Shown here in pieces: positions 1-63,926 of a DNA stretch of 63,926 bases (position 1 is the first letter of the stretch; the number at the start of each line of letters is the position of its first letter). This stretch comes from Vitrella brassicaformis CCMP3155 (lineage: Eukaryota; Protista; Chromerida): NCBI GenBank assembly GCA_001179505.1, contig CDMY01000123.1:62075-126000 (forward strand). Reading direction: 5' to 3'. The notes under the pieces were generated by a model. That model did not search any database, was not told the DNA's origin, and worked only from the letters and a program-made list of their open reading frames with translations. The translations under genes were made by a program, and so were the position numbers.

Positions 1-685
1 GGTGGCGTGTGTGTTTTGGTGTTCGACACAGACGCACCTCTTTGGGTGTGGGTGGTGTGGAAAGGGATGGTGTCGCTGCAGCACATGGGCAGACACGCGC
101 ACAGGGGGGGGAACAGGCACATGAACAGGAAGAGGCCCACGGAAGGGCGGCTGTTGCTGCTGGGGGTGTGGATGTTGCTGAGGAGGCATCTTGGGCGATG
201 GCAGATGGGCGGGATGGGCCACGACAGAAGGCGGCTTGACGAGGGGCGCCTTCATGACCACAGGAGGCCGCTGATGGATCACCACACGTGTGTGAGGCGG
301 GTGTGGGTGTGATGGCGGAGGGGGCGACAGCGACCGCACCACCGGCACCGTCACGGGGGATGGAGATCTTGCTCTGGGTGGCGGGGGGGAGAGGCTTCTC
401 ACCACGCCCACACCCACACGAGTCACACCAGCACCAGCAGCACCCTTGACACGGGGCGGCTCCTTCCTCGGCGACATTGCGCAGCACACCGACGCTCCCT
501 GTGGTTTCTTGTGCTTGGCAGCTGGAGGCGATTTGGGTGAGGGTGGGCAACAGGTGAAGCAGCGCGGCTCGAGTGACTGGCCTCTGCGGAGGGACAGGTG
601 TGGGGGCGGCGAGCGGATGTGTGTGATGATGCGGGGCATGGAGGTGGTGGGGCGGAGGGGGGGCGAGTAGATGATCCGCGCGCCG

Positions 686-730
<45 letters not shown>

Positions 731-3700
731 TGCATAGCGGTTGTGGGTCGGTTGTGTGTCAACTGTACGTGTCATGTGACTCGAGTTGGTCGACTTGTCG
801 TGCCATCTCGACCGTCTCGTTGTGCAGCTGCTGCATGTCGGTGTTGATCTGACGCAGACGGGCCAACGCCTCAATCAGCAACGCACGCTCGGGCTCCAGC
901 GTCTTCACCTGAACAACAAGGCTTGGCATCTCGCTCTCTGTCTTAGTGTGTGTGTGTGTCTTCACTCACCTGTTCCTCCAGCCCGTCTTTCTCCTCCTTG
1001 ATTTTGGCCATTTCCTCCATCAGCTTGGCGACCTTTTCCTCCAACTCGGCCTTCTCACTTTGCAGCGCCTCCATCTCATCACCAAACTCGCTCACAGCTG
1101 CACACATCAACACACACACACAGGGAGAGAGGTATATACATATATATATACGTGGGTGTGGGTGGCGTGTGTGTATGCAATGCTTGCCTGGTTCGCCTTC
1201 CTTTGGAGGGGCCTTTTTGGTCTTGGGGGTCTTCTGCTGCTTCTTGGTGAGCTTGTCCATCTCCTCCTTGATGCGGCTGTTCTCAACCTGCAGATCCTTC
1301 ACCTGCACGCAGCACGCATGACAATCGACCGCTGTTCTCTCTCTCTCTCCTTATTTTGTTGTGTGTAGGAGAGTGCCTGTGTGTGGTATTTGTTCTTTTC
1401 GCGTCTCAGGTTGGCGATTTCCATGGCGGCGGCGGCCGACCGCTCACGCTGCTTCTTGTCGTCTACCGGGGGCTTCTCCGCCTGAACCAACCATTGACCC
1501 AACGAATCAAACACAGATATATGCACGATAGAGACACAATGCGCCATGCTGCCCGAGGAAGTCAAACCTTCTTTTCAGGTTTGACTTCCTGTGTCTCCTC
1601 CTCCTTCTTTTTCTTCTCCTCCACTGCTGACTTCCACGTCAGACGGGACGGCCTACACACAACACAGACACACAGACACACAGAAACATCGAAATGAGTC
1701 TCTCTTTCTCTGTGGAGACCAGCCATTGTCTGACCTGGCCTTTGCCTTGGCTGCCCTCTTCTCCTGAGCTGCGAACCGAGTGGCCAGCACTTTCTCCTTC
1801 TCATCAGGTTTCTCCTTCTCTGGCAATACAGCAGCAGCGGCAGCTGCTGCTGCTGCTGCTGCTGGTGCCGGCTCCTGCTGTGTTGCTGGCTCTTTTGGCT
1901 CCTCCTGCAGTACCACGTAATGCATGGAGGCGGTGTGTGAGTGTGTGGGTGGAAGGGGGGGAGGGTGACTGACCTTTTTCTCCCCCTCTGCTGGTTCTTT
2001 CTCTTCCTCCTTGATCATGTGCTGTCCGAACTGCGCTATCATGAAGGGCGCGCCCTCCTCGCCCGAAGCGTCACTCGTAAATGACGCTGCACCACACACA
2101 CGCACACGCAGAGAATGAATGAATAAATGAATGAGTGGATAGGAAAGACACCTCTTCCTGCGCGCAGTTCGCTGCCGAGTGATCTGTATCTGTCGCCGCC
2201 GCCGCCGCCCCGGCTGTTGGCCCGCCGACCGGTGGCGGCCTTCTTGCTGGCCGGGCTGGCGTCCTCCTCCTCGCCAACTGCGTGCAGGCCATGACCTGTT
2301 TATTGGGTTTGGGCAGGACAGAGAGAGACACACAGAAAGGGACAATGGAAGGAAGAGGGACCATATGCGTGCATTCTATTGAGGACTGACTGACCTAGTC
2401 CAGCGAGAGTGGTGTGTTTGCCCGAGATGATGGACGAGGTGGATCCCATCTCGCTGCGCTTCAGCAGCTTTTTCTGGCTGTCCAATATCGCCTTCAACTC
2501 ACCCTGCATACCAACATGACACACATGGCCTGGCCATGTCTCTCCCTCTCTCTGTCTGTGTGTCTGTGTGTGTGTGATGGGTATGGAGATCAATACGTTT
2601 TCGCTTTCGAGCAGTGAAGATTTTTCTTTGAGTACGGCGTTGTCCCTCTCCAGCTCCTGCAGACTCTCCTGCATCAACGCCAGACGCTGGCTCCTGGAGA
2701 CACATACACACAAATGGATGGATGTCTGTGTGTGTCTTGGTTGTGTCGGGTGTGTGAGCACATTTTCTCAAAGTCTTCGTTTGTTCGGGGTGATTTCGGT
2801 GCTCGGGCGCTGAGAGGCACCTCTCCCTCGCCCTCCTCCTTCGCCTGCACACGAAGCCAAAGGGTGGCATGCAATGCAGCCGCGTGTGTGTGGTAGACAG
2901 ATAGTGGTGAGAGTGCGTGTGTGCGTGCCTGTGACTCCTGCAGGAACTTGATCTCTGCGTGGGCATCCATCAGCTTCATCTGTAGACACCACACGCAGAC
3001 ACACACACACACACGTATGCACCTGTAAACAGACAGGCGAGAGGCGAGGGGACGAGCATACAGACAGACAGACCTTCAGACTGGCGAGGTCCTTGTGGAC
3101 CTCCTCCGAGGCACGCGCCAATGTCACCTTCTCGCGACGGGCCGCACCCAGCTCCTATACACACACACATGACATACACACACGAGTACACGCACACAGT
3201 GCAGAGGCTAGGCATATATCTGACTGTACGTACGTCTCTGGCGTTGTCGAGTTCCTCGATGAGCTCAGAAGCGCGTTCAGCGGCGTCACGGTACTGAGCA
3301 GCCTCCTCCTCAGCCTGTACCAACCAATACACACAGACAGACAGACAGACAGGCAGACACGTGGCAGACGGCTGTCAGCGTCTGTTTACTGACTGACTTC
3401 TTGGAGTTGTTCTCTGAGGTCTTGAATCTCCTGAACCATCTCGTCCCACTCCTCCTCAAACGCAGCGGGCTGACATGCATACAACCAAGCAACGCACAAA
3501 GAGAGACACACACATCACACACAGAGAGAGCGCCTCAGGGTGGTTGTTATAGAGAAAGGTTTGTTTTGGTACCGGCATGCCCTGCCGGCCGATGCGTGCG
3601 GCGGTGATGGATGCCATGCTGTCGGCGCGGGTCATCGTCAGCTTCTTCTTCAACGACTCGATCTCCTCATCCTGCACAACACACACACACACACACATAC

Positions 3701-4935
3701 TTATACGTCGTGTCTCTCTCTCTCTGTCGGACTCTGTGGTTTAGACACGTGCCTTTCTCTCGAGTTCGCTTTCGAGGTCGGCCACGACGTCCTCCAAGAA
3801 GGACACCTGGCCAGGCCACCCACCCATCGGCCGACCGATACACAAAATGTGGAAGTGGGCATACCATGCCCAGCCCACTCAGGTACCTGATGTTTGAGAG
3901 TTGGTACGGAGTAGCCCATGTCATCGTCGGCCGCGTGCTTCGGACGGTTGTCGAAATGATGAGTGCCTGGCCACATACCATCCATCCATCCATCCACCAA
4001 GCTACGTACGTACCTTGTTTGGTGATGCCGGTTGCAATGTCGGCTTCAAACTCCCCCGGACCGATGCTGGCCGCACCTTGACGGGGGGCAATGCCGCGCT
4101 CCACCACACGCTGGTCGCCACCCGCACCCCCTGCTGCCGCCGCTGCTGCATATCATACACACACGGAGACAGAAAGGGAAAGAGGACGCACCGCTACGCT
4201 ACAATCAGAGAGAGGGAGAGGGAGGGAGAGAGACGCGTATGTACCTTCTTGAGCTTCCGCTTCTTGTTCCACAGGCACATATGCGGCGGGTTCGGTGCGG
4301 CTTCGCTGCGTCTCATACACTCGGGCAGCCTCGCCCTCTCCCTGGGCTGCCTCCCCTGCTTCAAGCAACATGGCCTGTCCGGCCTCCTTGTGGGTGACGG
4401 CCATGGGTGTGTCGATGGAGATGGTCCGGGGCACTCCTGCTGCTGCCCCAGCCTGCATACACACCAGGCCTGTGCTGGGATGGATGTATGTATTTGGGTA
4501 CGTGGCAGGCATGTAAGTTGACCGATTCTACGAGTCTTGGCATCATGAATGGCTGCCCCACCGAGAACCGGCGTGCGGCGCTCTTGTCCAGCCCCGCACG
4601 CACCGCCACGACGGCAGGCTGACTAACCGCCCCCACGCCCGTCAGCGCCTGAAGTGATGGATACACACAGACAACACAAACACACACCAAGGGAAGGGAA
4701 TGAACGGAAGGACACAGAGAGAGAGGAGAGGGCATCGCCATCCGCCCCAACACGCCAGCTCCACTCCACTTACCCCCAGCGGCACGGGAAGGTCTGCCCC
4801 GAGCGACTTCCTCCTCAGCGTGCGAATGTAGCTGTCGGCCACGGTCGACTTCTTCTTGACGGCCGCAGCGGCGGCCTCGTCCCTCTTGCCGTCATCTCCC
4901 CCGGTCTCGCTCCCTGAACCGCTCGACGCGCTCAT
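1..4935 (-). CDS. Large multi-exon coiled-coil protein of unknown function, 3' end beyond window
   Basis: ATG at 4935 (MSASSGSGSETGG). Successive GT/GC-AG exons encode heptad-like acidic/basic segments (QDEEIESLKKKL, AEEEAAQYRDAAERASELIEELDNARD, LALMQESLQELERDNAVLKEK) and a Pro/His-rich C-terminal region. A GT donor at 36-37 shows the gene continues off the left edge. Confidence 0.75.
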
Positions 4936-5074
4936 GACTCCTCAGATATGAGGGGCAAGGAGAGAGGGCGAGAGAGTGAGCTTTCTGTTGGGGGGATGGC
5001 CAATTGTGTGTATTGGCAAGCCCCTCGACGCTGAGGGGAAGGAACTGAGGGAAAGGCGGGGCAATCGATCTGTT

Positions 5075-5082
5075 TGCGAGCT
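5075..5082. promoter_or_regulatory. Candidate promoter motif TGCGAGCT
   Basis: 140 bp upstream of the ATG at 4935. The same 8-mer occurs in five other upstream regions. Confidence 0.4.
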
Positions 5083-5220
5083 AAGATTGGGGACAAGGTG
5101 ACGGCCTGACGTACACACAATCCCTCCCCACATTAATTACTGTCTGTATCATGTACGTACGCTATGCACATCAAAAGCATGCAGCATGGCAGGCCCTGGG
5201 CACTCTATGGCTAGATCAGG

Positions 5221-6028
5221 TCAGGTCGCGGCCAGCACGTCGCCCCAATACCTGCAGGCAATGAAAGAAGGGAGGCAAGGATGGACGTGTTTAGTTGTGT
5301 ATGCTGTGCGTTTGTGTGCGGTGCGTCCCGTACCGTACCTGTCAGCGAGAGCCTCATCTTCGTCCCAGAGCAGAAACCCCGGCCGGCCGTCACAGTCGTC
5401 AAACTCATCCTCTTCCTCCTCGTCGGCAAGATGACCACCGCCTGTGTACCATACCAGGCACACCACGCGTTGGTTGACAGGACAGCACCCACAAAGAGAC
5501 AGATGGATGGACAAACACACACGTGGACAGATCGGATGAACGAATGGATGAACAGAATTATATTACCTACCGTCTCTGTTGCCGTCGCGTGCTCTCCGGG
5601 CGATCTCCGAGGCCAATATCTCACTGATACACACACACACACACACACACGCGGATACACAGAGGGATCCACAAACTGACACAACACGTGTGTGTGCATC
5701 ATGCATGATGTGTGGGCGGACGGTACCCCTGCTCCTCCCTGCGGACGATCTGGCACCACTCCTACACACAAACGTTAGTCACACGGCATGACATTCATTG
5801 CCTCGTGTATACATATTGGATGGATGGATGTGTGTGGTGTGTGCAAACGTAACGGACGTACGATGTTGTGGACTTGGTACTTGAGCTCTTTAACCTTGTC
5901 GGCCAGCTGCGGATCGAACTCAACTATGATAGACAAACTGTCGCTCGCCTGTTGACGACAGACAGCACACACAAACAGAGACAACACACACACACAGAGA
6001 ACACACAGATGGATGGGTGATGGGTGGG

Positions 6029-6061
<33 letters not shown>

Positions 6062-9000
6062 TGTGCCTGTTTGCGTATGGCGAGGTTGGAGTCTCTGAGT
6101 AGGTCCAGCAGGAACTGAGATATCTCGCTCTCGCGCATCACACGATCCCTGCCAGCCATACATGAATGGTCCACACAATCAGCCAGACAGATGCACGGTC
6201 CACGGCCCCGTCGGAGTGTGTGGTGTGCCTGGTTTGGTCGTGCATGAGGAAGCAATGGAACAGATACAGCAGCTGCAGCACTATCTCATCGTCCTCCTGA
6301 CACACACACACACACACACACACACGTGTGCATTGTCTTTTCTCCCTCTGCGTGCGCGTGGATGGATCGAGGTGCATACCTACCTGTTTGGCCGTCAGGA
6401 GCTCCTGGAAGAGTGTGAGGAATCTCGGTGAGGCCAGGTGCACCATGGCCTCGCTGTCGTTGGCAGCTATGGTGCCGCATAACATCACACACCTGCAGAC
6501 ACTCATTCATGCCATGGATGGACGCAATGCACACACACACTCACACACATGGATGTGTGTGTGTGCGCGTGTGACTGTACTCGAGTACGATGTCGTCTAT
6601 GGCTTCGTTGATGGCACCGGTGAGCGGCGAGAAGGCAAACGTCATCCCACAGCCTTCAGACAACAACCTAGTAGGTGGCACACACATGGGATGGGAGAAA
6701 GGGGAGGGGCAGACAGAAACCCGAATTGGTCTTTACTTGTGAATGAGGTCAATGAGTCCCTCTAAGTCGAGCCAGCGGATCTCCGCCACACTCATGCTCG
6801 ACAGCGTGCCCAACAATTCTACCTAATGACACACACACAAGGATGTGTGTTTGGGGGGGAGAGCGCTTGGGTGTTTGTGCGTACCAGCAGTTCCGGCGCG
6901 TCTAGAGATGTCTGTGCGAGGCGGGCAAACTCCTTCAGCCAATGGGACATCCTGCACACACGCACACATAAACACACCACACAGTCATGGCGAGGGTGTA
7001 TGTCTCGACCCGACCGTATGGACGACTTGTTGAGGTGCTCGTAGAGCTTTGGTCGCGACACATCATGCCGAGCCACGTTGCGCACAACCTACACACACAC
7101 ACAGGTACCATACCCACGCGTGAGAAGAGCCTCGGTGTGTGTGTGGCGCGGGGAGAAGTAAGTAAGTGTCTGCGGACCTTGCACAGCAACGCGTCACGCG
7201 TCTTCATCACGCGATCCACCACCTACCATTCCATTCCGCGGTGGCACATGACATCCCCATGCGTGTGGTTGCATACTTTGTCCATGAGTTTTGTGTCGCA
7301 CATAATCTCCGCTGCTCGGGGGTGCGTCGACAGATTCACTGCCACCGACACCAAATCCCTGCAGGCAGGCCATGGCATCATACGCACACAATACACGGAT
7401 GGATCCCGTCCGATGATGGAGGGGAGGTGTGTGTGGGTGTGTGTGCCTGTCAGCTGTGCTGACCTGCCGACTTTTTGCTCTGGGAAGTGGATGACCAGCT
7501 GCAGCAACATCGGGATCTGACCAATATGCACACAGCCGCACCGCACACAGACACACAGACACACAGACACACAGCAGATGGAATGGATGCACACAACACA
7601 TGGGGGGATGTATCTGATGGATGTGTGCTCATCGTATGTATCGTCTTGCTAACTTACGGCGTCGTTGTGGTAAGTGAGCAGCGATTTGCACCGGTCGTCC
7701 TGCGTCAGCTGAGACAACACACGCAGCGACACCTATGCGCCGGCCATACACACAGACACACAAACATACAGATAGAGAATCACACAGCACAGAGAGGGGA
7801 TCTGATCTATTGTGCATGTGGGTACTCACTTGTCTGTATCGTGGTTCCTTGAGCAGGTCGGTGAGTATCTTCAACACACTACCACGACCACTAGCCGTCC
7901 CCTCAACTGCACATCACATCCACACACCACACCCATCACACACAACAACCGCACTTAGCCCACGAATCCTCTTCATGTGTGTGTGTGTACTTGTCTGTCT
8001 GTCAGTCCCTCACCGAGTTCCACGCGCACATCGGGGTCGAATGCCAGGTTGTAGAGCAGCCGACACGCCAGCAGCAGCACAAAGGGGGAGGTCTGTGTGC
8101 CTCCCCCAACACACGACACCAGCCGCAGCAGCTTCGGCAACACACCTGCACAGCACACGCACACACACACAGATGAAGTGAAGAAGGGCGGGCGACTGAC
8201 TGCCTTACCAGCTCGGCGCATTTCGTCTTTGTTCTCGCCGATGATGGCCATCTTCTTCAAATACGTCTGAATGCATGGCAAGCATCAAGACACATACACA
8301 CATAACATACATAGACATAGGGTGCGTCTGTCTGCGTACCCTACCAGGGCGACCATGGTGAGCTCCACATGCGTCCACGGCGATCGGTCCAGCACGGGCA
8401 CCAGACAGCGTATGAGGGAGTGGTGTGCCACCAGCTGCCTCTCCACACCGATGTCCTCACTGAGGTGCAGGAGGGTCAGGATGGCGGAGTACACCAAACG
8501 GGACTGCCGCCGCTGCACACGGCTGAACCGACGCTCTTCCAATTCCAGCTGCCCACCGGACACACAGGACACACACAAATCGGAGAGGGATGAGAGAGAG
8601 GGTGGGGGGCATACCATAGCATATGGGTTTATGGCATGCCATGCGTCCCGTACCATACCTACCGCCTTTTGTTTGTCATCGTCTGTCATGTCCTTGGTGG
8701 TGTCGACGATTCCCTGACGCTTCTGGCGCAACTCCTGGATTGGATGGACACATCGATCACATACAATACATATGCACACACACATAAATAAACAAGCTGC
8801 AGGCAGGCAGGCAGGTGGACATGATGGGCGCGGCGTGTGTGTGCGTGGTCGACTCGACTCAACGGATGTGTGAGTGGGTCGGATCAGTCCAGTCAGTCAG
8901 TGTGTCCCTACCGTACCCTACCTGCAGCCGCACCAGCCACCGCTTGTTCTCGTACTCGAGCAGACGCACTGTCGACTCGGCCACCTACACACACAGATCC

Positions 9001-10201
9001 CATCCACACACACAATGAATGGGTTCGTCCCGTCCCGTCCATACGCACACACAGCGATGCAGGCAGGCATGTCTATACCCTACCGTACCTGGTGTGCGTT
9101 GAGGAGCGCATGGAGGTCGGTGAAGTGGCTCATGACTAGGAAGATGCCCACCACACACATGGCCAGGTCGGGGGACTTCCGCCCCTCGTCCCGCAGCACC
9201 CGCGACAGCACACCAACGATGCTCTCGTGCTCTACCAGATGCACCAACGAGGACGGCGACGCACACAGCGACAGCAACGCACGAGCACCCTACACACCAC
9301 ACACATCGACCACACACACATACACACGTGGGTGGCTGGGTGTGTGAGGAGGGAGGGAGGCTTACGGCGACTTTTTCTTCCATGGCTTCGTCGTAAAGCT
9401 TTTCGAGGTAGTCGTCCAGCATCCCCACGTCAGCCAGCGGCAGCTGCAGCAACTCCCCACACTCCCCACCACCCCTACCACCACCGCCATAAGCGTCACC
9501 GCGCTGACCCATGTCAGTCATGAATGGCACGGCACACACATGTCAGTCAGTCAGCGTCAAAGAACGTGTGTGTGGGTGTCCGTCTATGGACACAGGCACC
9601 TGTCTAGAGGAGGGTCCGGCGGCTGCAGCTGGCTGTGGCTGCGATGCGGGTGGTATTGGCGGTGCGATGAGTTGTGTGAGTAGGTCCTCGACCTCAGTGG
9701 TGCGTGAGGGGTGGATGATCTTGGACCTCTCCACAATCTCACGCGCCACGACCGGCACGTTGTCCCGGTGCAAATCAGACACATCCACCTGGATTGATTC
9801 ATTTGATTGAATGCACACAACAAACACAATGCAATGCACCCACGTCACGCCTGTGTGTGTACGTGCGTGTGTGTGGATGATGTGTGGGCTGAAGAGCATA
9901 CCTACCTACCTTGATCTTTCTCTGCCCCGGTATGCTCTCACTGCGGGTCACCTCTCCAGAAGCATCACAATACAGCGTTTCTGATGAATGATTCAATGAA
10001 TGGAACAGATGAGATGACGCTCACACAATCATGTCTGTCTGTGCGTCTATGTATGTGTGTCTGTGTATGTGTGTGTGTGTACCTACCGGTGACGTAGTGG
10101 ACGAGTATGGCGTTTTCTTGGGCATCCAATTCGATGTGCCCCGGCCGCACCTTCCGACGAGTGCCGGCCGACGGGCTGTTGGCGCTGGCAGGGGAGGACA
10201 T
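5221..10201 (-). CDS. KIFAP3: Kinesin-associated protein (KAP3/FLA3), non-motor armadillo-repeat subunit of kinesin-2
   Basis: Spliced exons give KVRPGHIELDAQENAILVHY, LDDYLEKLYDE, TYLKKMAIIGENKDEM, RLLYNLAFD, LLTAKQEDDEIVLQLLYLFHCFLMH and FLLDLLRDSN, which match KAP family motifs. The last exon reads ..ALADRYWGDVLAAT-TGA (5221-5223). Confidence 0.9.
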
Positions 10202-10659
10202 CTACCTCATTGTCACGCAGGCGGATCCGCTTTTTTGGCGCGATCAAAGGACTGTAAACAGGCCACCTGCCTGTTTTCATGACTGCGTTGCATTCATCCC
10301 ACAGTCATGCCGAATGACAGTCAAAAATCTCTACAAGGCATGCCATGCCGCGAATGAATGCAATCCATCCACCCATCCATCCACCCAACCAACCAACCAA
10401 CCAACCACTGCACTGGCTCGTCAGCCACGCAACAACACCGACCATCTATCTGTCCGAAAGAATGTCAAAAGGAGGCCTTCCTTCGTTTCTTTCTAAGTGT
10501 GTCGGCAGACAGTGAGGTGATCTGCACATCAAGTGCAAGTGACAAACACGAATGGAGGGAAGGGGAAAGAAAGGAAGACCGACGGACGATTGCACACAGG
10601 AAAGACAGACATTCAGACAGGCAGGAGAAGGACACGTAGACAGGCAGGGAGTCCGCAAG

Positions 10660-13245
10660 TCAGTGTGTCCCGAGGTTTCCTGTAAGCACAGGGTGTGACA
10701 CACCAGTGCGTTGATAGTCGACTCGCTCATTGCAGTCACACACACACAGGTTACTCCTGGTGTCTGTCGTGTCGATAACCGACCCACCTGTAGGATCGTG
10801 CCATCTGGGTCCCCTCTCGCCGTAGATGGCCTCCCAACTTATGTCCGTCGGCAATCCCTGCACCTGACACCACACATCGAATATTGCCCCCACCCCACCC
10901 CACACACACATTGTGTATGTGTTTATGCTAAGTGTGCTTACTCGTCGTTTTTCCTCCTTCCAGAGGTCCTTGTGTGAGATCTCGCTGGGGTGGTACCCGT
11001 GGCCCTTTCGCCAGCTGTTGGTCAGCGGCTGTATACCTTGACCTGCATTGCATTGCAACCCAATGCAATTGCTTGCTTCTTGTGGTGTATTGTGTGTCAT
11101 TTATCTATCTCTCTAGCAACGTACCGACTCCGAGGTAGCTCCATCCGTCTGGCAGTGAGGCGTCGACGGCCTCCCACTTCTTCTCCTCATCGGCAGACAT
11201 AATCTGGTCCAATCGCTCCCTGATGGGATGGATGTAATATATACACACATAAATGACAGACAGACAGATAGAGACACCAAAGCATCCATCCCATCCATGG
11301 GGTCTCTCTCTCTCTCTTGGTGTCTGTGCGCCTCACTGACTGTTTGGTTTGTGGGAATCCCCCGAGCTTCACGTGGTCCTCACTCCACCTGCATTGCATT
11401 GCATGGGGCCATCCATGTGTGCTGTGCCAAGATGTGATGTGCGTGTGTATGTCTGTCTGTCTGACGTGACGAAGGTAACGTACCCTTGTGCTCTGAGCTG
11501 TTTGTATTTGTTGGAGTACTCCCGCATGAAGTCGACAGCCGCAATCCGCCCCTGGGCGTTGTAGAAGCTGGAGGAGAGCCAGTAGGACCATCCTGTGGAC
11601 GCCACAGTGGAGAAGACCGTTCGGTACTGGTACGGCAGCACCAGCCAGTTGAACAAATTGCACACGCCCCAGTAGCTGCGTTGTCAGTGCAGTGCACAAC
11701 ACACAGGCAAGGATGCACACACTCCACTGACGGATGGGTGGATGTGTGTGGTTGGTAGGTTGTTTACAAGAATGAGGCCTGCCATATGTGGTAGAGGTAG
11801 TTCTTGATGCGCTCCTCAGTGGCGATGTACCACTGATGGAATGGACAGACACATCACATAGATACACACACACCACACCACACCACACAGAAAGAAAGAC
11901 AGGCAGATGGGCGCATCGCATACACACATCCTTACACACACACATTGGTGTGTGGTGTGTGCCTGTGAGGTGAGTGAGTGAGATGCGTGTGGCCCTTCCC
12001 TCCTTCCTTCCTCACCTTGACAGTGTCGAAGCTCTGGAAGTTGTTGTCCCAGTACTGTGTGGCGGCCTCGACATAAGCTATGAAGAGGGCGTTGGCGGGC
12101 GGCGCTGCGCAAACCGTCGTGATGCACACCTTCTTCAACGCCTGCATCGCATCGCAGCCATGCATTCCACACACACGAATGCAATGGGGGTGGCTGGGAG
12201 GGTATGGTATACCCTGACTGACCTCTTTGACTCCCTTTTGTGGCATCAAGTAGTCGGCCAGGCGAAACCAAAAGCTCCAGATCGGCGCGAAACCAATCGC
12301 ACTGCAGCCAGCCATTGATTTATCACATTATTGTATGTGTGTAGGTATGTGTGTGTGTGATTTGTTTCCTCACTTCCATGAGGTGAGGATGGCGCTTCTC
12401 TTGACGCTGAGCTTGAACTCACCAGGACACTCATAACGCTCAGGCGCCCTTTACACACATGAACCACCAACAGCATACACGCCAGCCAGCCAGCCACGTG
12501 TGTGTGCGCACGCTTAGGACTCACTGACTCACTCGAAGCTCATTTCGCCGGCCTTTTCCTTGTCAGCGAAAAACAGCCTGTTTGGATTGCTGGGCGAAAA
12601 GGAACCCTCCTTGATCTCAGCCTGACGCAACTCCTGCAGGCATAAACACAGACACGCACAGACAGACAGCCAGGCCAGGCACATTAATTAGATGTGGGTG
12701 GTCTGGTCTCTCTATCTCTCACACACACACGCCGATTGGGGCGATGGCTGACCTGCCTTCTGTAGGCCCTCCACTTGCTCTCGTGCTGCGCCTGCTGGGC
12801 AGCATAGTCCCCCACATACATTACCACACCTGACGTCGCCTGAGTGATTGACAGATCACACGCACACGCACACACACACAATGACCAGGCTCTGTCTTGT
12901 TTGTTCATGTGTTTCGTTCCCTCAAGAGGCACCCACCCACCCACCCACCCACCATGTTAGTGAGGACTGGGTGCCTCTTGAGCAAACTGCACACATCGCA
13001 CACAGGCAAAATACAGACAGACAGACAGACAGGCAGGCGGGCAGGCAGATCCACAGGCACCCTCATAGACTCACACGAGCTGGGCACATCACATCGTACC
13101 TGTTGTATCCGCCCAGCACATATGCAAAAGGCCTGGCAATTGCCTGCAGCGTCTTGTTGCGTTGGATCCCCACCACAGCACGCTGGTACGCCACTCCCGC
13201 ACTCCAGAGAACTGTGCGGAGACCCGCAATGGCTGGATCTGTCAT
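10660..13245 (-). CDS. Mpv17/PMP22 family membrane protein with C-terminal extension
   Basis: Reconstructed YNSLLKRHPVLTNMATSGVVMYVGDYAAQ, ALKKVCITTVCAAPPANALFIAY and YWGVCNLFNWLVLPYQYRTVFSTVASTGWSYWLS, typical Mpv17/PMP22 motifs. ATG at 13245, TGA at 10660-10662. Confidence 0.8.
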
Positions 13246-13293
13246 CTCGGCTCGACAAAAGATGAGGACAATTCTAGCGAGCTTTTTCCTTGC

Positions 13294-13301
13294 TGCGAGC
13301 T
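13294..13301. promoter_or_regulatory. Candidate promoter motif TGCGAGCT in 84-bp bidirectional spacer
   Basis: Between the divergent ATGs at 13245 (-) and 13330 (+). A near copy, AGCGAGCT, lies at about 13276. Confidence 0.45.
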
Positions 13302-13329
13302 TTCTGCCTGGAGGGAAAAGGAGACCCGC

Positions 13330-14751
13330 ATGGCGTCCCGTCGTGTCCCTGAGCCTGACGAGCGTCAGTGCCAGGATTTGGTGAATAGAGCGAAAAACAA
13401 TGGAACTCATGTGAGCGTAGCCGAGGTCAAGGAGATGTGGCAGGTATGCACTCCCGCCCACCAGAAGGCTGGGAGGGAGAGAGGCTGGTAGGGTGGTGTG
13501 GTTGTCATGTCATGTTGATGTGGCTTTTTGCGTGTCAGGCGTACAACATCCTCGACGAAAGCGGCGACGGGTGAGTGAGAGAGGGGCCAAGGGTGGGCGG
13601 GCGGGCGGATGGATGGAGTCATTCATTCTCTCATGGACAGAGGGAAGACCTAAGGCCATGCAAGCATGAAAGAAGGCTGAATGTATGTGTGTGGGTGTCT
13701 GTGTGGATGTGACGTACGTGTTGTGTGCAGGCAGGTGAACCTTCGTGAGTTGCGGGCGGCCATCGTATCGCTTGGGCTGAGTGTTGATAGCGCCGCACTC
13801 ACCAAGATCATGCAGGTACGCACCGCACGCCAGAGAGGGGCGGGAGGACGGGCAGAGGACCAGAGGGCACGCGACACGCATACATCCACCCTGTGCTGCC
13901 TGCGTGTTGTGTTGATGCTCGCATGCATGCATGCATCGGGTGGTGCAGGGTGTGGGCGGCGATGACGCGCAGCTGAGTTTCAACGAGTTCTTCGATAAGG
14001 TGTGTTTGCCCTTTGACTATCACGAGCAACACAACATCGGGTCCTTCTTTCTTTGTTTAGATGACGGCCACGGCCAAGGAGCACGAGAAACTCGAGGAGA
14101 TCATGAAGGCAAGAACGAATCAATGACCACACACCACACCGCACAGGCACTCACACAGACACACACACACACACTTGATGGATAGATGGATGGATACCTC
14201 TGTAGGTGAGGCGTGCACTCCACGTGTGTGGGTGTGTGTGTATGTGCGGTCAGATCTTCATGTTGTTCGACGAGGACCGCACGGGCACCATCAGCGTTGC
14301 CAACATTGAGAAGGTCGCCCTCCAACTGGGAGAGAAACTCGACAAGAGCCAACTAGAGGTGGGTGGGGGCCGGTATGTATGAGTGTATGTATGTGTTGAT
14401 GTTATGCCCCACTGATGGATGCCCCACTTGCTGTCCGTGTGTGTGCTGTGTCGTGTTGTATTGTATAGGACATGGTGAAGCTGATTGACAGTGACGGCGA
14501 CGGAGAGATCAGCCCCGAGGACTTCTATCTCGTGCTCACTAGGGGTCAGCGGCCACACACACACACACAGACACATCACACCTGAATCCATCCATCCATC
14601 CATCAAGGCATCCATCAAGGCATCCATCCATCCATCCAGAGAGAGAGAAACTTTCATCCAGATCCATGGCTGGCTGGCTGTGTGTTTGGTTTGAATGCCT
14701 GCAGGCGCGGAGGCCAAACGCAGGAAACAGCAGCAGCAGCGCCAGGGATAG
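13330..14751 (+). CDS. Centrin/calmodulin-like EF-hand protein
   Basis: Exons encode EF-hands AYNILDESGDGQVNLRELRAAI, IFMLFDEDRTGTISVANIEKV and LIDSDGDGEISPEDFYLVL. The last exon reads GAEAKRRKQQQQRQG-TAG. One intron has a GC donor at 14109. Confidence 0.85.
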
Positions 14752-15366
14752 ATAGATAGATCAATGGATAGATGTACGGCCAAGCTGGGTAGGTGTCTGT
14801 GTGGGGTGTGTGTCGGGCGGGAGCATGGGGGCTGGCTCTGGGATTTGGCGGATACATGAGCAAACCTTCTTGTGTTCACCGACAACGGGGCGAGGGGATA
14901 CAGCTATATATATGTCTGTCTCTCGTCTCCCTCCCTCTCCCTCTCTCTCGGCTGTGTGCATATGCGTGTCCGCTTGTATGCATATACATATTCTCATCTG
15001 CTGCTTGATTGACTTGGATTGCGCATCACAGTCAAATCAAAAAAGGAGGCGTTCGTATACATAAGTCACGTGTTACAGCAGCTGCCAAACGTTAATCCCC
15101 CTCACGCACAAATAGACAAACACAATCAACACACACCCATTCAGTCAACCACACACATACAGGTCGCACAGACTGTCATTGGTGATGCCATCAGGCCCTC
15201 CAGCTTATCTCCTCTATCAGACACTCCACATGGCCCACCCACCGATTGACAGTTCCTTGCTCACCTCACTGTCAGATGTACCTTTCTGGACAAGTGGTGG
15301 GTGTGTTGCAATAGCACGTGTGCTCACTCTCCATACAGCCGTGGGCCTCAGAGCGTAACGATGAGC

Positions 15367-15468
15367 CGGCGGGCCTCCTTCTCACGCACATGCTTGATCT
15401 CATCGAGGCAGGCTGCGCACGGCCTGCCTCGATGAGATCAGGTGTTTGTGTTAGAAGGAGGCCCGCCG
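15367..15468 (+). ncRNA. Long fold-back hairpin (candidate small-RNA precursor or structured RNA element)
   Basis: Perfect 19-bp inverted repeat (15395-15413 / 15422-15440, 8-nt loop), extended by a 12-bp segment with 6 WC, 4 G.U and 2 mismatched positions and a further perfect 16-bp segment (15367-15382 / 15453-15468). The structure is seen directly; expression is not shown. Confidence 0.45.
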
Positions 15469-16362
15469 CCACTTGATCGAACCTCACCCTCATCCGACAG
15501 ACAGACGGCAACCGCCGCACCACACCAGGCAGCGATTCACTTGTGCAGCCAGCCAGCCAATCATCCCTCTGTCTGTCTGTCTGTCTGTCTGTCATCTCTC
15601 CCCCGCCCCCCACTCATCAGCCGACACACTCATGGCAGCTGACGGCTGACGAGTGAGAGAAGACCGACAGACACGCAAAACCCCACAATACAATACAATG
15701 CAACCAGCTCGCGACAGCAAGAGAGAGGCAGCCAGCCAGCCAGCCAGCCAGTCAGTCGTCGGCACATCGGCCGACATATCCCCCCCCACAAAAGCGCAGC
15801 GCCAGTCAGTCAGTTGTGATGGCCAGCGGGTCGTCACGCTGCCCACCAGCGCCATCGGCATCACCTCCCCAACAGACAGCACCCACCCATGCGACACAGA
15901 CGGTTGTGTGTCCTCTCCTCTGTGTGGCACATCCATCCATCCATGTGTGTGGCTGCCTGCCTGCGGACCACTGCGGCATTCGACTGCAGTCGACGGCCAC
16001 CGCCCCTCAGCTGCAGCAGTGTTTGCCGTTGGCTGACCGGCCGCACCCACACTCACTCCCTGACCGGCCGCACCCCACATCTCCAGCACAGCACAGGGCC
16101 AAGCAGCCGCCTTCCATCATGGCGGCGCACGAGGCCCCCCTTCCTCCCTCCCTCACCTGAGTGACTCGCCGCGTGCGCATCTGGGCCGCCGACCTCACCG
16201 GAGAGGCCAAAGTGGACGACTGACGACAGACTCGGCACAGGGCGGCCGGAGGGGGTTGGTGCCGCCAGCCGAAAGACGCCGAAGTGGACAGAGAAAACGA
16301 CGCCTTCTCTCCAAGGCGATATCGGCTACCGCGGCGCGGCACGTTCAGCGGCAGCACGATCC

Positions 16363-16379
16363 GTCTGCGAGCTTAGCTG
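16363..16379. promoter_or_regulatory. Candidate promoter element GTCTGCGAGCTTAGCTG
   Basis: About 80 bp upstream of the CobW ATG. It is the exact reverse complement of 37682-37698. Confidence 0.45.
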
Positions 16380-16453
16380 CAATGGCCCAGGAAAACTCCG
16401 TGGGTTGACTATTTTACCGAAGCGCACCGTAGCGCAGCGCAACAGCTTCATTC

Positions 16454-18846
16454 ATGGGCGGGAGCGGAGGGTCGTGGCGGCTTCTGCTGCGCAAGGCGGG
16501 CGAAGCAGAAAGCGAATTCGAAGGACTCCAGTTCATCGACGCGGCCATCGAGCAGATCATCAACAAGACCACACAAAAGACCAAGTTCACAGGCAGGAAC
16601 AAGGCCAGCCAGCCCGCACACGATGCCGTCAGCATCGCGCAACTCGCCGCTGAGTGCTCCTCGGCAGTGGGCGACGATGGCGGTGACGGCGAATTGCTGA
16701 CTGTGGCGGACCTGCTGAATCGGCGGTGCGACATGTTGTTGAGCATGGATGCCCGTCAGAGCGCCAGGGAGAGCTGCAGCGTGGCCATATCTTTTGTCGA
16801 GGGCGTCAGGAAGGGCCGGGAGGGCGGTGCTCAGGACAGGAAGAATGACGAGCTGGACAGGCTGCTTGGTGAGACCGAAGAAGGCCCGACACCGCACTGT
16901 CGCTTGATTACATCCTGCGTCCATTTCTCCCTCGTGCGGTGTGTGTATGTGTGTGTGTGTGTGTGTATGTGCGCAGAGCGGCTCCAGAAGCAGTTGGTGT
17001 CCATCGACGTGGCGACGAATGGCGATGGAAAGGGCCAGCACACCGTCCCAGTGACCATCATTACAGGGTATCTCGGTTCTGGCAAGACCACCCTCGTCAA
17101 CCACATACTGCGGAGCTCCGCTCACGGCCAGAGATACGCCGTCGTCGAAAACGAATTCGGAGAGGTCGGTGCAGAGAGAGAGACGATGGCCCCCAACGCC
17201 ATCCCTGTCTGTCTGTCTGTCTGTCTGTCTGTGTGAGTGCGTGTCGTCAGGTGGGTGTTGACGAGGCGTTGCTCTTCCACCGGGAGGGGCCGAGTGAGTG
17301 CACAGACGACTCGCACGACCACCATGAGGGCGAACCCGATGCCGGCAGGGGTGTGACGGCGGATGAGGTGGTGCAGCTGGAGAACGGGTGCCTCTGCTGC
17401 TCTCTAAGAGGTAGGTCAGACAGACAGACAGACAGACATGGGAGCATACCAGACGTTTCCATGCGTGTGTTGCGTTGAAGATGATCTGGTTGTTGCTTTG
17501 CATCGGCTGTGTGCGGCCGCGGCCGAGCGGCACCAGCCGCTGGACCACATACTAATCGAAACGACAGGTGCACACACACACGTACACACACCTATATGGT
17601 ATGGACAACCAACGAAACGGCACAGCAGGACAGGGGTCTTTGTGTCATGTTTGTGGATGCGATGCGCACAGGTCTTGCTGACCCCTCCCCGGTCGCGCAG
17701 ACGTTTATCGCCGATCCCACTCTCGCCAAACAGATGCACCTGCAAGGTGGGCACCCAGCATTAGGTGCCGAACAGCAGCCAGCCAGTCACTGGGAAACAA
17801 TACCATCTCAGCTGAGGTTGCTCTGCTGTTGTCGTGCCTGCCTTTCTGCAGGTGTGCTGACAGTTGTTGATTGCCGGACAATCCGAAGGAGGCTGGCCGG
17901 CGGCGCCAACGAGGCCCTCCAGCAGCTGCTCTTCGCCAACACCATCATACTCAACAAGACAGGTAGGATAGATCCACACGTGCAGTCCTCACAAACAGAT
18001 GCCATTATATATGACTTTCTCTCTCCTCGATGCAGACCTCGTGAGCGAGTCGGTGCTGGCCACGGAAATCGAGTCGCGCGTGAGGGAGCTGAATCGCCAT
18101 GCCGTCATAGTCCGTGCGCAGCACGCCGCTGTGGACATTGCCAACGTGCTGGGCTGCCGGCGGTTCTCCTTCGACCAGGCCACACAGCTGGATCCAACAC
18201 TGCTTAGGTACGTGACAGACGTGTCTGTCTATGTGTGTGGATGTATGTATGTGTGTGCGGGTGTATGTATGTGTTCAGCGAGCCTGTTGATTTGCTGCCT
18301 CGGCATGATCCGTCGGTGTCCTCCGTCGTCATACAAGAGGATGGTGAGATACACACCTGACCTGGGTGAGGGCGGTGTGTGGGTTATGGGTTGTGTGTTC
18401 CATGATGCCTGCGCACAGGTGTGGTCGATCTCGCCCGTGCGCGCGCCTGGCTGACGGATGTGGTGCGGCCGTCCCCCACCTCCATGTGGGTCAACTCCAC
18501 CATCTACCGAGTCAAGGGATTCATCTACACGCCACACACAGGTACACACCCTCCATCCATCCATCCACCATGTGTCACGTGTGTCCCTCCTTGCTTCGCT
18601 TCCATCCCATCAGGGGCTGCATCAATGTCTTGGGAGCGTCACATAGTCCACGGCGTGGACGACATGCTGACCATCACGCCGCAGCAGCCAGAGGGCTTGG
18701 GGCAGGCAGACGCGGATACATCGTCTGAGAGGGCGCCCACGAACCGCCTGGTGTTCATTGGGCGGCACATGGGGGCCCACAAGCTGCGGCTGCAGAGAGG
18801 CATGACCAGGTGTTTAGTCGACGACAGTGGGTGGACATTTATATAG
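16454..18846 (+). CDS. COG0523/CobW-family (CBWD/ZNG1-like) GTP-dependent metallochaperone
   Basis: Walker [15 protein letters not shown], metal-binding GCLCC, IETTGLADP and NKTD G4 motifs, and a CobW_C tail ([16 protein letters not shown]). TAG at 18844-18846. Confidence 0.92.
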
Positions 18847-19591
18847 GGCTGCATTTTTCTAGCTCTGGCAGTTCTCGAGCCCAAGGGGTGAGGGCTTGAG
18901 AATCGCAGGTGTGTGAGGGGTGCATGTCTGTCGAGTATGCCGACCATGCGATGAGTGTACACGCGCCGGGGTGTTAGCGATGAACGTACGTGCCAGGGGC
19001 GTGGCGTTGCACAGCGAGATGGATCCGTCACTGCTCTATGCTATGTGTGCTTGGCTGGAGGCCCGGCAAAGAGAAAGGACTTGCATGATGAATGTAATGT
19101 GCATACCATACAGCGGTGGGTGATGAGGGCGTGAGAATGTGAGATCGAGTGGTCGGTATGGATTTTAAGGAAGGACGCACCGCGGCAACGGGGGCGGCCA
19201 TGCAACCTTGGCTCATACATACTTACGGGATGGTTGCATGACATGGTCGTTTCTGGAGCAGTGGGGTGGAGGAAGGGGACTCGCGTCTTGCGTCGTGCTA
19301 AAGATTCTTGGCGGCGTTTTGTTGCCGCTGTTACAGTGAGTGCATGCCCCAGCTGTTGGTTGGCGGTTGGGGAACACCGTGACTATTTGCTTTGGCTGTG
19401 CACGTCGCGACTGTCTACGGCGTGTATGTCTGTGAATGTCGATAGAGAGCCCCGTCTCAGATTTAACAGAGCGCAGGCAGTCACCATTATGAAACAGATG
19501 GACAAAACGTACGTCTCAACGACACACGATCTAAATCTGCGTCACACAAATAAACTGGATGACACAAACGACACTATCTCACACAAACGTG

Positions 19592-22500
19592 TTACACGGC
19601 CAGCTTTTGCCCCGTCACTTCCTCTATCTCCTTGAGCTCCCTGGCAGCCAGCACCCGCCGCCTTATCAACAGCCCCACGCCCACACACGCAGCTATAAGC
19701 GCCACCACGGTCAGGGAACCCACGAACCACACCCACCACGGCCAGCACCGCATCAGCCAGTAGCGAGGCCTTGTCTGGAGCCAGAAGGTCACGTACTCGT
19801 CCTTCACCGCTAGGATACCCGCGTAGAACACATCTGCAGCACACGCACAAAAAGGGAGGGAGGAAATGGGTGTGGGTGTGGGAGTGGGAGTGTGTCTCTG
19901 TCTGGGGTGCGTACATGCGTGTGTTATGTATCTTGCTGTCTCATATGAGATGTCCCGTGTCTTCTTCTCCAACTTGCTGAGTCGCCTCAAGTCGAAGTCA
20001 GCCATACTCTTGGGCTGCTCTTCCTCCTACACACACACGTCCCGTGTGCCCACAAACACACGTCTATGGACAGAGACATGGTTGCCGCATGTGCTCTGTG
20101 GCTGACCGACCTTGATGAATAGTGCGATGGGGTCTCCGCCCATGACGATGACCTCAGTGCAAAGCCCTGCGTCTTCTCGACGCGGAAGGCGATGGCCGTC
20201 AGCACCGACGCCATCTTCTGTACTTTGACACCGGAAGTTATCCGCTCAACCGCATTGGAACCCAACCTGGACCAGGACACAGACAATGCGGTTCGGTGGG
20301 TTGGTGGCGGTATGAGTGTGAGTGTGTGGTCGGTGGACCTACCTGCATATGTCAACGTGTTCGCCGGTTTGCGGGTCGTTTGGATCAAGGAAGTCGTTGG
20401 GCAGTATGGGCATGATCGACTGACCCAGCTCCTCAGGGGACGGATCGCCGCTCGACACGTGAGCCGGGTTGCTGCTGTACCCACCGTGTGTCATCATGCT
20501 GGTGGTGCTGTTGGTGGCTGCAGCGGTGCCCGTCCCTGCTGCTGTGGTTGTGTCGGGCATGTCGACGATGGCAATGTGCAGCGTGGCGGCGAATGCAGTC
20601 TTCTCGCGGTTCAACACCTTCACCGTGTACCTTCACGCACACAGACACAGGGGCGTGGAGTCTGGTGGGTGGGTGGATGTGTTCATACACACATTGTGGA
20701 GTCGATTGTGATTTGTAGGGAGGTCGGTTGGCCCTTGTTCCACGAGAAACGATCCTGACACAGACACAGACACAGACACACAAATGCAGAGAGACATGGC
20801 CACGTGCGCAGCGCACACAAAGGCTGAGCTGTGGTGAGCTCACCGCCCAGTTTGAGTAGTCCATCGTAAACACAGTCGGGACGCCTCTCCCCTTGCTGGC
20901 CAGCAAGTACACAAAATGGCCGCCCCCGGTCAGGCTGAGCACCAGCCGCCCACCCAACTCTGGCGTTCGCACACTGATGACCTACACGCAACCAATGGCA
21001 TGGCGTGGCAGCAGGGTACACACATCATGACATGATGTGTGTGTGTGTGTGGTGCGAGAGACAGAGAGACAGACCTGGAAGGCTTGTGGCTGTATGTTGA
21101 CTTGGACGTCTTGTGCGTACTGGTTGGCCTGTTGATCGAGTATGACGGCGGTCTCGGTGATCTCACATGCGCGGCCGGTGTGGCCCTCTTTGCAGTAGCA
21201 CGTGCCCTTGCCGTACTCGTCTTACACACACTTGCCGTTGGCATCGCCGTTGCAATCATCTGCACACATACACTCAGCCATGGCAAAGACGGTCGGTTGT
21301 CGTGTTTGTGTGGCTGTAGGTACCAAGGCATGGAATGCGTCCCACTCCCTCGCCCTTCGGCAGGCACGTGACCTTGGCGCGCCAGACGAGTGCCCCGGAG
21401 GCATAGTTCTTGTTGTTCCATATGCCGATCATCGCACCCTCGTAGTTGATGCTGCACACACAAAGACAGAGGGAAGACGTGTGTCTAGATTGGTGTGTCT
21501 ATTGGCCATGGGGCTTACACCATGGTGACGGAGTGGACCTTCTCGCTGTTGCGCCAACTGTCGTAGTCACTGCACAAACAAACACACAGCATTTGTCATC
21601 GTGTCCCCTTTCGATGTATGCGCTTTGTGCACCCACCGTGTTGTGAATTGTGACGGTGTGGGTGGGAACCTCCCCACCCGGCCGTGCAGGTAGGGATCAC
21701 TGATGTCATTGTCGCGTGTCAGAGTGAATGTCAGCACCGCACGCGCACTGCATTCATTTGATGGATGCATCAAGACACAAATGTGTCGGCTGTTGATGCC
21801 CCATCCACGCGTATAGAGGTACCCGTTTTCGACAATGAGCAGCGGCCCTTTATGTGTGTGGCACTGCGGCAGGTATTGAGGGTCGAGTGTCAAGTACTCC
21901 CACGAACTGATGTGATGGACAAAGACACACACATGAGGTGCGATCGATCGGCATGATGACCTCTCTGTCTTTTTCTGTCTGGTTACCTTACCCTCTCGGC
22001 GTGTTGCCTTTGACTTCGGTCGCTGTGACGGTCCTCGGCATGTACTGTTTAATCACCTCCTGACAACTGTCGCCGCTGTACCCAGCATAGCACCTACACA
22101 GACACTCTCACATGTCTCCTTCACTTCGTCGGTGTGTCTCTCTCTGCGTGCATGGCTCACTCGCAGACGCCGTCCGTCTGGCATCGTCCATGTCCGCGGC
22201 AGTCATCCTTGCACGTCCGCTGCGAGCAGTCGACGCCCGTCCAGCCCGCCTCGCACTGGCAGTCGCCCTTAACGCACTGACCGTGCTTGCAGGACGGGAT
22301 GCAGATGCCCGTCGTGAGGTCAATCGTCACGGCCGCCTCTTCGTTGCTGCACTCGGTGTTTCGTTCGTATATGGCGAGGTAGATGTGCGGCCCGTCGCGG
22401 AAGTCGACGATCGAGAACTCCTGCACTGCCTTGTCCTTGTCACTCGGCAACGAAACTGACACACGCGCAGGAGAGCCGGTAACCGAAGACATGTATTACT

Positions 22501-24737
22501 TTATGCATCGAATGAGTACACGTGAGGTGGTAGAACGATCGAGTGGGCAGGTCGACAGACGTCGTCATCGGCGGCTGCTTCCCCATGCCGCCGGCTGATG
22601 GCGGCGTCTTGTCGGACGGCGGCTCTGCGTCGTCGAAGCGCACATACATCAGCAGCTGATTCTTACCCGGACCACCACGGCGCACCTGGACATTCCCACA
22701 CACATGCATAGGATGAAAGGCATACAGATTTTACTTGTGAATGTAGAGCTCACGCGAATGGCTCCGTTTGTGGTGGGTTCGACGAGGCAGTGGACATATG
22801 CGACGCACCACTTGTCGGTGCTGTCTGGGATGCGCATCGCCTCGTCCAGCTTGGCTATCACCTCTTCGTTCAAGGGAGCCTCTACCAAACGGAATGAGGA
22901 CGGCGAACCCAGCCAGTCATGCTGAGACACACGCGCACATCTGCACGTCTGTTTGCCACTCCTCCATGTGTCTCGTGGGCTCACGATTGCGCAAGTGGGT
23001 CCGTGCCAGCCTTCGAAGCACTCGCACTGGCCCCTGTAGTTGCACTTGCCGTTGCCGCCACACGTCAACACATCATCGCAGGCCAGCGCTGGTGCCACCA
23101 GGACTGGGCGGCCAGACAATGCCTTGCGCTCACACGCAGAGCCCATATACCCAGGATGGCACACACACCTGTGAGGAATAAGCGGCGAGGGCGGGGTGAG
23201 CATGGCGGTCGCTCGGCTTACCGTGGTGGGTCAGCAGGGCAGCAGACACCGTTGCCGGAGCACTCTCGGTTGTTCGGCCCCACTGGACACATCTGAGGCA
23301 TCTTCGGACACTGCACGTACGTCGGCGGACACAGCACGGTGCCCTGAGACACACAGAGAGAGGCAAAGAGAGACAGACATACACGGGGGTGCTTAAATGT
23401 TCGTGTGTTTGTATGGTATGTACAGAGTATCCTCCGCCGTCGACGTTGATCTTTCCGCCCTGCTCTGGGCATTTGAATTTCTCCTTCTGCTGGTCGCTGC
23501 CCTTGCCAATCAGCACATACAGCTCCATCTTCCCTGTCGATGGATTCAACTCACACCTGTACCCACACACGTACCCACACACACAACATCCTCTCCTGTT
23601 GTCTGTCTTCCTCCCTTGATTACTTTTGTCCGTGGCATCGGCCGCTTGCCGTTGGCGCCTGGTACTTCTTGGATATCACCGTGCTGACCCAACACCTTCA
23701 CACAAGCAGCATCAAGACCATAAAGAGCATTCATGTTGTGCCGCGCTCCTCACCGTGCATTCTCCCCGTATGTGTCGCCCCATATCTCCAGATTGGGGCC
23801 CTACACACACACACACACACACACACTCGCGCCGTCGTCGCGACGACACACAGTTGTGTGCCACATGCGTCTATACCGCATTTGCGGCCACTCGGCAGTC
23901 GCCCGAGCCATACGGACGGAAGAATGGACAGTAATCTGGCAAACACACAGGCAGACAATGATCGATGTCTCACTCCGTTCCTTCCCATGTGTGCACCTGC
24001 GTAGCTGTCGGTTCCTCCCCGTTTCGGGTCTTCGAAGTACGAGTACTCGACGGGCAGCGGCTTGGTGAACGACGTGATGCTGCACTGAGCGCGGTAGTAG
24101 CGGTCGTGGGAACAGCCTTGCTGAGTGAGCGATTGATTCGTCAACACACGCATCGTTTTGTCCGTGTGTGTCCATAACTGTCCGTGTCTGTGTGTGTGTA
24201 CCTCTCCTTTTGCGCTGCAGAAGTACCGATGTGACCAGGTGTTGCACCGCTGCACCACGAACTCGCACCCCTCCTTCGACCCCCACTGCAAACGCTCAGC
24301 ACGCGAGTAGTCGGGCTTGTACCTGCACACACACACATACACCGCAGCCTTTGTCTCTCCCTCCACCTCTCTCTCTCCCTCCCTCCCTCTCTCTCTCTNN
24401 NNNNNNNNNNNNNNNNNNNNNNNNNNNNNNNNNNNNNNNNNNNNNNNNNNNNNNNNNNNNNNNNNNNNNNNNNNNNNNNNNNNNNNNNNNNNNNNNNNNN
24501 NNNNNNNNNNNNNNNNNNNNNNNNNNNNNNNNNNNNNNNNNNNNNNNNNNNNNNNNNNNNNNNNNNNNNNNNNNNNNNNNNNNNNNNNNNNNNNNNNNNN
24601 NNNNNNNNNNNNNNNNNNNNNNNNNNNNNNNNNNNNNNNNNNNNNNNNNNNNNNNNNNNNNNNNNNNNNNNNNNNNNNNNNNNNNNNNNNNNNNNNNNTC
24701 TCCCTCCCTCCCTCCCTCCCTCTCCCTCTCCCTTCCC

Positions 24738-24768
<31 letters not shown>

Positions 24769-26332
24769 GTAGGCGTACCATCCTGTGTCTTCGAAAAGCG
24801 CGAGCGATACGGCCGAGTAGACAGGGCCGGGCGAGTCAGTGCCCGTCATGAACTCATTCCGAAACAAACGCTTCTCCCAATGCGAACCTACAAAGACATG
24901 AAGAGAGTGCATTCATTCATCTGTGCTGTTGTCGTATGTGTATGTCTTCTCACCGGCAGCGCCTTCTCCGCCGAAGTCTTCAATCTCCGCCCCAGCGTCC
25001 TGCCAATCGAAGCAATCGTATTGCTTCTTCACCGCCTCCTTCACCCTGAACGAACACACAGACGGCACACGCATGGATGGGGATTCGCTTCTTGGGTGGA
25101 GTCACTGGAGTGCTGGCCGACTTAGGCGTCACGATCTTGGTGACTGTGTGGCCGTGCTCCCGAAACTGCTGCACAATGTTCTCTGCGCCCAGCTTCAGAC
25201 CCTCTGCGTTGATGAAATCCTGACAGCACATCAAGACAGACAACAACACTGTGTGTGTGTGCGTGTGCGTGTGTGTGTGTGTGTGTCCCGTGCACACACC
25301 CCACACACATACGGGGAATTTGCTGGCTGAGAAGCCGAGTGCGTGCGAGATCTCGTGTATGGCCGTCGACAGCTGGTTCTCCCACGCCCCAGGAGACGTG
25401 TCCAGCATGTTCGGACCGAAATTAGCCAATCCTACACACACAAGCCACATAGACCAGTCCGCCACCAACACCCACCCACCCACACCCACCTGCGATCGGT
25501 CGGCCTGTCGTCCTGTCCGAGAGGCATGTGAGTGCGTATGCAATGGTCCCGCCCGTGGTGGGCGCGGCCGTGATGGTGAGCCAGAAGTCGGTGTCGGGTT
25601 TCGATATCCTGGGCCCTCGCCAGTCAGATTTGCGGCCGTCCGGCGCCGGCCATTGGTAGCAGAAGGGCCGCAACATCAGAGGCCCGTCCACCTGCAAACC
25701 CGACACGGCAAACCGGAGTCCATGCGAGAGAGTAGTGTGTATTGCGTCGGTGTCTCATGTGTGTCTCATGTCCATACTGGCCAGAGCAGCCTGAGCGTGG
25801 TCTGGAACCACTCGATGGCCTTTTTGACGACTTTCTCAAGAAATGCCTTCTTCTCCGCTGTCAGCACATTCTGCTCATTGCACTGCAAATCGCTCCCTGC
25901 ACCAACCAGGACACTCGATACCCACCCAATTGGCCAGCCACAGCCGACTGACCGACCCACCTGCAAAGGTAACTTTTCCATCGGGGTGCAGGCAGTGGTA
26001 TTGCGTCATGGTGTTGATATACGTCCAGTCGGTGTGGATGCGGAAGAACGCCCCGTCAGCCAGCCGCCGCCCGCGACGCTCGTAGATGACCATATCGTTG
26101 CCTGCACAACAGCGGAAGGGCATGCAGGCGACGCTGCTGCACGGCTGCACGGCTGCATGGGAGGCGCACCTGTTTGTTCTGCGTCGTCCATTGCAGGGTA
26201 CATGCTGTGCGCCTTGACTTTGTGCATCAGCTCGTCGTGGATGTAGCGGTGGTGTGGATGACCACATACGCCACACAGCAGCAGGGCCCGCGCCACAAAC
26301 ACCACTGCAGAAAGGCTGGACAGTGAGCTCAT
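19592..26332 (-). CDS. Leishmanolysin/GP63-like (M8) zinc metalloprotease with multiple EGF-like repeats and a C-terminal transmembrane helix; contains an in-frame TAA at 21222-21224
   Basis: Signal-peptide-like N-terminus, HEISHALGF (HExxH), SHWEKRLFRNEFMTG and SLALFEDTGWY (third His and Met-turn of M8), EGF modules such as CGGNGKCNYRGQCECFEGWHGPTC, and a hydrophobic WFVGSLTVVALIAACVGVGLLIRRR near the TAA at 19592-19594. Confidence 0.9.
24399..24698. other. Assembly gap (300 N) inside a leishmanolysin intron
   Basis: N run flanked by (CT)n/(CCCT)n. The flanking exons join in frame (..TGW|YKPDY..). Confidence 0.95.
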
Positions 26333-26521
26333 TTCCGCATGGGCTTGTGTGGACCGCAGAGCCTCTCGTGCTTGGCGCGGAACGCTTGAGACGGGGGGCA
26401 GGTGGGGGTCAGGGTCGCAAATCAATCTCGAGGCGGCGAAATCTTTCCCTCCTCATCCAGCCTCCGTCCAGCATCCCACCAGCCCCTTTTGCGATCGCAA
26501 TGTTTGCAAAACGAACGGGCC

Positions 26522-29500
26522 ATGCGAACCGACCGCGGCAGCAGCAGACATGAGTCGGCGGTGCAGACGCAGAGCGCAGTGCAACAAGCGGCTCCAGCTG
26601 CAGTGATTCTGGCGGAGGGAGGCCCCTCCCGGCCTCCTTTCGTCGTTCGGGACACGATCGCGCAACGCTTTGACATCCCGCTGAGCTCCGTGAAACGGAA
26701 GGTCGAGATACGTTGAGCGAAAGTAAAGATAATACTTGAGTGACGATTTGAGTGACCTCCCACACTACCACCAGGACACACCTGTTCGTGCTGGCGTCTT
26801 TTGTCGACCTTCTCCGCGAGGGCGCAAGATTCACTGTGTGATCTGTTGTGATCTGAACTGCCTATGCCTCCACCGCTCGAGACCTGATCTGACACACGTA
26901 GGGTGAGTGGGGGGGAGGGCACTTACCGGCAGCACACGCCAGACCAAATCCGACGACTGCCTGTGTATGGTGTGTGTGTCTTGCAGACAGACACCGTGTC
27001 CCATAGTATCCATGCTGCTTCACCCACGTGCCGCCCCGATGCGCACCGGCACCGGAGGGCCGGGCAAGCTACACACAAAGCCAGACGTACGCGCACACAC
27101 AAGACAGACAAGACACACGAACAATCTGCCTCTTAAGATATACAGCATTGATCACTCTGGTTGTGTCCCTTCCGCCCCGCCCTTCTCTCGGTCTGTCTGT
27201 GTGTGTGTCACTTGCACAGCGCACCGTGTCAGAGGAGAACAGGCGACTCCGACACGAGCTCGCAGAGGCGCACTATCGTGTAAGCTGGAACTCTCGCAAA
27301 GACCACAGACAACACAGCGACACACACGTGGCTGTCTGTGGCTGTGGGTGGGCTTGTGTGTTATGCGCTGCATCAGTTGGACGAGCTTCGTGAGCTCCTT
27401 CACGACCGCACCGCGCAGATCAAGTTTCTGTTCAAACAACTGCAAACGGTACGCCGACACACAGAGCACAGACAGCCTCCTCTCTGACACGAGCCCTCTC
27501 TCTGTCTGTCTGCCTGTCTGCCTGTGGTGGTCGATGCGATCAGTTGCTGGACCGCTATCCGTCTTTGCAGAACGACCTGCTGAGCTTCGTCGAGAGCCAG
27601 ACGGTCGAGCACGACGGCAACTCGCCCACACTCAGCGACGGCGGCAGCATCGAGGGAGGAGACTCGGACGTCATGGACTCATGGCCCGGACCTGTCACCT
27701 ACGAGCACACCACCACCATGACCACCACCACCACCACCCCAAGCAACACCGCACCCCCACCCCCACCCGCACCCGAGCCACCCACAGCCACCAAGCAACA
27801 CCCACACCCACAGTCATTGCAGCACCAGCCGACCAAGCCGGTGCTGCCCATGGCGGCGGTGCAGGCGACCCCCACCCCCCGGAAGAAAAAGGACAAGCTG
27901 GCCACGCCGCAGCTGCGGGCCAAGAGGGACAGGCGCGGGCGTGTCAACCACTCCATCAACCAGAGGGACAACTCGCTCGAGCGTTTCAGCCAGGTAGGTA
28001 CACCCATCACATTGACACACATGGGCACAGACACACGTGTATCTCTCTCTGTGTTCCTGTGTGTGCAGGTGCATGACGACACGACCGAGGAGAGCACCGA
28101 CGATGCGTCGAGAGTGCGGCGGGCGATGCAGCAGCAGCACAGACGGAGGTCCAGGGGGGCATCGCCCAACGAGGGGCTGCCGCTCAACAGCCTGCAGCAC
28201 ACCAGCACCGACAGCATCCAGATGCAGCAGCAGCAGCAACAGCAGCAGGCACACCCACAGCCCGCCAGCAATGCATCGAGACGACGTAAGACTGACGGGC
28301 ACCTGAACAGCACAACACAATGATTGCTCTTTCTCTTGTGTCGCTGGCCATCAATCAGACTTCCGCATCACGGATCACTCCCCCCCGCAGCCCCGCCCCC
28401 AGCCCGTCGCAGGCGGCAAGAAAAACGCCATTGCCAAGAAGCCACCTGTCTACCCAGGTACACACACGTGACCACCCACACCCACAGCACACCACACCAC
28501 ACCTACAGACACATCCACCCACTCCTCCTTGCGTGTATTCATGCCTGCAGAGGGCCAGCAGCAGCAGCAGCATCAGCAGAGCCAGAAGTATTGTTCGCGT
28601 TCGCCCGGTCCCATTCTGCCTGAGGGCAACGTGACGACATCCATGGCCACCATGGCCATGGCCAAACCACCACTGGCGCAGGGGGGCGGCGCTGGTGTGG
28701 GCGGCGGGGTGCCGCGGGGCGTGTCTGCGTCGAATAGCATGGGGGCCAACAAGTGGCAGTCCAATGCACAGGCCATCGGTAGGGGGAGAGAGGGTGGCGG
28801 GGCTGTGGGGAGGTTGTGTCTCTCGTGTGTTATTTTCTGTGTCATTGGTGGCGGGTGTTCAGGCATGGCGGCGTCGATGGACGGCACCCGTATGGAGAAG
28901 ATCGACGTCGACCAGACCATCAGGTGAGGGAGTGAGCCAGTGACCACAAGCAGGCAGGCAGACACGTGTAACTGTGTGGACCAACGAACACCCACGCACC
29001 TCTATTCTGTGTGTGTCTTGACGTTGCTCACATACTACAGGTATCTGGCCGTGGCGCTGCACAACCACCTGATCGTCGCTCTCCGCAACCCCACCCCACA
29101 CAACGGTAGGCACTGCACTGGCCGATACACGACAGACATGCACCCACACCAGCACACACACACGCATTCGACACCTTCGGCACGTTTATCTGTCTGTCTG
29201 TCTGTCTGTCTGTCGCTCTGTCTGGTGCGTGTGGTGCAGCCAACCCTTTGACGATGCGCTTGGCGTCTGTGTTCCTGGAGCCCGATGCACTCAAGAAACT
29301 CAGAGACAATGCCAGACAGATGCAGAAAGGTCATTCACACACACGGAGACGGCATGCATCGATGGACACGCCCCTCCCTGTGTGTGTGTGTTGCTCAGAC
29401 CGCCACCCTTACACGTCTCTGATGTCGATCGGTAGCGACATCGACATCCCTTCGGAGGAGGAATCGTCTGACGACTCGCCAATGGCCAGCCACAGAGACA

Positions 29501-31006
29501 GCGAAGAGTACACAATCACAATCACACACACACACAGACACAGAGAGGTGCTGGGAGGAGGGAGAGGGCGGGCTAATGTGTTGGGGTGGGTGTTGACTTG
29601 GCTTGTGTGCAGTTCGTCGCGTCTGTCCAACAAGTCTTTGTGGAACACGTTTGTCAACCGCCGCGCCCCCGACCTCCAGTGCCTCTACAACTTCATCAAA
29701 AACATCGTGGTACGCTCACATACACTCGCAGATCCGTCCACACGCCAGCGGCACACGGGCACGTGTGTGTGTGTGTGTGATTGTGTGGCTGCAGGTGACG
29801 ACCCGCATGGAGCCCGAGATCAACGTCATCTGTCTACTCTACATCGAGAGGTGCGTGCGCGTGCGTGTGTGTGTCTTCGGATGGATTGCTACACCACCGC
29901 AGAGACTCACTCATACTGACTGACAGCCACGCAGAGTACACACGTGTGTGTGTCTTTGTGTCTGTGTGTGTGCAGGTTGATGCAGAAGGGCGGCGTCCGC
30001 TTCATCCCCGACAACTGGCGGCGACTCATCATCACCGCGCTGCTGCTCGCATCAAAGGCACGCAACCGCGCACAACCGACACACACAACACACACAGACC
30101 AAAACAAGAAAGCCAATTTGTGGGCGGCGCGTGCGCTGTGTGTGTGTGTGGTCAGGTGTGGGACGATGAGTCGTACGAGAACGCCGATTTCGCTGCGGCG
30201 TTTCCCGTGTTCAATCTGGAGGAGATCAACAACATGGAGAGGGTCTTCCTGCAACTCGTCGACTACCAACTCAGCGTCAAGGGTACGCCCATCCATGAAC
30301 ACACCGGGCAGTGCAGTCGCACTGGTGGATGGTGTGTGTGTGTGTGTGTGCGTGTGTGTGTGTCGGTTGGTTGGTCAGCGTCTGACTATGCCTCTACGTA
30401 TTTCGTCCTGCGCACTTTGGCTGCCAAGGACGGATGCGGAGAATTTTTACTGCAGCCGCTTGACGACGTACGGATACCCAATCCCCTCCCCCCCCCCCCC
30501 CCCCCCCCCNNNNNNNNNNNNNNNNNNNNNNNNNNNNNNNNNNNNNNNNNNNNNNNNNNNNNNNNNNNNNNNNNNNNNNNNNNNNNNNNNNNNNNNNNNN
30601 NNNNNNNNNNNNNNNNNNNNNNNNNNNNNNNNNNNNNNNNNNNNNNNNNNNNNNNNNNNNNNNNNNNNNNNNNNNNNNNNNNNNNNNNNNNNNNNNNNNN
30701 NNNNNNNNNNNNNNNNNNNNNNNNNNNNNNNNNNNNNNNNNNNNNNNNNNNNNNNNNNNNNNNNNNNNNNNNNNNNNNNNNNNNNNNNNNNNNNNNNNNN
30801 NNNNNNNNNAACCCCCCCCCCCCCCCCCCCCCCCCCACACACACACACGCAGAGAGAGAGAGAGTGTGTGTGTGTGATAATGTGTGTCAATGTGTTGATT
30901 GTGTGTGCAGGTGAAGGCCCGTCAGCTGAGCCATCGGTCCAAGGCGCGGCTGACGGAGCTCAAGAAGCGATACCCTGAACAGTTCCAGCTCAACTCCATG
31001 CCATAA
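26522..31006 (+). CDS. Cyclin Y-like cyclin with long N-terminal coiled-coil/low-complexity extension
   Basis: C-terminal cyclin box: MEPEINVICLLYIERLMQKGGVRFIPDNWRRLIITALLLASKVWDDESYENADFAAAFPVFNLEEINNMERVFLQLVDYQLSVKASDYASTYF. TAA at 31004-31006. The start codon and first exons are uncertain. Confidence 0.8.
30510..30809. other. Assembly gap (300 N) in last cyclin intron
   Basis: N run flanked on both sides by poly-C. Confidence 0.95.
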
Positions 31007-31736
31007 GCAGGCACACAGACTGACAGACAGACAGACGGACAGACAGACGCATAGAATAGACGGCTTGCCGATGGATAGGATAGTGGGAGGGAGGACAGTG
31101 GCGGGCCATTTGTTGATTCAGACACAACACACATGCAGCCAGCGTTGGCACATACGACGAACACACACACATCAACAACAACAACTACTACTATCTACTA
31201 CTACCTACTCTTCGCCCGTGGGTCTGTCGTGTTATTCGTCGATGCGTGTGTTGTGTTGTGTGCGTATGTACATGATGGATGTGTACCTGTCTGCCTGTCT
31301 ACCTGTATACGTGTGTGTGTGGCTTTACCTCCCTCTCCCTCCCTATACATATCTGTACGTCTGTATAGGGGGCGGAGGGTGGGTGTGAATGTGGGTGTGG
31401 GTGTGGGGTGTGTGGGGGTGTGAGGTGCATTCATTGGGGCAAGCAACGAGCAGGGCAGTCACAACAAAAGACACGACGGGCGAACGTCCAGGTGCATTTA
31501 TTCATCCACACATAACATTCACACATACACACATCTATGGGTACGTATACGTATGTGTATGCGTGTGTGTGCACGTGCGCCTGGCTGTCTGTCTGTCTGT
31601 CTGTCTGTCTGTGCGTCACGGTCGATCATGTACATAAGCTAAGGGCGTGCGTGCGTGTTGTTGTGCATACCTATCTCTTTCCCTCTCTCTCTCTCTCTCT
31701 CTCTCACCTCCACCCCCCCCGCCACACCCCCCCCCC

Positions 31737-32036
31737 NNNNNNNNNNNNNNNNNNNNNNNNNNNNNNNNNNNNNNNNNNNNNNNNNNNNNNNNNNNNNNNN
31801 NNNNNNNNNNNNNNNNNNNNNNNNNNNNNNNNNNNNNNNNNNNNNNNNNNNNNNNNNNNNNNNNNNNNNNNNNNNNNNNNNNNNNNNNNNNNNNNNNNNN
31901 NNNNNNNNNNNNNNNNNNNNNNNNNNNNNNNNNNNNNNNNNNNNNNNNNNNNNNNNNNNNNNNNNNNNNNNNNNNNNNNNNNNNNNNNNNNNNNNNNNNN
32001 NNNNNNNNNNNNNNNNNNNNNNNNNNNNNNNNNNNN
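31737..32036. other. Assembly gap (300 N), intergenic
   Basis: N run flanked by similar C-rich sequences (cccgccacacccc on both sides). Confidence 0.95.
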
Positions 32037-34146
32037 CCCGCCACACCCCCGCCCCACCCCAGCCTGTCTGGTTTTCTGCTTTTTTAGGAGTCATTTATCC
32101 ATCCATACGCCCATACGATAAGCGGTTTCATCAAGCAGAGATCTCTTCTGGAATTGGCGGCGGCTGTGTGGGAGCCAGGGCCGCGCTCTCTTGGCTGGTT
32201 CCGGCCGGCCATGATCCATTCACACACACATAGGTCACGTCCATCAAACCACCCACCCAGCCACCGCTCCCAAACAAATGCATTTCTGGGGTTAGCACAG
32301 ATCGACCGACTGCCTTGGCTTGACGAGTGGATTGGATTGCGACAATGCATTGGATTGTCTGGATGGATGGATGGATGCTTTGTATGTGTGTGTATGTGAA
32401 TGTACGCCGTGTTTTCATGTGTTTGTTGGTTGGCTGGTTGGTTGGTTGATTGTGGATTTCCGAGCCATATGTGTTGCGGGTTTGTTGATTATCCTTCCAT
32501 CCGCTGTCTTGTCTGTCTGTCTCTCTGCCTCTCTCTCCGTGGGTCTGTCTGTCTGCCTGGATTCGATCTCATCTCTGCACATACGCACACGTTTTTCTCG
32601 TCTGCCCAGCTCAGCTCTGCTCGCCTCGAGATCTCCCTCAGCAGTACCCTACACCTTTCTCTCTCTCTGTCTGTCTGTTGCATACCTGCGTCTCGTGTGC
32701 AGTGCAGCTTGCCAGGCAGTCACATCATTTTTCCCTCTCTGCCCGCCCCATGGTGAATGACATATGAGTAAGATAACCCGACAAAGAGGGAGGCGTTTGT
32801 CGTGCGTGTCTGCCTCTGCCTCTTGGTGGTCTGTCTTTTTCCCACTCACTCTCTTTCTCTCTGTCCATAATGCTGCATGTGTGTGTGTACTCGGCTTATA
32901 TATTCTCTCTGTCTTGTCTCTCTCTCTCTCTCTCGCTTCGTTTCTTTACGGTTGGTATCCTTTATCAGGCAGCTTTATGTGTGTGTTCCTGACTAAGCGA
33001 AGAGCCCCGACAGAGAGAGAATGAGAGAATGACGGAGAGAAAGCAATGCAGGAGCGAGCACCGGCATGGCGTCGAACGAACGACTTGGTTGGGTTTAGTC
33101 GTTTTGAGTCGGGCTTTTTGGCTCATCCGTCATGACACAACCGAGACCACACCACATGACACCACATGACATCACATGACATTGACATGATTGACATTGA
33201 CACAGAGAGTGAGAGTGAGAGAGCGAGGTTGGATTGAGAGAGAGAGAGGTGAGGTGAGTTGAGAGAGATGTTCGGTTTGTATGTTTGTGTGTGTGTGTGG
33301 CTTCGTTGCGTTGGTCTCTTTGTAGTTCGTAGCACCCGACACGCATGGCATGCACTCACCCGTCCGTGTTGGGGAGAGGCTGCACGCGCCAAGCCGCCCA
33401 TTGCCGGTTGCTGGCTGAAGTGCGTACGATCCCGTCCCCACGCGCATGGGTGAATGAATGCAGTGCGTGGGTGCAATTTTGGCTGTTGTGTTGGGCGTGT
33501 GGGTGTGTGGTGGGTGGGGTTCGCAGTGAGGGAGAGAGACGAAGGTCCATTGACTGCATGCTCCATCGGTGAGGTACGGGTGGCTGGTGTTTGAGAGCGA
33601 AGCAATGAGCTGCTGCTGCTGCTGAAGCTGTCATGTCATGTGATGACTGGATGGGGTTTCCTGCTTGTGGATGGATGGATGGATGGCATGTGCTGCGCGG
33701 GGCTGATGCGGCGCCAAAGTGTATTCATATGTGACGTGACGTGACGTGACGTGTTGTTGTCTGCGAGGGGTGTGTGTGTGTGTGGTCGCATACAGCAGGG
33801 AGGGAGGGAGGGAGGGAGGCGAGGACTGAAAGCGGAGCGTGCAATGGACCAAAGAGCGGACGAAGAGAGCATAACTAAGTAGCGGCTTGATAAAGGCCCT
33901 TATCTACGTCAGAGTCAGTCTGTCACACACAAAAACACACACAAACACACGCACTTACACACACGACACACGAGTGTGTGTCTGTAACAAATGGACACGT
34001 ACACTACACACGGATGGGAGGATGGATGGGTGGAACACCCACAGCAACACACGGACGGAGGACACTAGAAAACCCACCACAGAGGGCGGGAAAAATACCC
34101 TCACGCACTGATCCATCCATCCAGCCATCCGCTGAAAGGGCTTCAC

Positions 34147-37100
34147 TCAGTCGTCCTCCATCTTGACCCTAACCTCCCCCTCCCCCTCGCCCTCTGTCTT
34201 CACTCTCGCCTCTTTCTTCTCCGCCTTCTTCTCCGCTGCTGGTGGCTGCTTAACAATCCTCGGGCCCACACCCACACCCCTGTGGCTGTCGCACATCCTC
34301 TTCTGCCTGTCCAGCAGCTCAAGCACCTTCGCAGGCACCGCAAGCCGCTCCTCTCTTTGGTGCTGGTGGTGGTGGTTCTGATCCTCTCCTTGGTGCTGTG
34401 TCTGTGTGAGTGTCTCGTCTTTGATGGCCGCATGCTCCTCGGCCTTGTGCTCGATCTTCTGGCGCTTCACCAGGGGGCTGCCCGAGCGGTCCAGCACCAT
34501 GGCGTCGGGCCAGAACCTGACACACAGACAAGGCACACACAAGATGTATGGATTGGGTTTGGGAGTTCTGCCTGACTGACGGACCAGTGCATCTTCTTGA
34601 GTGCGTTTTCCTTGGAGCATTCTAGCATGAGAGCCTGGTCGGGTACGCGCCGCTCGGGGGGGCGGCACTCGATGCCCAACGCGGCGAAGATCTCCTCCTC
34701 TGCACCACACATCAATCAGGACACACAGTAACTATCCCATACAGACCGACAGACAGACAGATGGATGGAGGATGTGTGTGTGCGCACCTGACTCGCATGG
34801 GATGACCTGGCCCTGCCAGATCTGATGACAAAGCGGGAAGAGACACACAGGCATATGGTTGGTTGATTGCCAGGCCAGCAGTGTGTGTGTTGCAGGGTGT
34901 GGTGTGTGTGTGGTGACGACCTTGTCCTGCGCTGCGCGCCGGTTGCCCTGCACACCCACCACACAGACACGCACACGCACACACATGGATGCGTTCGTTC
35001 TCGGTGCCACAGGAGTGCGTGCGCACCGGTCTATGGTCGGCCTTTCGTTTGCTGTCCCTCATGGCTTTGCAGAGCTTGTGCTCAGACAGGTGCAGACCCA
35101 TGTGGATGGCATGCTGCCGAATCACACGGTTGAAGTGCCCACTGCCTGCACACAAAAACACACAGACACACACACAGAGAGAGAGAGAGAGATGGATGGA
35201 CAGACCACACCATGGTGGTCTGTCTTTCGGCTGGCCGACCGACCGCACCGGTGAAGTGGACGAGGGCGAAGGGAAACTCAGATCGGTGCCACATCTGGAT
35301 GGACAACAAGGACACGCCGTCTCACAAAACCACTCATTCCTGCCTGCGCGGTCTCTCACAGCAGTTCCTCGTGTGTGGTTGCTTGCCTTGATGTCTATTC
35401 GTCGCTTGGGCCCCGATCGGTCCGGCCAGCACACACCCAAAAACGTGACAGACGGATGGCCGGGGTCCTCTGCACACACACACACACACACACACACAGA
35501 AATGGACCACTCACGCAAAAGTGCGTGTGTGTTGTGCTCTTGTGTGTGTGGTTGTGTGTAACCGGGGTGTGGGATGCCGCCCTGGACGGCTTTCCCCTTG
35601 TCAGGCTCCGACATGCTCAGCGTGTCGACGATGAACCCCTCGCCCGACAAACTGGTCAATCAGCCAACAGTGAGTGACAAGACGCGCTAATTGGTGGTGA
35701 ATCGATTGCCATCGGTGCCACCGACCTGTCGAGGATTCGCTGCACCTCAGTGCCCACCTCCCGGTCGTCCGTTCGTGTGACGAGTATGTCGATGTCGCCC
35801 AGGTGCGTCTCGCCCCGTCTGTGGCTGCCGCACAGCTCGAGATGCAGCTCTCCCGGCAAGAGCTCGGCCGCCTTTTCACACACCCGCTGGTAGATGCTCT
35901 CCACCTCTGCCCGCGTCATCTTGAGGGCAAAGTCGTCGACGTACTTGAGACACCGCCGCTGTCTGTCGGTGTCCAGCGCCTCTGGGTGTTTCTTGATGTC
36001 GTCGAGGGTGCGGAAGCCGCGGGCCCACAGCCTGCCGGCCATGGAGGGGCCGACCCCCCAGATCTGGCAGAAAGACCGCAGCGCCTGCAGGCGCTCGTCT
36101 TTCTGCACACACGGACGGGAAGACGATATATGGGTTGGCGGAGGGAGGGAGAGAGGGGAGTGTGGTGTGATGGTTGTTGCTGTGGTGGGTGGCTTCGTGT
36201 GTGTACTTTGAAGTTGTTGAGGCGTTGGAGCTTGCCTGTGTCGAGCAGCTCCTGCACCTGAATATATAATCAATCAGCACACAACAGACAGCACCCACAG
36301 CCACACTTGCGCAGAGAGCCCCACCCGGGAGGCAGCGCTCCCGAGCACACCTGCTCACCAGCCTACCTTCTCGCGCACTCTGGGGCCGATTCCTTGCTGG
36401 CCGGCTGCAGAGCAGAGAAGACGTGACACACAGGGGATGAATGGTGGACGCTATGGTATGGTGTGAAGCCTAGTGGCTGACTGACTGACCGATGTCGTCA
36501 GCTGACAAGATGGGCTTGTCCAACCCAGCGATGAACTTTGCAGCCCTCGAGTAGGTGTAACTGATGGCACAGAGCACACACACGTCCCGTGTGTCTCTTT
36601 CTGCCTCCTGTGCTTTGCTTACTGCCGCCATTGGTCGCTAGAGGCCTTGTACCCCTTCGACAGCTCAGTGAAGTGCTGCACATACACACACACATACGCA
36701 CAGAAACAGAGCCATGTTTGTCCATCATCACTATCTTTGAGCGTTCACCCACCTCTGCCATCCACTTGTTCCTCTCCAGCGAGGGCTTGGTGTAGTCGAC
36801 GGTGCCGTCCTCTCCGCCCTCAATCATGAGCTCCTCACCATCCTCACCAAGACCGAAGCCCTCACCCACGTGTGGCTCCATCGCCAGCTCGTCTTCCGGC
36901 TCCTGCTTGACCACCGGATGTGGCTGCTGCTGCTGCTGCTGCTGAGGGAGAGGGGGAGGGGGAGTCGTGTGGCTGTCGGAGCCACCACTGGCCGCAGCAG
37001 ATCTAGAGGCGGACGAGGGCGCGCTTGGCGCGCTCTCGGTGAACTGATACAGGTAGGCTGAATACACACACAAAGAAAGGCGTGCAGACGGGGGGTTGCA

Positions 37101-37586
37101 TGTGCAGATTCATTGTTTCCATGGGATCTGATCTACCCACCCACCTTCATCGTTCTGTCGTTTGCCCGTCTGAGATGACTTGGTCATCCACTCGTCACGC
37201 ACCACCTTCGCCCGACCAGTGCTGATGGACTCTTCTGTCAGGGAACTGTCGTGGAGAAAACGAAGGAACCCCTGAACGCCCATACAGTACATCACACAGT
37301 GACAGCCACACACAGAGATAAAATCCGCAATCATTCAGTCAGCGCACCTGACCTGTCTGCTGAGTGTCTTGGCCACGACGATGTGTGTGATAGCGGGGTT
37401 GAGTTCCTTCTTCTCCCGGCCCTCCTCGTCGATGAATGTGCTGGTGATGTCCTGGATGACCTGCCCGCCCTTGTCCTTGACGCGCTGACTCATCGTGTTG
37501 ATGCGGGAGAGACCCAGATCGCCCCGACGGACGAAATACAAACTGCATGACGAGAACACGCCGCCAGATGAGGGCGATTCAGCCAT
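34147..37586 (-). CDS. POLL: Family X DNA polymerase (lambda-like) with N-terminal BRCT-like domain
   Basis: BRCT-like N-terminus (YFVRRGDLG..THIVV..VVRDEWM), 8-kDa lyase HhH (GIGPRVREKVQELLDTG), IWGVGPSMA, CGSHRRG, GDIDIL (DxD), RRIDIK, FALVHFTGSGHFNR and EEEIFAALG. Confidence 0.9.
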
Positions 37587-37681
37587 TTCGAGTCGCAACT
37601 GGAGAGTAAGAGCTGCCGTATCTGTGCGCGATTTGTGCCACGTCCCCTTGTTTTCGGCAGGGGGAGGAACACATCTGCCAC

Positions 37682-37698
37682 CAGCTAAGCTCGCAGAC
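37682..37698. promoter_or_regulatory. Candidate promoter element CAGCTAAGCTCGCAGAC
   Basis: Centre of the 191-bp spacer between the Pol X and NAD(P)-binding ATGs. 17/17 identity to 16363-16379. Confidence 0.45.
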
Positions 37699-37777
37699 CG
37701 GAGGAGGCCAGACAGGCTCTTTCTCCCCCTTTAGGCCGCCTCCGAGTCGTGTGTGCTTCTGCTTAGCGGAACAAACA

Positions 37778-39904
37778 ATGCAGTTTGTGGGATCTTTGTC
37801 GGCGTGCTTGCTGTCACTCATTGTCGGTGGCTGTGAGGCCTTTGCAGCCACGCAGGTACTTAGGCACACTCCGCCTGCACTGCATTAATTCACTTCCGTA
37901 GCCAGTCACTGCACGTGAGCCCATCTTGTGTGATGGTCTCTCTCGTCAGGTGCCGGTGCTGGCCTCCCCATCTGTCACCGCTGCAACGCCCAAGAAGAAA
38001 CCGGTGTGTGCCAATCACTGCCATCCCACGCATCACACACACATATTTATTTGCTGCCATCCCATCTGTATTGCTTGTCTGCTTTGCCCTGCACGTACGT
38101 ATGTGTTCATTTAGACAATTCTGGTGACAGGCGCTACGGGGCGGACAGGCAAGGAGGTCGTGGCCAACCTCATCAAAAGATACAGACAGGTACACACACG
38201 AGGCAAGGCGAGGCAGCCGATCCATGCAGTGCAGGTGGGCTGTCTGTCTGTCTGTCTGTGTTCATTTCATTCGTTTGTCCCACACACGCACACGTAGGAT
38301 GAGGTGACTGTTCGTGTGGGTGCGCGAGATGTCAAGAAGGCCGAGCAGATGTTTTCTGACGTCAGCGACCGGGTGGAGATCGTTCAGTGTGACCTGTTGA
38401 ATGAAGGCAGCATCAACAAGGCGACCAGCGGTGTGGATAAAGTTGTCTGGGCGGCGACGGGATTCTCTCAACAGCAGTCTCTGCTGGACCGTGTGTTCTC
38501 CCTCATTCGCTTCGCAACGAGCCCGAAAACTACCGTCGAGGTGAGCAGAGCAGACAGCGAGGGCACCATCACACGTAGCGTTGCCGCTGTTGTATGTATG
38601 TATGTATGTATGTTTGTGTGTGCATGTGATGTGCAGGTGGAAGGGATCCAGAAGCTTGTGCAAGCGCTCAAGCAGCAGAGGGACGGCCGCAAGGAGCAAG
38701 ATGACGGTACGGTATGAGTGTACCCTGTTCGTTCGAACAGACAGACACCTGCCGGCCCACACAGCCAGCCACTTGTGTGTTTTTCTGTGTGTGCTGGCCT
38801 GGTTGGCTCGGCTCGGCTCGTTTCAGGTCTGCCTGCTTTTGTCATGATGTCGTCAGCAGCCCTCACTCGGCCCTTCTGGGATGAAGCTGAGAAGGAGAAG
38901 TTCGTGGAAGTGACCGACATTCCTATCGTCAAGCTCAATCCATTCAACATCCTGGGTGAGGGAGGCCAGTGATGCCTCTATGTGTGTGTATATATGTCGC
39001 TGGCTGTTTGGCAGGGACGAAGCTCGAGGGTGAGAACGTCTTGCGGAAGAGCGGGGTGCCCTACTGCATTGTACGGCCATGTGGCTTAAACGATGCCCAT
39101 AAGCGGGGCCGGCCGGTCCTCGTGCAAGGTGAGGGGGAACAGCACACAGCCAAGCACACACACACCATTTAATTACTTACATGAGTGTCTGCAGGTGACG
39201 TGGCGATCGGGCGCATCAACAGGTATACATACGCACACACACATTTCCTGTGTGAAGAAACTGTCTTCCATGAATACATACATCGGTTCCTTCACCGCAG
39301 GAAGGATGCGGCGGAGGTTGTGTGTTCGGTGTTGGAGTGCCCGGAGGCTACCGGCAAGACATTCGAAGTCTTCACAATCCCCTTGTACAAGAAGAGCCCT
39401 CAGGTCATCATATATGTGAACAGACAGACAGGACCCACCTCACCTCCACGGGCACATATCTGTGTGTGTTCAGACCTTCAAGAAGACGCTAGAGGGACTG
39501 AAAAGGGACTCACCCGACTGGCAAGATGATGTGGGAAGCAAGGTGAGTGGCCAACCAGGCCGCTCGCACACGCCAGAAACTTGTACGCAAATGCATGCAC
39601 GCCCTCCTTTGCCTGTCTGCCTGAGGAATGCAGGTTGTGAGTGACGAGCTTTATGAGTTTCTTCGCCAGCTCCAGCCCAACCCACAACCGAGAAACGTCG
39701 ACCAGGGGAGCCTCAGGCAAAGTACGTCCTTCTCGCAGATCTTCCATCTCTGCTCTGCCGCATACCCTGTGTGTGTGTGTGTGTGTGTGTGGGTTCCGTG
39801 CAGGCGATGAGGAGCCAGAGGAAGACGAGGGTGTGAAGGCCGATGCGGTGCAGCAGAAGGAGCGAGTAGAGAGGCAGGATCGCATAGTAGCCGCCGTCAG
39901 ATGA
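37778..39904 (+). CDS. Plastid-targeted NAD(P)-binding Rossmann-fold protein (atypical SDR, TIC62/NmrA-like)
   Basis: Signal peptide ending ..GCEA|F (Phe+1, typical of bipartite targeting to red complex plastids), ILVTGATGRTG, KLEGENVLRKSGVPYCIVRPCGL and GRINRKDAAEV. TGA at 39902-39904. Confidence 0.85.
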
Positions 39905-40055
39905 CGTGAGACTAGACCAATCAGTGACTTTGTGATCGCATGCATAACGTGCAGCCCTCGATTGACGCTTGTACTCAACACCCAACGGTCACAACACCAT
40001 TGGCACATTCTCACTTGCAACTCAAGCCTCTGATAGCGTCGCAAATCCGGGCCGT

Positions 40056-43000
40056 TCAAAGCGCAATCACCTCCTCTGTACGGAAACTCACAGAAGGCTG
40101 ATCACATGTATCTAAAGCTTTATCACCTCCGTATGTGTTTTCTTCTTGTGATTCGACTCTCGCTGCTGCTGCTGCTGCTGCACGGGGGTGGCAGAATTTG
40201 CTCTCTCGGCCTCTGTCCGCTTGATCGACGCCAGAACCTCGCCGAGTATATTCTTCAGAGCATTGTCCACCTTTGCAAAGGGGACAGAATCCTGAAACAC
40301 ACAAAGAAGCTCGTCTCTCTGGCCGTTCTACAGCTGTGCTGACCTCTGGCCTGGTCCCGGCAAGCTTGATGACCTCATTCCAGACATGTTGGGCGACTCT
40401 CGCGGCGTACGGATGCTCTCGATCGTCAGGCCGAGGCACGATGAATATGTCAAAGAACAGCTAACAACAGCAACCAACACACATACGTGGATTTCGTGTA
40501 GATGGCGACAGACAGATACCTGTCTGTTGATTCTGTGTCCATCTGTCGCATTGTTCCCCTTCTCCCTCTGCCGTCCACTCTCAGGTATCCCGGCTCCAGC
40601 CGCCAAGAGCCCGACAGGCTGACAAACTTAGTGTCGTATGTCTCCTTGTTCGACGGCTGCTTCGGCGGTTCTTGCATAGCTTTTGGAGCAGCTGCAGCTT
40701 GGGCCGCCTGAGAGGCAGGCGAGAGAGAAGCTATGCAGGTAGGCAGGCGAGCATCAATCAAGTGCGTGCTTGTTACCGCGGGGTGTTTGCGTTTCTTGTC
40801 GTCTCTCTTGGGGCGGGGCGGTGGTGTCGGCGGCCGTTCTGTGACGCCGCGGTCGGACGGCTCACGCGCGCTGAGCTTCTTCTGCTCTGTCACTGCCTTG
40901 GCCTGCTGCTCGGTAGTCAGCTTCTCTTGCCTTGTCGGTAGGGGTGCCACGGACGCGAATTTCAGCAAGTGCAGGAGCTACAAGTCGACACGGGCGCGTG
41001 CTAGTGAGGTGCTGACAGCGGATTTGAACTTCTGCCAGTCGCTGTCGCCGATGCCGTCACAATATGCCTCTATCGATGTCAGCTCTTGATGCAGCGACGG
41101 CGCATTGAACTTGCACGCCTGATGACCAAGAGAAACAGGAAGACACGATTGAGCTGTATGACCTCGCTCTTGCCTTGAGTTTTTCCTTCAGATTGTCGAG
41201 GACTGTGGCAGCGCTGGCGACCGACTGTTGTTGTCTGCGTGAAATGGTGTGCCACAAAATTGAGAGTAGCAGCTGGAGGAGTTCAACCACCACCTGACGA
41301 GCGCAGACAACGGATACACCAAAGAACGCTCACGGCTCCTGCAGCCTGTCTCACCGTGCCAGTGTTCCGTTGATTAGCGGGGCTCTTGAGCTTGACTGCG
41401 TTGGCCATTAGTTGCGTCTTGCCCTTCTGCGAATTGAGATGGGACACCTAGCTTCTCAAACGGTCGTTGTCGGCTGCACCGGTGGTAAATAGAAGTAGAA
41501 AGGGTGAAAGAGGATGTAGTATACGCCAAGGGTGAGACGCTATTTGTCTGTGCACTCACCTCTGACTCGCTGCTCTTCAGTCTCTTTCTGCTTGATTGCT
41601 TTTTCTCTTCGCTGTCTGTGGCAGGCGCACATGGCCAGATGCAATGAATGCGAGCGCCAAGTGGGGTAAGATTCTCACTCTTGTGCGAGCTCAGGAACCT
41701 TGTGTCTCATCGCCGTGTCCCTTGCAGCCAAAAACCTCCTAACCTCGTCAAAGGCATCGCCCTGCATTTTGTCGATCTTGTTGCGCGACACACACACACA
41801 TTCGCAAGATAATGAGTGCATCGATCGACGATCCGCCCGACTTGAGGGCGGACGCAAACTCACCTTGCTGAGAAGTCTCTTGGTTTGCGCGGCAGTGAGT
41901 GGCTGTTTGTCAAGCTTGAGCAACATCGTGTCGATCACACGCCTGCAGGGCCTGGCCTTCGTATCGAAGCCCAGGGCATACTCAAGTGCATTCGTGCCTT
42001 CTTGCCATTTCACGTGCTGATCCGGCCACACACGATGTCCCATAATAGATGGCATCTGCGACAGGGGAAAGACAATACGAAATGACGTGATTTGTATCCC
42101 ATGCACACATGCGGGTGACCTTGTCGATCAGAGCCAGGAGGATACGATGCAGATTGTTGTTCCCACAGTCGTGGAGACAGTGGTAGATGGTGTAGGTCAA
42201 GAGAGTGAAGAGGCGAGATGATGTTCGGAGGGCAACAAAGCGGCGCTTGGACTGCAAGGACGTAATGTCAATTGATGATAAACCTTTTGCAAGTTCCTCA
42301 GCGATCTGCACCCCACATGCCGCGATTCAAATGTCTGCAGCCTCGTCGAGTCGTGCCAGCTTTACCCGATACTGTTTTGTCTCCACAGCGAGCACAAAGA
42401 GGGGCATCAGCATCCGAGATGGAGGTCGGCCTAGCGCTTGTATCTCTCTCACCCACAAGTCCTCGTTGCTTTCTATCAGCCGAAGCAGAAGCCCCGTGTT
42501 GGATGGCTCATCGCCATATCTGCGTGCCAGTAACTCATCGCTTGGCCTTATGTCAAGGTCCAATGAGGATGGAAGGGACTGGGGGTTGATGTAGGGTAAG
42601 CGCATGTCATCCACAATAGCAAAGGAGAGATCGGAACGTGACTGAGAAGTCGCCACCATTTCAAGCCATCCTAACCAGGAAGCCGCACATGCCGATAATG
42701 AACAAGCTTCCTCTCACTCGTACCTTTTTGACCACAAGGAAGTGGACAATCTCAGCTGCCTTTTCCTTGACGGCTTCGCTCAAAAGCTTTGTACCACCGG
42801 GGTAGCAGGGCTGGGAAAAACCAAGTAATTGGCCACATGCGTTGTCCAATCAATGACGTCCGCGTGCACGGTTTCGTCTTACCCTGAATTGTATAGTGAA
42901 GACGTGACTGTAGGGGCTGTCTAAGAAGGTACGGACTAGTTCTGGGCTCCTTTGAGCAATTGCATAGCATAAAGCGGTGCGGCCCAGTGAGTCTCTGAGT

Positions 43001-44488
43001 TGCATGTATTCGTCTCTGGCTGAAGAAATGCGGCCGAGATTGTTCAAGAGGATCTTCAGCGATGCCACATTATCGGACTCCATCGCCGCCAAATGAAGAA
43101 TCGGCTGAGAGCAGGACAGAGCCATTTACAGAGAAGCCATGCAGATCCAAAATCCGTGACATCGTGTCGTACCCGTGTCAACCGTGATGGTGCAAGAGGG
43201 TCTTGCGCTGAGTCTTTGTAGATGTGCTCTGCCACCTTGTTGAGAAGGTTGTGCGCCTTGACAAAGGAGAACAGCTCCGAGAGAAGCTGCACACATTTAA
43301 AAAAGTGCCCGCCCATGAAGGCCATCAAATATACAACATACATACTTGTGCGTTGCCCGTCTTGACAGCAAGATGAAAAACATTCCACTTCTTCGGGTCC
43401 TGCTGAGTGAGAATCCGTTCGATGCGCGACTTCGGCTCTTTGGCCAACAGAGTCAGCAAATGTCGCACAATATCGATATTCTCTAGTTCGACTGCCATGC
43501 AAACAACAGAGCAGCGCTGTTTAGCTGCAGTGTAATGCACTTTGAAGTGCAGGCCCGTGTCTCTTGCATCTTTCTGACCGGCGATCATCAGTGAGTTTCG
43601 TGACGTGTTTCGTGGAAGCTCTTGAAAGGGGTCTGCTTTGTATTCGTCTACCATGATTTTCACGACATCTAGATCGCCGCCATGAATGGCGTATTGAACT
43701 GAAGTCTTGACCTCCTGGTTGACTTCCTGCTTTAGGCCCTCGTTTTTCATGACTTTTTGCACAACTAAAGCATCGCTTTGCTGCAGTAAGGTGATGAGCC
43801 GCACTTTCCCTCCCTTTGCTGATTGGAGAATGGCGGCCACCATTTGTGCATTGCCTTTTCTGACCAAACAAGGACGTAGCAAGGAAGAGAAAAATTGAAT
43901 GATCCCCAGAAGCTTTCTTTGTACTGCGCAGCGAAGATGAGGGGGACACACAGAATCTCCATGCTGTCCGCACGAGACGGATACTGTTTCTTCGTTTCAG
44001 ACAGCAAGAGCTCAAAGATGGCTGCCTGCTGGCCCGTTGTTCCCATTGCGCAGTACGTCAGGGCATTGTGGATGTTGTTCGTCTCAGAAGGCTCGATGTT
44101 TTGGATAGGGTTAGATCCTTCGGCAAGCAGGAATCTTACAACCTCCACATTTCCGGAGGCTGCACTCACCATACAGACGTATGCGGTATGGTCAGACATC
44201 GGTCAACCGAGCTGTCAACCGTCGAAGACGGCCACCTGTCTCTCAATCGCTTACCTGCAGCTTTCATGACTGCGGTTTCCTTGGTCTGCTTGTCTTCTTC
44301 CCTCAGACGGCCCGCAAACAGCTCAGCGCATATCCCAGTGATCTTTGCTTTGATGTTAGAGTCAATGTTACGACGGCCGTTGGTGGTCTCCAAGAAGCAG
44401 AGGTCGTTGTAAGCGCTGCTGATCCATCGTAGTGCATCCAAATTGTCCTTTTCGGACGCGAGAATATGCAGCGGCTGCCTTGACACAT
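40056..44488 (-). CDS. Ankyrin-repeat region plus C-terminal exons; probably the 3' part of the same gene as the upstream papain-family protease
   Basis: Spliced ankyrin repeats: TAVMKAAASGNVEVVRFLLAEG, PLIFAAQKGNAQMVAAIL, SVQYAIHGGDLDVVKIMV, NVFHLAVKTGNAQ, PILHLAAMESDNVASLKILL and GRTALCYAIAQRSPELVRTFL. The 3' end is ambiguous: TGA at 41456-41458, or continuation to TGA at 40056-40058. Confidence 0.7.
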
Positions 44489-44538
44489 CTGCATGTCATA
44501 TCACACATAACGTCACTTACTAAATGATGCAGATGCAA

Positions 44539-47500
44539 TTATGTGCATATTTTTGTTTGCCAACCCTCAATTGTGGGCACATCAGCTACAGACAAAGAGA
44601 CAGTGGGAGACACACAGACACCCATGCATGATGGAAGGTCATCTTTGCTTTTGGTCTCTTACCAAAGAGCGCCTCACGAATGTCAAATATGGACATGAGG
44701 TTCTTCAGGCGAGCACTTTCTTGGTTGTCTGCCTTTCTCTTCGATTCAATGATGTCCTGCATCTCATCGTAGAGCAGACGCCTCCTGAAAATACCATCAC
44801 AGGAGACAAGAAAAGGTATGCAATGCAGAGGTGCTTTCTTACGCTGGCTGCAACCATAGGCGCTTGTCCAATTCGACATTCTGATGAGATGTAACAGCTT
44901 TGGCAACCTTCATTAGAGGACTTAGTCCTTCCAACATGTCTCGACAGCTCTCTTCAAGCGTCTTGCCTCGAATGTCCTTCAAGTCGAGGTAAGACGGCGG
45001 GGTGAAGTACCATTCGAAAGTCTTCAAAGCCTGCTCGGAGCCCTCGAAGCTGACTTGGACACGAAACAAAAGCTGAGAAAGCAAAATACAACAATCCATT
45101 ATCATACAAGGACCTTTTTCTGTTCTCTACCCGTCCGTCGGCCTTGCTCCGGACAGCCAAAGCCTGCATTTCGCTAAGACAAAGCTCCATATCGATGCTG
45201 GTGCAGAAAACGGCTCCTTTTGCACAGCCCAACGGCTTGGGCTGTGTCTCTAGTGGCTTGAAGTTTTTGTCAAAGTCGAGATTATATGCTGGCTGCAAGA
45301 CAAGAGCAGAGAGAAGCAATGCAAGTAAACACCCGCTTGTAAAGCATGATGGGGTCGCATCTGACCTGCATCTTTGCCGACCGCACTTGGCAGTTCCGTG
45401 TGCACTTGATCTGGGAAAGGGAGAGAGGCGATCATGTGTGCAAAAATCACCGAATACTGACGCGTCAGTTTTCGTGCGCTTACATTGATTGTTAGCAGGT
45501 CACCCTTCCCTTCACACGAAGTAGGTGCCGTCTGAATGAAGATAAATTGCTGATCCCACATAGCTTGAGGCGATAAGGGCGGCGGTACAGCACTGGCTTT
45601 TGTCGGTTCTTGTGCCGCAAGTTGTGCGTACAAGTACTGAAGTGGTGAATGACAGTGATGCCGGATCTCCGTTTTCTATCACTTGGCGGCACCCCTTTGC
45701 CTCTGCCTCTTACCTTGACAGAAGATTCGATCCCACATTCGTCGCGACCTTTCACTATGTAAAAATACCTGTGGGAAAGGCACCACACACAAGAGGGTAA
45801 GCCCTGCGATGAGTAAGCACATACAGACATAGTTCATCATGAAATCTCACCCCCGCTGCCCCCATTGTGGACCCTGATAATGTACAGGCAGGCGCAGATG
45901 AGTGATGTGAGCATATGGCATGCACAATGGTGTCTTTCTTCTCACCCAACTGTTGCGCACGATCCAGTAAGGCGTGCTCCCCTCGCCCCATCCAACAATG
46001 ACAACTGCATGACTTGAAGTAAGCGGAGACACACGGTCCCATTCATAGATCCCGCTGCGATATCGTTGAAAGTCCGTATGATGGTCTATTGCAGCATAAA
46101 CCGGGCCATATTTGTACAGCTGAATGACACACGAAGTGCACGGCCAGTTCATAAAAGCGTTTACGGTTTACCTGCAGCTGAATGCACTTGCAGACGTCCT
46201 CATGCCTTAAGTGTCTCTTAAGGGAGGCGTCATAGTTGCGAATAGATGGGCAACTGAAATAGGGGGCTTCGTGCTTTGGGTCGGCTCGGCCTTGCTTGAC
46301 AAGCGCTGGTACACTGACGGGTCTCCACAGTCGCTTGATATGGGCGTCGTCAGGACATTCAGGCATCGCTTTGCTACAGATACAGGCGTCTGTGTATGTG
46401 CATAGACTTGCAGACAACGTGACGATACTTACGAGGCACTTTTGCATATTTCCCCCCAAGCTGGTTGTCCACCATTTCCGCACGAAAGACGGTACGGCAT
46501 GTCTTCCTCTGGCAAGGCATGAGGGACGTAATTGACGATGTGATCCTGTCATGAAATCAAAGCTTACCCAGGGCAGCGCATGCTGATGCGTACCGCTCGA
46601 AAGCAACGTGTGGGTTACCTGCAGAGACACAGAGCGACCACAGTGACAACCTTGCATTTATGACATGCATGATTTCCACCCGCTGACCTCCATTGCAGTG
46701 CTTGGTGATACACCTCACGAGATCTTGAGGCGAGAATGTAAGGCGATGTGATCCGTCAGCTTGCTGCCTAAGCATCGTCTGTTTGCTTTTCTTGCCAGCC
46801 GCGAGCTGCTGCAACTCAAGCACACAGACGCGGTTTGCGAAGACAGATGCTGCGGTAAAAGCCCAACACACGCCGCATTCCCCCTGATTCTGTGGGAGCT
46901 GATTTGGTCGAGCCTTGAAGCACGCGTGCCACGGGTGGTCTGCCTTCAGTGGATTCCATTCTTTCGGAACCTTGTCATTGAAGCCCACTCTCTCAATCGA
47001 ATAGTCAACGACAAAAAATTCTGTCGTATTGGTGGATCCCAGCGTAGATAAAAAGGACTGCTTTTGGGGCCCTGTGTCTCCTGATTTTCCGTACAGAAGC
47101 TGGTCGTAGTGTTTGTGTGCATCGAAGGCAGAGTCGCTCCAGAGATGGCTGCACAGCTCGATTGTATCGGGCAATGTCTCCTGACAGTAGAACTCTTCGT
47201 CACACTTAGCGGTGCCTCGGCACTTGAAAGCAGCAGTGCTCCCTCGAGCTTTGCATATGATACCCTCTTGCTGCCTCTGCGAGCATCGGAAGTCCCATTG
47301 TGCGATAGGTGCTGACTTATCATCAGACGGTAGAAGCGCATATACACGCTGAAAAGAGCCTGTCCCTCCTCCACATCCTTTGCCCCTGTGAGACAGCTGG
47401 AGGTCGAGCTGCACTTCTGTCCCCTCCGGCACTGCTCGAACCAAAGCACCGAGAACATTCTGCTCACTGATGCTGATCCGTTTTCCAGGGCACTCCTTTG

Positions 47501-48223
47501 TGACTCGCTCGAAATAGCCGTTGACCGCCCTGAGTGCGTCGGCGACAAGCGCTTCCCTGCGGGGCAGAGGAATGGGCGCATCTTCCCTCTCGAGGTGGAT
47601 GCTCTCCGCCGGTGGGAAAACGTCGTCAAGCAGGCATAAAATCCCCGTTCGATTTCCACGATATTGGCATCATTCTTCTCGGTCATTTTCTTCTCGATGA
47701 ACGCCATGACGATGTCGTCATGGGTCTTGCGGTTGAGTGATTCGTCCTCAGCTGCCGCGACACTGCGCTCCGAGGGCCGAAGAAGCACGTACAGCTCCCC
47801 TCCCGTCGACTCAATTGCCAGAGTGCCCTCGTCCGTCTCACGTATTGTCTCAGTGACTTTTTGTCTTGAAGAGGGGCAGTAGATGACGTGCAGAAAGTCC
47901 ACGTCCTCCGCGTCGACGGGGCCCAGCAGACTGCCCTCAGCCGTTCTCTTCAAGTTGATCAGAGAGAGCGCGTGGAAGAATGCCTCTCGGACGCCCCTCT
48001 CTTTGCCTTTCTCCCACAGCGACTGGGGAGTATCACCTCGAGTATCACTGCCCTCGTTTGGAAACCATACTTGCACGTCGTCGGCCTTGCATTTGAGGTC
48101 GACTCCTGTAAGTCGTTCGAGATGGGCCAGCAACTCAAAGGCGTTTGGTAACGGCTGCTCTGGCTGCTGAGTGCCGATTGCTTGTGAAGAAAGCAGAAGG
48201 CCTGCGAAGAGGGCCAGCATCAT
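44539..48223 (-). CDS. Secreted papain-family (C1A, cathepsin B/C-like) cysteine protease with long N-terminal region and C-terminal extension
   Basis: Signal peptide MMLALFAGLLLSSQAIG, QNQGECGVCWAF (oxyanion Gln, catalytic Cys ~46866), LYKYGPVYAAI, SHAVVIVGWG (His ~46010), YWIVRNSWG (Asn ~45953) and GYFYIVKGRDECGIES, joined by canonical GT-AG introns. One frame change around 47500-47670 needs an intron whose donor is not obvious. Confidence 0.85.
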
Positions 48224-48308
48224 TCACGAGCCGACGCCGCCAAGCGAGCCGCCAATCTCGCGGGGACGCCCCCAGAGCCCCCCCGTCTCCCCTGTGCATG
48301 TCCTCGCG

Positions 48309-51287
48309 ATGGCCTCCCGCCACAGCATGACGTCGCCCCCCGACACTGACCGACCAGCAGAAGGACGGGAACTCGAAGAGAAACGCCGTGCTCGAGTCCA
48401 ATCCAAGTCGGTCTCCCTTCCCCGTTCCCGACAGGTTGGCCATTCGGAGGATGAGGCCGCAGAAGGGCCGCATGAAGAGCTGCTGGCAACGATAGGTGGG
48501 ACAGATTGATCGCAGTCACGAGTACACAGTAGCCCCGAGTGTCTGGGGTGTGTGCTGATTCAGAGGTTCTGGCTGACAAGCGGTGGGTGTCTTCTGAGAG
48601 AGTTTGCATACACCTCACAATCAGCCCACAAGTGTGTGTTCCTTCAGGGGCCAACTGAGAGAGTTCTTCAGTGAAGCCGTCTTGGCCAAGACTGTGTACA
48701 TCCACCTCTCAGATTACATCGTCACTGTCGAGAAGGCACGCGGGCTCCTGCGGGGTGAGTGTAATGCACGGTGGCCCCTCGTCACACACACGTGTGCGTG
48801 TCTTGCTGATTTGTATGTAGACAATAGACTGACCCCAGAGGTAGCAGCGAATACTGAGGGGAGCATTCGCTGCCTTGATGCTTATGTGCGTCCAGGCTTT
48901 TGAAGTATGTTCACAGCGCATCCGACACCTGACGGAGCATTTTCAAGACGAATGGACAAAGGAGCAAAGGTCTGCCGCGGTGGTCACTGGTGCTTGACGG
49001 ACCTTTCTATCGTTTTCCCGCCCGCTCAGGTCCCTCTACTGGAAAATGCTGAGGTCCCTCTTCAGCGCAAGATACGCGACAACTGCAGAGGTGAGGCGAG
49101 GAGAGAAGCAAAGCCAATTGGCCATCATGGTAGGGATCTCTGCCTCTTCATCAGGACACGATCGACAATGACGGTGTAGAGGACCTAGAAGACCGGCCTT
49201 TGGTGAGATAAATATACCTCTTGTCATTCATCAAAGGCCTGGTGCTTCTTTGCAGGACATGAAATTAGCAATGCTCGCTCGCGGCCTCAGCAGTCTCGAA
49301 TGCAAGCGTCACACGACTGCCGTTGTGTCTGTCTCTTCACGGATCATTGTGTATGCAGTGTTGGCCCATGGCATCGAGACTGAGAATCTGATGGAACAGC
49401 GAGATGATGTGTCGGGCCACACGTCGGTGGCGACTCAGTCGAGACGAACAACGAAGACGCCCGCCGCTGATGATGCATCGTACATGGAGCAGCACCATGC
49501 GGCGATGACAGATAGAATCGGTACGAAAGAGACACAAAGGATCACGGCCCTCCTGCATGCTTTCTTCTGCTGTTTTTGTGTCCGCTCTCAGCGTTCTTGC
49601 AGCGATTGCTGAGGGGAGAGGACCGTGGCAACGAGTTGGACTCGCCAATATTGGTAAGGGCGAAGCACAGTCAGACATATCTGAGGAGGAAACGTCCACA
49701 ATCCCGTTTGTGTGGATGCAGGGTGTAGTGGGTCCAACGGGGTTTGAAGTTCCCAAGCTCAAGAAGGCTGGGACGCAGCTCGAGACCCTTATCGTCACTG
49801 CATCTGACAAGATGAGGGGTGAGGCGAGCACTGCACGAGATGTCTGTCACATCCTCCCCCTATTCATACGTGTGCTTCGCTTTATGGATCCACCAGAGGA
49901 GCTCAGGAGAAAGAGCGCGGCCGCCAGCAGCGAGCGCCCACACACATCCGCCCAGCCGTATAGCCCACACGTCGGATTCTTGGGAGACCTCAATGCGCCC
50001 GACGGCAACGACAGCCGCATGCTCACCACGCCCCGTGGGCGAGAGATGGCCCAGAGGATCGACGAGCTGGCGCACATGCATGCCATGGGTGAGCCGGATG
50101 AGTTCTCGAGTGACAGCGACCTGTCGACACCAAGGCCAGGGAGACGTGTTCGGTTGGTCGAAGAGATGGATCAGGGGGATGGCGAGCCTCATACAGAGAC
50201 GGGAAGGCAGGAAATGAGGCGGTGCTTCAGCGTCGAGGGCCTTCGCAATAAGAAAGTACTCAGTCGGCGGATGAGTACCCTACCGGTAAGCAAGCGGCTG
50301 AGATGCAAGTATCATGCCGTCAGGCACACCGGCAAAGGGTAAATTACGTAGACAGACACGGCGAGCAAAACGCCTGTGAGCAATCAGTGTACGCGTCTGT
50401 CGTCTTTTTCAGGTCTTATTCGTCTCTCGATGAGGTCGCGGCAAGCCGCAAGCAAGACGCAGACTATGCCGACTCCCTCTGGCGCGTGGACCACCATGAA
50501 AATCGGAGGCAGGTGCCGCCTCTCGACCTCAGGAGCATACACCTCCGCCCTCATGCACCAGCCAAACAGCCAGCTGTGGAAGCCGCCAGTGCCGCGACAG
50601 CGGCAGCAGCAGCAGCAGCAGCAGCCGTAGCTGCAGTGGCTACTGCTGCCAGGGAGGCCTCCCCTCATCCGCCACTTCAGGAAAGCCGACAGTATTGCGG
50701 CATGAACCTGGCCAGCTGCATGGTGCTCTTCACGTCGTGCTGGTCAAGGCCAGGCAAACCACAAAACGAGAGACCAGGTGCTGATGCACCGGCCAGTGGC
50801 GGCGCCGGTCTTCTTCCCGTTGCGTCAAGGGAGCTGCAAAGCACCGGGGCTGCAGCTGGGCTCATGGACGTGACAAGAGCGCCTGAGATTTCCAAGGACC
50901 GGCAACCTCTCAGAGACGAGACGAGGGACGGGAGACACAGACTGGTCTGACTTGAGGTCGGCGAGAGACACACCCATCCAACGCGAGATGCTGAAGCGCA
51001 TGTCTGTCTGTCTGTCTGCACCGTGTGACCGTGGACAGGCCCAGACGGGGTGCAGGAGCAGTGAGACGAGCCAGAGAGAGCTAGACAATAGGCCGTGGCA
51101 ATTGGGCTTCAGCGATGAAGTAATGACCAATCTGGTGGACGTTTTGACCGAACGCGTTCGTGACAGAGTGTGTCTCTCTTGGGACGTGCCATTTGCATGT
51201 GATTGTGGGAAGGAAATGAGAAGCGTACATCTTGAGAACTCTCACTTTCTTGCCTGTGTCCGCATAGCTGCACGTGTCTGCGTGTAA
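48309..51287 (+). CDS. Hypothetical multi-exon protein, Ser/Arg/Ala-rich
   Basis: ATG at 48309 (MASRHSMTSPP). A chain of short GT-AG exons (GQLREFFSEAVLAKTVYIHLSDY, DMKLAMLARGLSSLE, EELRRKSAAASSERP) gives no recognisable domain. The 3' end is uncertain (50950 or about 51290). Confidence 0.55.
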
Positions 51288-51537
51288 TTCATGGCCATCC
51301 ATGGATTCCCGGCCATCAACGTTGAGTGAGCTTCATGTCTCTTGACACTACACACGATATACAGGCAAATCCAAGGACAATCGTACATCTCTGTCCTTAG
51401 CGCAAACAACGCAAAATCCGTAGCCCTCTATGCAAACGTGCCAGTCGAATGCATTGGCAGCATTGCCCGTAAACACTAAGGATCCTCTCCCGCTCAGAAG
51501 CAAAATCAAAAACGCCTACTCATTTCCTTCCCGACCC

Positions 51538-54500
51538 CTATTCCACAGCAGCTTGGCTGCTCTCCTCTCTGGCCTGCCACGGCCACCTCCACGAGCACGG
51601 AAAACACCAGCAGCATCGCCTCTCTTTCACCTTCTGCTCCTTGGGCTGCTGGCTGTCTGCCTGTGTGGCTCTGCTCGCTCTTCTTCCGGCCCGCTGCCTG
51701 TGGAACTCCTCCTCTTCATCGGACAAAAGGAGGGACGAGATGGGATCGAAGGCGGCCTGGCGGAACAATACACCAAGCAGATGCACGCCTTTCACGAAAA
51801 GACATCATATCCGACTCGCCTCACTGACCGCGTCTGGGCGAATGGCGCATGGCTTGGGCAGGGCAGCGCGCTGCCACGTACACAAGTATACAGACAGATA
51901 CATCGTCACATACGCATCCTCTCCTCGCTCTTTTGCTGTCCTTACCTGTGATTGCTGGGGGCCGGGCGGGCTGGTGGGCTTGTCTTGCATCAGGTGAGCA
52001 TTCTTGTAGACGCTGACACAAAGACCCGCACAAATCAATGGACACGTGCCTGATTATGTGTTCGTCTTCCATCGACCATACCCTCTGGACTGGCTCCTCA
52101 ATTGTTTGAGATCTCGACGCGCTCGGCCCACCATCCCATCAGCTGATGAGCGAGGGCGCACTGGAATCCCTGAAGATGATGTAGTAGACCGCGGCGAAAG
52201 GGATGTTGACGTATACGCTTGCACATTGGCGCGCTGCTGATCACGACATGGATGCAAGGTCGCATTCAGAGGCGGTCTGTGTGTCTACCCCTACCCCTCT
52301 CCTCACTGACCTTGCTGTTCATGGTCTCCTTGACTTCGTTGTCCTCTGCCGTGTCATTGAGCCGTTGCTGTTGCTGCATGTGCAGGCAGAGAGGACAATC
52401 ATCTCTGTGTGTCTACCCCTACCCCTCTCCTCACTGACCTTGCTGTTCATGGTCTCCTTGACTTCGTTGTCCTCTGCCGTGTCATTGAGCCGTTGCTGTT
52501 GCTGCATGTGCAGGCAGAGAGGACAATCATCCGTCAATACGCGCGCCTGTGGTGTGTGCGTGTGTGCATACTTGTTCTTCCACTTGTCCGGTGGTGGCCT
52601 GGATGAGGGCACCGATGAGGGGCGGACCAGGCATATCGAGTCCTGCATACACACATACGCATGAACACGAATCCAGTCATACATATGCTTTCTTTTGGCT
52701 GTCTGCCTGGCTGGATGGCACCCCACCTGGGGACACGACATCGATGTCCTTCTCCGGCGCTCCTTGGTTGACCCTGTCATCTTGCAGCACCTCAGTGCCT
52801 GTGACCTTAGTCTGCTCATACACGCCAAGAATGATCTCTGTGCGCACCTCTTATTTCGTTGCTCACTGACCTCCATGGACTGCTGCTGGTGGTGGTCCTT
52901 GAGTGTCTTGATGGCCGGCAGCAGGGGCAGCGGCTGGCTCGCGAGAGATGGCGACGAGAGGGGACGCTGGCGGTCGGCCTCACTCTTTGCTTCCTCCGAG
53001 CCGATGCCGGAGGACTCGGCAGATGAGCCCATTGAGCCCTCGCCGCCCCACAGGTCCTTTTGCTTCTGCATCATCTCTATGCGGCGCTGTCCTCGCGCCG
53101 TCATGGGCACTGCGTCCAACTCGTCTTGCCCCTGGGCTTCGGAGGGCAACGCGGCCAGCGAGCCAAATGCGGTGGCGAGGGGGAGGTGGCCACCGGCTGT
53201 GTCGATGCTGTCGAAGCCCGTGTGGCGGACGGCGCGGCTGAGAGGGGACACATCGTCGGTTGAAACGGTGCGGCGGTGCTGCAGGTGGGGATGGGCCGTG
53301 AGAGGGCGCGACGACGCCGAGGGCTCTGAAGAGGGGGAGGAAAAGGGAGAGGTAAATGTGTGCGTCGAATGTGTTGTATCCTCACTGTCGTCATCATCGT
53401 CGGACTCCTCGAGTCCTTCGAGGGCCGATGTGTGTGCACGCTGATTAGAGAAAACCAGCATACCCGACACACTCATGTGACCCCCAAGCTGACGTCAATC
53501 AATCTATGTCTGCCCTTTGCTTACTCGCAGGCAGATAGATGGCTTCCGCAGTAAGGAAGCTTGAAGTGGATATTTCATCATGTGCTGGAGACGGGCTGCA
53601 CATGCCAAAGCCAACCACAGACACACCACACAAGAAGAGAAGGGCGACGGAAGAGGAGAAACTACATACGTGTAGCGATGCTTACAGACTCGTCCCACGA
53701 CTGATTCCAGCTGCATGGCCATCTCACAGTTGTAAGCGCCTGCCTTGGACACATTCAGCTGCTTCTGCATGCTCTTGTCGATTTCATTGCTGAGGCGCCG
53801 CACTCGCTGCTTGTCGTTGGTCATCTCCACCGACAATTCATCGGCAAGGCCTGACAGCATAATAGATATAAGACAAACCGTATCTCTCCGTCGCTGCCCA
53901 CCTTGGAGGGAGGCTACTGTTTCTAGCATCTTGTCGATGTCCTGATCGCACACAACACACATACACACATACATACGTCCAAGCGACGACGAGTGATGGA
54001 CAGGCTGTTAAATACCAGTCGGCTGGTGTCGCAAGGCTCGTTAAGGTCCTTGCTTGACTGCTGTTCAGCCAGCAGATTCTTCTGCACAGTCCAGAACATC
54101 ACGCTAAAGGACAGGCAAAGCGAAAGGGAAGTAGAGGAGAGCAGAGTGTGTGCCTGATTGATTCGTTTGGGTATCCATGTTCTCACCGGCGTTGCATTGA
54201 CCACGATTCTTGAAAGCCTTGCGTGAATGCCACCAGACGCCTGTGACAAGCTCTCAGGGCCTGCAAACATCACGCCACAATACAGACAATACCACTTTGA
54301 CACACACATGGTTCTGCATCTTGTGATACCTGTGTTGTAAGTTCACTGTCCTCATCCGAACGGGGCGTTAAGGGTGTAGGCGGAGAGCGGCCTGCGGGCG
54401 TTCGCGCCGCTGGTGTGCTCAAGAGGGATGAATGGTGACTTCGCTTGGCCCCTGCTGGCGTCATCGATGGCAGGCCTTCAGTCTTGCCACTTGCACTTAT

Positions 54501-55156
54501 CACCATGTGACAAGCTGCAGAAAGAGAGACAGAAGGGGAGACGTTTGAATGATACAAGGTATATGACGCGCACACACGGATTCACATCACCCTGAAAAGC
54601 CCTCGTGGCCGCCTCGACCGCGCTCCAGTACTGCAACCACAAATCGATACAACAACCAATAACAGACACAGTGACACACTGACTTTTGTCCAGACACTGC
54701 ATGGCTTTCTTTCTTTCTGCCTCTCACCTCATTCATGTGCAGAAGCTGCACCGACGACCTCTCCTTGCCCTCCCGCTCCAGGTTCTCCTTCTTGTCCTGG
54801 AGAACAGCCAGCGCGTCCTCGAGCTCGTGATAGAGCTCGTCAACGGTCGTTGTCTTGTCCAGGCCCTGGGGCTCCGCCGGACTCCGATCTGCTTCATCAT
54901 CTCCCTGGTTGTTGTCGTCGTGGATCTCCTGTGTGTGGCGGAGAGGCGGAGGAGTAGAGAAGCGGACGGACGTGCGCTTGGGGTGGGTGGCGGTGGTGGT
55001 GTTGATGGCGGTGATGGCGGTGATGGTGGCGGGAGTGGGGGAGGGGAGCGATGGCGGGGGCTCTTCGTCGACGTTGATGTCTCTGAAGAGCTGAGGCGAG
55101 AGGGGTCGCCTGGCGAGAGGGGTCTCTGAAGAGCTTGGCGAGAAAGGATCCATCAT
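51538..55156 (-). CDS. Hypothetical protein with coiled-coil (possible SNARE-like) segment and Cys-rich C-terminus
   Basis: ATG at 55156 (MMDPFSP). Exons include DQDIDKMLETVASLQG/GLADELSVEMTNDKQRVRRLSNEIDKS, and the last exon ends ..RRCCWCFPCSWRWPWQAREESSQAAVE-TAG. Confidence 0.6.
52276..52531. repeat. Perfect 128-bp tandem duplication containing a whole 63-nt exon
   Basis: 52276-52403 is identical to 52404-52531 by eye. Each copy has an acceptor, exon QQQRLNDTAEDNEVKETMNSK and a donor on the minus strand. Confidence 0.9.
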
Positions 55157-55357
55157 CCTTGATGGACTGCAGCCGGCTCGATGGGAGGGAAGGGATAGCT
55201 GTCTGGATGGGAAGAAACTGAAGAGAGATGACGGGGTGGGGTCTCAGAAAGGCCGCCGCAGCACGTCTGTGACGTGGTGGACGCAAAGGAGAAGCCCGAA
55301 ACCGGCGATCGCGACCTTTGCGGGCTTTGTTCTCCCCTCCCCCCCAACAAAAACACG

Positions 55358-55793
55358 ATGTCGTCGTATCCCCAGTCATATCCTGCGCCCCAGTACGGTG
55401 CTCCTTCCACGGGGGTGTCAGCCCCATCAGCATACCCAAGTACGAGCCAAAAGAACCGCAAAATCACCTTCCCTCCACTTCCCCCAACAGCACATCTCTT
55501 GCTTGTGGGGGTGTGTTCTGTCGGCTTGTGCGTGCCTCAGTGGGCGTTCCGGGATACGAGGCGGCCTATGCTGCCTACCCTCCTGCCTCCGCCTACCCGG
55601 CTGGCGATGCTGCTGGCGCGACGTATGGCTCCTATGAGATGCCGCCTGGCTATCAGTATTACCAGCAGTACCCCGCCGGCGGCTATGTGGTGAGCTTTGC
55701 CGTGGGGCAAGAGACCTGCAGATGTCCTTTCCTGCTGTGTCTTGGATTGTGTAGGTGACCCGTGAAGCCAAGAAGAAGAAATCTTGCTGCTAA
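55358..55793 (+). CDS. Small (~90 aa) Pro/Tyr/Ala/Gly-rich protein ending in KKKKSCC
   Basis: Three exons (55358-55439, 55541-55689, 55757-55793) join in frame: MSSYPQSYPAPQYG..GYQYYQQYPAGGYV|VTREAKKKKSCC-TAA. Confidence 0.8.
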
Positions 55794-56815
55794 TTTCGAC
55801 GACCACCACCGACCCGACAGGCGACAACTACTCTTCAAGCTGCAAGACGCGCAAGACTTCACCATTGATGGATGGATACATACTAGCAGACAGATATAGA
55901 CGTTCGTATGGGGATGTACACACGTATTTCATAGGTGGATAAAGGGGTCACATAGGTAAGGGATGGGCGAGAGAAAAGGGGCAGGGCAGGGCAGGGAGGG
56001 GGCACACCACACCACAGCACAGCACAGCACTCGTCTGGCCGACCGTTTTTTTGCTTCCATTGTTCTTCTGTTATGTCATGAGAGTACAGCCAAGTGGGGC
56101 AGTCAGATTGCATTGCATTGCATTCAATGCATCCATCCATTCACCCACAGCACACCGCACAGACAAGAGATCACGCCACACATGTGTGGGGAAGAGAGAG
56201 CATTGCATCCACCCGAGACCCAAGCACCCCACCCATCCATCATCACGCATGGCTGAGCTATGACTGACTGACTGACTGACTGGCATGCCACGGACTTATC
56301 ATTCCCATGAGCTGAAAACGTTTGCTGCCGCCCGCCCTTGTAGTATGATTGATACACGCGCCATGCGCACGAGCGCACATGCACATACAAGTACATGACA
56401 CAAAAACGGTGAAAATCGAACGTCTGTACATGCATTGCAAGCGGGACATACAGAAAAGGAAAAGCGAGAGCGAACAATCATCCGCTGCTCTTGCCCCTCT
56501 GTGTGCATCTGGTTCTCACCCTGACCACGCAGGCGACACACAGACTGTTGCCATCGTGAGCACTCCCGTCGCTCCGTCTCGTGTATTCCGCCTTCCCCGA
56601 TCGTCCACGCATCTGCCATGGTGCCGTGACTGTGAGGCAACACATCTTCGGAGATGTGTTCCCTCAGCGTCACAGCAGACAAGTTGATGCACAAACGAGA
56701 AGGGAAGAAAAGGCAGCAAAACAGACTCTGTACAGCCATGGTACACGTATCCCCTCCCTCCCTCCCTCCCTCCCTCGTTCCCATATATCTGTTTGTATCC
56801 ATCTATCTTTCTGTC

Positions 56816-57646
56816 TCAGCCTCTGTCGGTTTTGCTCCCGCTGCTGCTGCTGGTCCTCGGCCGTTTCACAAGCATCGGGCGCTTCTTGATGCCTTGGAAA
56901 CGCAACAAGGCCGCCTGACCAACAAACACACGGAACCACACATTGGTGAACGCCTGCATGTGTGTGGCCGCATACCCTGAGGTTGTGGTAGGCCCATTCG
57001 TCCTTGCTCACACGAGGGAAGTTGCGGGGCTGGCGGAAGTCCTTCTGAACAAACGACGACAGAGAGGGCTCTGAGGTGAGTGTGGCTGCGTGTGTGTGTG
57101 TGTGTGTGTACTCACCGCGGCGCATGTCTTGCACAGGGGCACCTTGGTATCACCAGCTGCACACACATACAAACAAACGGTCTGTGCACACCACTTTCTC
57201 TGTGTGTCTGTTTGGCATACATACAGGCGTGCTGGGCGGAGAAGACGCGTGTGGCGGGCTCTGCACACTCGACACACGTGTGCTTGACATACAGCTCCTT
57301 CCACCCTAAGCGACCGCGAGTCCTGCAAGCCAAACGAGACGCACCACATCCATGCAACTCAACTCCTGCCCATTTGTCCATCCCCCCCAACCCACCGAGT
57401 GCCCGTCTGCTTGATGTGGTGTCGCTCGCAGAGCTGCTTCCACAGGTGCTGATCCGCAAACAAGGAGGCTTCCTGCCACACACCGGACACCTGCACACAC
57501 AACAGACAGCCAGACAAATGACGAACGACGGCACACGAACGACCTCAGCCGTGGTGACCTGCTCTTACCTGCTCGCACGCAGCGAGTGCCCGACCGCAGC
57601 CCAGATAGCTCATCACCGTGTAGGCGCACTCAGGGCTGAGCGCCAT
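56816..57646 (-). CDS. F-box-like protein with CxxC..CxxC putative zinc-binding segment
   Basis: MALSPECAYTVMSYLG..ACEQ|VSGVWQEASLFADQHLWKQLCERH resembles an F-box, followed by WKELYVKHTCVECAEPA..VPLCKTCAA. TGA at 56816-56818. An upstream exon cannot be excluded. Confidence 0.6.
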
Positions 57647-57914
57647 GATCACCACGATGAGCGGCTCTATCACTGCAGACACACACCAGGCAGATGTAGT
57701 TGGAAGCGCTGTCATTCCTGCTGTTCTCCTCCTGCATCTGCGCTTACGGTGCTCATCTCCTTTTCCCGACCGATGCTATGAGAGGTCCACACACTATATC
57801 GTGCTTGGGGCGTGGAGCCTCGAAACAAAATTATAAGCTCTGATTGCCATGAGGACGCAGAATGGCTACAAAGGCACTTCGAGAGGGCTTCCCTGTTCCC
57901 CCCTCTTCCCTCCT

Positions 57915-57922
57915 TGCGAGCT
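57915..57922. promoter_or_regulatory. Candidate promoter motif TGCGAGCT
   Basis: Between the divergent F-box and mTERF ATGs, followed by a near copy AGCTCGCG. Confidence 0.4.
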
Positions 57923-58004
57923 CAGAAGCTCGCGCAGATCTGCCAGCATCTGAGCAGAAAGGAGGCTGCTACGCCGCCAGCGGTGGCGTCTGAGTGGTCT
58001 GCGA

Positions 58005-59206
58005 ATGAAGGTGAGGAGATCGCTGCTATGGGCCGTCGCCCTCGCGTCAATGGCTGTGCTTGAGGCTCTCGGCGTCCGCCATGATGGATGCACGAGTGCC
58101 TTCTGCCCCCCCTCTCCCTCTCCCCTCTCATCCGCCTCCTCCAGCTCTTTCCTTCTGCGCCCCTCACCAAACCATCGGCAGCACAGATCTCTCCCGCCAC
58201 CCATCATGTCAGCATCGCCGTCAGTGGCTGAGCGCGAGTGGGGAGCGGCCTTGAAGGACACGTCATACGGCAAGCAGGAGTTCGTGCAGACGCTCAAGCT
58301 GCCCCGCCGCATCCCCGACCGGCCTTATCGGCAGCTGAGTTGGATGAAGAAGCACTATACCCAGACGGGCAACGAGAAGGCATGGGTCAACGACCATGTC
58401 GACCAGATCACTGCAGAGCCGGAGGAGCTGACCGCCAAGATGGAGGCATTCGCGGACTTCTTCAGCTTCACGCCTACGCAGGTGTTCAAGCTCATCAAGA
58501 GGTGGCCGCTGATCATCAACAGGGACTATCAGTCGATGGCGCAGCAAATGCAGTCGTTGGGCTTCAGCAAGGACGACGTGAGCAAGCTGGTGTCGGCCGA
58601 GCCTTTCATTCTCAAGGCGCCCGTCGAGAAGAACGTGCAGCGGCTGGAGGAGCTCTTCTCCTTTGACAGGAAGGAGGTGCTCGAGCTCTACCGGAGGTGC
58701 CCCTCTCTGCTGAAGATCGGCCGGCCAGACGTCAAGGCCAAGAACCTCTGGCTATTCGGATTCGAATACGACCAAATCAAAGAGATGGTCAAGAGGTACG
58801 TAAATATTGCCATCGTGTACATGCTCACGAGTCCTATGGCGTGTGGCTGCGTGTGTGGCGTCGTGTGATGTGTTGCCGGCCATCCCTTTATTCTAGGTGG
58901 CCCCGTCTGTTGACACAATCAGTGGACAGGTGCTACCGGCCCAAGATGCACCTGTACGAGAAGCAGATCAAGGGCGACCTGTCGGACATCATCGCCTTCC
59001 CCCAGTACTTCTCCTACGGCCTGCGCTCCATCCTCATGCCGCGCATCGACGCACTGACGCGCGTCGGCGTCGCCCTCCCGCCGGTGAAGCAGCTGTGCCT
59101 GCTGAGCGATGACGTCTGGTGCGAGGCCTTCAGCGTGCCCAAGGAGTACCTGCTCGAGGCCAGACTGGAGAATATGTACAAGCCAGCACCGGCAGAGAAC
59201 ATCTAG
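58005..59206 (+). CDS. mTERF-family protein, probably plastid-targeted
   Basis: Signal peptide plus Ser/Pro-rich transit-like stretch (..CTSAF..), Leu-Pro mTERF repeats (LIKRWPLII, YRRCPSLL, VKRWPRLL) and C-terminal FPQYFSYGL..PR..LSDDVWC. Single intron at 58796-58896. Confidence 0.85.
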
Positions 59207-60508
59207 TCTAGATGGACACGACGGACGAACAGAGAGAGCGAGGGAGGGAGAGGGAGAGGAGGGATTTCAACCGATCGCTGCATGTCTTGGTTGCTGGATG
59301 ACACAGCAAGAGAGAGAGAGAGAGAGAGAGAGGTGGAGGGGTGGCTGTGAAGCAGTCTGTGTTGTCTGGCGGCGGCCTCTCGTACTGGATGGTCGCGATG
59401 TGTGTGTGTGTGTGTGTGTGTTTGTCATATATCGGACATGGTCAGTCATTGTTGTGACGGTGAATGCATGCATTTCATCCTCAGAATGAGAGCTTCGCTG
59501 CCTGTGTCATTTCGTCAGACGTACGCACACTGAATACATTAATGTCAGTTGTCCGCTGGAGTTCGCACGCACATGGACACACACACACACACACATCCAT
59601 CCATCAATCAATCCGTATGCTGCACAAGGCTCCACCCAGTTGGCTTTTCCACAGCAGCAACGCAACGCGCCACACAAGACGACCACAACACGATGGTACG
59701 CAAGGAAAACGACCACATGAGTCCGCCAAAGAATGGGTGTGGCGGTGGAGGGACGCATGGAGGTGTTGGCGCACAGGCAGTGACGGCAAGGCACGGCCAT
59801 CATCGTCTGGGCACCAACACACCATTGCGTCCATCCATCCATCCATACATCACATAGCGCACCATCATGTCCATCCAATGCACCAAGCCAGTAGACATAC
59901 ATCCACATACACATGCACAAGCCAGTAGACATCCCTCCCTCCCTCCCTCCCTCCATTTGCCTCTTCTCTCTCGGTACGGTCGGTATATACATCAGATAGA
60001 CAGAGGCATACAGTACTTATACAGAGAAAGACGTGGCCGACAAGTGATGTGATGCACATCAACAGGCATGCCATAGTGAACGAACGGCATATATTGAATA
60101 TATCAGTACTTACATAACGCTTGTTTCCTAACACGCACGCCAGCATGCCCTCAGTCAGTGATGGATAGCCCTGTGTGTGTCGCTCATTTCATTCTCTTTG
60201 CTGTCTTTTCTGAGCGTTTGTGTCTGCCGGTTCGTTCGATGCGCCTCGAACGCACGCAAACGATCCAAAAAGGCAGCAAAGTGAAGGTGAGTGAGCACAC
60301 CACACCAACCAGTCAGTCACAATCATCAAAACCAACCAACACAGAGAGGGAGTGTGCGCGTGCGAGCGTGTGTGTGTATGGTGTGTGCGACAAAACCACC
60401 CCACACACCCACCATGAGCCAATCCATCCTTCTCCCTCCCTCCCACCCTCCCATATGCACATGGTCGCTCTCTGTATCTGTCTGTCTGTCTATCTATCAG
60501 TATCTCGC

Positions 60509-61338
60509 TTAGGATTGGTAGATTCGGAATGTGCGTTCGATCCGTTGTTGGCATATGGGGCAGCGGCCTGTGGACCTCACTACCGACGTGGCGCACGCTT
60601 GGCACACGCAGAGGTGGTCTGACAACAAACAAACAAGCATACACACACACATACATACAGCAACACCAGGTGTGTATGTGTGTGTGTGTGTGATGTCTGT
60701 TTGTTCTTGTGTTGTGTGTGCTCTCACTGCATGGGCTGAATGCATGTGTCTTGTGCCGCTCGTGGCACACCGCACAGAAGCGCTCCAAGTCGCGCCGCTC
60801 CTGCAGCTCCCTCTCTACCGCAGACACCTGACGCTTCAACTGACACACAGACACACACGCGGAAGCACAAACAGGTAGAGGAATACAGGCTTGTCGTGTG
60901 TGTGTGTGTCCATATCACCTGATCCAACCGTGCCTCTAGCTGGGCCATGCTCATATTGCCATATCCCCCACCCCTACCGCCACCCCCTCCCCCTCCCGCC
61001 GCCTCCACCCTCACCGCCCCCTGCCGCCGCAGCTGCTGGATCTCACGGTTGAGGCTCTCGTTGATGCTCGCCTGTTTGTCGATGATCTCGTCCTTCCTGT
61101 CACTCTCGCGGCGGAGTTTGGCAATTTCCTTCAGCAGCTGGTCGTAGTTCTCCAAATCCCGAAGCCTCTCCTCTTCCTCGTCATGCGGTTGGTTGCGGTG
61201 GTGGCCGTAGTTGGTGCGATGGCGGCGGTCTCTATCAGGGAACAAGTCGCGCTGAGAGCCGCGCTGCTCCGTCCGGCGGCGGTCGGTGTCGTACACCATC
61301 TCAAATCTGCGGCCGCCCTGCCGCCTAGTGGCCGACAT
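60509..61338 (-). CDS. RING-finger (C3HC4, IAP/MDM2-type) E3 ligase with coiled coil
   Basis: CAVCHERHKTHAFSPC.HLCVCQACATSVVRSTGRCPICQQRIERTFRIY at the C-terminus, preceded by a coiled coil. TAA at 60509-60511. Confidence 0.88.
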
Positions 61339-61628
61339 GCAGGACAGTCAAGGTGAGCGATGAGGGGCGGAGGGGCGGGAAGAGTGGGACATCTGCGGGC
61401 GGGCGGTGAGGGAAATAGGGATGCGGGGCGACGGATGGCAGGGAGATGGTCCTCCCCGCCGAAATGAGCTACCACCAGTGAGTGGTGGACGAGATGCCGA
61501 ATGCCGATGTCTAGAACGAAGGTCTCCTCAGCGACAAGATGAGGGCCGATGCCGCTCCTGCACACGCGCGCGGGAATTTGTTGCTGCTGGAAGGCTTATA
61601 TGCTGTCTTCACTGCCTTGCAGAGTTTG

Positions 61629-61636
61629 AGCTCGCA
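61629..61636. promoter_or_regulatory. Candidate promoter motif AGCTCGCA (reverse complement of TGCGAGCT)
   Basis: Between the divergent RING and POLD1 ATGs, about 60 bp upstream of POLD1. Confidence 0.4.
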
Positions 61637-61694
61637 AACAGAGAAACAATCGGAGAGAAATCTCGTTTGAGGCCCTGTGCGGCTTGGTTTGATC

Positions 61695-62152
61695 ATGTCG
61701 AAGCTCGACGGCCGGAAGGCGCGGCCGCGCGCGGCGCTCGACGACGACGATGTCGACATGGACGCCGGTGAGCTGCAACGACTCATCCCCGGGCTGATCT
61801 GGCGCACGGATGTGCGGCTGTGCGTGTGTCTGATGTGCTTGTTGTGCTTGTTGTGTGGTGGTAATGCGGTCAATGCGGTCAGACAACGACGATGGCGAGC
61901 CGATGTCGAAGCGGATGCGTTCGTCTGACTGGGACGATGAGTTCGAGCCGCTCAAGAGGAAAGACCTCGACGCACCGCTAGACCCCAACAATGACAGGAT
62001 AGGTAGGTATCGTATCTGATCTGATGCACATACCAGATCACTCATGGTCGGATGGATGGATGGATGGATATCTCTTTGTGTGTGCGCAGTGTTCATGCAG
62101 ATCGACATCGACCAGTACACTGGCAAGGCCAAGAGGGACATGTGGCCGCAAG

Positions 62153-62185
<33 letters not shown>

Positions 62186-63926
62186 CACACACAGGCAGAC
62201 AGAGCGCCACATCCATCCATCCATCACGCGCATCCCCCGAGTGTGGATGCGTTGATCGACCAGGTGGCATCCCTGCGCCGGACCAGGAAGTGCCGATCCT
62301 GCGGATGTTTGGCGTGACGGAGGGCGGGCAGAGTGTGCTCGCACACATACACGGTTTCATGCCCTACTTCTACTGCCAGGCACGCACACAACCAACCAAC
62401 CACACCGATAGATAGCACAATCCACAAATCCCTCCATGTGTGTGTGTGTGTGTGTGTGTGTGTGATGGTGGTCTGTCTGTCTGTCTGTCTGTCAGTGTCC
62501 GGACAAGTGTCGCGATTCGGCCAAGATGAGGGCCAAACTCGAAGTCAGTCAGTCAGCAGCCAGCCGATACTAGAGATGTGCAGATCAGATGGTGTGTTGC
62601 TTGTGTGTGTCTGTGTGTGTGTAGGAGCGTTTGAGGGTAAACAACCGCGGCATCAAGCAGCTGGTGCTGCACGTAGAGGTCGTCCAGAAACAGGTGCATG
62701 CGCACACACACACAGGACATCGACACACAGATACCCAACACACACCACACCACACCACACCATTGCGGATGGATGGCTGGATGGGTTCGGCTTCGTGCAG
62801 TCTCTGATGTGGTATGTGCCCGACTCGACCGCTGACACTTCCCACTTCTTCCGCATCACAGTCGCACAGCCGAGGCTCGTGCCGCCATGCAGAGATATCA
62901 TAGAGAGAGGTGCGGTGGTGTGTCGGCCAGGGCCAGGCCAGCACCCCTCCCCCCTTTGCTATGCACCTGGTGTGGCTGTCTGTGGTGCGTGTGGTGTGTT
63001 AGGTTTGGAGTTGCAGCCGGGCGCGCGTGTGCCGACGACCCCCTACGCGACGTTTGAGAGCAACATCGCCTTCCCACTTCGGTACATGATCGACAACGGC
63101 GTCACCGGCGGCTGTTGGGTGGAAGGTAGGTCGGCTGACGGAACGAACACACACATACATACCCATCCGCCCACACCCACACCCACACTAAGAATGACGG
63201 CACTCGTTCGTGTGTACGTGTGTGGGTGGCGTCTGTCTGTGTGTGTGTAGTGCCTGCCGGTAGCTATCAGGTGCGCAGCCACGCCACGACGGTGGGGCTG
63301 TGTCAGATCGAGGTGGACCTTCCCTACACAGGTGGGTGTGGGTGCTGGTGGGCGTGAGTTATGCATCACACACAGCGGGGCTATCGAAGCTTTGCTCCAT
63401 CCATCCTTTTCGTTCGTCAGATTTGGTGTCGTTGCCGACGGACGGTGACTACATGAAGCTGGCGCCCCTGCGTGTCCTGTCATTCGGTCAGGCGGCACAC
63501 AACACACAACACACACATACACAGACAGACAGACATGCAGGCCACCTGTGGATGGATGACGTGTGTGGGGGTGTGGGGTCAGACATCGAGTGTGTCAAGC
63601 TCGAGGGCCAGGGGTTCCCTCAGGTAGGCCCCCCCCCTCAGCCACACACGCACGCACACGCAGCACACAGATGCGTGTGCACATATTGTCGTGTCATGCG
63701 TGTCGGTCAGGCTGAAGAGGACCCCGTCATTCAGATCGCAACCGTAGTCAAAATACACGGTAGGAACGAAACGACAGACAGACAGAAGTGCGTGCATCTG
63801 TGTGGGGTTTGTGCTGTCTGTCTGTCTGTCTGTCTGTATGTCTGTCTGTCTGTGTGTCTGTGTGTGTGCAGGTGATGAGGAGCCCCTGTGGAAGGCCGTG
63901 TTTGTGCTCGGCACATGCGCCCCTGT
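61695..63926 (+). CDS. POLD1: DNA polymerase delta catalytic subunit, 5' part (continues beyond window)
   Basis: [64 protein letters not shown] (Exo I) and DPVIQIA. Confidence 0.93.

Follow-up and report, generated by a model that had tools for sequence, protein, structure and literature searches.

Does a papain-family protease of Vitrella brassicaformis, a photosynthetic relative of apicomplexan parasites, share a single polypeptide with the ankyrin-repeat array encoded beside it, and does that polypeptide enter the secretory pathway? The locus lies within a window of 63,926 nucleotides, the whole stretch of DNA that was analysed, and a sequence-only reading had proposed that signal peptide, protease and ankyrin repeats form one gene on the minus strand between 48223 and 40056. 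We favour a reading in which a fusion gene of at least 24 exons, one of three paralogues, encodes a secretory zymogen with a substrate- or anchor-recruiting array, and assign this reading as a whole a probability of roughly 0.7. From N- to C-terminus the protein would consist of a putative signal peptide, an orphan N-terminal region (some 420 residues), a cathepsin-B-like protease, a linker of about 245 residues, some ten ankyrin repeats and a further tail.

The protease exons are joined to the ankyrin exons in RNA. A spliced contig of run X6 (7397 nt) starts at 48126 and extends beyond 42366, and relative to the genome it has 21 GT-AG introns removed and no differing letters. Sixteen of the 21 joints were read directly and five were inferred from the contig's own numbering; these five introns were placed by hand using GT-AG borders and frame, giving exon lengths that total 526 nt, equal to the contig's leftover. 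The joints that connect protease, linker and array, 45636/45714, 44585/44663 and 44488/44565, each flank a GT..AG intron on the minus strand (45713-45637, 44662-44586 and 44564-44489). Both donors (45713 and 44662) and the acceptor preceding 44488 are therefore used exactly where the sequence-only reading had placed them, with exons joined across both of the intervals to which it had pointed, 44488-44663 and 45636-45714. A route through a mini-exon at 44585, offered there as an alternative to a direct splice, is the one taken. This mini-exon (44585-44565) is 21 nt long and spliced on both sides; the Logan assembler uses a word length of 31 letters, so both junctions should have stood within single reads. 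The prediction that the ankyrin exon at 44488 needs an upstream exon also holds, with an in-frame TGA four codons 5' of 44486 and the first Met about 74 codons in. Three junctions of the ankyrin region found in X6 are also present in run X1, from a separate study; contigs of both runs report the presence of transcript forms rather than their proportions. The reading frame is open for 1245 codons over the X6-supported junctions and for 1586 codons, to 41862, under a frame-preserving model.

The gene opens with an ATG at 48223, immediately preceded by an in-frame TGA, and a putative signal peptide (48173-48223) that begins MMLALFAGLLLSSQAIG and is hydrophobic by reading; paralogues on contigs C316 and C391 begin alike. 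Exon 1a (47622-48223) encodes this segment and the first part of the orphan N-terminal region. It has a coding score of +39.8 against -44 and -40 in the remaining frames, and is homologous to the N-termini of both paralogues. Exon 1b (46688-47556) carries the rest of the orphan region, the point at which the mature protease begins (VPKEWNP at 46970), the catalytic Gln and the catalytic Cys. An exon-wise profile scan matched no Pfam family to the orphan region. For a 313-residue N-terminal piece, AlphaFold2 with a three-row alignment returned an unusable model (mean pLDDT 31, pTM 0.20), and look-alikes in the ESM Atlas were generic Peptidase_C1 clusters at 0.83 only, with none for the N-terminal region.

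Between exons 1a and 1b lie 65 nt (47557-47621) that represent either a weak GT..AG intron or a real break between signal-peptide and protease frames. The two frames join only when this stretch is removed, and the protease frame has no ATG 5' of the catalytic Cys. The X6 contig, which is contiguous over 48126-46686, retains it. Of the signal peptide and protease proposed as parts of one protein, both frames are present, but they are not joined in the X6 RNA. Programmed -1 frameshifting at 47640-47628 was considered and set aside, as no canonical slippery heptamer was found there by reading.

A second frame-breaking choice occurs after the ankyrin exons, in an alternative acceptor region with its following exon (42366-42723). 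Here the X6 contig uses a 53-nt intron (42723-42671) that leads to a TAA stop at 42550-42548, whereas an alternative 82-nt intron (42723-42642) leaves the frame open across 42641-42366. The exon frame that results from the 82-nt intron has a coding score of +9.1 and is free of stops; the other frames score -20 and -19 and contain six and four stops. GT-AG frame-preserving alternatives are present in the sequence at both sites and absent from the X6 contig, which does not hold an unbroken frame from start to stop. In the 3' part of the gene (40056-42305) the exon start at 42305 comes from RNA (intron 42365-42306), while the downstream course and the stop at 40056 are predicted; the X6 contig ends loose in this part, which matched no Pfam family. 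A convergent plus-strand gene (38304-39529) bounds the 3' end, which is expected to fall between 40056 and about 39550. Conservation of the tail is without support, with no matches at 1e-3 in a tblastx comparison of 42700-37000 with the paralogue loci. A dynamic programme of splice and coding scores was rejected for the 3' part as too permissive: it spliced around all stops and ran past 40056 into the stretch of the convergent gene.

These two splice choices raise the alternative that the copy is transcribed but disabled. Either the 65 nt would be coding, with a one-base frame break near 47640-47628, or non-productive splicing would dominate; little or no full-length protein would be made and the paralogues would carry the function. 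Retention of the 65 nt in RNA is accompanied by a coding score of +6.1 in the protease frame (frame B), by a GC content of 0.65 that exceeds that of all known introns of the gene and by a very weak donor (-3.1), and neither paralogue has an intron at this position. The second frame-breaking splice lies within the same contig. Against this, removal of the 65 nt brings the product much nearer to its closest paralogue, that on C316 (global score 53 versus 20), with matching lengths (90 versus 92 residues), and the acceptor is as good as true ones, its strong score of 5.5 being reached by just 4 of 316 exonic AGs. The downstream frame moreover continues without a stop over more than 1200 codons, and the other 21 introns are cleanly spliced, which speaks against old decay. 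We consider a disabled copy unlikely, though far from negligible. Because the one RNA contig available makes both frame-breaking choices, a large share of the transcripts may be non-productive, or the gene copy itself may be disabled in part.

The protease itself is a member of papain family C1A by profile and catalytic residues, with predicted activity. Six further exons follow exon 1b (45714-46618: 46618-46568, 46508-46433, 46373-46172, 46119-45946, 45873-45851 and 45768-45714). Scans against Pfam and solved structures were run exon by exon; frame, hydropathy and pairwise paralogue comparisons used the joined product. Peptidase_C1 (PF00112) exceeds the Pfam cut-off of 20.7 on 45847-46152 (59.5 bits), on exon 46119-45946 (57.6 bits) and on the Cys region (30.1 bits). 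The triad that the sequence-only reading had judged intact is present and accompanied by Gln: Gln at 46886-46884, Cys (TGT) at 46868-46866, His at 46011-46009 and Asn at 45954-45952, with the motifs QGECGVCWAF (Cys), SSHAVVIVGWG and VRNSWG aligned to cathepsins B and L. The best solved-structure match of the Cys region is cathepsin B, and the His/Asn exon matches one cathepsin L first, then cathepsin B. In common with cathepsin B and other C1A peptidases (PDB 1csb, 1huc and 1pbh; cathepsin L 2o6x) the protein has the Gln/Cys/His/Asn set, QGxCGxCWAF, NSWG and CNGG motifs, and a mature N-terminus of the type P.E(W/F)...W..C. It differs from cathepsin B in that no His-His pair is found by reading in the occluding-loop region, and in that a Pfam profile scan of the gene's exons gives no I29 or Propeptide_C1 match, the orphan region standing in their place. 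We describe the predicted enzyme as cathepsin-B-like and do not call it a cathepsin B. Two other long cathepsin-B-like proteins from the representative protein library, P0003 and P0005 (721 and 740 residues), likewise combine a signal-like N-terminus, a long extension and a complete Peptidase_C1 domain. However, their extensions are unrelated to that of the Vitrella protein, and they terminate as soon as the protease domain is complete, lacking ankyrin repeats.

Compared with C1A peptidases, the Vitrella protein adds a linker and an ankyrin array C-terminal to the catalytic domain. The linker (44565-45636; 245 residues) is encoded by six exons, 45636-45484, 45410-45366, 45292-45131, 45072-44843, 44784-44663 and the mini-exon, with all junctions in X6. 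It matched no Pfam family in the exon-wise scan, and shows homology to its counterpart in C316 (local score 62 versus 32 +/- 4.7 for shuffles, with none of 1000 shuffles reaching 62). The array (42724-44488) comprises about ten repeats, counted by reading, across seven exons joined in X6: 44488-44255, 44159-43925, 43859-43579, 43491-43346, 43286-43173, 43104-42883 and 42810-42724. Repeats as well as protease pass Pfam thresholds when scanned exon by exon, the repeats with 32.3, 27.9 and 27.5 bits for Ank_2 (PF12796; cut-off 27.3) and 24.9, 23.9 and 23.2 bits for Ank (PF00023; cut-off 21.1). Introns interrupt several of the repeats, which fall below the cut-off when scored singly.

How the array would serve the protease admits a further alternative, in which the same fused protein uses its ankyrin repeats as a built-in inhibitor or latch over its own active site. 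Neither of the usual propeptides, I29 or that of cathepsin B, was detected, which makes another control of latency plausible, and there is a precedent in designed ankyrin repeat proteins, which are reported to bind and inhibit cathepsin B (PMC5562217). The long orphan N-terminal region nevertheless occupies the place of a prodomain, and we regard a latch as clearly improbable.

The fusion has been inherited within a family of three genes and does not stem from read-through, because both paralogues in the same genome are colinear with this gene, with ankyrin repeats 3' of the protease, and because on C316 a single open frame of 404 codons extends from the end of the protease through the linker into the first ankyrin repeat. 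By reading, the spacing over the mini-exon matches that in the paralogue. Together with the X6 contig, these colinear paralogues bear out the central claim of the sequence-only reading, that protease and ankyrin exons form one gene spliced in frame, so that the ankyrin exons do not call for a transcript of their own; all the features which that reading listed as seen hold. Two independent transcripts, one for the protease and one for the ankyrin repeats, with the joined contig an occasional read-through, are scarcely credible: although the sole database model found for the locus, P0002, covers just a portion of the 5' end in its 248 residues, the exon at 44488 has a stop just 5' in frame and no early ATG, the mini-exon is spliced on either side in RNA, the linker is conserved with C316, and protease end, linker and first repeat share one open frame there.

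Among 1.84 billion representative proteins searched, P0002 was the only model of this gene found; it skips the catalytic Cys and misses the protease-ankyrin join. For the family as a whole the database models found were likewise only fragments, of 248 and 550 residues, and domain surveys built on such models would overlook the architecture. Neither this gene nor any fusion of a C1 protease with ankyrin repeats turned up in literature searches.

Our preferred reading of a fused gene suggests how its product may work. The protein would be a soluble zymogen that enters the secretory pathway, a prediction that draws on one feature, the N-terminal hydrophobic segment seen by reading in all three paralogues. 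No Kyte-Doolittle window above 1.6, and hence no transmembrane candidate, occurs past the N-terminus, so that protease and ankyrin array would share one compartment. There the array may bind other proteins, recruiting particular substrates or an anchoring partner to the protease. Ankyrin repeats are usually cytosolic binding modules, and intracellular bacteria and poxviruses secrete ankyrin-repeat effectors, protein-binding modules that operate outside the producer's cytosol. The Vitrella array would resemble these if it leaves the cytosol, although delivery into another cell is without support here, and such effectors are not known to be fused to a C1A protease. The effector- or toxin-like character suggested by the sequence-only reading likewise gains no support, with no host-targeting motif, relative of known function or expression context to back it.

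More broadly, the three genes might constitute a private family of secretory-pathway cathepsins in which ankyrin arrays direct a normally broad protease to a chosen protein, acting as exported or organelle-delivered enzymes of specific processing or attack, or held latent by the array; we consider this doubtful. If the protein is made as modelled, ankyrin repeats and a secretory-type cathepsin would form one soluble chain, in three paralogues. Nature would here have equipped a broad lysosomal-type protease with a specific binding arm, which could bear on how the secretory proteases of this lineage gain specificity.

The protease and ankyrin exons on the minus strand of the window belong to one gene, a structure supported by the splicing seen in a single 7397-nt contig from the public sequencing run X6. 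This contig aligns at an identity of at least 99% with all introns absent and therefore derives from RNA (no run is recorded as such). It is gap-free on 48126-46686. From there to 42366 it omits a series of GT..AG introns (read as CT..AC on the plus strand), connecting protease, linker and ankyrin exons through joints that include 45636|45714, 44585|44663 and 44488|44565. The sequence-only reading had predicted a donor at 45713 spliced to 45636, a donor at 44662 with an optional mini-exon at 44585, and an acceptor before 44488, and each coincides with one of these joints; its fusion of protease and ankyrin frames is likewise borne out by colinear paralogues. As the mini-exon (44585-44565) spans 21 nt and the Logan assembler uses a word of 31 letters, its two junctions should co-occur in single reads. 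Run X1, from a different study, carries three ankyrin-region junctions, and X4 and X5 are unspliced DNA without a single mismatch to the window. The positions of five joints between 46687 and 45874 were set at frame-keeping GT-AG sites rather than read from the X6 alignment (introns 46687-46619, 46567-46509, 46432-46374, 46171-46120 and 45945-45874, minus strand), and the resulting exon lengths sum to 526 nt, exactly what the X6 contig numbering leaves.

Exon 1a (48223-47622) opens with ATG 48223, which is immediately preceded by an in-frame TGA and encodes a hydrophobic N-terminus (MMLALFAGLLLSSQAIG). It is followed on the same strand by a disputed 65 nt (47621-47557), exon 1b (47556-46688), protease exons (46618-46568, 46508-46433, 46373-46172, 46119-45946, 45873-45851 and 45768-45714), linker exons (45636-45484, 45410-45366, 45292-45131, 45072-44843, 44784-44663 and 44585-44565) and ankyrin exons (44488-44255, 44159-43925, 43859-43579, 43491-43346, 43286-43173, 43104-42883 and 42810-42724). 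The exon after the array starts at 42670 or 42641 and ends at 42366, and the last exon start with RNA support, from the X6 contig, is 42305. Over all RNA-derived or placed junctions, 1245 codons are open in the spliced sequence.

Scanned against Pfam as open frames and as individual exons, the gene shows both expected domains above cut-off: Peptidase_C1 in the protease exons (59.5, 57.6 and 30.1 bits; cut-off 20.7), and Ank_2 (32.3, 27.9 and 27.5 bits; cut-off 27.3) and Ank (24.9 and 23.9 bits; cut-off 21.1) in the ankyrin exons, where about 10 repeats are counted by reading. All four catalytic residues are in place, as had been claimed for the Cys/His/Asn triad, with Gln at 46886-46884, Cys at 46868-46866 (QGECGVCWAF), His at 46011-46009 (SSHAVVIVGWG) and Asn at 45954-45952 (VRNSWG). 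By sequence, the nearest solved structures to the protease domain are cathepsin B and cathepsin L. No membrane span was found beyond the N-terminus in 19-residue windows (maximum Kyte-Doolittle 1.45, in the active-site helix), so an N-terminus acting as a signal peptide would leave the protease and the ankyrin array in the same compartment. Secretion of the protein is a plausible inference, and the earlier suggestion of an effector or toxin is without support.

When the 313-residue exon carrying the N-region and catalytic Cys was compared with 1.84 billion representative proteins, only five matches were returned, none of them a full-length model of the gene. P0002 is a 248-residue model of the window gene itself, which passes from ...NDANI to QLAAGKK... 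by cutting ~860 nt (46806-47663, minus strand) as a single 'intron', catalytic Cys included, and whose C-terminal end is a read-through into the intron after 46568; the X6 contig lends this exon structure no support. P0001, a 550-residue model of the paralogue on contig C316, ends within the protease domain. P0003, P0004 (687 residues) and P0005 match weakly; P0003 and P0005 are long cathepsin-B-like proteins with Peptidase_C1 only, whose chain ends directly after the protease domain. The published literature searched yielded no C1-ankyrin fusions.

Read from ATG 48223, the frame stops at 46946 and scores as non-coding (-24) over its second half, and the protease frame begins after TGA 47669-47667 with no ATG ahead of the catalytic Cys. 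Removal of 47621-47557 as a GT..AG intron would fuse ...GFYACLTT to EALVADAL... in frame, and we consider a weakly spliced intron here somewhat better than an even bet. Against the closest paralogue, this joined peptide aligns much better than the frame-shifted reading (global score 53 vs 20; 90 vs 92 residues), and the acceptor scores 5.5, reached by just 4/316 exonic AGs. However, the X6 contig retains the 65 nt without a gap, and a genuine break of the frame in the window copy has about one chance in three: the donor GTTTTC scores -3.1, a value reached by 174 of 197 exonic GTs, the GC content of 0.65 exceeds that of all known introns of the gene, the segment is coding-like in the protease frame (+6.1), and the paralogues on C316 and C391 have no intron at this place. 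The window copy may or may not yield a full-length protein.

A second splice choice follows the ankyrin array. The 53-nt intron of X6 (42723-42671) shifts the frame into TAA 42550-42548, whereas an 82-nt intron from the same donor, with an acceptor at 42642, keeps it open and sets the sole coding-like frame of the next exon (+9.1, 0 stops; the other two frames score -20 with 6 stops and -19 with 4). The acceptors of the two introns score nearly alike (1.9 and 2.3). With both frame-preserving splices (47621-47557 removed; acceptor 42642), 1586 codons would be open from 48223 to 41862. Junction data end at 42305, below which the gene structure is predicted, and a stop at 40056, as first proposed, is possible. 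The 3' end is bounded by a convergent NmrA-like gene on the plus strand (38304-39529), whose NAD(P)H-binding/NmrA-like matches fall slightly below cut-off (PF13460, 26.1 bits vs 27.2); the X6 contig extends another 3020 nt past its aligned stretch and may run into this gene. Short (CA)n/(GT)n microsatellites (39765-39790 and 41795-41810, minus-strand notation) lie within the predicted 3' part, and similar runs occur in neighbouring open frames. Further along, an open frame at 35656-36273 (minus strand) matches the DNA polymerase lambda fingers at 51 bits and the DNA polymerase beta palm at 45 bits and is, judged by these domains, a family X DNA polymerase gene.

In the same assembly (72.7 Mb, 1064 contigs), where the window occupies C123:62075-126000, N-terminal parts of the gene match two further loci, G000:C316:21300-31299 (L015, plus strand) and G000:C391:47000-62072 (L014, L007, L013 and L010, minus strand). 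Each encodes, in one long open frame, an N-terminus that is signal-like and an orphan N-terminal region shared with the window gene, is colinear with that gene through the protease, and continues through cathepsin-B-like protease and linker to ankyrin repeats (Ank 36.9 bits in C316; Ank_2 31.3 bits in C391). In C316, one 404-codon open frame connects the end of the protease (WGDKGHFRVRRGANEAGIEEGTTYIYPDKL) with the first ankyrin repeat (PPLHYAARHGKVPLIKWIV), aligning with the window spliced product over the 45714/45636 junction (CGIESSVK|YLYAQL) and over exons 11-14; the spacing from L..(V/I)F to WI is 44 residues in both, counting the mini-exon. The window linker (245 residues, no ankyrin) scores 62 against that of C316, which none of 1000 shuffles reaches (32 +/- 4.7, maximum 57). 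Given the colinear paralogues and the shared linker, the protease-ankyrin fusion is older than the duplication. It is a trait of a three-member, apparently lineage-specific family in which a C1A protease is preceded by an orphan N-terminal region and followed by ankyrin repeats at the C-terminal side.
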